This document shows, in pieces, positions 1 through 32,000 of a stretch of 32,000 bases of DNA. Location: assembly GCA_002713205.1 (NCBI GenBank), contig PAVW01000006.1, positions 39,180-71,179 on the forward strand, written 5' to 3'. How positions within the stretch are numbered: the first letter of the stretch is position 1; each line of letters begins with the position of its first letter. The position numbers were made by a program, and so were the translations under genes. The notes beneath the pieces are model-generated. The model saw only the letters and a program-made list of their open reading frames with translations, ran no database searches and had not been told where the DNA came from. The DNA comes from Nitrososphaerota archaeon (GTDB lineage: Archaea; Thermoproteota; Nitrososphaeria; Nitrososphaerales; UBA57).

Positions 1-2332
1 TGTCAAAAGATATCTTCTTTTTACCAATAGCAAATAATTGAAGATATTGTATTGCATATTTTGATTTTACAGGTAATTGCGTTGGAAGAACTTTTCCATC
101 TATTTTAATCAATGAAGAAATCAATGGCTCAATATTGATATAATTTAAGATAAATTCATTCATTATCAGATATTTTTTAAGTGTGTTAGTTTCATTTTCA
201 ATAATTTTTATTCCATATTCAATATTAGAGAGTCTATCAGAAACATCATTAAGTACCTGATCATCTAATTTTCCTAAAGATGCTTTAATATCTGAGATTA
301 ACTGTGTATCCTTACCCCAATGAAAATCAGCCGGAATTTTAGAATCATTTCGTTTTTCAAATTCATGTAATAATTGTAATAGTTCTTCAATAACTGTTCG
401 AGTTCCTGATTCAAGGAAAGCTAGCGAATCCATAACATCAGGTAAATAAAGAATCCCGCGAAAAGTTTCAAGATTTTCAAAATCCTTAGAAATTCTTTGA
501 GTAATAAGACCAGTTTCAGTTGTTTTCGGGTCTTTACCTAATGATTCATTTAATGGTAAAACATTAGATTCGTACATCTTAACTGATCGTTTAATCAACT
601 TTTTTAAATTGACAATAGTTTTTTGCATTATTTTCATGTATCTTTGATTTAATGAATTAATTGTTACTAACAATGAATCCAGAGCTTGTTCTCCCTGACC
701 TTGTTGAATGAAATTTTCGCTAATTGAAATAGATGTTGCTTCAAGTGTAGGATCGAAATTTCTTTGTACTACTTTAACAAGTTTATCAGAAATATTAATA
801 GTATTTTGTGATAATTCTAGAAGGAAATTATTTAAATCGTCCTGATGACTAAGAATTATTGTAAAGGCAATTTCTGCATCAGGATCTAAATGTGTTAACT
901 CAATATCAGGTAAATTAACTATTCCCAACTTATTTAAACTATTGAGCAGAGTCTTACTTTTATCTAATTGTCTATTATGATATTCAATTAATTTCTTATG
1001 CAAATTAATTTCATTTTCAGATTGAATAGCTGAAAGTTCATATATTATTTTAACTTTAGAATTTAAAATTTTATAAGATAAAGTATCAACACCATCAAGT
1101 GTAATAAGCAATTCCTCTTTGAATTTGTTAGCTGCAGTAAGTTCAAAATTGATATCAATTCCAGGACAAGCATCTTGAATTTTTTTTATTTTTTCAAAGA
1201 AAGCATCTACTAATAAAGAATGATCTTTACAAACTTTTTTAATTGTTTCATTCAATTGTGCAGATATATATCGTTTGGATAAACTTATTGAACTAACGGA
1301 AAGAATTACGCCAAACCCTCCAGCAGATAAAATAGTTTTTAATGAATTTGAAAAATTAAAACTGGTATAATAATCAAAGGGAATTTGCATGGTCTGTAAT
1401 GGAATAATAAAGAAAATACAGCCTAAAATAATAGTAAATATGAACGAGAAATCCGGAATTTGATTAAGATCAACACCACGTAACTTTAACCAAGGCCATA
1501 TTCTATCCATAATACCAACAACAGAAAATGTGACAAGTAGTAAAAGTGGAATAAATAAAATAACCAACCGATCAATTAATAAAAATAAATAAGGATGAAA
1601 TACGTCATTTTGTACAGTTAAAATTCCTGAAAATAATTCACGAATGACGGGTAAATCAAATGAAGATAACCTAGGATTCTCATTAAAAATCAATTGATTG
1701 AAAAGAGGTAGTGATTCTGAACTCATAATGTGAAAAATTTCTTGTGGATTTAAATTTTCATTAATATTTGCATTATATGCAAAAGAAAGAGCGCCAAAAG
1801 GAATAAGTATCATAAGAAACATAAAACACATTCCTAAATTGCGTAAGAATTCATGGTCTTTTCGAATTAAAACAATCGACAACATTAATGGAATAGAAAT
1901 GAAATAATAAGGAGTTAAAAATAATGCTCCTGATATTAGACCAATAATAGGTGATAACAAATTATTTTTATTAGTAAGAGATCTAACTGTGAATAATCCT
2001 ACAAAAAACAAATTAATTAATAACCACCAGAAAGGGACACTGGTTTGATATAGATAAGCTGGAATGAAAGTAAAAATCGATAGTGAAAATCCTATAAGAG
2101 GAGATCTAAAACCAATAACTGACGTTATAATAGCTATAAGAAATACTATTGGAACCGGATATAAGGGAATTACATACAACAATGTTGCAGTAAGAATAAA
2201 CAAGAGAATAGAAAGAAATACGTTCTGTAGGTTTTTACGGTATTGAATTTCTCGTTCTATTGCATTATCAATAGAAGGCGAGGGCCTTATACCAACTTTG
2301 TCAATAACTGAACTGTTAATGAGAGATGGCAA
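1..2332 (-). CDS. Polytopic membrane protein (about 10 predicted TM helices) with a long alpha-helical, coiled-coil-like cytoplasmic C-terminal region. Partial: the 3' end runs off the window. Not in the supplied ORF track.
   Basis: Hand translation of the minus strand. The frame with codons on + positions 2..4, 5..7 and so on is open from the window edge up to an in-frame TAG at 2437..2435. The first in-frame ATG is at 1885..1883. Clear hydrophobic helices lie upstream of it (NVFLSILLFILTATLLYVIPLY, PVPIVFLIAIITSVIGF, VPFWWLLINLFFVGLFTV). A non-ATG start is therefore implied: TTG 2332..2330, TTG 2383..2381 or GTG 2428..2426. After about aa 400 the product turns hydrophilic and heptad-like (NEINLHKKLIEYHNRQLDKSKTLLNSLNKLG, QRYMKIMQKTIVNLKKLIKRSVKMYE). 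Confidence 0.7.
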   Translation of the reverse strand, partial: MPSLINSSVIDKVGIRPSPSIDNAIEREIQYRKNLQNVFLSILLFILTATLLYVIPLYPVPIVFLIAIITSVIGFRSPLIGFSLSIFTFIPAYLYQTSVPFWWLLINLFFVGLFTVRSLTNKNNLLSPIIGLISGALFLTPYYFISIPLMLSIVLIRKDHEFLRNLGMCFMFLMILIPFGALSFAYNANINENLNPQEIFHIMSSESLPLFNQLIFNENPRLSSFDLPVIRELFSGILTVQNDVFHPYLFLLIDRLVILFIPLLLLVTFSVVGIMDRIWPWLKLRGVDLNQIPDFSFIFTIILGCIFFIIPLQTMQIPFDYYTSFNFSNSLKTILSAGGFGVILSVSSISLSKRYISAQLNETIKKVCKDHSLLVDAFFEKIKKIQDACPGIDINFELTAANKFKEELLITLDGVDTLSYKILNSKVKIIYELSAIQSENEINLHKKLIEYHNRQLDKSKTLLNSLNKLGIVNLPDIELTHLDPDAEIAFTIILSHQDDLNNFLLELSQNTINISDKLVKVVQRNFDPTLEATSISISENFIQQGQGEQALDSLLVTINSLNQRYMKIMQKTIVNLKKLIKRSVKMYESNVLPLNESLGKDPKTTETGLITQRISKDFENLETFRGILYLPDVMDSLAFLESGTRTVIEELLQLLHEFEKRNDSKIPADFHWGKDTQLISDIKASLGKLDDQVLNDVSDRLSNIEYGIKIIENETNTLKKYLIMNEFILNYINIEPLISSLIKIDGKVLPTQLPVKSKYAIQYLQLFAIGKKKISFD

Positions 2333-2363
2333 GGTAGTTTCTACATGTTTTTTATTATCAATA

Positions 2364-5069
2364 CTAAGAATCTGTATCTTCAATCTTTTCTGTAGTAGTA
2401 AGTTGATGATCAGGTGATATGTGAACACCTTGTTCTAATAGAAATGAATGAGAAAGGAGTGTTTCACCTTTTGTTGTTTGGTTGTAAAGTATTCCCATTT
2501 CCTTAAAATTGTCTAAATCCGAAGGAGATGCTTTTGCAGCAATAATGAGAAATCTCATTGTCCAAGGATCATCAGAATCAACTTCTCTAATATAGATGCT
2601 TTTAGATGCATCTTTACTTACATAGCCCGCAAGCATGGTTTTTGCTTCAGAATCTAAATCAGAATCCCAAATACCACGCGGACTAACTACAGTAAACCAC
2701 AGGTAATCAGTGCGATATTTTGAAGTCAACCCGAGAGTAGCAGGAATTCGAAAGATTCCCAAAGCACTTGCTAAATATTCTTTCAAATGTTTGCGATCAA
2801 TAATCTCATTGAGCATATTTTCCTGAGTTAAAGAAGCTTCATCTTCAAGTAAAATACGTTGCATAATTTTTAGTTGTTCACCTTCAGTTAGTTCTGCGAC
2901 ACGATCATAATAACCTCGATCTCTCATAGTTTCATTCATTTTTTCATAGTAAGAATTTTCAAAAGTAGTAGCTTCAGTTAACATTTTTCTATAATTAGAA
3001 GCTACTTCAAATTTTCTTTCAATATTAGTATAAGCAGAGAGTTTATTTTCAAGGATCTGTCTTTCACCACTTACAGCATTAATTTGTTGATCAATAAGAT
3101 GCAATTCATGTTCTAAATCAGAAGATTTACTTTGCATAATTTTTTTGCGCGGTCCTAGAAACCCAAATCGAATCTTTTTTGCCTGTCCACCAACACGATC
3201 TTTTTCCTGGGTTCTACTTTTCTGTTTTATTAATAATGATTCTTCATGTGTACGAAGAGTATCTAATCTTTCAGATATAATACGTTTCATTACTTGACAA
3301 TCACTTAATCGCGCATCAAGAGTTTTAACTTCTAATGAAATAGGGGAAAGAAGAGAAGATAATAAAGCAAAATTAATAACAAGTTCTGGATTAGATATTC
3401 TGGAAACAGATTCTTTCATACGATCATGTAATTCACTCTGATCGAGTTTATCAATAGTTTTAGATAATTTATCGGACAAATTATGAATTTGTAAGTAAAG
3501 TTTCAGACCGTCAAGATAATAATTTATTAATCCAATTAAATTAATTGTATCATTAATAATTTGTAATTGTCGAGGAGTTAAACTTTGAGCACTAGGGAGA
3601 GTTGATTGAAGATCTTCAGTGAGTGTTTTTACTTTTTCTTGTAATTTTTGATAATTTTGAGAGAGATTAAGGCTCAATGAGACCATTTCTTCAGAAAGAG
3701 ATCGTATTCTAGATTCAACTGTGCCGTCTACAGCATTTAATCCTATGGACAAAACAGATTTCGATAAATCCGTGATTAGACTTCTAACTGAATCTTCGAC
3801 CCCTCGAATATGCATAACAAGATCAGCGTCCATAGATGTCCCCTCACCAAGAAAACTCTGTACGGTCGATTCAAACCTTGATTCGTCATAAGTGTTTTTT
3901 TCAATAAGAAGTCGTCGATATATAGATTTTAATTCAAGAAAATCTGAGTCGAAGATTGTTTTCAAACCAAAAGTTTCTTTTGTTCCATTATAAATATCTA
4001 ATTTTTCCCGTCGTAATTCTCGAAGTCTATCGAGTTTATCTAGATAGATTTTTGTGAGATCAATAAATTCAGCAACAGGATAAGAAACTTTTAGAGTTGA
4101 CATAACATTGACCCATTTCCCATCTAAATCAACATTAGAACCAATATTACTAAATAAATCGGCTAAATCAAAGTTTAATGATTTCATTAGAATATCAACA
4201 ATAGCTTCATCAACTAATTTTCTAGCATCTAGTACACTACCAGCTCTGCTATAAGCAGGACCTAAGGACATCATAAGAAATGCAGTAAATGGATTTTGAT
4301 ATGTATCCCCATATTTACTAGTAATTTTATGATTTAATGATCTATCAATTGCAAATTCATGCTCTAACAATGCAGCATAGCTAGCAGCGCCTTTTGCAGG
4401 AGGATCATCACCACTACAAGGCAATATAGTTAAACCAATTATAGGAATTCCACTACCTATTTTTTTACGTAGATGTCGTGTAAAATCTAGTGCAGTGCCA
4501 CTTCCAGAACCACCGCCAAGTCCATAAATAATAAATATAATTGGTTGTACTGTAGAAGTAAAAACATGTTCCTTAAATTTATCCATATAACCATCAACAA
4601 GTTTTAGATGGTGATAATTTAAACCGTATATTGCTTTAGAAAGTGCACGTTTTCTTCCCACACCACCAGCTAAAGGAGGTATTTCCATTGAAGAGGAAAG
4701 CCAAGGAATATAGTTATCTGGTACTTTTACACCTTCTCTTTGTAAAAATTCAGGATAATTTTGGATAAAATCAAACATAGATTCAGGAGTTGGGAATTTC
4801 ATTGTCTTGCTAACCAATTTAATTTTATCAGCAGGAATATTATTAATCTTCAAATCGTCACCAAGTCTCTTATATGCCATATCAAGGCTACGAATGTCGT
4901 GATCAGCAACGTCCAATGATAAGAGAGATACCTTAACCCCTTCAATTTTTAGGAGGTCGATAAGATCAGATTTATTTTTAATAAATGCCTCAATTACATT
5001 AGCACCAGTTCCTCCTAATCCAATTATCTGTATAGAATTCGTATAACTGCGAGCTTTGTTTTCTGACAA
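2364..5069 (-). CDS. Giant FtsZ/tubulin-superfamily GTPase (901 aa) with a coiled-coil region of about 430 aa and a C-terminal beta-rich segment
   Basis: ORF track plus motifs in canonical order. T1 is IIGLGGTGAN (aa 15-24). The T3/H3-like motif is LAGGVGRKRA (aa 133-142, nt 4644..4673), compare FtsZ GAGxNPxxGRxAA. The T4 tubulin signature is GLGGGSGSGT (aa 183-192, nt 4494..4523). T7 is NFDLAD, matching NxDxxD (aa 299-304, nt 4158..4175), compare FtsZ NxDFADV. aa ~335-770 are heptad-rich (LDRLRELRREKLD, SLSEEMVSLSLNLSQNYQKLQEKVKTLTEDLQ, QILENKLSAYTNIERKFE). Confidence 0.8.
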   Translation of the reverse strand: MSENKARSYTNSIQIIGLGGTGANVIEAFIKNKSDLIDLLKIEGVKVSLLSLDVADHDIRSLDMAYKRLGDDLKINNIPADKIKLVSKTMKFPTPESMFDFIQNYPEFLQREGVKVPDNYIPWLSSSMEIPPLAGGVGRKRALSKAIYGLNYHHLKLVDGYMDKFKEHVFTSTVQPIIFIIYGLGGGSGSGTALDFTRHLRKKIGSGIPIIGLTILPCSGDDPPAKGAASYAALLEHEFAIDRSLNHKITSKYGDTYQNPFTAFLMMSLGPAYSRAGSVLDARKLVDEAIVDILMKSLNFDLADLFSNIGSNVDLDGKWVNVMSTLKVSYPVAEFIDLTKIYLDKLDRLRELRREKLDIYNGTKETFGLKTIFDSDFLELKSIYRRLLIEKNTYDESRFESTVQSFLGEGTSMDADLVMHIRGVEDSVRSLITDLSKSVLSIGLNAVDGTVESRIRSLSEEMVSLSLNLSQNYQKLQEKVKTLTEDLQSTLPSAQSLTPRQLQIINDTINLIGLINYYLDGLKLYLQIHNLSDKLSKTIDKLDQSELHDRMKESVSRISNPELVINFALLSSLLSPISLEVKTLDARLSDCQVMKRIISERLDTLRTHEESLLIKQKSRTQEKDRVGGQAKKIRFGFLGPRKKIMQSKSSDLEHELHLIDQQINAVSGERQILENKLSAYTNIERKFEVASNYRKMLTEATTFENSYYEKMNETMRDRGYYDRVAELTEGEQLKIMQRILLEDEASLTQENMLNEIIDRKHLKEYLASALGIFRIPATLGLTSKYRTDYLWFTVVSPRGIWDSDLDSEAKTMLAGYVSKDASKSIYIREVDSDDPWTMRFLIIAAKASPSDLDNFKEMGILYNQTTKGETLLSHSFLLEQGVHISPDHQLTTTEKIEDTDS

Positions 5070-5077
5070 CTATATCA

Positions 5078-6007
5078 CTACTCTAAATGTTCAAGTTCCT
5101 TTTTAATACTTTCAATTTCAGTTGCTAGTTCCTTATCAATTCGTTGTGCGCGAACTAATACAAGATCAAGTCGATTTGCTTTGTCATTCACATAGCTAAC
5201 TAAAAATGAATTTGAAGTACGAGCACGATAAAATAGAAATGCTAGAATTAATGAAATAAGTGCAAAAGAAATAGAAGCTGCCATATACAAAGTTGTAGTC
5301 ATAGGCGGTTCAGGGAAATCAGAATTAGGGATAGTAGAAAGAAGAACAATTGCATCATCATAAAAACCAAAAGAAGTTAATGTCTCTGCTTCATTAACAA
5401 TACTAAGTGCTAATTCAGAATACTTAGCATCCATACTGGTTTCAGATAATATTTTACGTTTATCAGATAACAAATTTTCATAAGTAATAATTGTCTGATC
5501 GGTAATTGTGTAAGTTTTATCATCAAGAATCTCCATAGACTCTAATGAAAGAATCAAAATAGAAAATTGTTGCAAAGAATGAACAGTTTTTTGTATATCT
5601 TGAAGTTGTTGTTCAGTTATATCACCAGGAATCATACCATTGAGAGTAAATTCTGCAATTCCTTCCTTAGCTTGAAACATAATTGATTGTGAACCAGGAG
5701 TCCACGTTGAAGTATCTACACCAGCATAATTATTTTCCAATGTCCAAAATTCATTTCCTGATTTTTCCATACTAGTAGAAAGTAAAATATTATCACTGAG
5801 TGTTGCACCAATTTCTATAGTAAACTTAACAGTATATGCACCACCAGCAACAAGAGACTTGTCTGTAATGTCATTTCCATTTGGATCCAATACAACAAAA
5901 CTAGATAGAACTGCGGGTGCTTGTTCAAAGGAAAGAGGAATTTGAAAACAACAAGTCAATAACAAGAAGAATAATAGTGCAGAAACAAAATTTAATTTTA
6001 AATTCAT
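5078..6007 (-). CDS. Bitopic (type I-like) membrane protein: N-terminal signal/anchor, extracellular beta-rich plus helical domain, C-terminal TM helix, short cytoplasmic coiled-coil tail
   Basis: ORF track. The N-terminus is hydrophobic (MNLKLNFVSALLFFLLLTCCF). A TM helix lies near the C-terminus (LYMAASISFALISLILAFLFY), followed by RARTS and then a charged helical tail (RLDLVLVRAQRIDKELATEIESIKKELEHLE). The stop is 8 nt upstream of the FtsZ-like start codon. Confidence 0.65.
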   Translation of the reverse strand: MNLKLNFVSALLFFLLLTCCFQIPLSFEQAPAVLSSFVVLDPNGNDITDKSLVAGGAYTVKFTIEIGATLSDNILLSTSMEKSGNEFWTLENNYAGVDTSTWTPGSQSIMFQAKEGIAEFTLNGMIPGDITEQQLQDIQKTVHSLQQFSILILSLESMEILDDKTYTITDQTIITYENLLSDKRKILSETSMDAKYSELALSIVNEAETLTSFGFYDDAIVLLSTIPNSDFPEPPMTTTLYMAASISFALISLILAFLFYRARTSNSFLVSYVNDKANRLDLVLVRAQRIDKELATEIESIKKELEHLE

Positions 6008-6025
6008 AATGATGTATGTTTTTAT

Positions 6026-6037
6026 TCAAATATATGT
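6026..6037 (-). promoter_or_regulatory. Candidate archaeal TATA-like element for the three-gene FtsZ-like cassette
   Basis: The minus strand reads ACATATATTTGAATAAAAAC, centred about 25 nt upstream of the ATG at 6007. This fits a leaderless or short-leader archaeal transcript. AT-rich background makes this weak evidence. Confidence 0.3.
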
Positions 6038-6082
6038 TTTAAGTATTTAATGATGAAAATACTGAATTATAGAACTGTCAAT

Positions 6083-6577
6083 CTATTCAATTAACGAAAA
6101 CGCTAATCTAACAGCATCATAAGCGTCATTTGCAACTAAATATCTATGTTCTGCAAATCCAATTGGAGTATTTACGAACCAATCGACAACACCGCCAGTA
6201 TTCTGTATTATAATAACAGGTTTATTTAGATTCAATGCAAGAGAAAGTTCAGAGAGCGTACCCCAACTTCCAGATATACCAATAACTGCATCCGCTACAC
6301 TCACCACAAAAAAATTTCTAATTTTACCAATTGATGTAGGTATACATATATCAATGAATTGATTTGCTGCATTAATATTGTCATCTGGTAATATACCCAC
6401 TGTAATTCCATTGTATTTTTTAGCGCCGCGAGATGCACATTCCATAACACCACCAAGACCACCACAAACAAGTATACCATTCTTTTTCGCAATCTCGATT
6501 CCAACTTTTTCTGCAATATCACTAATGTGAGTTGAAGAAACTTCATTACTTCCACAAACAGCAATTTTTTTTCTCAA
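6083..6577 (-). CDS. LOG / TIGR00725-like (SLOG superfamily) Rossmann-fold nucleotide-binding protein
   Basis: Motifs by eye: KIAVCGS; GILVCGGLGGVMECASRGA; and a PGGxGTxxE-like motif, SGSWGTLSE. Confidence 0.65.
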   Translation of the reverse strand: MRKKIAVCGSNEVSSTHISDIAEKVGIEIAKKNGILVCGGLGGVMECASRGAKKYNGITVGILPDDNINAANQFIDICIPTSIGKIRNFFVVSVADAVIGISGSWGTLSELSLALNLNKPVIIIQNTGGVVDWFVNTPIGFAEHRYLVANDAYDAVRLAFSLIE

Positions 6578-6580
6578 TGA

Positions 6581-7060
6581 CTAATCAGATACACTATATT
6601 TTCCACGATAATAAATTAATGGTTTAGAATTTTTGTTTAGACCTAACTTAATAACTCTACCAACAAAAATATGATGATCTCCTGATAAAAAAACAGAATC
6701 AACTTTACAGTCAATAAAAGCTAAAGCATTAATTAAAACCGGAGATCCACTAGTCCTATATTTCCATAGGTCATCATCAAATCTATTTTCCTTAGTTTTT
6801 GGATCGGCAAATTTTTGGCTAAGATTTTTTTGTTTATCAGTTAAAATATTCACAGTAAAAATTTTACTTTGTTTAATAAGTTTATAAGATTCAGCTTTAG
6901 TGTCAATACAAATTAAAACTAATGGAGGTGTTAAAGAAACGGACGTGAAAGCATTAACTGTTAAGCCATGAATTCTTCCATTTAATGAAGTTGTAACAAT
7001 GGTCACTCCTGTAGCAAAACATCCCAAAACAGTTTTAAATTTTTTAGAAGTAATAGGCAT
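6581..7060 (-). CDS. Flavin reductase-like FMN-binding domain protein
   Basis: Typical family signature FKTVLGCFATGVTIVTT...GLTVNAFTSVSLTPPLVLICID. Size about 160 aa. There is a 3-nt gap to the downstream LOG-like gene. Confidence 0.75.
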   Translation of the reverse strand: MPITSKKFKTVLGCFATGVTIVTTSLNGRIHGLTVNAFTSVSLTPPLVLICIDTKAESYKLIKQSKIFTVNILTDKQKNLSQKFADPKTKENRFDDDLWKYRTSGSPVLINALAFIDCKVDSVFLSGDHHIFVGRVIKLGLNKNSKPLIYYRGKYSVSD

Positions 7061-7145
7061 GAATTGGTATTATATTCGATTAATTACAATATATATTTAA
7101 ACAATTCAGGAAACTTTTTCTCGAAGATTTACCTAATATCATAAA

Positions 7146-7373
7146 ATGACTCAATGTGTAAAATGTAATTATGATAAAAAAGGCATAGAATCACTCGTTT
7201 TTCAAGGTGAAATCTGGAATAAGATAAGGAATAACATATGCATGGACTGCTGGAGCGAATGGGAAGATGATATGCAAATGAAAGTAATGAATGAATACAC
7301 CTTAGACTTATCAAATAAACAACATAGAAAATATTTAACAGAGAAAATGAAAGAGTTTTTAAGTTTAAATTAA
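7146..7373 (+). CDS. yggX: YggX-family Fe(2+)-trafficking / oxidative-damage protection protein
   Basis: 75 aa. The pattern C..C...........GE.....I.....C..CW.EW......MNE..L.L.....RK.L...M..FL parallels E. coli YggX as recalled from memory. Confidence 0.7.
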   Translation: MTQCVKCNYDKKGIESLVFQGEIWNKIRNNICMDCWSEWEDDMQMKVMNEYTLDLSNKQHRKYLTEKMKEFLSLN

Positions 7374-7374
7374 T

Positions 7375-9657
7375 TCATTGTAATATTTGTTTACGTAAAA
7401 CATTAAGAGCTGAACCTTCTTTGAACCAGTTGATTTGAGATTTAGTGTAAGTATGTTTCAACAAAAGTTTTTCGTGAGTTTTATCTTGATGTTTAACTAT
7501 AGCTTCTAGATTTTGATTTTCACTAAAGTGTTCAAGATCAAGGATGTCAATCAAATCATTTTCTTGAATAACATCATAATTATTTTCATTAACAAATGTA
7601 AGAGTTAAAATTCCTTGTTTTTTAAGATTTGTTTCATGAATACGGGCAAAACTTTTTGCAATAACTACTGTACAGCCAAGATAACGAGGAGACATTGCAG
7701 CATGTTCCCTACTGCTCCCTTCACCATAATTATCTTCACCAATAATCATCCAAGAGATTTTATTTTTCTTATAATATCTGGCAATAGAAGAAAATGCTTC
7801 AATATTTCCTGTAATTTGATTTTTACCCATACCAATGGAATTATGAAAAGAATTTGCAGCACCAATCAATAAATTATCACTAATGTTATCTAGATGACCA
7901 CGAAACTTCAACCAAGAACCTGCTGGAGATATATGATCTGTTGTGCATTTACCTTTTATTTTTCCTAAAATGATTAAATTAGAATAATTTTTACTGTTCC
8001 ATGAATCAAATTGGTCTAAGACCTGCAACCTTTTACTATTTTTAGCGATGAGTATTTCAAATTCTGATTTATTAGATTGTGGAGGTATATACAAATCACT
8101 AGACCAAACAAACCCGTTTTTTGGTATATCAGAAACCGGAGGAGGCGGTTTTAATTTAAATTTAGAACCATCATTAGCAATGAGATAATCTTTAGTTGGA
8201 TTGAATGATAATCGACCTGCAAGAGATAATGCAACTACTATTTCAGGACTAGCCATGAAACTCATAGTTTCTCTACTGCCATCATTTCGCCCAGGAAAAT
8301 TTCTATTAAAGGATGTAAGAATAGTATTTTTCTGATTTTTTATTTCAGGTCTATTCCATTGACCAATACAAGGGCCACAAGCATTAGCAAGTACAGTAGC
8401 GCCAATTGATTCAAGATTATACAATTGCCCATCTCGTTCAATTGTAGCTCGAATTTGTTCTGAACCAGGGGTAATTAATAAAGGAACGGATGTTTTAATA
8501 TTCTTATCAACTGCTTGTAGAGCTATGCTTGATACTCTTCCCATATCTTCATACGACGAATTAGTACAACTTCCAATAAGCCCAACTGAAATTTCATCAA
8601 TATAATCATTAGTACGGACATCATCAGCAAGTTGAGAAATAGGGCGAGCTAGATCAGGAGTATGCGGGCCAACAACATATGGTTCAAGATCAGATAAGTT
8701 GATTTCAATAACCCTTTTAAAATATTTGGTAGGATTATTTTCAATTTCTTTGTCAATAGTAAAAAGATTATAATATTTATTGATAAGATTAGAAATTGAT
8801 TTTCGATTTGTGTGATTAAGATAATTTATCATGGTTTCATCTAAAGGAAAAATAGAAGAAGTAGCACCAATTTCAGCTCCCATATTTGTAATAGTTGCTT
8901 TACCAGTGCAGCTAATTGATTTTGTTCCAGGACCAAAATATTCAATAATGCAATTTGTTGCACCTGAAACAGTTAAGATAGATGTGAGATATAGAATTAT
9001 ATCCTTAGGAGAAGTCCAGCCATTTAATTCACCAGTCAGATATACACCAATTCGCTCAGGATACAAAATTTCCCAATTAAATCCTGCCATAACTTCGGAC
9101 GCATCTATACCTCCTACACCAATACCCATCATTCCTAAACCACCAGAATTTGGTGTATGTGAATCGGTGCCAATAATTAGACCTCCAGGAAATGCATAAT
9201 TTTCAAGTAAAACTTGATGTATTATACCAGCACCTGGTTTCCAAAATCCGATACCAAATTTCTTAGATGCTGATTCAAGAAATTTATACACTTCATTGTT
9301 TTCAAAAAGAGCTCGTTTGATATCAGAGCTAGCTGAGACCTTAGCCTGAATTAAATGATCACAATGTAGGGTAGTAGGAACTAATACTTTAGAAAGTTTA
9401 GATTGCATAAATTGTAAGAGAACCATCTGCCCAGAAGCATCTTGTAATGCTACTCTGTCAGGTTTTATAAATATATAATCGCGACCAGGGGTAAGAGAAT
9501 CAAATTTAGGTTCAGATAAATGTCCAATAAAAAGTTTTTCAGCAAGTGTAAGTGGTTTGGAATCATATTCTTGAAATTTCTGAATATTTAATTGTATTTT
9601 ATCGTAAATCCCTTTAATTAATGATATAGGAGTCATATCTTGCATTTTACTAATCAA
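7375..9657 (-). CDS. acn: Aconitate hydratase (mitochondrial-type aconitase, about 760 aa)
   Basis: Fe-S ligand motifs IGSCTNSSYEDM and ANACGPCIGQW. Also HCDHLI, GTDSHT and a C-terminal swivel domain (GEDNYGEGSSREHAA). Confidence 0.92.
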   Translation of the reverse strand: MISKMQDMTPISLIKGIYDKIQLNIQKFQEYDSKPLTLAEKLFIGHLSEPKFDSLTPGRDYIFIKPDRVALQDASGQMVLLQFMQSKLSKVLVPTTLHCDHLIQAKVSASSDIKRALFENNEVYKFLESASKKFGIGFWKPGAGIIHQVLLENYAFPGGLIIGTDSHTPNSGGLGMMGIGVGGIDASEVMAGFNWEILYPERIGVYLTGELNGWTSPKDIILYLTSILTVSGATNCIIEYFGPGTKSISCTGKATITNMGAEIGATSSIFPLDETMINYLNHTNRKSISNLINKYYNLFTIDKEIENNPTKYFKRVIEINLSDLEPYVVGPHTPDLARPISQLADDVRTNDYIDEISVGLIGSCTNSSYEDMGRVSSIALQAVDKNIKTSVPLLITPGSEQIRATIERDGQLYNLESIGATVLANACGPCIGQWNRPEIKNQKNTILTSFNRNFPGRNDGSRETMSFMASPEIVVALSLAGRLSFNPTKDYLIANDGSKFKLKPPPPVSDIPKNGFVWSSDLYIPPQSNKSEFEILIAKNSKRLQVLDQFDSWNSKNYSNLIILGKIKGKCTTDHISPAGSWLKFRGHLDNISDNLLIGAANSFHNSIGMGKNQITGNIEAFSSIARYYKKNKISWMIIGEDNYGEGSSREHAAMSPRYLGCTVVIAKSFARIHETNLKKQGILTLTFVNENNYDVIQENDLIDILDLEHFSENQNLEAIVKHQDKTHEKLLLKHTYTKSQINWFKEGSALNVLRKQILQ

Positions 9658-9734
9658 TATTAAATTTTAATATCTAGTTAAAATAGTTTCCTTGATAGCA
9701 ATTCGAGTAAAGGTTAAAAGAAAAAACCAGTATT

Positions 9735-9860
9735 ATGGTTATTATGAATATTGGAGAATTTTTCGGCTTTATTAATAATTCATTAATTATGCTTTTCATA
9801 ATTTCAATTGTTTTAATTTTTGTCTATGAATATCAATCTAATAAAACTGAGAAAATTTAG
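9735..9860 (+). CDS. Possible 41-aa hydrophobic small protein (MVIMNIGEFFGFINNSLIMLFIISIVLIFVYEYQSNKTEKI)
   Basis: Hand-translated ATG..TAG ORF in the aconitase/helicase divergent intergenic region. It has one predicted TM helix and ends 8 nt before the helicase ATG. It falls below the size cut-off of the ORF track. It could be a chance ORF in AT-rich DNA. Confidence 0.2.
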   Translation: MVIMNIGEFFGFINNSLIMLFIISIVLIFVYEYQSNKTEKI

Positions 9861-9868
9861 ATGAATAT

Positions 9869-12616
9869 ATGCAAAATAATGATATAGAAAAGAAAATCAT
9901 TTCACAATTTACAAAAATTGGATTTGTTAATTTAACAAATATACAAAAACAATCATATTCAATTATTAGAAAGAAAAAAAATCTATTGTTAGTAGCGCCT
10001 ACAGGATCTGGAAAGACCGAAGCTGCAATTATTCCAATTATTGTTGAAATCATCAACAACAGGCCAGAGAAGAATAAAGTAAGTGTATTATATATCACTC
10101 CATTAAGGGCATTAAATAGAGATATTTTTGAGAGAATAATTAAGTATACGAAATTAGAAGGCGTAACAGCAGAAGTAAGGCATGGAGATACAACAAGAAT
10201 ACAAAAACGTCGAATGATTGAAAATCCACCTGATGTATTAATAACTACACCTGAAACACTTGCAATTCTTGTAACAAATAAATCTACAAGAGTAATTTTG
10301 TCGTCAGTTAAATGGACAATAATTGATGAATTTCATGAACTAATTGGAAATGAACGCGGAACACAGTTGACATTATCATTAGAACGATTACAAAAATTAA
10401 GCAGTAACAAAATTGTAAGAATTGGTTTATCAGCTACACTAGGCGATGTTAATAATAGTTTAAAGCTTTTATCTGGAAATAATAATAAATATTTCTCAGA
10501 AGCAATTATAGACAGTACCGTAAGAGAATATGATATAGAAATAAAATATTTGAATGGAAATTTAGTTGATTTATCAAATTTAGTCTTAAAATATGTATTA
10601 GAAAAAAGAAAAACTACACTATTATTTACAAATACCAGAGTGGAGGCAGAAGCTATCGGGTCGATATTAAAGGCAAAATCACCAGAATTTCCAGTTGAAG
10701 TGCATCATGGATCTCTAGCTAAAGAAGTAAGAGAAAATACGGAATTAAAACTAAAAAGTAATGAACCAGTTCTGGTAGTATGTACATCTTCCCTTGAATT
10801 AGGTCTAGACATAGGTAGTATTGATAGTGTTATTCAATTAGGTTCGCCAAGACAAGCTATCAAGCTTATTCAGAGAATTGGAAGAAGTAGACATAAAGTA
10901 GGGCAAACAGCAAAAGGCATCATATTTACAAATAAAATAGACGATGAAATAGAATCACTTGCTCTTGTTAATCGAATTAAGGATAAAGATTTAGAATCTA
11001 TTTCAATGCATGAGAAATCACTGGATGTTTTATCACATCAAATAACGGGCATGGTAATGGAAAATGAAAATTCCAATATAAATGACGTGTTTTTTATAGT
11101 AAAAAACGCATATCCATTTCGAAATATCACTAAAGAAGAACTTGTTGAATGTGTTATATTTTTACAAAAACACGGAATAATAGGATTTAATGGGGAAAAA
11201 ATGTGGAGAAGAAGTAGAATATTTGAATATTATTATCAAAACATCTCCACAATACCAGATTCACTTCAATTTACTGTTAGAGACATTACGAAAAAGAAAA
11301 TCATTGGAAGATTAGATCAATTATTTGTAGGCGAATATGGTGAGCCTGGAAAAACATTCATATTGAAAGGAAATTCTTGGCGAATCATATCCATAGATGA
11401 CGAAAAAAAGATAGTTCATGTAGAACCAATTTTTACAGATATAACAAATATACCTCATTGGATAGGAGAACTTATTCCTGTAGACTTTGGAACTGCACAA
11501 AGAGTTGAAAAATTAAGAGAAGAAATTTTTAACCAGAAAATAAATACAAGCCCTGAGCAAAAAGAAAGAATTGTAAAGACATTTAATGCATTAAATGTCA
11601 TTCCCAATAATCAAAATATCATAATAGAAAAAAATGTAAAAAATAAATCAGTCATATTACATTGTTGTTTTGGTTCAAAGATCAATCAAACTATTGCAAC
11701 TTTATTATCTACAATAATTTCTTCAAAAAGCGGTGTTTTAATTGACGCAAAAACAGATCCATATAGAATTTTATTATCATCACAAGGACTGATTTCTGAA
11801 AATAATATTGAAGATGCAATTATAAACGAAATTGAATTAGAAGAGATATTAAAGGTGGCAATAGTCGGATCACATCCACTTAATTGGAAAATTTGGCACG
11901 TATCGAAAAGGTTTGGAGTAATAAAAAAAGAAGCAGAATATGATAGACGAGCGGTTAAACTTATTCAAAAAAGGTATAAAAATACACCATTATATAAAGA
12001 AGTCATAAGAGAATTAATTTTAGAAAAATACGATATGGTGAATACTAAAAAAATTCTCCAAAAAATAAGGCAAAATAAAATTAAAATAATTTTTAAATCA
12101 ATCAAGGAGTTCACACCTCTGGCAAAACCAATCTTAGAGCATGCTTCGACATTTGCAGCTCTTCCATTAACTGTTGAAAAAAGTATAATAGATCTTATAA
12201 AAAAAAGACTTGAAGAAACAAATAATAAATTAATGTGTATAAGTTGTGGAAAATGGGAAACCGTGATAAAACCAATCAATATAAAACAAAAAAATATGGG
12301 ATGTAAAATATGTAAATCTAAATTAATAACTCGTACATTTGTAACAGATTATGATCTTTTAAAAATCATAAATAAAAAGAAAAAGGGGAAACAACTAACT
12401 GATTCGGAAGAAATATCATTTAAAAAAGCATGGAAAGTTTCATCATTAATTCAACATTTTGATAAAAAAGCTATTATTACGCTATCAGGATTTGGAATAG
12501 GACCTGTTACAGCAGCCAGAATATTACGCAATACGTTTTCAGAAGAAGATTTATTTAAAAAAATATATGTTGCAGAAAAACTTTATGTAACTACAAGAGG
12601 GTTTTGGAAAGAATAG
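9869..12616 (+). CDS. lhr: Lhr-like superfamily-2 DExH helicase (COG1201-type) with a C-terminal Zn-ribbon
   Basis: Motif I is VAPTGSGKTEAA. YITPLRALNRD is present. Motif II is IIDEFHEL. Motif VI-like is QRIGRSRH. The length (915 aa) and winged-helix/DEAD-associated middle region fit the family. A CxxC...CxxC pair is present (CISCGK...CKICKSK). Confidence 0.85.
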   Translation: MQNNDIEKKIISQFTKIGFVNLTNIQKQSYSIIRKKKNLLLVAPTGSGKTEAAIIPIIVEIINNRPEKNKVSVLYITPLRALNRDIFERIIKYTKLEGVTAEVRHGDTTRIQKRRMIENPPDVLITTPETLAILVTNKSTRVILSSVKWTIIDEFHELIGNERGTQLTLSLERLQKLSSNKIVRIGLSATLGDVNNSLKLLSGNNNKYFSEAIIDSTVREYDIEIKYLNGNLVDLSNLVLKYVLEKRKTTLLFTNTRVEAEAIGSILKAKSPEFPVEVHHGSLAKEVRENTELKLKSNEPVLVVCTSSLELGLDIGSIDSVIQLGSPRQAIKLIQRIGRSRHKVGQTAKGIIFTNKIDDEIESLALVNRIKDKDLESISMHEKSLDVLSHQITGMVMENENSNINDVFFIVKNAYPFRNITKEELVECVIFLQKHGIIGFNGEKMWRRSRIFEYYYQNISTIPDSLQFTVRDITKKKIIGRLDQLFVGEYGEPGKTFILKGNSWRIISIDDEKKIVHVEPIFTDITNIPHWIGELIPVDFGTAQRVEKLREEIFNQKINTSPEQKERIVKTFNALNVIPNNQNIIIEKNVKNKSVILHCCFGSKINQTIATLLSTIISSKSGVLIDAKTDPYRILLSSQGLISENNIEDAIINEIELEEILKVAIVGSHPLNWKIWHVSKRFGVIKKEAEYDRRAVKLIQKRYKNTPLYKEVIRELILEKYDMVNTKKILQKIRQNKIKIIFKSIKEFTPLAKPILEHASTFAALPLTVEKSIIDLIKKRLEETNNKLMCISCGKWETVIKPINIKQKNMGCKICKSKLITRTFVTDYDLLKIINKKKKGKQLTDSEEISFKKAWKVSSLIQHFDKKAIITLSGFGIGPVTAARILRNTFSEEDLFKKIYVAEKLYVTTRGFWKE

Positions 12617-12617
12617 A

Positions 12618-13589
12618 ATGAAAAGGAAATCTTATTGCATATCACATGGAAAAGACGTAGATGGAATAGCATCAGCATCGCTGGTTAAAATGGTCACTAA
12701 ATCAACTGTGTATCTTGTCAATTATGATAAAATAATCAAAGTGTTGAGTAGTATTGATGATAATTCCGAGGTATATGTTTGTGATTTAGGTATGAATGAT
12801 TCAATTGCAGATGACTTCATTAATGAATGTAAAAGAATAACTAAAAAAGGTCATTTGACTTACATAGACCATCATATTCTAAAACCAAATATTAAACGTA
12901 AACTTATAGAATCAAATATTACTCTAGTACATTCGAGAAAAGAATGTGCAGGCGTTCTAACATATGAACATTTAAAAAAATCACTGCCAAGAGGCGCATC
13001 GATATTAGCATGTTATGCAGCAATAACAGATTATTTAGATAATCAACCAATTGCAAAGAGCCTAATAAGCAATTATGATAGGCAATTAGTTTTATTTGAA
13101 TCAACTATGTTAGCATACGCATTTGCATATAGTGGTGCAAGACAAAAATTTGGCAATCAAATTGTAGATGAATTTCAGAATCTAAAATTTCCACATGAAA
13201 TAAAAGATGTTGCAGAATTAGCAAATAAACAAGCTGAAAAAATGAAGGAGGTTATGGAAAAGATAAAGAAAGATGCCAAATATTATAGAAATTTTGCATG
13301 TATGGAATCAAATGAATCAACCATAGGATTAGTTGCCAATTTGATAATTGGGGAATTAAATGTTCCAGTGGGATTTGCATATAAATATAATTCGAATGGA
13401 TACTATGAAATGTCTTTTCGTGCAAAATATGATTCGAAGGTAAATTTAGGTCAAATAGTTTCAAAAATAACTACTAAGATTGGCGGAATGGGAGGCGGGC
13501 ATAATAAAGCCTGCGGGGCAAGAATACCTGAAGAAACATTTGATGATTTTATTAAATTATTTAAGAGAGAATTGAATAAAACAAATTAA
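12618..13589 (+). CDS. DHH-family phosphoesterase with DHHA1 domain (NrnA/RecJ-like nuclease)
   Basis: Motifs by eye: HGKDVDGIASA; VCDLG; YIDHHIL (the DHH motif); and the DHHA1 motif GGGHNKACGA. The ATG lies 1 nt after the helicase stop. Confidence 0.85.
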   Translation: MKRKSYCISHGKDVDGIASASLVKMVTKSTVYLVNYDKIIKVLSSIDDNSEVYVCDLGMNDSIADDFINECKRITKKGHLTYIDHHILKPNIKRKLIESNITLVHSRKECAGVLTYEHLKKSLPRGASILACYAAITDYLDNQPIAKSLISNYDRQLVLFESTMLAYAFAYSGARQKFGNQIVDEFQNLKFPHEIKDVAELANKQAEKMKEVMEKIKKDAKYYRNFACMESNESTIGLVANLIIGELNVPVGFAYKYNSNGYYEMSFRAKYDSKVNLGQIVSKITTKIGGMGGGHNKACGARIPEETFDDFIKLFKRELNKTN

Positions 13590-13607
13590 TTTAAACAAAA
13601 AACAATA

Positions 13608-14939
13608 TCAAGGAGCAGGTTTAATAAATTTATTTCGCATCTGGTTTTTTGTTATGTTTCTAGATCGAGTTATAATATTCAGAGCATTTTCATAAATTTC
13701 TGTTTTGTCTAGTCGTATTTGAGCAATCCCTTCCTCAATTGCCTTCATTCCAACGGCTGCGGCTTCTCTTGCATATACTTCAATTTCATTCATATTAGGA
13801 ATTATTTTATTTTCAGTTAATCCTTGTTCTTCGGCATAAGAAGCTAGTTCGTAAGCTGCGGCTAAACACATAGAATCTGTAAGTTTTTGGGCACGAACGT
13901 CGAGTGCTCCGCGAAATAATCCAGGAAAACCAAGAGAATTATTGACCTGATTTGCAAAATCAGATCTTCCAGTAGCAATAATTGCAGCACCTGCAGTTTT
14001 AGCATCCCAAGGCCAAATCTCTGGAACAGGATTAGCACAAGCAAAAATAATTGGATTATCAGCCATATTTTTAATCCATGATGGTTTAATAACATCAGGG
14101 CCAGGTTTTGAAAGAGCTATACATACATCAGATCCTTGTAATGATTCAGGTATTCCACCATCAAGTTGGTCTTTATTGGTTTGCTGAGCAATATTCCATT
14201 TAATTTTGTTCTCTTGTAAATCTTCTCGTTGTAAATTTATAATTCCACGACTATCAACAACTACAACATTCTTAATATCCATTCCAGCTTTTTCCAATAA
14301 TCGAACTAGTGCAACATTAGCAGCACCACTACCAACAAGACTAATTTTCAATTTGTTAAATTTTTTATTGACGAATTTTGCAGAATTAATTAGCCCTGCA
14401 ATTACAACTAGTGCAGTACCTTGTTGATCATCATGCCATACAGGTATCGGAAGAGTTTGTTGTAATTCAGACAATATATCAAAACATTTCGGGCTTTCAA
14501 TATCTTCAAGATTAATACCACCAAAAGTAGGAGCTATAATCTTACAAAATCGGATTATTTCATCTTTATCTTTTGTATCTAACATTAGTGGCACAGCATC
14601 AACACCGCCAAGATATTTGAATAATAATGATTTACCTTCCATAACAGGTAGACCTGCTTCTGGACCAATATCACCTAATCCCAATACACGTGAGCCATCA
14701 CTAACTATGGCCACAGAATTTCCTTTATTAGTATGTTCAAAAACTTGTAATTTATCATTACTAATGTTTTTACAAGGCGCTGCAACACCTGGAGAATACC
14801 AAATTGCAAAGTCGTCGAATGATCTTATAGGACATTTTACCATAGTTTCAATTTTTCCTTTATAATATGGGTGTAAAAGTAACGCATCTTCACCAGGTTT
14901 TTGGGCTTTTTTTTCTAATTCTTTTTTAGTTTTTTCCAA
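13608..14939 (-). CDS. NAD(P)-dependent malic enzyme (short form)
   Basis: Motifs by eye: YSPGVA; VSDGSRVLGLGDIG; the GINLEDI motif; and the Rossmann motif VGSGAANVA. Size about 440 aa. Confidence 0.9.
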   Translation of the reverse strand: MEKTKKELEKKAQKPGEDALLLHPYYKGKIETMVKCPIRSFDDFAIWYSPGVAAPCKNISNDKLQVFEHTNKGNSVAIVSDGSRVLGLGDIGPEAGLPVMEGKSLLFKYLGGVDAVPLMLDTKDKDEIIRFCKIIAPTFGGINLEDIESPKCFDILSELQQTLPIPVWHDDQQGTALVVIAGLINSAKFVNKKFNKLKISLVGSGAANVALVRLLEKAGMDIKNVVVVDSRGIINLQREDLQENKIKWNIAQQTNKDQLDGGIPESLQGSDVCIALSKPGPDVIKPSWIKNMADNPIIFACANPVPEIWPWDAKTAGAAIIATGRSDFANQVNNSLGFPGLFRGALDVRAQKLTDSMCLAAAYELASYAEEQGLTENKIIPNMNEIEVYAREAAAVGMKAIEEGIAQIRLDKTEIYENALNIITRSRNITKNQMRNKFIKPAP

Positions 14940-15052
14940 TATATCACTAATAATTATTATTTTTTTTTAGATTTATTCTTTATGTAGGTAACTCTATCTG
15001 AAAATATAGAAAAGAATTATAGAGAGAAATAGATAATGAAGATGAACAACAG

Positions 15053-16075
15053 ATGAAAATAGCGATAATTGGATTAGGTGTTGCAGGTTCATATTTACTA
15101 CATACTCTAAGTTCTGAACATGAAGTTAAGGGATTTGAGATGCAAAAAGAAGGACAATTCGATGCGGTTTGTGCTTGGGGCGCATCAAAAAGTGAAATGA
15201 AGAAAATATTTGCGAGAATTAACATTAATTTTGATAATTATATCTTTTTCAATGGTAAAAATATTCATTTGGATTTAAAGGGAAAAATAAGAAAAATAGG
15301 GTGTAAAGGATTAATAACTTACAATAAACATCAATTAGAATTAGATTTAACCAAAGGACTTGATGCAAATTATGGAATAAGAATAACACCTGAAAACTTT
15401 TCAGTTGATGAATATGATTTAGTAATAGACGCAACAAGTCTGCAAAGAGTTATGTTACCAAAAGTTAAAGATCAACTTCTTGTACCTTGTGTAGAATATA
15501 TGGTAGAATATGACAAGCCTCCATATGATGATTTCTATGTAAAACCGTTTAGCACAGCAAGTGGTTATTTTTGGTATTTTCCATTAAATGGAAAAATTGC
15601 ATATGTCGGCGCAGGTGATTATTATAGGAAACACATGGAAGAACTAAATAAATTTAATAATAAACACGGAGGCAAAATACTAAAAAAAATTGGACGGCCA
15701 ATTCGTTTATCGTCACCAGAATCGTGTCAACCATTTACGAAAGGGAATGTAGTTGGTGTTGGAGAAGCTATTGGAACTGTATTTCCATTAATAGGTGAAG
15801 GAATAATCCCCAGCTTACAATGTGCAGAATTATTGAAAAAAAATATTAATAATATTCCTCAATATATAGAAGATGTAAAAAAAGAATTCAAAGTGTATTC
15901 AGATGTTTTCAGAGTTATTAAATTAAAAATGAACAATAACCTCAATCCATACAATTTCATTCTAAATTCAGGTTCTATTTGGAAGACTTATCGTACAATG
16001 AGGAAGCAAGAAGAAAGGTTCGGTCTTGAAGTTAAAATGAAAGATATGGCAGAGATACTATTAACACAGTTGTAA
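15053..16075 (+). CDS. FAD/NAD(P)-binding oxidoreductase, geranylgeranyl-reductase-like
   Basis: N-terminal dinucleotide-binding motif KIAIIGLGVAGSYL. C-terminal GEAIG...P..GEGI motif resembling GGR-family flavoproteins. Substrate unknown. Confidence 0.55.
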   Translation: MKIAIIGLGVAGSYLLHTLSSEHEVKGFEMQKEGQFDAVCAWGASKSEMKKIFARININFDNYIFFNGKNIHLDLKGKIRKIGCKGLITYNKHQLELDLTKGLDANYGIRITPENFSVDEYDLVIDATSLQRVMLPKVKDQLLVPCVEYMVEYDKPPYDDFYVKPFSTASGYFWYFPLNGKIAYVGAGDYYRKHMEELNKFNNKHGGKILKKIGRPIRLSSPESCQPFTKGNVVGVGEAIGTVFPLIGEGIIPSLQCAELLKKNINNIPQYIEDVKKEFKVYSDVFRVIKLKMNNNLNPYNFILNSGSIWKTYRTMRKQEERFGLEVKMKDMAEILLTQL

Positions 16076-16155
16076 GATTTATATCGAAGGTATTTCTATT
16101 GTAGGTTGTTAAACAATGATACATGATAAAAATTATGTAGTAGGTGTTAATTTAA

Positions 16156-17301
16156 TTGCCAGAAAGTATAGTAAAATATTTAGCGAAACTAGAATTCGAA
16201 ATAGATGGAATAGTAGATAAAGCCGATATAATTGGAGCAATTTTTGGCCAGACCGAGGGGTTATTTGGACCAGAAATGAATTTAAACGAGCTTCAAAAGA
16301 ATTGGAAAGTCGGGAGAATAGAAATTTCTATTCAGCCACATAACGGTAAAGGTAAAGGCAATGTAACAATTCCTATGAGTACAGATATATCAACAGTTTC
16401 TTTGATAGCAGCTGCTGTTGAAGCAATAGATAAAGTAGGCCCATGTTCATCACATTTTAAGCTCAAATCGATTGACGATGTAAGAGCATTAAAAAGAGAA
16501 GCTATAGTAGCAAGAGCCAAAGGAATAATGAAAGATTGGAGTGCAAAAAGTGCCAGTGAAGGTGAAGATATTTTAAGAGATGTTTCAGATGTTGGTAAAA
16601 AAGTCAAAATAACAGCTTATGGGAAAGAAGAGCTACCTGCCGGCCCTGCTATAAATACATCAAAAGATATTATTATTGTAGAAGGAAGAGCAGATGTATT
16701 AAATCTGTTAAGAGCAGGAATAGAAAATACAATTGCAGTAGAAGGCACAAATGTACCTGATGCAATTGCTAAATTGAGCAAAGAAAAACAACTTTCAGCT
16801 TTTCTAGATGGAGACAGGGGAGGAGACTTAATTTTGCGAGAATTGAATCAAGTCATTAAATTAACCAAGGTATCAAGAGCTCCAAAAGGAAGAGAAGTAG
16901 AAGAATTAACTCCAATTGAGATTTTAGAAATATTAAACAATGGTAAATTAAAAACAGTGGAGGAAACTAAAAGCGATATCAAGGATAAACAAATACCAGA
17001 CGGAATACCGTCTAAACTGATTGAAATTGGAAAACAAATCAAACAGGATCTTGAAGGAACGTTAGAATCACATGTTTATGATTCTTCTTTTAAAGAAATA
17101 GACAAAGTTCCAGTTAGTGAACTAGTAAAAACAATAGAATCAAAAAATAAGATAGAGTTTATAATTTTTGACGGCATTATTACTAGTAGACTTATAGAAA
17201 TTGCAGAAAAAAAAGGAGTGAAAGTTATTATTGGGAATAGAATGGGAAAGATTGGAAATAATCCATCAATAAAAATGCTAACTTTTCAACAATTAGAATA
17301 G
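16156..17301 (+). CDS. dnaG: Archaeal DnaG-like primase / exosome-associated TOPRIM protein
   Basis: N-terminus is KYLAKLEFEIDGIVDKADIIGAIFGQTEGLFG, typical of archaeal DnaG. TOPRIM motifs are IIVEGRADV and FLDGDRGGD. TTG start at 16156. Confidence 0.85.
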   Translation: MPESIVKYLAKLEFEIDGIVDKADIIGAIFGQTEGLFGPEMNLNELQKNWKVGRIEISIQPHNGKGKGNVTIPMSTDISTVSLIAAAVEAIDKVGPCSSHFKLKSIDDVRALKREAIVARAKGIMKDWSAKSASEGEDILRDVSDVGKKVKITAYGKEELPAGPAINTSKDIIIVEGRADVLNLLRAGIENTIAVEGTNVPDAIAKLSKEKQLSAFLDGDRGGDLILRELNQVIKLTKVSRAPKGREVEELTPIEILEILNNGKLKTVEETKSDIKDKQIPDGIPSKLIEIGKQIKQDLEGTLESHVYDSSFKEIDKVPVSELVKTIESKNKIEFIIFDGIITSRLIEIAEKKGVKVIIGNRMGKIGNNPSIKMLTFQQLE

Positions 17302-17315
17302 AGTAAAATTGTAAC

Positions 17316-18383
17316 ATGTTATTAATTAGGCTTCAAAAAAGGCCTGGAATAGCTGTTATAACACCAGAAAATGTTGATGATCTATGGACAATACGTAGAA
17401 TTGTCATTCCAAAAGATATAATTTCTGGACATACAAAACGAGTGATTAAAGATAAAAGTGAACATGCACGGCCAGGTAAAGGAGAAAGAATAAGAGTTAA
17501 ACTTAGTATTGAAGTGGAAAAAATTAATTTAGATCACTTGTTAGAAAGAATTCGCATATCAGGGAAAATCGTGGAAACTTCTGATGAATCAATAAGTAAA
17601 GGAGCTTACCATTCATTTAATTTAACAATTGGAAATTCAATTATTATAAAAAAAAATTATTTCGAAGATTTTCATATTAATTTAATTAAAAATAAAATAA
17701 AATCCACTGATAGATACATTATAATATGTATAGATAGACGGCAAGCAGGAATAGGTTTGATAACAGGGACTCATCTCAAATTATTTTCAAATATTGAATC
17801 AGGTCTAGCTGGAAAAATGTATAAAACTAATACATCATATTCAAACTATTTTGATAAAATATTGAAAGATATTATCAATATTCATACAAAAGGAATAAAA
17901 ATTATAGTTACTGGACCAAGTGAAATAAAAAAAGAATTTGTAAATTACTGTATTGGAAAAGCAAAAAATTTAGCCGAATATATTACGATCATAGAAGGAG
18001 TAGATTTAGGTGGTCAAGATGGAATTTTCATGTCGTTAAAATCACCAAATTTTAAAAATTTTTTACAGAAATCTGAATTAACAAAAGCTATCTTATTTAC
18101 TGAAGAAGCAATAAGCAGGATTTCAAGAGGAGATAAAAAAGTCTGTTTTACGTTCAATGATACTTTACGAGCAAGTAAGATGAGTTCAATAAATGTTGTA
18201 ATGATTTCAAGTAAAATTTTCGAGGGGAGAAATGAAACCGACGTAATAGAATTATTAAATAATATAGAAAAATTTAAGGGAAGAACTTTCCTTTTAGATA
18301 GTTCAACTGAAATAGGAAAACAAATTGATTCTTTAGGAGGAGTATTAGCCTTACTGAGATATCAAATGGATTGGGTAGATTGA
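17316..18383 (+). CDS. pelA: Pelota (Dom34) mRNA-surveillance / ribosome-rescue factor
   Basis: N-terminus is ITPENVDDLWTIRRIV. Three-domain eRF1-like length (355 aa). Confidence 0.85.
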   Translation: MLLIRLQKRPGIAVITPENVDDLWTIRRIVIPKDIISGHTKRVIKDKSEHARPGKGERIRVKLSIEVEKINLDHLLERIRISGKIVETSDESISKGAYHSFNLTIGNSIIIKKNYFEDFHINLIKNKIKSTDRYIIICIDRRQAGIGLITGTHLKLFSNIESGLAGKMYKTNTSYSNYFDKILKDIINIHTKGIKIIVTGPSEIKKEFVNYCIGKAKNLAEYITIIEGVDLGGQDGIFMSLKSPNFKNFLQKSELTKAILFTEEAISRISRGDKKVCFTFNDTLRASKMSSINVVMISSKIFEGRNETDVIELLNNIEKFKGRTFLLDSSTEIGKQIDSLGGVLALLRYQMDWVD

Positions 18384-18679
18384 ATAATCCAATCAAGATA
18401 TTTAGAATTTGTATGATTCAATTCAAAATCTATAATTTCGGGAATTTCATAGCTATGATTTTCCTCTAAGAATTGTCGAAGTTGTTTAATCTTCTTATCA
18501 GTTGTTTTATAAATTACTAAATATTCATCATTGTTTTCAATTTTCTCATGCCAAGAATACATAGAATTAATAGGAAAGATATTGGCGCATGCAGCAATCT
18601 TGCTTTCAATAGCTAGTTTAGAAATTTTATTTGCTTCGTCGATAGAGGAAAATGTTGATAGTAATATTATTATTTTCAT
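18362..18679 (-). CDS. cutA: CutA divalent-cation tolerance protein
   Basis: KIAACANIFP.INSMYSWHEKIENNDEYLVIYKTT is a typical CutA1 pattern. 105 aa. The 3' end overlaps the Pelota 3' end by 22 nt (convergent). Confidence 0.85.
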   Translation of the reverse strand: MKIIILLSTFSSIDEANKISKLAIESKIAACANIFPINSMYSWHEKIENNDEYLVIYKTTDKKIKQLRQFLEENHSYEIPEIIDFELNHTNSKYLDWIIQSTQSI

Positions 18680-18727
18680 AATCTATATTATAATCACTTG
18701 AAAATGAATTTAATGTTTTTATGATAA

Positions 18728-19327
18728 CTAAATAATCATCAGATCGACCAGGCCTTCTCTGATCAGTCTAATAGCGACAGCGCCAATTAATAGACCCATA
18801 ATTCTAGATATTGCTAATGAACCTTCTTTGCCAAATAAACGCATAAATCCTGATCCCAATCTGAGAGTTATCAAGCAAATAAACAATGAAACAGATATTA
18901 CAGCTAATTTCAAAAAGATTCCAGACATGACCAAAACATAACTAATGCTACCAGGTCCAGCTAATATGGGAGTAGCCAAGGGAAAGATTGCAAGACTAGA
19001 TTTAGTATTTTTGTTAAGATAATTTGTATTTCTACCAAGTACATATTCGACAGAAAAAACAAGAAGTACTATTCCACCAATAATTTTTAAATCTCCCATG
19101 GTTATCCCTAAGATAATAAGAATAAACTGTCCAAAGAAACCAAAGAAGATCAATATGAGATATGATAAAAGGACGGATTTGTTTACCACTTTAATTCTTT
19201 CCTTTTTTCTTAATTTAGAAGTTAAAGAAGAAAACATAGGAACAGAACCAAAAGGATCAAGTATAGCTAACAATGAAATAAGAGACTGAAAAAACACTAT
19301 AGTTGATTCTGTCATCAGGATAGGCAC
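18728..19327 (-). CDS. marC: MarC-family (UPF0056) integral membrane protein
   Basis: LLAILDPFGSVPMF motif and about 6 TM helices. GTG start at 19327, with an alternative ATG at 19315. Confidence 0.8.
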   Translation of the reverse strand: MPILMTESTIVFFQSLISLLAILDPFGSVPMFSSLTSKLRKKERIKVVNKSVLLSYLILIFFGFFGQFILIILGITMGDLKIIGGIVLLVFSVEYVLGRNTNYLNKNTKSSLAIFPLATPILAGPGSISYVLVMSGIFLKLAVISVSLFICLITLRLGSGFMRLFGKEGSLAISRIMGLLIGAVAIRLIREGLVDLMII

Positions 19328-19388
19328 ATATATTCAATAATTGAACTGATGAATAAGTCTATTTACAAGAGATTTGCTTTAACCATAT

Positions 19389-20339
19389 ATGAAAGTAAAT
19401 TTGTGTCTGAAATGTCAGGAGAAAGCAGTATATCACAGAAAATATTCAGGAGAAAATCTATGTCCAAATTGCTTTAATAATTCGTTAATTGAAAAAACTA
19501 GAAAAACAATTTCGAAATATAAAATGATAAATTATGGAGATAAAGTTGCAATAGGTGTATCAGGAGGAAAAGATAGTCTAGCGTTACTAGACATATTAAT
19601 TAAAATAAAAGAATACAAAGACTTTGAATTAATTGCAATTACAATTGACGAAGGCATTGCAAATTACAGAGAAGAGGCAATTGAAATTGCATTAAACGCT
19701 GCGTCAAAAGCAGGTGTCAAACAAGTAGTTTTATCATTCAAAGAACTTTTTAATTTTGGATTAGACGAGGCGTTAATGAATAGAAAAGAGAAGAAAATAA
19801 CATCCTGTGCAATTTGTGGGCCATTACGTAGAAGAGCAATAGAAATAGGTGCAAAAAAAGTAGGTGCAAACATAATTGCAACTGGGCACAACTTGGACGA
19901 TATATTACAGAGTTTCATGATAAATCTATTTAGTGGTGATGTTTATAGGATTAAAGCAGGAGATCCAAGAAAAGAAGCAAAAAAAGAATTCATGATTCGT
20001 AGGATAAAACCATTTATGGAAATTTATGAAACTGAAATTGCATTTTATAGTTTTTTAAACGAGTTACGCTTTCAAACTTTAGAATGTCCACACATGAATG
20101 AAGGTATAAGAACTGAAATTAGAAATTCGCTGGATAATTTTGAAAATAAACATGCAGGTATAAAGCTAAGTTTAATTAAGTCTATGTTTGAAATTTGTGA
20201 GAATATAAAACTTAATCCAAAACAATTACAAAGTTGTAATATTTGTGGATATAATTCATCAAGCAATCCATGTTCGACTTGTAAAACGGTAGAATATATT
20301 AGCGAACTAACCAGATCGTCTAGTTTAGAAAATAGATGA
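19389..20339 (+). CDS. PP-loop tRNA 2-thiolation enzyme of the TtuA/NcsA (TtcA/Ctu1) family
   Basis: PP-loop motif GVSGGKDS. N-terminal Zn finger (CLKCQ...CPNCF) and C-terminal Zn finger (CNICGY...CSTC). Also TGHNLDD. Confidence 0.8.
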   Translation: MKVNLCLKCQEKAVYHRKYSGENLCPNCFNNSLIEKTRKTISKYKMINYGDKVAIGVSGGKDSLALLDILIKIKEYKDFELIAITIDEGIANYREEAIEIALNAASKAGVKQVVLSFKELFNFGLDEALMNRKEKKITSCAICGPLRRRAIEIGAKKVGANIIATGHNLDDILQSFMINLFSGDVYRIKAGDPRKEAKKEFMIRRIKPFMEIYETEIAFYSFLNELRFQTLECPHMNEGIRTEIRNSLDNFENKHAGIKLSLIKSMFEICENIKLNPKQLQSCNICGYNSSSNPCSTCKTVEYISELTRSSSLENR

Positions 20340-20342
20340 GAC

Positions 20343-20355
20343 TAACAATTTGTTA
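20343..20355. promoter_or_regulatory. Perfect 13-nt palindrome TAACAA-T-TTGTTA, a candidate operator upstream of the ArsR-type regulator gene
   Basis: Read directly. It sits about 50 nt upstream of the TTG start at 20406 and about 20 nt upstream of a TTTTATA TATA-like element (about 20376..20382). Confidence 0.3.
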
Positions 20356-20405
20356 CTAACATTAATAGTGAGAGTTTTATACCAGAACTAGTTAATACTT
20401 TCATA

Positions 20406-21083
20406 TTGGGCAATAATGAAGAAATAGGTGAGTTTTTAGATCTTCTAGGCAACAGTACGCGTAGAAGAATATTGCTATTATTAGCAAACGAACCAAGATA
20501 TTTTATACAATTATCAAAAGAATTAGGTGTAAGTCAACAAGCAGTTCTAAAGCATTTAATTAGATTAGAGAATTCAGGGTTAATTGAGTCATTTAGAGCA
20601 AAAAGTAATTTATCAGCTCCAGATAGAAAATACTTCAAATTAGACAAGTCAATTTATATGAGTATAGATATAACAGGAAATTCTATGAATATCAAAATGG
20701 AAAGTTTAGAGGATACTAATAATAATCAAGATAAAATACTCTTAGAATCAACTAAAATTAATCAGGGAAAACGTGATGTGGATATTACACGAATTATTAA
20801 AGAAACAGATTTAAAATTACAGAAAATAAATAAACATATGATATATTTAGAAGATGAAAAAATGTCTTTATTAAAAGAACAAGAACAAGTGTTGCAAAAA
20901 GCACATCAAATAATTCAGGAATCATTAGATGAAGAATTAGCTAGAAAGATACTATATTCAAGATTGAATTCATCTAATAGATTTAATTTAGAAGAGCTTT
21001 CAGAGGAATTAAACGCGAGAGAAAAAGAAATTAAGAATATTATTAAAAAATTAGAAGATAGATTTTCTGTTGAATTAATATAA
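20406..21083 (+). CDS. ArsR-family winged-HTH transcriptional regulator with a long C-terminal coiled coil
   Basis: LLGNSTRRRILLLLANEPRYFIQLSKELGVSQQAVLKHLIRLENSGLIES matches the ArsR/SmtB HTH pattern. The C-terminal 100 aa are heptad-like. TTG start. Confidence 0.75.
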   Translation: MGNNEEIGEFLDLLGNSTRRRILLLLANEPRYFIQLSKELGVSQQAVLKHLIRLENSGLIESFRAKSNLSAPDRKYFKLDKSIYMSIDITGNSMNIKMESLEDTNNNQDKILLESTKINQGKRDVDITRIIKETDLKLQKINKHMIYLEDEKMSLLKEQEQVLQKAHQIIQESLDEELARKILYSRLNSSNRFNLEELSEELNAREKEIKNIIKKLEDRFSVELI

Positions 21084-21104
21084 ATTTAAGAAAAAAACAA
21101 CATA

Positions 21105-21590
21105 TTAGTTTGTAGCAATAGAAGTTGTTTGTGGAAGTTTTGATGAAGCTGTTTTCAAGGCGTTTTTACCTTCATTGAAGAATTCTTTGTAAGTGTTAAC
21201 CTCAAGTATAACGGATCCAATATTTACACGGGCTGCAAGACCAATAGGTTTACCATAAGCACGTCTCATACCTTCTTGTAATCGGTCTGCACCTGCAGTA
21301 GCAAGCATCCTATTTTCACTAATTACAACATGAGGATAAAGTTTAACGGATAATCTATAACTAGTTTCGCCAATGTGTTTTGTAAGAGATTTATTAGCAG
21401 AAACACGTGCAGCTTCTATAGCATTGTCACGGATTTGCGATTTTTCCTTTGAAATCAACTGGAGTTTTAAGTTATAATCAGAATTAGAAGCACCAGTATT
21501 AAATCGAGCTATTTTAATATCAGGCGTACCTGGAGCATATTTTTTACTCAAAGGCATGCCATTAGGCGTTCTATAGTTGCTACCATTCAT
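21105..21590 (-). CDS. rpl10e: 50S ribosomal protein L10e (uL16)
   Basis: YRTPNGMPLSKKYAPGTPDIKIARFNTG and RMRRAYGKPIG patterns. About 160-170 aa. Confidence 0.9.
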   Translation of the reverse strand: MNGSNYRTPNGMPLSKKYAPGTPDIKIARFNTGASNSDYNLKLQLISKEKSQIRDNAIEAARVSANKSLTKHIGETSYRLSVKLYPHVVISENRMLATAGADRLQEGMRRAYGKPIGLAARVNIGSVILEVNTYKEFFNEGKNALKTASSKLPQTTSIATN

Positions 21591-21649
21591 ATTTAATATA
21601 GAATATTAAAGGTGTAATTAAATATGTTCCAGAGAGGAAAAATAGTAAA

Positions 21650-22828
21650 ATGAAAAAATATCTATTAACTTTAGTAAATGGAGAATTATCATATTATGAA
21701 ATAAATACTATCCTAAATTTAAAAAGCACACCTTATAAAATTCTTATAAAAAACAACAATTTCTTAATTCTTGAAATAGAATCACTTAAAGAATTTTCAA
21801 AATTAGGAGGAGTATACAAAATCATTGAGATTACAGCAGAAAATGAATCAATAGAAAAATTATATAAGAGCATCAAACAAAATAATGAATTTGTTTGGTT
21901 AGAGGAAAAAGCACGATGGTGTTTAAGTTATTATTCAATTGAAAAAACAAATAATGCAATATATAAAAAAATGAGCGAGTATTTAAACGAAGAGATTTCC
22001 AAATTAGTAAAAAAGAATAAACAAATGAACAATGATATTTTAGAAGATTCTTTTAGGGAAATATCTGTAAATAAAATAAAAACCATAACGGAAATAGTTC
22101 TGGCTTATGATGGTAAAAAATTCTACATTGGAAAAACTAAAATAATTTTTAATTCAACTGATTATATAAAAAGAGATTTATCAAGGCCATTTCAAGATTC
22201 TTCAATTAGTATCTCACCAAGAATTGCAAGAATTCTTGTAAATTTATTAGGATTAAAAAATAATCAAACTGTTTTAGATCCATTTTGTGGAACTGGTACT
22301 TTTTTAATAGAAGCGTCAATTCTAGGATTAAATGTAATGGGCACAGATAAACGAAAAGAATGTGTTAATGGTACTAGAAAGAATCTTCAATGGATTAATA
22401 AAAATCAAAAGAAGATAAACAACAATATAATGGTTAATGATGCGGAAAAATTAGTTAGTTTTCAAAAAAGAACAATAGATGGAATTGTTACTGAGCCAAT
22501 TCTTTTACCAAACTTAAAGCGTCATCCAAATGAGATAAAAACCAGAGAATTATTAAAAATCACTCAAAAAATCTATGTTAAGGCAATGATTTCTATGAAT
22601 CGAGTATTAAAAGAAAATGGAAAATTAGTAATAGTCACTCCACGTGTAAAAACAAATCGAGGAAAATTTATTTCATTGGATATACTTCACATGATTAAAG
22701 AATCAGGTTTTAGATTTACCAGGATTCATAAGAACAATCAACCAATTATTGTGAAATATTCGAAAGATCAAAAGATAATTAGAGAAGTATGGGTAATGCA
22801 AAAAGAAGAGAATTCAACTCAATCGTAA
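21650..22828 (+). CDS. Putative RNA methyltransferase (Trm11/THUMP-like class I SAM MTase)
   Basis: SAM motif I is VLDPFCGTGTFLIEA. N-terminal non-catalytic domain of about 190 aa. Motif IV reads TEPI rather than the D/NPPY expected of N2-G/N6-A enzymes. Confidence 0.55.
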   Translation: MKKYLLTLVNGELSYYEINTILNLKSTPYKILIKNNNFLILEIESLKEFSKLGGVYKIIEITAENESIEKLYKSIKQNNEFVWLEEKARWCLSYYSIEKTNNAIYKKMSEYLNEEISKLVKKNKQMNNDILEDSFREISVNKIKTITEIVLAYDGKKFYIGKTKIIFNSTDYIKRDLSRPFQDSSISISPRIARILVNLLGLKNNQTVLDPFCGTGTFLIEASILGLNVMGTDKRKECVNGTRKNLQWINKNQKKINNNIMVNDAEKLVSFQKRTIDGIVTEPILLPNLKRHPNEIKTRELLKITQKIYVKAMISMNRVLKENGKLVIVTPRVKTNRGKFISLDILHMIKESGFRFTRIHKNNQPIIVKYSKDQKIIREVWVMQKEENSTQS

Positions 22829-23503
22829 TAGTATTTTTTTAGCAAAACCTAAGAGTATACTAGTTTCACGTGGAGAAGGTTTTCCTCTTTTAATAACATG
22901 ATTTAAGCTTTTTTCAATCAGGTGAATTTTATGTTCTGGAAGATTCAACTTAGTAGCAATGTCTATGTAAGTATTAGTCATCATATTAATTGCATCTCTA
23001 TTTGCAATTGTACGGCTATGAAAGTTAGTATTTGATATTTCATAAAGAATAATTGAAAGTGCATGACTAATGTTCAAGGTTGAATAGCTACTATTAGTTG
23101 GAATGTGAAGAACAATATCAACTTGTTCTAGTTCGTAATTAGTTAAACCGGTAGTGTCTCGTCCAAATATTAAACAAATATTTTGACCAACGTTATTCAG
23201 TGATTCACGAAGCTCAGAAACAGATATAGATTGTCTAGAACTGATCCCTCTTTGACTAGTTATAGCAGTAGTTGCAATCAATGTATCAAACATATTCAAA
23301 TCATTGAAAGATATACGAACACAATTATCAAGAATATCTACTCCATGAGATGCAAATGGACGAGCTTTTTGTAAATCAATATCTGAATTACATAATAATA
23401 ATTTATCAAAACCAAAATTTTTCATGATTCTGGCTACATAACCGACGTTAATAGGATACAATGGTTCAATTAAACAAATTGAAATGTCTTTATCAGAAAT
23501 CAT
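22814..23503 (-). CDS. SpoU/TrmH-family 2'-O-ribose RNA methyltransferase (TrmJ-like)
   Basis: ICLIEPLYPINVGYVARIMKNFGFDKLLL and the C-terminal knot region LHIPTNSSYSTLNISHALSIILYE. I prefer the ATG at 23503 (MISDKDIS...) over the track start at 23593, which would overlap the upstream gene by 77 nt. Confidence 0.75.
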   Translation of the reverse strand: MISDKDISICLIEPLYPINVGYVARIMKNFGFDKLLLCNSDIDLQKARPFASHGVDILDNCVRISFNDLNMFDTLIATTAITSQRGISSRQSISVSELRESLNNVGQNICLIFGRDTTGLTNYELEQVDIVLHIPTNSSYSTLNISHALSIILYEISNTNFHSRTIANRDAINMMTNTYIDIATKLNLPEHKIHLIEKSLNHVIKRGKPSPRETSILLGFAKKILLRLS

Positions 23504-23516
23504 CGTTATAAAAACA

Positions 23517-24107
23517 TTAATCCTCCAACTGATTAAGAATATTATATGTGTAATTTTTAGTTCGGGTTGCCTCAAGTACATACAAAGTTTCAAAAAATAA
23601 CTTTGTTTTCGACAAGATATTTAATTTAATAGAAGATAATTCATCAAGTTGTAAACGGTCTAGAATGTAGAAAGGATTAGATAAATCTGATACGAGAAAG
23701 ATTACTCGACCGTCAGATTTTATAATATTTAGAGATAAATTCAACCAATAAAGTGTTTTTTCAATGCCATATATTCCTCCATCGGTAGATATATCAGTAT
23801 ATTGATCATGGGGTAGATATGGCGGGTTAAAAACTACTAGATCAAAAAATTGATTGTTGAACATAGAAATACCATCCCCCAATAATAAATCAACTCGATT
23901 TGTTAAGTGCATTTTTTTAATTCGTTGATTAGTAAAATCAATTGCTTTGGGATCAATATCAATACCAACGACAAAATCATTGACCATTGCAAGCTCTTGT
24001 GTTATCAAACCATTACCAACACCAATTTCCAATGCTATAAGATCATGAAAATTTTTCAATGTATCAATAAGTAAATATGTATCATGAGAAGGTTCATAGA
24101 TATTCAA
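23517..24107 (-). CDS. HemK/Mtq2-related SAM methyltransferase (NPPY class)
   Basis: Motif I is LEIGVGNGLIT. Motif IV is VVFNPPYLP. About 196 aa, typical of archaeal HemK-related proteins. Confidence 0.7.
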   Translation of the reverse strand: MNIYEPSHDTYLLIDTLKNFHDLIALEIGVGNGLITQELAMVNDFVVGIDIDPKAIDFTNQRIKKMHLTNRVDLLLGDGISMFNNQFFDLVVFNPPYLPHDQYTDISTDGGIYGIEKTLYWLNLSLNIIKSDGRVIFLVSDLSNPFYILDRLQLDELSSIKLNILSKTKLFFETLYVLEATRTKNYTYNILNQLED

Positions 24108-24113
24108 TATATA

Positions 24114-24863
24114 TCAATCCTGATTTATAATTAATTTTTTAATTATTAATACTATATCTTCAGGACTTAAATCGGCAAGGCGATGGGAAAGATTAACATT
24201 ATATTTAGATGAATTTTGGGAATAAGATTGATTAGAGGTCATCATCTTAATTGCAGTACCAAGTTTTTTTCTTCTATAGGAAAAGAGTTTTTTGACTGAC
24301 TGCATCTCCAGAGAATTGAGTTGGTTTTTTGGTGTAAAAACTACAATTTTGGAATATACCTTAGGTTTTGGAATAAAACAGTCAGGGGATAAAATTTCGA
24401 TTTCTTCAATATTAAAACAATATTGTGATATAACACTAATAGCACGGTAATAAGGAGTATTAGATTTTGATGTTAATTTATCAACAAATTCTTTTTGAAG
24501 TATTACAACAGCTCTTCTAAAATCACGTTCAGCTAACCATCGAATAAATCTTTCAGATTCAGAAAACGGCAAACTTGAAATAAATATATTAAAATTTTCA
24601 GTATATTTTAGGCCATCAATATGTTTAAGATCAAGATTTTGATTTTTAGATAGTTTAAGTTTTGCCAATTCATACAAATTTTTATCAATCTCAGAAGAAA
24701 CAACATATTTGCTCTTTTCACATAATAACCCGGTAAGAACAGCTTTACCTGTGCCAAGTTCATATACAATATCATTTTCAGTAATATCAGCTAAATTAAT
24801 CATCTTTTCAATTATATTTTGATCAATTAGAAAGTTCTGGCCAAAATTTTGTCGATTTGTCAA
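24114..24863 (-). CDS. ksgA: 16S rRNA (adenine-N6,N6)-dimethyltransferase KsgA/Dim1
   Basis: FGQNFLIDQNII N-terminal signature, ELGTGKAVLT SAM motif, and SSLPFSES. Confidence 0.88.
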   Translation of the reverse strand: MTNRQNFGQNFLIDQNIIEKMINLADITENDIVYELGTGKAVLTGLLCEKSKYVVSSEIDKNLYELAKLKLSKNQNLDLKHIDGLKYTENFNIFISSLPFSESERFIRWLAERDFRRAVVILQKEFVDKLTSKSNTPYYRAISVISQYCFNIEEIEILSPDCFIPKPKVYSKIVVFTPKNQLNSLEMQSVKKLFSYRRKKLGTAIKMMTSNQSYSQNSSKYNVNLSHRLADLSPEDIVLIIKKLIINQD

Positions 24864-24879
24864 TTTATGTATGTATAAA

Positions 24880-25440
24880 TTACTTTCTGATAAAAACGTT
24901 TAATTTCGTACTACAAGAAAGTTCATCAAATAATCTTCTAGCGATAAGTTTTGAAGGATCACGAATATGAATTCGTTCTTGTAGATCTGAAAAACTAGAA
25001 AATCTATTAATGTCTCGTTCTTTTAATATTTGACTTAATAATGTCTTTCCAATACCTGGAATTACTTCAAGAAAATGTAATCTTGGAGTTAGAGCCTGGC
25101 TGTCATTGAAGTAATTCACATAAAAAGTTTCATTATTACGAACTATAGTTTCTAAGATTTCAGGTAATGAATTAATTGAATCGGAAGTGAGATTTGAATA
25201 TAATAATTTTCCAAGTACACTAACAACTTTAGATCTACCATCTTTTCCAATTCCTATTTTTTCACTAATTGTAAATGATTCTTCAGGAGAACCAAGAATT
25301 TCTAACAAAGTTAAATTATCGAGTCCAATGCCTTGAATTATTGTTCCATCTCGCCCTTTAATAAGTGAAGATCTACTATTTATTCGAAAATCGAGAATAA
25401 ATGCAAATTCTTCATATTTTTTTTGATGAATACTACCCAT
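24880..25440 (-). CDS. DUF655-family predicted RNA-binding protein (OB-like plus HhH)
   Basis: The EFAFILDF N-terminal pattern and C-terminal helix-hairpin-helix (IPGIGKTLLSQIL). It occupies the conserved position between rpl21e/rpoF and ksgA seen in archaeal genomes. Confidence 0.7.
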   Translation of the reverse strand: MGSIHQKKYEEFAFILDFRINSRSSLIKGRDGTIIQGIGLDNLTLLEILGSPEESFTISEKIGIGKDGRSKVVSVLGKLLYSNLTSDSINSLPEILETIVRNNETFYVNYFNDSQALTPRLHFLEVIPGIGKTLLSQILKERDINRFSSFSDLQERIHIRDPSKLIARRLFDELSCSTKLNVFIRK

Positions 25441-25445
25441 ATAAC

Positions 25446-25491
25446 CACCGAATCAAAATAAAAGAGTTAGAAATTAGAAATATATTCGGTG
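25446..25491. repeat. Inverted repeat CACCGAAT / ATTCGGTG (8 bp arms, 30-nt AT-rich spacer) in the leader of the DUF655-ksgA transcription unit
   Basis: Read directly. The arms are at 25446..25453 and 25484..25491. A TATATATATA run at 25533..25542 lies upstream on the minus strand. Confidence 0.35.
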
Positions 25492-25595
25492 TAATAGATA
25501 TTTAATGTAAATAAAAATGAATAGGGCAATTAGAGTCAGCACTATATATATACAAACTTTAGTATTAAACTTTATTAAACAAAGAAAAAGTAGAA

Positions 25596-25931
25596 TTATT
25601 CGTAGACTTTTTCAACAATAGAAAGTATTTGTTCCATGTCTTCAGTTGGAATTAATTTTTTCCAACCACTAGTAAATACGCGTAATTCGGGAAGGGTTTT
25701 TGGGTTAATATTTAAAATCTGATATGCTTCCTCCAGATTCAGATATCCTAAAGCAACAATTTGTTCAGATGCTTTCTTGAATTTTTTTTTATCAGGATTA
25801 GAAAACTTAATTACATAATCATAAGTTCTTTTTTGGATTTGATCTGCATTTGTTATATCAAGTTTGGAGAGTATATCTTTTACCTCAGATAAACTAATAA
25901 TAGTGGATTTCTTTGTTTTTATATCAAACAC
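25596..25931 (-). CDS. rpoF: DNA-directed RNA polymerase subunit Rpo4 (RpoF)
   Basis: 111 aa. The helical HRDC-like C-terminus and the position immediately downstream of rpl21e match the conserved archaeal arrangement. The GTG start abuts the rpl21e stop. Confidence 0.7.
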   Translation of the reverse strand: MFDIKTKKSTIISLSEVKDILSKLDITNADQIQKRTYDYVIKFSNPDKKKFKKASEQIVALGYLNLEEAYQILNINPKTLPELRVFTSGWKKLIPTEDMEQILSIVEKVYE

Positions 25932-26216
25932 CTAATTTTGTGGCTTTATATGTTCAAATCTAGCTATAACAGTCTTAAGTTTTTTCCCAACTGGAACGGC
26001 AATCTCTAGCGAACGCTTGTTTGCTTGTTTCACAGTACCAACCAACCCGTGAAATCGTCTATGTGGCATGCCTTTAACCTGAGTAGGATCAATAATAATA
26101 ATTACTTTATCATCAGATTTATAATCCCTGAGTAAGTAACTTAGTCCTTTTGGATATGGTTTCCTTTTTGAAAGGAGCGATCGTGTCTTTCTTCTGTAAC
26201 CCGAATTTCTTGCCAT
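25932..26216 (-). CDS. rpl21e: 50S ribosomal protein L21e (eL21)
   Basis: MARNSGYRRKTRSLLSKRKP...GMPHRRFHGLVGTV is a typical eL21 SH3-like pattern. 94 aa. Confidence 0.9.
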   Translation of the reverse strand: MARNSGYRRKTRSLLSKRKPYPKGLSYLLRDYKSDDKVIIIIDPTQVKGMPHRRFHGLVGTVKQANKRSLEIAVPVGKKLKTVIARFEHIKPQN

Positions 26217-26299
26217 CTAGATTCTTCGTATTGATATTTTTCCTATTATTTAAAATAATTGATTTAAGACAATTTGATTTATAATTATTATAGAATATT

Positions 26300-26968
26300 T
26301 TACTTGTTATTATTTAGTATTTTTTCTACATATGCGGCAATTAATCCACCCAGAATCGGACCTATCCAGTATAAATGGTGGCTTTGTAATGAATTCTCTA
26401 AGCCATAATAATATGAAATTATTGCAGGGCCAAATGATCTAGCAGGATTCATAGACGCGCCAGTTATAGGACCACCTGCAAATATATCTACAGTTATTAT
26501 CAACCCAATTGCAAAACCATGCCATCCAACTGGAGCTTTTTTGCTAACTGCAGTACTAAAGATTACGAATACAAGAAAGAATGTTAAGATAATTTCCAAG
26601 ATCAATATATTAAGGTCAGAAACACCAAGTGCAGGTAAATTAGAACCAAAATTTACCTTAGAACCCATGGGAAATAAGAAAGCATGAGCGATAGCAGCTA
26701 TAACTCCGGCTGTGAGTTGAGTTAACATATATGCAATACCAGTTTGCATATCAATTGTTTTTCTATATAGCATAGCTATAGTGACTGCAGGATTAAAATG
26801 GGCGCCAGATATGTGTCCGACAGAATAAATCATTATTGCAATTACTAGACCATGTGTTAAAGCTACTGCAGTAATTGAACCTCCAGTTGCAATAGCTAAA
26901 GTACCAAAGAAAACAAGTGCGAAAGTGCCGAGAAATTCGGCAAGACAAGCACGGTAATTAACAGACAT
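26300..26968 (-). CDS. MIP-family channel (aquaporin/AqpM-like)
   Basis: Two NPA boxes (HFNPAVT and SMNPARS), six TM helices, 222 aa. The ATG is 10 nt after the sodN stop. Confidence 0.9.
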   Translation of the reverse strand: MSVNYRACLAEFLGTFALVFFGTLAIATGGSITAVALTHGLVIAIMIYSVGHISGAHFNPAVTIAMLYRKTIDMQTGIAYMLTQLTAGVIAAIAHAFLFPMGSKVNFGSNLPALGVSDLNILILEIILTFFLVFVIFSTAVSKKAPVGWHGFAIGLIITVDIFAGGPITGASMNPARSFGPAIISYYYGLENSLQSHHLYWIGPILGGLIAAYVEKILNNNK

Positions 26969-26978
26969 TTAAGATCAT

Positions 26979-27503
26979 TTATTTAGGTAGTGGATATACT
27001 AATTCGCCACCAGATGCTTGTAATGAAGGTTGTCGTTGTGTTTTAGCACCTTTTGTAGTCCAAAATATTTCAGCAATCTTTCTTACAGATTCGAGAAGTT
27101 CTTCTGCAGCTTCGAGACCTACTTGTTGTCGCGTCTTTGATGAAATTTTCATTGTCTTCCAAAACAAATCATGCAAATCAGGATATTTTTCAAGATGTTC
27201 AGGTTTAAAATAATCAGCCCATATAATTCGTAATTCATTTTTACAACTTTCTGCGTGTGATTCTTTCACAGCCATGTATCGAGCTAATTTTGTTTGTCTT
27301 TGATGATCATCAGGTTCATCTGCAAGAGCATTGATAAGTTGATTCATACGCACAACAGTCAGTGCATCTAATTGAGCCCTATGTGGGTCATAGATACCAC
27401 ATGGAATATCACAGTGTGCATACGCATATTTTATCGGGTATAAAATATTAAAAAATTTATTTTTAATGAACTGAATATTCATAACAATTAATTCAATATA
27501 CAT
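26979..27503 (-). CDS. sodN: Nickel superoxide dismutase precursor (Ni-SOD)
   Basis: Ni-hook motif HCDIPCGIYDP (His codon at 27416..27414), preceded by a leader ending ...KYAYA that must be removed to expose His1. Four-helix-bundle length. The true start may be the ATG at 27482 (MNIQF...). Confidence 0.9.
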   Translation of the reverse strand: MYIELIVMNIQFIKNKFFNILYPIKYAYAHCDIPCGIYDPHRAQLDALTVVRMNQLINALADEPDDHQRQTKLARYMAVKESHAESCKNELRIIWADYFKPEHLEKYPDLHDLFWKTMKISSKTRQQVGLEAAEELLESVRKIAEIFWTTKGAKTQRQPSLQASGGELVYPLPK

Positions 27504-27541
27504 ACTTTAAAATTTAACTATGAATAAAAAAGAATCGGAAT

Positions 27542-27982
27542 ATGGACGTTTTAAGAATATTAAACGCCGCATTTTTTCCTATTTATTATATAACTGCAAA
27601 GAGATTTTTAGTAATTGGGCATTGTATGGAACCAGAATTAAGAGAAGGCGAATCTGTATTTATTAATAAGATATATTACAAATTGAATAAAATTCAACGA
27701 AATGATATAATCGGTATAAAGAATAACCATAAAGTTGAAATTAAAAGGATTGTAGGTATGCCAAACGATATAATATCGATCTCAGGAAATTTGATACTAG
27801 TAAATGGAAAAAAAATCAAAGAGAATCATAAAGAACAAGCTCAGAACAATGTTCAAAAATTAGAAGTGAAATTAGGAAAAGAAGAATATTATGTATTAGG
27901 AGATGACTATTGTCCAAAATGTATAGATTCAAGAAAATATGGTCCAATAACAAAAAAGCAAATAATAGGCAAAGTGTTATAG
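27542..27982 (+). CDS. sodX: S26-family signal-peptidase-like protease, SodX-like Ni-SOD maturation peptidase, with Cys at the nucleophile position
   Basis: S26 boxes: box B is GHCMEPEL (canonical SxSMxPTL), box C-like is RNDIIGI, box D is KRIVGMPND, box E is GDDYCPKCIDSRKYGPI. Divergent to sodN, as in known sodN-sodX pairs. Confidence 0.75.
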   Translation: MDVLRILNAAFFPIYYITAKRFLVIGHCMEPELREGESVFINKIYYKLNKIQRNDIIGIKNNHKVEIKRIVGMPNDIISISGNLILVNGKKIKENHKEQAQNNVQKLEVKLGKEEYYVLGDDYCPKCIDSRKYGPITKKQIIGKVL

Positions 27983-27991
27983 TAATAGAAA

Positions 27992-28807
27992 TTGCAGAAA
28001 AAATTATCGCATTCACTGGTAACAAACGATAAATATGAAATAGAAATACCAATAATTGGACTTGGTGTATGGGGCATGTCTAAAAACAAGACAGAAAATG
28101 CAGTAAAATCAGCAATTAATACATGGTACAAACATATAGACACTGCACAAATTTATAAGAATGAAGAACAGGTAGGAAAAGCAGTAAAAGAAAGAAAGGA
28201 TATTTTTATTACTACAAAGTTATGGGAAAGTAATTTTGGATATGAAAAAACAATAGAAGCTTGTGAAAGAAGTTTATCTAAATTAAATAGAATCGATTTA
28301 TTTTTAGTACACTCTCCTCATAAACCAAAATTACGAAAAGAAACATGGGAGGCAATGCAATATCTATTAAAAAACAAATATGTCAAAGCAATAGGAGTTT
28401 CAAATTTTGGAATACATCATATTAAAGAAATATTATCATGGGCAGAAATTGGTCCTTGTATAAACCAAATAGAATTATCGCCATTCCTCCAGAGAACTGA
28501 ATTAGTTAATTTCTGTAAAGCAAATGGAATATCTACAACAGCTTACAGTCCACTAACTCATGGAATAAAGATAAATGATAAAAAATTAAAAAAGATATCA
28601 GAACGATATAAAAGGACATCAGCTCAAATTTTAATTAGATGGAGTATACAAAAAGGAAATATAGCAATACCAAAATCATCTAATAAAAACCGAATCGAAG
28701 AGAATTTTGATGTATTTAATTTTAAGATAAAAAATAAGGATATGGAATTATTAGATGAATTCGAACAAGAATTTATAACATCGTGGAATCCAACAATAGA
28801 ACCATAA
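27992..28807 (+). CDS. Aldo/keto reductase (2,5-diketo-D-gluconate reductase-like)
   Basis: IPIIGLGVWGM, HIDTAQIYKNE, ITTKLW, LFLVHSP, GVSNF and IAIPKSSNKNRIEEN are the catalytic tetrad and signature regions of the AKR family. TTG start. Confidence 0.85.
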   Translation: MQKKLSHSLVTNDKYEIEIPIIGLGVWGMSKNKTENAVKSAINTWYKHIDTAQIYKNEEQVGKAVKERKDIFITTKLWESNFGYEKTIEACERSLSKLNRIDLFLVHSPHKPKLRKETWEAMQYLLKNKYVKAIGVSNFGIHHIKEILSWAEIGPCINQIELSPFLQRTELVNFCKANGISTTAYSPLTHGIKINDKKLKKISERYKRTSAQILIRWSIQKGNIAIPKSSNKNRIEENFDVFNFKIKNKDMELLDEFEQEFITSWNPTIEP

Positions 28808-28868
28808 TATTTTGCAAACAACCACATATCCATTATATTTAATACGAGTTTTTGACATGAAATTTTAT

Positions 28869-28953
28869 GCGGGGGTCGCCCAGCCCGGTCAAAGGCGTAG
28901 GATTTAGGCTCCTATCTCTCAGGAGTTCGTGGGTTCAAATCCCACCTCCCGCA
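28869..28953 (+). tRNA. tRNA-Leu(UAG): tRNA-Leu, anticodon UAG (class II, long variable arm), no intron, CCA not encoded
   Basis: Folded by hand. The acceptor stem is GCGGGGG/CTCCCGC (one G-U pair) with discriminator A. The anticodon stem is TAGGA/TCCTA with loop TTTAGGC (anticodon at 28905..28907). The variable arm is about 14 nt. The T arm is GTGGG-TTCAAAT-CCCAC. A T-rich tract follows. Confidence 0.9.
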
Positions 28954-29036
28954 TTTATTTAATATTTTTTCAATGTGTAAAAATAACTTTGAATACAGAA
29001 CATTTATTCAAGAGAATCACGAGTAAATTCTAGACA

Positions 29037-30290
29037 TTGAAAATATTTGATATAATGGGATATTCAACTAGAGCGATTAGAGAAAGAAAATTGAGATCAG
29101 GACTTACAATTTTAATGGTCCTATTAGGGGCAATGTTATTGACAGGATTAAACGGTTTAGGTGGAGGTTTTAGTTATAATATTGAAAAAGAATTCGAAGC
29201 GTTAGCACCAGATGTAATTACATTAACTAGATCACCAATAATAAGTGGACCTGGTGAGGATCCAGATGAACCAGACCCTGCCCCACCAGTTGAATTAAAC
29301 TTAGAAACATTAAAGAGTGTAAGGAGAATAGAAGGAGTAATCGAAGTCATACCAAGTTTTAGAGAAGGTTTACAAATAGAATATGCTGGAAAATCACAAA
29401 CAACATCTATAATTGGAATAAATCCACAAAAATTAACTTTTGTACTACCAGGATTAACTTTTCTCGAAGGAGGTTTTACAGAGCCAAATGATCCGACTGG
29501 GATACTATTAGGATTCACAGTTGCATATCCAGGTGGATTAGATTCAGAACCATTTGCTCAGGTTGGAAATTTAGTTTGTGCAAAATCAGCAAAGCAGGAA
29601 GTAATTGGTGGTGTTGAGAAAGTTGTAATGGATAAACAATGTTTTGTAGTACGCGGAATAATTGATGAAACAGGAACTGTATTTTACGATCAATCAGTAT
29701 CAATACCATTGATGTCAGCAAATAGTTATCTAGATAAGAAGAACATATATGACCAAATTTTTGTAGTCGTAGATAAAGAAATTGGAAATGATAAAGTAGT
29801 TGAAGGAATACGAGAAGTATATGGAGAAGGAATGGGAATTACAACACCTGCACAAATACAAGAAACAATTCAGGGGTTTGTGGCAAGTTTCAATATTTTC
29901 CTTAGTAGTATAGGATTCATATCTTTAATTGTAGGAGGAGTAGGAATAGTTACAACATTATATACGTCAGTAACTGAAAGAACAAAAGAACTGGGAACAC
30001 TCAAGGCATTAGGAGCAACAAATACAAATATTATACTCTTAATTCTCTTTGAAGCAGTAATAATAGGAATAATTGGAGCATCTACTGGTCTTGTGGCAGG
30101 AATTGGTATGGGATGGGCGTTAACCCAGTATGGTTTTGGAGCCCAATTTGGGGATCTAGTTCCTATTTTTCTCAGAGAACAGTTAATTGAGGTCTGGCTT
30201 TTGGCAGTTACTTTGAGCATACTCGCAGGAGCATATCCTGCTTGGAGAGCAGCAAAAATGACACCGATGGCTGCGTTAAGAAGAGATTAA
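29037..30290 (+). CDS. ABC-transporter permease of the FtsX/MacB (LolCE-like) family
   Basis: N-terminal TM helix, an extracytoplasmic MacB-like core domain of about 250 aa, then three C-terminal FtsX TM helices ending AGAYPAWRAAKMTPMAALRRD. TTG start, with an alternative ATG at 29055. Confidence 0.8.
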   Translation: MKIFDIMGYSTRAIRERKLRSGLTILMVLLGAMLLTGLNGLGGGFSYNIEKEFEALAPDVITLTRSPIISGPGEDPDEPDPAPPVELNLETLKSVRRIEGVIEVIPSFREGLQIEYAGKSQTTSIIGINPQKLTFVLPGLTFLEGGFTEPNDPTGILLGFTVAYPGGLDSEPFAQVGNLVCAKSAKQEVIGGVEKVVMDKQCFVVRGIIDETGTVFYDQSVSIPLMSANSYLDKKNIYDQIFVVVDKEIGNDKVVEGIREVYGEGMGITTPAQIQETIQGFVASFNIFLSSIGFISLIVGGVGIVTTLYTSVTERTKELGTLKALGATNTNIILLILFEAVIIGIIGASTGLVAGIGMGWALTQYGFGAQFGDLVPIFLREQLIEVWLLAVTLSILAGAYPAWRAAKMTPMAALRRD

Positions 30291-30294
30291 ATTA

Positions 30295-32000
30295 TTACTT
30301 TTTTGTAGAAGGTTTCACGGTATTCTTCAAAGTCTGTTGAATTCTATTCCCTAGTCCAGTATATGATATGAATAAAATCAATGTAATAAGGAAAATAACT
30401 ATCAATGCTAAAACTACTTTTGTAGATAATAGAACTATTAGAGACACAGCATTTTTTGAATCATTATCTACATAACCATTAATTTCATCAAAAAAATTCA
30501 TATGACTAACTTTAGCAGAATAAACTCCCATAGGAACTAGTTCAAACGTAACTGTTCCACGTAAATCAGTTAATTGAGATATTTTTAGATTATTAGGCAT
30601 GGTAAGAATTACAGTGGCATTTTCAATAGGGTATCCAATAGAATCAACTACCTCAAAGGAAAGATTATATAAATCAAGAGGAATGGTCCATGTTTTGCCA
30701 GGTTCTGGTACAAAATTTAAAGCGTTAACGGGCAAATAATCAGATCCTTGATATTTTACATTATTCAATCGAATTATTCCATCAGGGATCCAAATATCAG
30801 AAAATGAATTCAGAGTAATCAAGTTTCCAGTTACATCAACAATTTCTATTAATGAAGGTTTATCAGGTAATAGTATTTTTCCTTCTGCATCAGTGAATGC
30901 AATAGATATAGTCATTAATCTTGAATAAGTGACACTAACTAGTTTTGGAGAATTAAATATTGCAGTGGTAGAATCATATGTCAGCCATTTTTCTCCTGGT
31001 TTACCATATACTTCATTTTCAATTTTTAAGGAACTTCCATAATCAACCCATTCTGACCAAACTGAAGAAGAAGAAGCTGTTTTTTGTAATCCCTGGATTT
31101 GATATTTAATGGTGGTTGGATAATTATCCAATAAACCTCTTATAATTACTGTAGGTTTAACTTGATGGGAATATTCAATAATTATTGGATTTGAATCAAC
31201 AGACCAAGAATTTGTATTAATAACAAATCGTTGATCGTCTTCTGTTGATTGAATTATTGGAGATATTATGAAGTCAGAACTATCATCAAGCCATAAGTTC
31301 AGATCATTACCAATTAATTTATGAATTTCATCTCCAAAAGAACGGTATGTAACGGGAATAGATCTATCTACGTTATGTGTGATAGAAACTAGCCATTGAT
31401 GGTGATATTCTATTAAGGCGTCAACAGGTTGGTTAGTTTGAATTACTACTTCATCGGTAGTAATAAAACGTTCATTACTAGAAATGTCTATAATCCTTGG
31501 AAGTACTACAGACCTACTTTCATCTATCCAGTCACTCCATAAATTAGTAAATGAAGCAGTATGTATTTTACCATCAGCAGAAAATGACAACTCTAATGGA
31601 ATATTATTCTCGATTCCTGACGTTCTTATAGTAGAAAGATACTGATGGAAATAATATAATTCGAGTTCTTCTGTTTGAACTATTGTGAATCTTACATCTT
31701 CGCCTGAATGAAATCGTTCAACTGAATCAATCATAATAGTTTTGTCAAAATTTAATGTACTACCTTCATCTACCCACATAAACCAATTATTTACTACTTC
31801 TTCAGTATGAGTATTACCAAGAAAATCCCAAGTTACATTAGCAGGATAAACTGAGTTTAACCCTTCGACAGAAACATCAACAAAATAAGTAGTACCAATA
31901 AAATCGAGATCGTGATTAGTTTCTAAAGTATATAGTGCTGTATCATCAGTAACAATATCAAAAGCCATAACTGCAACTGTGTAATAACCTGGAGGTACAT
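30295..32000 (-). CDS. Large cell-surface protein: tandem beta-rich repeats of about 80 aa, a carboxypeptidase-regulatory-like domain, a C-terminal TM anchor and a basic tail. Probably 5'-truncated by the window edge.
   Basis: The track ORF starts at 31968, but the frame stays open to 32000 (..VPPGYYTVAV-MAFDIV..). Repeats are marked by W..W[VIL]D..S at W62, W144, W226 and W304. The C-terminal region NATVILTMPNN...GTVTFELVPMGVYSAKVSH is followed by a TM helix (VVLALIVIFLITLILFISY) and K-rich end. Confidence 0.7.
   Translation of the reverse strand, partial: VPPGYYTVAVMAFDIVTDDTALYTLETNHDLDFIGTTYFVDVSVEGLNSVYPANVTWDFLGNTHTEEVVNNWFMWVDEGSTLNFDKTIMIDSVERFHSGEDVRFTIVQTEELELYYFHQYLSTIRTSGIENNIPLELSFSADGKIHTASFTNLWSDWIDESRSVVLPRIIDISSNERFITTDEVVIQTNQPVDALIEYHHQWLVSITHNVDRSIPVTYRSFGDEIHKLIGNDLNLWLDDSSDFIISPIIQSTEDDQRFVINTNSWSVDSNPIIIEYSHQVKPTVIIRGLLDNYPTTIKYQIQGLQKTASSSSVWSEWVDYGSSLKIENEVYGKPGEKWLTYDSTTAIFNSPKLVSVTYSRLMTISIAFTDAEGKILLPDKPSLIEIVDVTGNLITLNSFSDIWIPDGIIRLNNVKYQGSDYLPVNALNFVPEPGKTWTIPLDLYNLSFEVVDSIGYPIENATVILTMPNNLKISQLTDLRGTVTFELVPMGVYSAKVSHMNFFDEINGYVDNDSKNAVSLIVLLSTKVVLALIVIFLITLILFISYTGLGNRIQQTLKNTVKPSTKK

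Follow-up and report, generated by a model that had tools for sequence, protein, structure and literature searches.

What does a 901-residue protein bearing the nucleotide-binding motifs of the FtsZ/tubulin fold do when it is encoded between two membrane proteins, and are those two its only partners? The locus that raises these questions lies at the start of a 32,000-nt stretch of thaumarchaeal DNA (hereafter, the window), where genes A, B and C follow one another on the minus strand (Table 1) and had been taken, in a sequence-only reading, as a three-gene cassette for a membrane-anchored cytomotive system. This DNA comes from a heterotrophic marine thaumarchaeon (HMT) of a pSL12-like lineage, whose genome measures about 1 Mb and which is neither an ammonia oxidiser nor a Nitrosopumilus.

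Gene organization

The open reading frames confirm the coordinates given earlier for A and B, as well as the 8-nt gap between them (positions 5070-5077). Gene C, whose full length is 806 aa in locus L001, is cut by the window end, and 794 of these residues are retained if translation starts at TTG 2383, the codon picked by the gene caller in L001, which would imply a 20-nt overlap with B. The alternatives are TTG 2332, 31 nt downstream of B, and a third candidate, GTG 2428, overlapping B by 65 nt, which matches the range formerly proposed for this start; TTG 2332 is slightly favoured, since an 86%-identical representative (P0181) begins at the corresponding residue. The spacer described upstream of A was also found, with its TATA-like element, ATATATTT, located approximately 24 nt before the ATG of A, which weakly suggests a promoter by its resemblance to the consensus in DNA that is 70% A+T. 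The grouping of A, B and C is not fortuitous, since dozens of genomes carry these proteins arranged in the same way.

Table 1. Features of the locus, in window coordinates.
Feature	Positions	Strand	Description and basis
Gene A	5078..6007	-	309-aa bitopic membrane protein; ORF
Gene B	2364..5069	-	901-aa Tubulin_2/FtsZl1-class protein, TTG start; ORF
Gene C	2..2383	-	Polytopic, long helical cytoplasmic rod; ORF cut by window end
A+T-rich spacer upstream of A	6008..6082	-	75 nt, possible promoter; read from sequence
B, T1 loop GLGGTGAN, aa 17-24	4998..5021	-	G17, G19, G22 invariant in 103 sequences
B, T4 signature GLGGGSGSG, aa 183-191	4497..4523	-	At least 90% conserved
B, T7-like NFDLAD, aa 299-304	4158..4175	-	Conserved core FDxxD
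B, GTPase domain, aa 10-330	4080..5042	-	S1 to S6, H7, T7-like loop, H8, one more strand; DSSP of model
B, all-helical stalk, aa 332-714	2928..4076	-	AF2 DSSP, pLDDT mostly >85
B, C-terminal alpha/beta domain, aa 720-895	2385..2912	-	Strands aa 790-796, 825-831, 837-847; AF2 DSSP
C, transmembrane region, ~aa 60-370	1274..2206	-	8-10 TM helices, ~70-aa loop between TM5 and TM6

Protein B belongs to the FtsZl1 class

Judged by profile matches and by its predicted structure, B is a protein with a tubulin/FtsZ-fold GTPase domain, belonging to the Tubulin_2 (FtsZl1) class. It scores 40.1 bits against Pfam PF13809 (Tubulin_2; cut-off 27) in a match that spans only model positions 2-208 of 356, and 28.7 bits against PF00091, under the cut-off of 33; PF13809 is also matched by all 25 sampled homologues. 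At E<=1e-3 B has 340 homologues, and a count by GTDB species genomes gives 288. The AF2 model (pLDDT 90.7, pTM 0.79) bears out the fold anticipated for the N-terminal ~330 aa, in that the best 50 PDB matches by E-value are all CetZ, TubZ, BtubA, FtsZ or tubulin. With CetZ1 (4b46), Foldseek gives E=1.9e-7 and a target-normalised TM-score of 0.54 over approximately 330-370 alignment columns, and aa 12-296/325 are 26-30% identical to bacterial proteins annotated as 'tubulin-like domain-containing'.

The remainder of the protein consists of two further parts. The helical region noticed previously does exist, although the model delimits it to ~380 aa rather than ~430; its long helices (aa 499-540, 546-572, 577-632 and 636-687) dominate a stalk that gives only weak coiled-coil-type matches in Pfam and the PDB. 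The C-terminal domain has four invariant residues (W791, P797, W801 and W836), and its last element, HSFLLEQG, aligns weakly but collinearly with the C-termini of stalk-less Tubulin_2 proteins of ~510 aa.

An FtsZ-like family had been named as a profile to try on B; by its score B falls within this family, and it has the layout of Huta_2051 (N-terminal FtsZ-like, helical/coiled-coil and C-terminal globular parts; PMC2875224). Membrane-protein neighbours and coexistence with other division systems are further points in common. The typical FtsZl1 partners (vWA protein, P-loop GTPase, Ser/Thr kinase, OmpA), however, are missing here, their place being taken by A, C and the products of two more genes, D and E (see below), and the hosts (HMT Thaumarchaeota, Bathyarchaeia and Dehalococcoidia) were unsampled in 2010. 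As the earlier reading had it, the family is uncharacterised: the literature searched contains no demonstrated function for it, no experiments on GTP binding, hydrolysis or polymerisation of any Tubulin_2 protein, and neither an experimental study nor a published description of the module.

Could B simply be the known thaumarchaeal FtsZ? Both are thaumarchaeal tubulin-superfamily proteins, and no division role has been found for the Nmar_1262 type. Nonetheless, the latter has AGKAGSA at T4 and lacks T7, where B shows GGGSGSG and FDxxD, and a separate ftsZ is listed for HMT genomes, so this identification was rejected. The localisation data from Nitrosopumilus, formerly brought in as context, thus do not bear on B.

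The T7-like loop and the question of a filament

The T1, T3, T4 and T7 motifs reported for B are all present and conserved, with the exception of N299, so that the last one is better written as xFDxxD than as NxDxxD. In the 103 homologues used for residue conservation (34-92% identity), the invariant positions are G17, G19 and G22 in IIGLGGTGAN (aa 15-24), G135, G136, R139 and R141 in LAGGVGRKRA (aa 133-142), and F300 and D301, while G183, G185-G187, G189, S190 and G191, in GLGGGSGSGT (aa 183-192), and D304 are conserved in at least 90%. Among B ORFs, GGG[ST]GSG occurs in 78 and FDxxD in 79 out of 82. The T4 region aligns with those of CetZ1 and FtsZ in profile searches, and the model places FDxxD between predicted helices H7 (aa 279-297) and H8 (aa 302-309). 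This conserved H7-FDxxD-H8 arrangement sets the B subfamily apart from FtsZl1 as described in 2010, in which T6-H7 was not found (PMC2875224); FDxxD is also missing from short plasmid Tubulin_2 proteins.

The simplest reason for the strict conservation of FDxxD at the T7 position would be that it activates the GTPase of a neighbouring subunit in trans, the hallmark of tubulin-family polymers. This argues against B being a non-polymerising GTPase switch or mechanochemical dimer, with a head, stalk and distal domain in the manner of dynamin/BDLP or SMC proteins. Such a protein would dimerise in response to nucleotide and, through the motion of its stalk, work on A and C, for instance to gate or regulate C. 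This switch or dimer is unlikely, but it is the alternative that fares best. FDxxD would also be accounted for by a dimer, either closed head to tail or of B with E. In favour of this alternative, the stalk of ~380 aa separates the GTPase domain from the C-terminal domain of B, and the canonical tubulin C-terminal domain, which provides half of the longitudinal interface, does not follow H8 directly; C carries a similarly long helical rod. Makarova and Koonin did raise a non-filament option for FtsZl1, which they deemed less likely (PMC2875224), and this option, along with the T6-H7 that was not found, weighs against a filament of B. On the other hand, B has no likeness, in sequence or fold, to dynamin or SMC heads among the PDB matches listed for the model, and the one stray match in this direction, that of a C homologue to Dynamin_M (E=0.0098), is not significant.

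Membrane partners A and C

Both neighbours of B are membrane proteins with cytoplasmic helices, as had been read from the sequence. According to hydropathy and the K+R distribution, A would have a signal or anchor helix (aa 7-25), ~214 aa outside and a TM helix (aa 240-258), followed by a conserved basic cytoplasmic helix of 51 aa, whose tail motif RAR...DQAKxLDxLxxRASRIDKxLxxxIExIK is conserved in a 20-sequence alignment. No relative of A was found in Pfam, NCBIfam, PADLOC or the PDB. C has 8-10 predicted TM helices (aa 40-370) and then ~435 aa of long helices; in its all-helical AF2 model (pLDDT 86.9), the last TM helix runs on into the cytoplasm (aa 344-405) and is continued by helices of 35-50 residues, a helix length similar to that in the stalk of B. 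C has no match in Pfam, no significant fold match in the PDB (best E=0.35) and no more than 58 relatives in a set of 1.84 billion representative proteins.

A five-gene module with a second tubulin-like protein

The synteny of A and C with B, proposed as a check of the cassette, holds in related genomes, but the unit is larger than the three genes first described: A, B and C are part of a conserved five-gene module with D and E, which are located just past window position 1. BLAST and jackhmmer searches over 80 genomic loci recovered homologues of A, C, D and E. Of the 43 well-flanked B loci, all but one contain A, and the same holds for C and for E (42 each), while D is found in 30. In these loci A is upstream of B, with a median gap of 0 nt, and the module genes read in one direction, separated by short gaps or slightly overlapping; in Dehalococcoidia they form a single ABCDE string. 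The span of A-E is ~8.4 kb, or ~13 kb with F, a 1476-aa surface protein that neighbours the module in the window's clade.

D probably has a PH-like N-terminal domain, as hinted by weak PH/GRAM/bPH profile signals, and a helical region. E, by its profile matches, is a second tubulin/CetZ-like protein, of ~450 aa: it exceeds the PF00091 cut-off in locus L007 (42.7 bits), and its family profile matches AtubB2 (5.6e-11), CetZ1 (1.2e-10) and also BtubB, FtsZ and TubZ. Its canonical GTP (T4) loop is kept in Dehalococcoidia, whereas both Bathyarchaeia and the clade of the window have lost it. The T7-equivalent region of E is not conserved, an observation that speaks against the assembly proposed below.

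Two tubulin-superfamily paralogues encoded together, one of them with a nucleotide site that is degenerate, or can be dispensed with, in certain lineages, recall alpha/beta-tubulin, BtubA/B and the Asgard AtubA/B, and AtubB2 and BtubB are indeed top profile matches of E. Compared with the members of those pairs, B and E have diverged much further, aligning over S4-T4-H5 only (hhalign, E=1.8e-5), and they differ twofold in size. Their putative pairing is read from gene linkage, and E bears a zinc ribbon at its N-terminus in two host groups out of three.

Distribution, and what it says about accessory or division roles

The module is common to heterotrophic marine Thaumarchaeota, Bathyarchaeia and Dehalococcoidia, within some lineages only of each host phylum. 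The distribution is patchy. The thaumarchaeal B clade of the window is sister to a Dehalococcoidia clade (~52% identity), Bathyarchaeia being more distant (35-41%), and inter-domain transfer is clear. All five genes have been listed as 'gained on the branch leading to HMT', from which it follows that their sister group, the ammonia oxidisers, lacks the module.

Is it, then, a conflict system (anti-virus or abortive-infection) or another accessory one, in which B/E would be the NTPase sensor or switch controlling membrane-disrupting A and C? Patchy, transferred distributions are typical of such systems, which tells against the model favoured here, and the gain on the HMT branch, the decay of E into a pseudo-GTPase in some lineages and the location of other Tubulin_2 genes beside vWA, kinase and GTPase genes (PMC2875224) or on plasmids go in the same direction. 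We nevertheless consider this role very improbable. A-E have no PADLOC match, no nuclease, protease or toxin domains in domain searches and no relatives found on viral contigs; the genes around the module are housekeeping ones, and all sampled members of the HMT clade, with streamlined genomes of ~1 Mb, retain it, so that it does not appear to be an accessory island. Moreover, B has a mean column identity of 53% over 900 aa, unlike fast-evolving defence genes.

A division machinery, or an essential part of one, in which B/E would form a divergent counterpart of the Z-ring and A and C would tether it, much as FtsA, ZipA, SepF or EzrA do for FtsZ, would fit the retention of the module in reduced genomes, but it is very improbable, given that HMT genomes also have CdvABC and an ftsZ of their own, whose product shares 29% identity with the Nitrosopelagicus protein, that sister ammonia oxidisers and part of the lineages of each host phylum do without the module, and that Makarova and Koonin argued likewise for FtsZl1 in general (PMC2875224).

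A tethered assembly that would shape the membrane

The reading we place first, to which we give about an even chance, is a membrane-tethered assembly of B, built head to tail through FDxxD and acting with A, C, D and E in the remodelling of the membrane or envelope. GTP-bound B would self-associate head to tail on the cytoplasmic face of the membrane, with the FDxxD loop of one subunit completing the nucleotide site of the next, which could be another B or E. The basic cytoplasmic helix of A and the ~435-aa rod of C would serve as anchors, the contacts of B with A, C and E being taken solely from gene linkage, and the probable PH-like domain of D may provide one more contact, with the membrane or with a protein. 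The outer domain of A (~214 aa) would connect the machine with the cell envelope, as surface protein F might also do in the window's clade. E, in turn, would act as a GTPase partner in Dehalococcoidia, which keep its T4 loop, and in the window's clade and Bathyarchaeia as a structural, nucleotide-independent one.

Which known system would this resemble most? The model of B matches the structures of CetZ1 and CetZ2 (PDB 4b46, 4b45) best, and CetZ1 is among the best profile matches of E. Nevertheless, the sequence identity to B is 15-17%, with the TM-score given above, and CetZ proteins, of ~350-400 aa, have a contiguous C-terminal domain and no stalk. CetZ is not known to have a dedicated membrane-protein operon. 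CetZ does provide, in any case, an archaeal precedent for a tubulin-family protein devoted to cell shape instead of division, and the most likely role of the module would be of this kind: under the control of GTP, it would shape or remodel the membrane or envelope, like CetZ rather than an FtsZ ring.

Protein B, a predicted tubulin-fold GTPase with a helical stalk

The 901-aa product of gene B is a conserved, predicted tubulin-fold GTPase with intact nucleotide loops, a T7-like acidic motif and a helical stalk. Against Pfam it passes PF13809, or Tubulin_2 (40.1 bits, cut-off 27; only model positions 2-208 of 356 are covered), and narrowly misses PF00091 (28.7 bits, cut-off 33), and both families are matched by all 25 sampled homologues, with a best PF13809 E-value of 4.7e-18. 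An AlphaFold2 (AF2) model built with 103 homologues (mean pLDDT 90.7, pTM 0.79) places strands at aa 12-18, 47-53, 83-89, 176-183, 210-216 and 263-268, with helices between them and H7 at aa 279-297, which is a Rossmann-like GTPase domain in the tubulin/FtsZ strand-helix order (S1-H1 to S6, then H7). The 50 best Foldseek matches in the PDB, listed by E-value, are all CetZ1/2, TubZ, BtubA, FtsZ or tubulin (E from 1.9e-7 to 1.3e-4, probability 1.00, alignments of 330-370 columns). Structure prediction was needed for this placement, because a B-family profile run against PDB sequences picked up the T4 loop of CetZ1 alone (4b46, E=8e-4). Since B passes PF13809, has a confident model and has only tubulin-superfamily proteins among the listed matches, its N-terminal 330 aa belong to the tubulin/FtsZ fold, a point on which the sequence-only reading had made its proposal depend beforehand.

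The four motifs quoted in that reading are all found in B. The glycine-rich T1 and T4 (GGGTG[ST]G) loops are present as GLGGTG and GGGSGSG, both conserved, and the T4 region aligns with CetZ1, FtsZ and PF00091. Among 103 sequences, with identity down to 34%, the invariant residues are G17, G19 and G22 of T1, G135, G136, R139 and R141 of the T3-like element, P217, C218 and D221 of PCxGDDPPAKG, and F300 and D301 of the T7-like motif, while G183, G185-187, G189, S190 and G191 of T4, together with D304, are kept in at least 90%. The reported T7 motif NxDxxD stands only in part: an FDxxD between predicted H7 and H8 (aa 302-309) is conserved at the T7 position, and was seen in 79 of the 82 B ORFs of genomic loci, but N299 is not conserved. 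The position and the D-x-x-D spacing agree with NxDxxD, and the motif is T7-like by sequence and predicted helices. It is through this loop that B is proposed to self-associate; that B is instead a non-polymerising switch or a dynamin/SMC-like dimer is conceivable, though we consider it unlikely.

Downstream of H8 the AF2 model has one strand (aa 320-329), after which long helices fill about 380 aa (aa 332-714) and lead to an alpha/beta domain (aa 720-895), whose order of strand, helix, strand, strand is compatible with the tubulin C-terminal (activation) domain. In the canonical proteins this domain (S7-H9-S8-H10-S9-S10) adjoins H8, whereas in B the 380-aa stalk intervenes after a single strand, and no FtsZ_C or Tubulin_C Pfam match was found in B or the 25 sampled homologues. 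Short (~510 aa) Tubulin_2 proteins of Rhodococcus and Brucella plasmids, which have neither stalk nor FDxxD, align with B aa 12-325 and have their last C-terminal element (HAWLLDLG, HALLLDQG) in common with B (HSFLLEQG). These alignments, of low score, suggest that the stalk may be an insertion into a Tubulin_2 core. Some bathyarchaeial B proteins (L008; P0091, P0096) carry an extra, zinc-ribbon-like C-terminal CxxC...CxxC tail.

By Pfam gathering threshold and architecture, B is a member of FtsZl1, the family of FtsZ-like sequences to which PF13809 corresponds (Makarova and Koonin 2010, PMC2875224). The described layout, in which a coiled coil links an FtsZ-like domain to a C-terminal globular one, is found in the AF2 model at aa 10-330, 332-714 and 720-895. 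There are, however, differences: the FtsZl1 C-terminal domain is described as 'mostly alpha-helical' and that of B is alpha/beta; FtsZl1 at large is said to lack a T7-like element and B has one; and the usual FtsZl1 operon encodes a vWA-domain protein, frequently accompanied by a divergent P-loop GTPase, a Ser/Thr kinase or an OmpA protein (PMC2875224), whereas B has a module-specific partner set, with no vWA, P-loop, kinase or OmpA match in A, C, D, E or F. Because the partners differ, while the operon is an association and not a strict definition of the family, B is treated as a subfamily of its own within Tubulin_2. It is not a canonical FtsZ (TIGR00065 at 20.1 bits against a cut-off of 295, no FtsZ_C, 901 aa against ~350-400). 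Among solved folds CetZ is the closest, and it is also the nearest analogy in function, but at 15-17% identity and with a profile match confined to T4 B does not belong to CetZ at the sequence level.

A module of five genes

The three minus-strand ORFs and the 8-nt separation of A (a 309-aa bitopic membrane protein) from B had been correctly read from the sequence (see the table), but the unit is larger than the three-gene cassette then proposed: it comprises five genes, two of which, D and E, lie beyond the end of the window. On contigs that carry the identical B gene and run past that end, C (a polytopic membrane protein) is followed by D (316 aa, opposite strand), E (473 aa) and F (1476 aa), and the same gene set is present in a 61%-identical freshwater relative. 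The gene caller starts C at TTG 2383 on the identical contig, giving 806 aa, and a representative 86% identical to C begins at the residue equivalent to TTG 2332.

Coordinates of the module genes, their neighbours and further loci (positions without prefix, window; L-numbers, genomic loci compared)
Feature	Position	Strand	Remarks
Gene C	open at window position 2	-	ORF; possible starts GTG 2428, TTG 2383, TTG 2332
Gene B	5069..2364	-	ORF, 901 aa, TTG start
Gene A	6007..5078	-	ORF, 309 aa
Spacer	6008-6082		75 nt, A+T-rich; ATATATTT ~24 nt 5' of ATG, TATA-like by resemblance only
SLOG-cluster4 (LDcluster4) protein	6083-6577	-	directly upstream of A, same strand
Flavin reductase	6581-7060	-	directly upstream of A, same strand
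Iron_traffic (PF04362) small protein	7146-7373	+	
Aconitase	7375-9657	-	
tRNA-Leu	28868-28954	+	anticodon TAG
Gene F	L001:12716-17146	-	beyond window position 1
B gene, bathyarchaeial	L008:10001-12865		without A, C or E; adjoins Orc1/Cdc6 gene
Gene E	L009:12701-14038	-	N-terminus of three tandem 17-residue repeats (KPEPDVAEKVEADTVLA)
B gene, Candidatus Limnocylindrales MAG (Chloroflexota)	L062:10001-12607		bathyarchaeial gene order
Short Tubulin_2, Rhodococcus jostii RHA1 pRHL2	L090:8860-10404		
Short Tubulin_2, Brucella anthropi plasmid p3	L091:8857-10380		

Relatives of B occur in 288 GTDB species (one genome scanned per species), and every one of the best 80 loci belongs to a MAG of Thaumarchaeota/Nitrososphaeria, Dehalococcoidia/Chloroflexota or Bathyarchaeia. 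Iterative searches over these 80 gave the gene orders A+ B+ C+ D- E+ F- in the window's clade, A+ B+ C+ D+ E+ in Dehalococcoidia (one MAG having all five as a single co-directional string), A+ B+ E- C+ (D+) in Bathyarchaeia and C+ E+ A+ B+ in a second Nitrososphaeria clade. A, C and E can each be found at 42 of the 43 non-redundant loci that have sufficient flanking sequence, D at 30 and F at 9, and the median A-B gap is 0 nt. The synteny of A, B and C expected from the sequence thus extends to related genomes, and the genomic partnership that ties B to two membrane proteins and to another tubulin-like protein is obligatory.

A has a signal or anchor helix at its N-terminus, exposes ~214 aa outside the cell, crosses the membrane by a TM helix at aa 240-258 and ends in a basic cytoplasmic helix of 51 aa, this tail being the best-conserved part of the family alignment. 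In C, 8-10 TM helices lie within aa 40-370, and the last of them runs on into a cytoplasmic rod of helices of 35-50 residues (model pLDDT 86.9). Searches of Pfam, NCBIfam, PADLOC and the PDB gave nothing significant for either; C has 58 relatives among 1.84 billion representative proteins and occurs essentially only in the module. No Pfam match supports a Walker-type GTPase in C of the kind described for the neighbours of archaeal FtsZl1. The N-terminal ~90-aa domain of D, followed by a helical region, may be PH-like, an assignment based solely on sub-threshold PH/GRAM/bPH matches. F, found only in the window's thaumarchaeal clade, is a predicted surface protein with a signal peptide, a Big_1 Ig-like domain, a transglutaminase core and a C-terminal TM anchor.

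E, a second tubulin-like protein

In a Dehalococcoidia MAG, E matches PF00091 at 42.7 bits, and its family profile matches Asgard AtubB2 (5.6e-11), CetZ1 (1.2e-10, over the GTPase domain), BtubB, Odin FtsZ1 and TubZ. Its CetZ match is better than that of B, the place of E being judged from that profile match; the alignment of E with B spans S4-T4-H5, and 60 close relatives, but nothing more distant, came from a word-indexed homologue search seeded with the E alignment. Thaumarchaeal and Dehalococcoidia forms have an N-terminal zinc ribbon, replaced at one locus (L009) by tandem repeats. The C-terminus contains an invariant SDRxDxxLLLGG, which we take to resemble the strand-GG-helix element of the FtsZ C-terminal domain. 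Most Dehalococcoidia and the second Nitrososphaeria clade keep a canonical (GGGTGSG-like) T4 loop, but other sequence stands in its place in the window's clade (e.g., LLGEPLVSA) and throughout the Bathyarchaeia, where T1 has decayed as well. The nearest analogy for the B-E pair is that of the paired tubulins (alpha/beta, BtubAB, AtubAB). Santana-Molina et al. mention sparse 'CetZ-like' sequences in Dehalococcoidia, drawing no link to Tubulin_2, and these may be E.

Neighbourhood, host and transfer between domains

The rest of the window encodes housekeeping functions (aconitase, Lhr helicase, malic enzyme, primase-like Toprim, eRF1/Pelota-like, TtuA, tRNA-Leu), and no sign of a mobile element was found around the module. 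A scan of viral contigs gave no relative of B, on which ground a phage PhuZ/TubZ-like origin was rejected. As to defence, PADLOC-DB 2.0 HMMs matched none of A-E and gave only a marginal UzuA match for F (E=0.012); that the module is a conflict or accessory system appears very improbable. The SLOG-cluster4 and flavin-reductase genes were rejected as members: they adjoin the module in the nearly identical L001, L002 and L004, but are unlinked in other clades and absent beside it in the 61%-identical L005, and are therefore probably unrelated neighbours. The plasmid Tubulin_2 genes, belonging to a different, short subfamily in clusters with aliphatic amidase, CbtA/CbtB or nickel transporters and CbbQ/NorD (MoxR-vWA) genes, were likewise set aside, and look like a separate, also uncharacterised Tubulin_2 system.

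Among the genomes closest to the window is the MAG ASW8, a heterotrophic marine thaumarchaeon (HMT); this sister group of the ammonia oxidisers has genomes of ~0.8-1.05 Mb. The HMT pangenome (PMC7300363, Data Set S3, gained_in_hmt) contains, as gained on the HMT branch and with no functional comment, groups of 307 aa, Tubulin_2 898 aa, 788 aa, 327 aa and Tubulin 456 aa, which correspond to A-E by size, domain and place in the gene order. The same source lists a separate ftsZ, 29% identical to the Nitrosopelagicus protein, plus CdvABC, and its statement on an 'FtsZ-based division system' is based on that separate gene (ATL_02140). The Nitrosopumilus FtsZ homologue Nmar_1262 has AGKAGSA at the T4 loop site and no T7. 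Given this and the separate ftsZ of HMT, it is a different protein from both B and E (for E, kinship was rejected on the differing T4 motifs and on the separate ftsZ entry), so the Nitrosopumilus localisation result invoked by the sequence-only reading concerns neither. With ftsZ and CdvABC listed apart from the module, we regard it as hardly credible that the latter is a division machine.

In a rough neighbour-joining tree, the window's clade lies beside one Dehalococcoidia clade, and B is ~52% identical to Dehalococcoidia copies vs 35-41% to Bathyarchaeia copies; placement and identities indicate transfer of the whole module between domains. The B of a Candidatus Limnocylindrales MAG, nested in the Bathyarchaeia clade, was either acquired by another inter-domain transfer or misbinned. 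One bathyarchaeial locus (L008) has the B gene alone.

Proposed working and significance

We propose, at about even chances, a membrane-bound, GTP-dependent assembly of B, or of B and E, docked by A, C and D and linked to the envelope. B would self-associate in a GTP-dependent manner via the FDxxD loop, with itself or with E, at the cytoplasmic membrane face; its stalk would be the docking site for the conserved tail of A and the rod of C, D would contribute a PH-like contact, and the envelope would be reached via the outer domain of A and, in HMT, also via F. The hosts are monoderm and S-layer-bearing, and Dehalococcoides has been reported to be without peptidoglycan; speculatively, this fits an envelope-linked role. 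A more far-reaching and distinctly doubtful version is that B and E are the two subunits of a previously unrecognised, membrane-integrated tubulin-family cytoskeleton. The two would copolymerise, or E would cap or nucleate a polymer of B; B would act as the GTPase throughout, E would have turned repeatedly into a pseudo-GTPase, and the whole, wired via A and C to the envelope, would have been exchanged as a unit among Nitrososphaeria, Bathyarchaeia and Dehalococcoidia. If this is true, alpha/beta-tubulin and BtubAB/AtubAB would be joined by a third kind of paired-tubulin system, one equipped with transmembrane adaptors of its own.

The superfamily and the general idea of membrane remodelling were already known, and the function of the module is predicted; no description of the five-gene module was found in the literature, and Tubulin_2 proteins are uncharacterised outliers in reviews and phylogenies up to 2023-2026. 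The module is apparently a well-defined, important system, and its retention in the streamlined ~1-Mb genomes of abundant deep-ocean archaea suggests that it does something important for the cell. For annotation it is a likely trap, as B and E are among the 'FtsZ/tubulin' domain matches of these lineages without either being a canonical FtsZ. With archaeal and Dehalococcoidia copies so closely related, the module clearly exemplifies the passage of a multi-protein cytoskeletal or membrane system between domains, and the GTP site of E, kept in Dehalococcoidia and lost in two archaeal groups, offers a natural experiment. Tubulin_2/FtsZl1 is the most divergent and least understood branch of the tubulin superfamily, for which 'membrane remodelling' has been a prediction since 2010, and the B subfamily gives it a testable form: a fixed list of five proteins and a very well-predicted GTPase that has an intact T7-like motif.

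Follow-up and report, generated by a model that had tools for sequence, protein, structure and literature searches.

The window, a stretch of 32,000 nucleotides from a Nitrososphaerota archaeon (GCA_002713205.1 PAVW01000006.1:39180-71179), encodes on its minus strand (2364..5069) a 901-aa protein that is best explained as a stalked GTPase of the tubulin superfamily. According to this reading, to which we assign a probability of about 0.65, the GTPase fold is split by an inserted helical stalk, and the protein would serve as a membrane-tethered scaffold or remodelling machine. Tubulin, FtsZ, CetZ, TubZ and PhuZ form filaments whose subunit is compact and has two domains, and where they are elaborated it is usually by a C-terminal tail; here, a module of approximately 450 residues seems to interrupt the tubulin fold itself, at the loop through which tubulin makes its lateral contacts. 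The gene was identified from the open reading frame call, the Pfam family Tubulin_2, full-length homologues and an AlphaFold2 model (mean pLDDT 89.6, pTM 0.78), and what we propose on its significance is drawn from predicted structure and comparative genomics.

The GTPase gene and its family

The gene codes for a real and conserved protein of the Nitrosopumilales, marine ammonia-oxidising archaea, and its architecture of ~900 aa is kept down to 34% identity (340 full-length database proteins, 216 genomic loci). Judged by its Pfam score, the product is a predicted tubulin/FtsZ-superfamily GTPase of the Tubulin_2 (PF13809)/FtsZl1 family. Tubulin_2 matched aa 15-219 with 40.1 bits against a gathering cut-off of 27 (E 3.4e-10), a match spanning only positions 2-208 of the 356-position model, and was likewise found in all 32 family members scanned; the Pfam Tubulin model also hit the protein (E 1.9e-6), below that model's cut-off. 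Features of the superfamily were found both as motifs, with T1 GLGGTG (aa 16-21) and T4 GGGSGSG (aa 185-191) invariant or at least 90% conserved, and in the predicted structure, which contains a Rossmann-like domain, the core helix H7 and, C-terminal to these, a domain with the S7-S10 sheet. Residue conservation in the family was read from 51 sequences.

Other assignments were rejected. The protein is not an FtsZ sensu stricto, as it scored 20.1 bits with the NCBIfam ftsZ model (TIGR00065), whose cut-off is 295.2, and FtsZ_C was unmatched in the 32 members (E <= 10). Membership of the CetZ family was also discarded at the sequence level: CetZ proteins, tubulin-like proteins of archaeal cell shape, share the two-domain fold and the T4 sequence pattern, but the T4 region is the only one that aligns (E 0.036 with the single sequence, 2e-4 with the profile), about 13-14% of residues are identical when the structures are aligned, and CetZ is a protein of ~350-395 aa without the stalk insertion. 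No P-loop family was found in the 901-aa protein by Pfam or NCBIfam. An anti-phage defence role was considered and dropped, since PADLOC returned no match (E <= 0.01) for the five proteins comprising the GTPase and its four cluster partners.

The nucleotide-binding head

The N-terminal nucleotide-binding domain (aa 10-297, S1-S6 and H1-H7; 4179..5042, minus strand) is modelled as six strands alternating with helices, and in a Foldseek search with the full-length model it was matched by CetZ, FtsZ, TubZ and tubulin. Its T1 loop, GLGGTGAN (aa 16-23; 5001..5024, minus strand), contains the invariant residues G17, G19 and G22, and was aligned with the T1 loop of FtsZ and CetZ in the family profile search. 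The T4 tubulin signature GLGGGSGSG (aa 183-191; 4497..4523, minus strand) is at least 90% conserved at G183, G185, G186, G187, G189, S190 and G191, and aligns with GGGTGSG in CetZ and FtsZ.

A T7-like motif, NFDLAD (N299 to D304; 4158..4175, minus strand), lies at the expected place in the model, between H7 (279-297) and H8 (302-309); F300 and D301 do not vary among the sequences compared, and D304 is kept in at least 90% of them. The corresponding FtsZ motif is NVDFAD (PMC3684127). NFDLAD fits the pattern NxDxxD and, on this resemblance, may act catalytically in the hydrolysis of the neighbouring subunit's nucleotide. In the tubulin superfamily, NxDxxD at T7 is characteristic of GTPases that assemble head-to-tail and are activated in trans.

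A tubulin fold predicted to be split

The elements of the full-length model follow the order S1-S6, H7, T7, H8, S7, stalk, an H9-like helix, S8, H10, S9 and S10. The C-terminal segment equivalent to S8-H10-S9-S10 (aa 790-847; 2529..2702, minus strand) consists of strand 790-796, helix 803-816 and strands 825-831 and 837-847, and includes the invariant residues W791, P797, W801 and W836. It is followed by a C-terminal extension (aa 848-901; 2367..2528, minus strand) bearing the motif LSHSFLLEQGV, modelled as a helix (855-872) and a small hairpin. The earlier note on this DNA had proposed that the stalk leaves the C-terminal subdomain and re-enters it, on the basis of two segments that it had located properly: a strand-like stretch, GKWVNVMSTLKVS (aa 317-329), and TDYLWF...AAKAS (aa 787-848; 2526..2711 in the minus-strand ORF). 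Two lines of evidence, an artificial deletion of the stalk and relatives that naturally lack it, bear out this proposal.

In the first, aa 339-711 were removed, joining aa 1-338 to 712-901; the alignment used for modelling was headed by the window chimera, with intact homologues in the remaining rows. The resulting AlphaFold2 model is compact (pLDDT 90.0, pTM 0.91), although the short junction forces the two halves close together. This model matches CetZ, FtsZ and TubZ over nearly its whole length, the Foldseek alignments growing from ~340 columns with the full-length model to ~480-525 after deletion, and the best E-value against the PDB falling from 1.2e-5 to 4.2e-14. For CetZ2 (4b45_A), the TM-score per target rose from 0.51 to 0.72, the aligned columns from 343 to 498, and the E-value improved from 1.2e-5 to 7.4e-13; CetZ1 (4b46), outside the best 50 matches of the full-length model, reached 4.2e-14, and FtsZ entries moved from a TM-score per target of ~0.48 to ~0.58-0.66. 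The stalk-deleted head is matched best by CetZ structures (4b45, 4b46, 3zid), with TM-scores per target of 0.66-0.72 and E down to 4e-14. With FtsZ, the protein has in common the fold, the T1/T4/T7 logic and the order S7-H9-S8-H10-S9-S10 of the C-terminal subdomain, whereas it differs from it in lacking an FtsZ_C match and in carrying an insertion of 450 aa.

The second line of evidence comes from Tubulin_2-like relatives of 473-590 aa (P0144, P0148, P0149, P0151, P0160 and P0180). The family profile matches them in two stretches, positions 4-292 and ~775-888, which lie only 55-95 aa apart, and the second stretch reaches i-E values down to 1.7e-19. BLASTP pairs P0151 aa 32-362 with window protein 4-329 and P0151 aa 371-472 with 780-885, so that 8 residues take the place of aa 330-779; in MAFFT alignments, the relatives align to 1-314 and 774-901. 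The motifs [FY][KR]TDY and HS[FW]LLExGV are common to both kinds of protein, and both halves of the head are homologous between them.

Taken at the level of the predicted fold, the split topology is very probable, and it is at this level, sequence excepted, that the evidence for it is found. The earlier note had drawn by eye a parallel with strands S8-S10 of FtsZ; the order S8-H10-S9-S10 of the model agrees with it, but statistics do not support the residue alignment to E. coli FtsZ. A BLASTP comparison with the two segments of the by-eye alignment gave nothing at E <= 100, the family profile run against PDB sequences detected the T1 and T4 regions alone and no S8-S10 similarity, and a Pfam scan of 32 stalk-deleted members matched neither FtsZ_C nor Tubulin_C. 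In covariation (mutual information with APC and mean-field DCA, Neff ~70-84), most of the signal was an artefact of phylogeny and gaps; the single hint of contact came from a few pairs clustering between residues 311-314 and 751-758.

These sequence-level negatives would suit a different arrangement, in which function resides in the N-terminal domain alone, the coiled coil is a tail that dimerises in parallel, and the final 115-150 aa fold by themselves into a domain with no relation to S8-S10. It would also follow the description of the FtsZl1 family, whose layout was given as a domain resembling FtsZ, then a coiled coil, and at the C-terminus a domain made up chiefly of alpha-helices, with no similarity to the C-terminal domains of FtsZ or tubulin reported (Makarova and Koonin, 2010; PMC2875224). 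We consider it very improbable: the stalk-deleted model forms a single, compact whole in which the CetZ/FtsZ match runs through the C-terminal segment, natural relatives join both halves directly, and without aa 790-847 the head would keep a single strand (S7) of its C-terminal sheet. An unrelated C-terminal domain on a linear tail, the outcome that would have spoken against the split fold, was not observed.

The secondary structure of the model otherwise fits the published FtsZl1 architecture (PMC2875224), and the protein resembles FtsZl1 in its N-terminal FtsZ-like domain with T1 and T4, its long helical region, its C-terminal domain and the membrane-protein genes nearby. There are also differences in motif and fold. 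The T6-H7 region could not be identified in FtsZl1, and its canonical head-to-tail assembly was doubted (PMC2875224), whereas the 901-aa protein has a clear T7-like NxDxxD; and its C-terminal part is predicted to be alpha/beta and to complete the fold. If this holds, the reading of FtsZl1 in use since 2010 would change, as the "unrelated" domain at the C-terminus would supply the half that the tubulin fold had seemed to lack, and canonical head-to-tail assembly would therefore become possible again. The earlier note was aware of no description of such an architecture; the domain layout was published in 2010 (PMC2875224), while for the split topology we found no earlier description in a search that reached few subscription journals. 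A 2023 paper set Tubulin_2 proteins aside as divergent.

The stalk and its insertion site

The final element before the insertion is the S7-equivalent strand (aa 320-329; 4083..4112, minus strand), assigned from DSSP on the model, conservation and the P0151 alignment. The stalk proper (aa 332-714; 2928..4076, minus strand) had been described as a continuous helix of ~430 aa. The model agrees in that this region is almost pure helix, but it resolves it into 11 helices separated by short breaks at about 362-368, 391-395, 409-412, 441-450, 468, 494-498, 541-545, 573-576, 633-635 and 688-691, and on this prediction the stalk is a multi-helix module rather than one continuous coiled coil. Within it, the loops at aa 441-456 and 493-503 are conserved and R694 is invariant. 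A small helical sub-module follows (aa 722-779; 2733..2906, minus strand), seen in the secondary structure of both the full-length and the stalk-deleted models, and its final helix (aa 759-774) is, from the order of elements, the likely equivalent of the H9 that precedes S8.

Together, stalk and sub-module form a module of ~450 residues, whose insertion after S7 and before H9/S8 of the C-terminal subdomain is supported by the models: it can be regarded as an insertion because the stalk-deleted head matches CetZ, FtsZ and TubZ and because natural relatives join both halves. Conservation at the insertion boundaries, proposed earlier as a check, was confirmed among homologues, with conserved residues and no indels at both junctions (Y330 and W791 invariant, P331 and Y785 at least 90% conserved). 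Since the chain exits from the head and returns to it, the stalk would, by this topology, be antiparallel.

The M-loop of tubulin is the S7-H9 loop, which makes the lateral protofilament contacts in microtubules (PMC8456036). By the order of elements in the predicted model, the insertion point would correspond to this loop and thus to the lateral protofilament face. What in tubulin is a short loop for lateral contacts would, in the 901-aa protein, bear a helical module of ~450 aa.

Gene neighbourhood

The GTPase gene belongs to a conserved cluster, in which it is accompanied by genes for two membrane proteins and by a second tubulin-like gene. Immediately upstream, a 309-aa membrane protein (5078..6007, minus strand; ORF and hydropathy) has hydrophobic segments at aa 7-25 and 240-258 and a charged C-terminal tail of ~50 aa, its stop codon lying 8 nt ahead of the GTPase start. 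Downstream, an open frame cut by the window edge (1..2332, minus strand) encodes a protein of ~790 aa whose hydrophobic segments number ~9-10 and whose C-terminal part is long and non-hydrophobic; over 778 aa it shares 60% identity with a 790-aa gene of locus L006. Across 87 loci, the 309-aa gene is found, adjacent, in 69, the ~790-aa gene in 71 and the second tubulin-like gene, partly degenerate, in 76. The cluster is present in Thaumarchaeota, Dehalococcoidia and Bathyarchaeia.

Most but not all FtsZl1 operons include a vWA protein, a divergent P-loop GTPase, an OmpA-like protein or a protein kinase (PMC2875224). Unlike these classical operons, the present cluster contains the two membrane proteins and the second tubulin-like gene instead, and Pfam families for vWA, OmpA, kinase and P-loop GTPase were absent among the neighbours in loci L001-L006 and from the window. 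The AGKAGSA motif of Nmar_1262, the "FtsZ" from N. maritimus, was not found in any examined locus, and a search for homologues yielded no more than unnamed close relatives. If the adjacent second gene were the enigmatic, non-polymerising thaumarchaeal "FtsZ", the cluster would provide that protein with a context and a testable function.

Assembly, membrane tethering and possible functions

In the mechanism that we favour, the chain would exit the head after S7, run out and return to complete it with S8-H10-S9-S10. Heads would bind GTP and associate head-to-tail, possibly together with the second tubulin-like protein, T7 completing the active site of the neighbour as in FtsZ and tubulin. As the stalk would emerge from the lateral face, the longitudinal interfaces would stay free, and stalks could project sideways from the filament or oligomer toward the membrane, where they may make contact with the 309-aa protein at its cytoplasmic tail and with the ~790-aa polytopic protein at its large cytoplasmic part. 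Such an assembly would amount to a scaffold or remodelling machine that is tethered to the membrane and driven by GTP; a membrane-remodelling role was also proposed for FtsZl1 (PMC2875224), although the vWA, OmpA, kinase and GTPase genes on which that idea drew for classical FtsZl1 are missing from the present cluster. Of its components, GTP-dependent self-association through T7 has slightly better than even odds, and a membrane-tethering role of the stalk somewhat less than even ones.

A broader proposal, which we hold to be doubtful, is that such "stalked tubulins" constitute an unrecognised class of machine: driven by GTP, they would assemble head-to-tail, perhaps in copolymers with the second tubulin-like protein, and grip two dedicated membrane proteins with a row of long helical arms on the M-loop face, so that nucleotide turnover would be linked to the shaping or positioning of membranes, and they would have been exchanged with Dehalococcoidia. 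Ammonia-oxidising archaea divide with Cdv/ESCRT proteins. Were the proposal true, this machine would be at work in some of the ocean's most abundant archaea.

A nucleotide-binding head with a helical stalk that leaves and returns, both stalk ends lying in the head, is also the plan of dynamin and bacterial dynamin-like proteins and of SMC/Rad50. The likeness is one of analogy only, as the dynamin (P-loop GTPase) and SMC/Rad50 (ABC ATPase) heads are unrelated to a tubulin-fold head. A rival reading, after their manner, is a GTP-dependent switch that dimerises and forms no filament, two heads pairing around the nucleotide and the stalks relaying a conformational change to the membrane partners. 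The head and returning stalk of the models are compatible with such a switch, the hydrophobic stretch at aa 563-581, which falls at a helix-turn-helix of the stalk, could be its membrane-facing tip, and the partly degenerate second tubulin-like protein could form a fixed heterodimer with the GTPase. We regard it as unlikely in view of the conserved NxDxxD and of a stalk placed at the lateral M-loop position with both longitudinal faces free; short oligomers would still be compatible with both observations.

The stalk-less relatives raise a further alternative, namely that the protein is no cytoskeletal or membrane machine at all but a nucleotide-dependent accessory or assembly factor like them, its stalk merely recruiting it to a membrane complex. 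These relatives are clear homologues of both head halves, and they are encoded in pairs of paralogues accompanied by a 99-aa gene, next to CN_hydrolase, NicO, CobW and solute-binding genes (L087, L088 and L089). As they lack NxDxxD and sit in metabolic-looking operons, the ancestral function may not have been cytoskeletal. For the 901-aa protein itself we judge this alternative quite improbable, and prefer the membrane-tethered, split-fold GTPase: the conserved neighbourhood of the stalked family differs and is devoid of those enzyme genes, and the stalked protein has the T7-like motif, which is missing from its short relatives.

Family Assignment and Conservation of the Stalked GTPase

The stalked tubulin-like GTPase is the 901-aa product of a single ORF on the minus strand (window 2364..5069), in a window of ~30% G+C. 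An earlier note had proposed, by eye, an FtsZ fold split by an inserted coiled coil, and an ORF check placed its segments exactly where it had located them, all inside this minus-strand frame: the T7-like motif NFDLAD (aa 299-304, nt 4158..4175), GKWVNVMSTLKVS (aa 317-329) and TDYLWF...AAKAS (aa 787-848, nt 2526..2711). The nearest relatives belong to marine Nitrosopumilales and Thaumarchaeota metagenome-assembled genomes (78-92% identity), and the neighboring aconitase, flavin reductase and SLOG genes keep the order of the window in a close relative (L005/L006). The sole RNA family detected in the window is a tRNA-Leu (28868..28954, plus strand).

The N-terminal 220 aa match Tubulin_2 (PF13809), scoring 40.1 bits where 27 is required; the match to the classical Tubulin/FtsZ GTPase Pfam model is weaker, and the NCBIfam FtsZ equivalog stays far below threshold (20 bits against 295). 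Judged by Pfam score, the protein is thus a member of the known Tubulin_2/FtsZl1 family, and neither FtsZ nor CetZ. Tubulin_2 is the FtsZl1 family of Makarova and Koonin (2010; PMC2875224), who could not identify T6-H7, found no likeness of its C-terminal domain to those of FtsZ or tubulin, and doubted canonical filament formation (PMC2875224). A tubulin-like head with a coiled coil behind it has therefore been known, as a general architecture, since 2010 (PMC2875224); for a coiled coil inserted within the tubulin/FtsZ fold itself, no description was found in the searchable literature. Three aspects appear to be new: that the FtsZl1 “C-terminal domain” supplies the other half of the tubulin fold, that the stalk is inserted at the M-loop position, and that this clade has a distinct four-to-five-gene cluster, including a second tubulin-like protein. 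The protein is relevant to the field of prokaryotic cytoskeletons, the whole case being built on prediction.

Database search returned 340 relatives; among the 120 matches listed, almost all are ~880-950 aa long, with 97-100% query coverage and identity down to 35%. An exhaustive profile search over 1.84 billion cluster representatives (E ≤ 0.001) gave 273 matches, including proteins of only 473-590 aa; since only ~14 full-length clusters are found among the matches listed, the stalked family is small and compact. In an alignment of 51 sequences, the T1 glycines G17, G19 and G22 are invariant and the T4 signature (aa 183-191) is at least 90% conserved, while the T7-like motif reduces to NxDxxD, with F300 and D301 invariant and D304 at least 90% conserved (the FtsZ counterpart is NVDFAD; PMC3684127). 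The junctions of the helical region are conserved too: Y330, W791, P797, W801 and W836 never vary, P331 and Y785 reach at least 90%, and the homologue alignment shows no indels there; the insertion boundaries, whose conservation had been put forward as a check on the split fold, are thus conserved. Two Bathyarchaeia proteins of ~950 aa (P0091, P0095) are extended at the C-terminus by a stretch with CxxC...CxxC motifs that the window protein lacks.

Predicted Structure and Deletion of the Stalk

The full-length AlphaFold2 model, built on the family alignment (mean pLDDT 89.6, pTM 0.78), begins with six strands alternating with helices, followed by the long helix H7 (aa 279-297), the T7-like motif (aa 299-304) between H7 and the short helix H8 (aa 302-309), and strand S7 (aa 320-329). 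The stalk (aa 332-714) comprises eleven helices separated by ten short gaps, so that the single continuous coiled coil of the earlier proposal does not hold. Short helices follow (aa 722-779), then a strand (790-796), a helix (803-816) and two further strands (825-831 and 837-847), before two helices and a small hairpin at the C-terminal end. In the block 790-847, the elements come in the sequence S8-H10-S9-S10 known from the C-terminal subdomain of FtsZ, and from the order of elements helix 759-774 would be the H9 equivalent. Since its two ends both lie in the head, the stalk must, on this topology, double back, whether as a simple antiparallel hairpin or as a set of helical bundles.

Two non-helical loops of the stalk are conserved, namely aa 441-456 (window 3702..3749, minus strand; AIGLxAxEGTxEARIR, with G449 and E452 at least 90% conserved) and aa 493-503 (minus strand; consensus PSxQxLTxRQ), and an arginine near its base, R694 (window 2988..2990, minus strand), is invariant in the 51-sequence alignment. 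Such conservation suggests that the stalk offers binding sites and does not act only as a spacer. Hydrophobicity in the protein peaks at ELVINFALLSSLLSPISLEV (aa 563-581, window 3327..3383, minus strand), located at a predicted helix-turn-helix within the stalk; this stretch could be buried core or a membrane-facing tip.

Foldseek searches of the PDB with the full-length model retrieved tubulin-superfamily entries only, with alignments ending after ~340 columns, as expected if a 400-residue insertion blocks sequential local alignment. Deletion of the stalk had also been proposed as a check. A chimera joining aa 1-338 to 712-901, aligned with 50 intact homologues whose stalks were insertions ignored by the predictor, was modeled as a single compact body (pLDDT 90.0, pTM 0.91). 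CetZ1 (4b46), outside the top 50 for the full-length model, was now matched with E 4.2e-14 and a TM-score per target of 0.66 over 496 columns; CetZ2 (4b45_A) went from 1.2e-5 (0.51, 343 columns) to 7.4e-13 (0.72, 498 columns), FtsZ entries from a TM-score of ~0.48 over ~335 columns to ~0.58-0.66 over ~480, and TubZ from ~0.38 over ~365 columns to ~0.57 over ~525. The N-terminal domain was aligned already and does not account for this gain of ~150 columns and 0.15-0.2 TM-score; the C-terminal segment would therefore occupy the place of the C-terminal subdomain. The split fold thus finds support at the fold level. As for the by-eye alignment of aa 787-848 to FtsZ S8-S10, its secondary-structure register stands; no sequence similarity was detectable by BLASTP, by the family profile against PDB sequences or by Pfam, so the residue-by-residue pairing is not evidence. 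Noise in the covariation analysis was too high to help with contacts.

Natural Relatives Lacking the Stalk

The homologues of 473-590 aa support the split fold independently of structure prediction. In a local hmmsearch, the family profile aligns to them as two segments (positions 4-292 and ~775-888) with only 55-95 residues in between, and the second segment is significant alone (i-E 1.7e-19 in P0144, 2e-12 in P0149, 1.8e-12 in P0167, and 4e-8 to 2e-7 in others). By BLASTP, P0151 aligns with the window protein through S7 (aa 32-362 to 4-329, E 1e-33) and again at aa 371-472 (to 780-885, E 2e-4), leaving 8 residues where the window protein has 450. The joint alignment reveals motifs common to both groups, [FY][KR]TDY where S8 begins and HS[FW]LLExGV close to the end. 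These alignments show that the two halves of the predicted head belong together, the stalk being an insertion or, conversely, having been deleted in the short forms.

In the joint alignment, no T7 motif is seen in the stalk-less relatives, which carry a Cys-rich C-terminal motif, GECIWGCACWV. They occur as tandem paralogue pairs, each copy ~510-560 aa long and the two flanking a conserved 99-aa gene (L087:4142-7686; L088:6001-9642; L089:425-4066), beside CN_hydrolase, Peripla_BP_6, NicO and CobW genes, a context that looks metabolic. Since they lack T7 and lie in CN_hydrolase/NicO/CobW operons, the ancestral role of the family may not have been cytoskeletal.

Gene Cluster, Proposed Mechanism and Distribution

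The stalked GTPase gene occupies the second position in a conserved cluster. Lying 8 nt upstream, a minus-strand gene (5078..6007) encodes a 309-aa protein that combines two hydrophobic segments with a ~50-aa charged tail at its C-terminus. Downstream, the low-G+C region 1..2000 (~27%) is not intergenic: a single open frame (window 1..2332, minus strand), missing from ORF lists because it runs off the edge at position 1, gives most of a polytopic membrane protein of ~790 aa, with ~9-10 hydrophobic segments and, toward the C-terminus, a long non-hydrophobic part. Past this left edge, related contigs carry genes for a 328-aa protein and for another member of the tubulin superfamily, 441-458 aa long (L006:16155-17480 and L003:14079-15455, both plus strand), with an N-terminal Cys/His zinc-ribbon-like motif and a T4 that is intact in Dehalococcoidia (GGGTGSG) and degenerate in Thaumarchaeota (GSMGETLVSG); it might be the non-polymerizing thaumarchaeal “FtsZ” Nmar_1262. 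Across 87 loci, the 309-aa gene is present in 69, the ~790-aa gene in 71 and the second tubulin-like gene in 76. Whereas classical FtsZl1 is accompanied by vWA, OmpA, kinase and GTPase partners, none was seen among the neighbors in the loci examined (L001-L006), and PADLOC found no match to known defense systems for the gene and its cluster partners.

In the tubulin superfamily, the GTP-binding site formed by T1-T6 becomes a complete active site through T7 of the adjoining subunit, which ties hydrolysis to head-to-tail assembly. In tubulin, the S7-H9 loop is known as the M-loop and lies on the protofilament's lateral face (PMC8456036). As T1, T4 and NxDxxD are kept and the insertion is at this lateral loop, the heads could still form longitudinal assemblies, perhaps including the second tubulin-like protein, and the stalks would project sideways; the main rival to such assembly is a dimerizing switch of the dynamin or SMC type. 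Since the operon also encodes two dedicated membrane proteins, longitudinally assembled heads would most simply act as a membrane-tethered, GTP-dependent scaffold or remodeling device.

The cluster was found in Thaumarchaeota, Bathyarchaeia, Methanomethylicota and Dehalococcoidia/Chloroflexota. Homologues from the bacterial Dehalococcoidia/Chloroflexota (L016-L045) share 51-54% identity with the thaumarchaeal protein and keep the whole cluster in the same order, whereas those of the archaeal Bathyarchaeia (L048-L086) share only 34-38% and have it rearranged, a distribution that suggests that the cluster as a whole has moved between domains.
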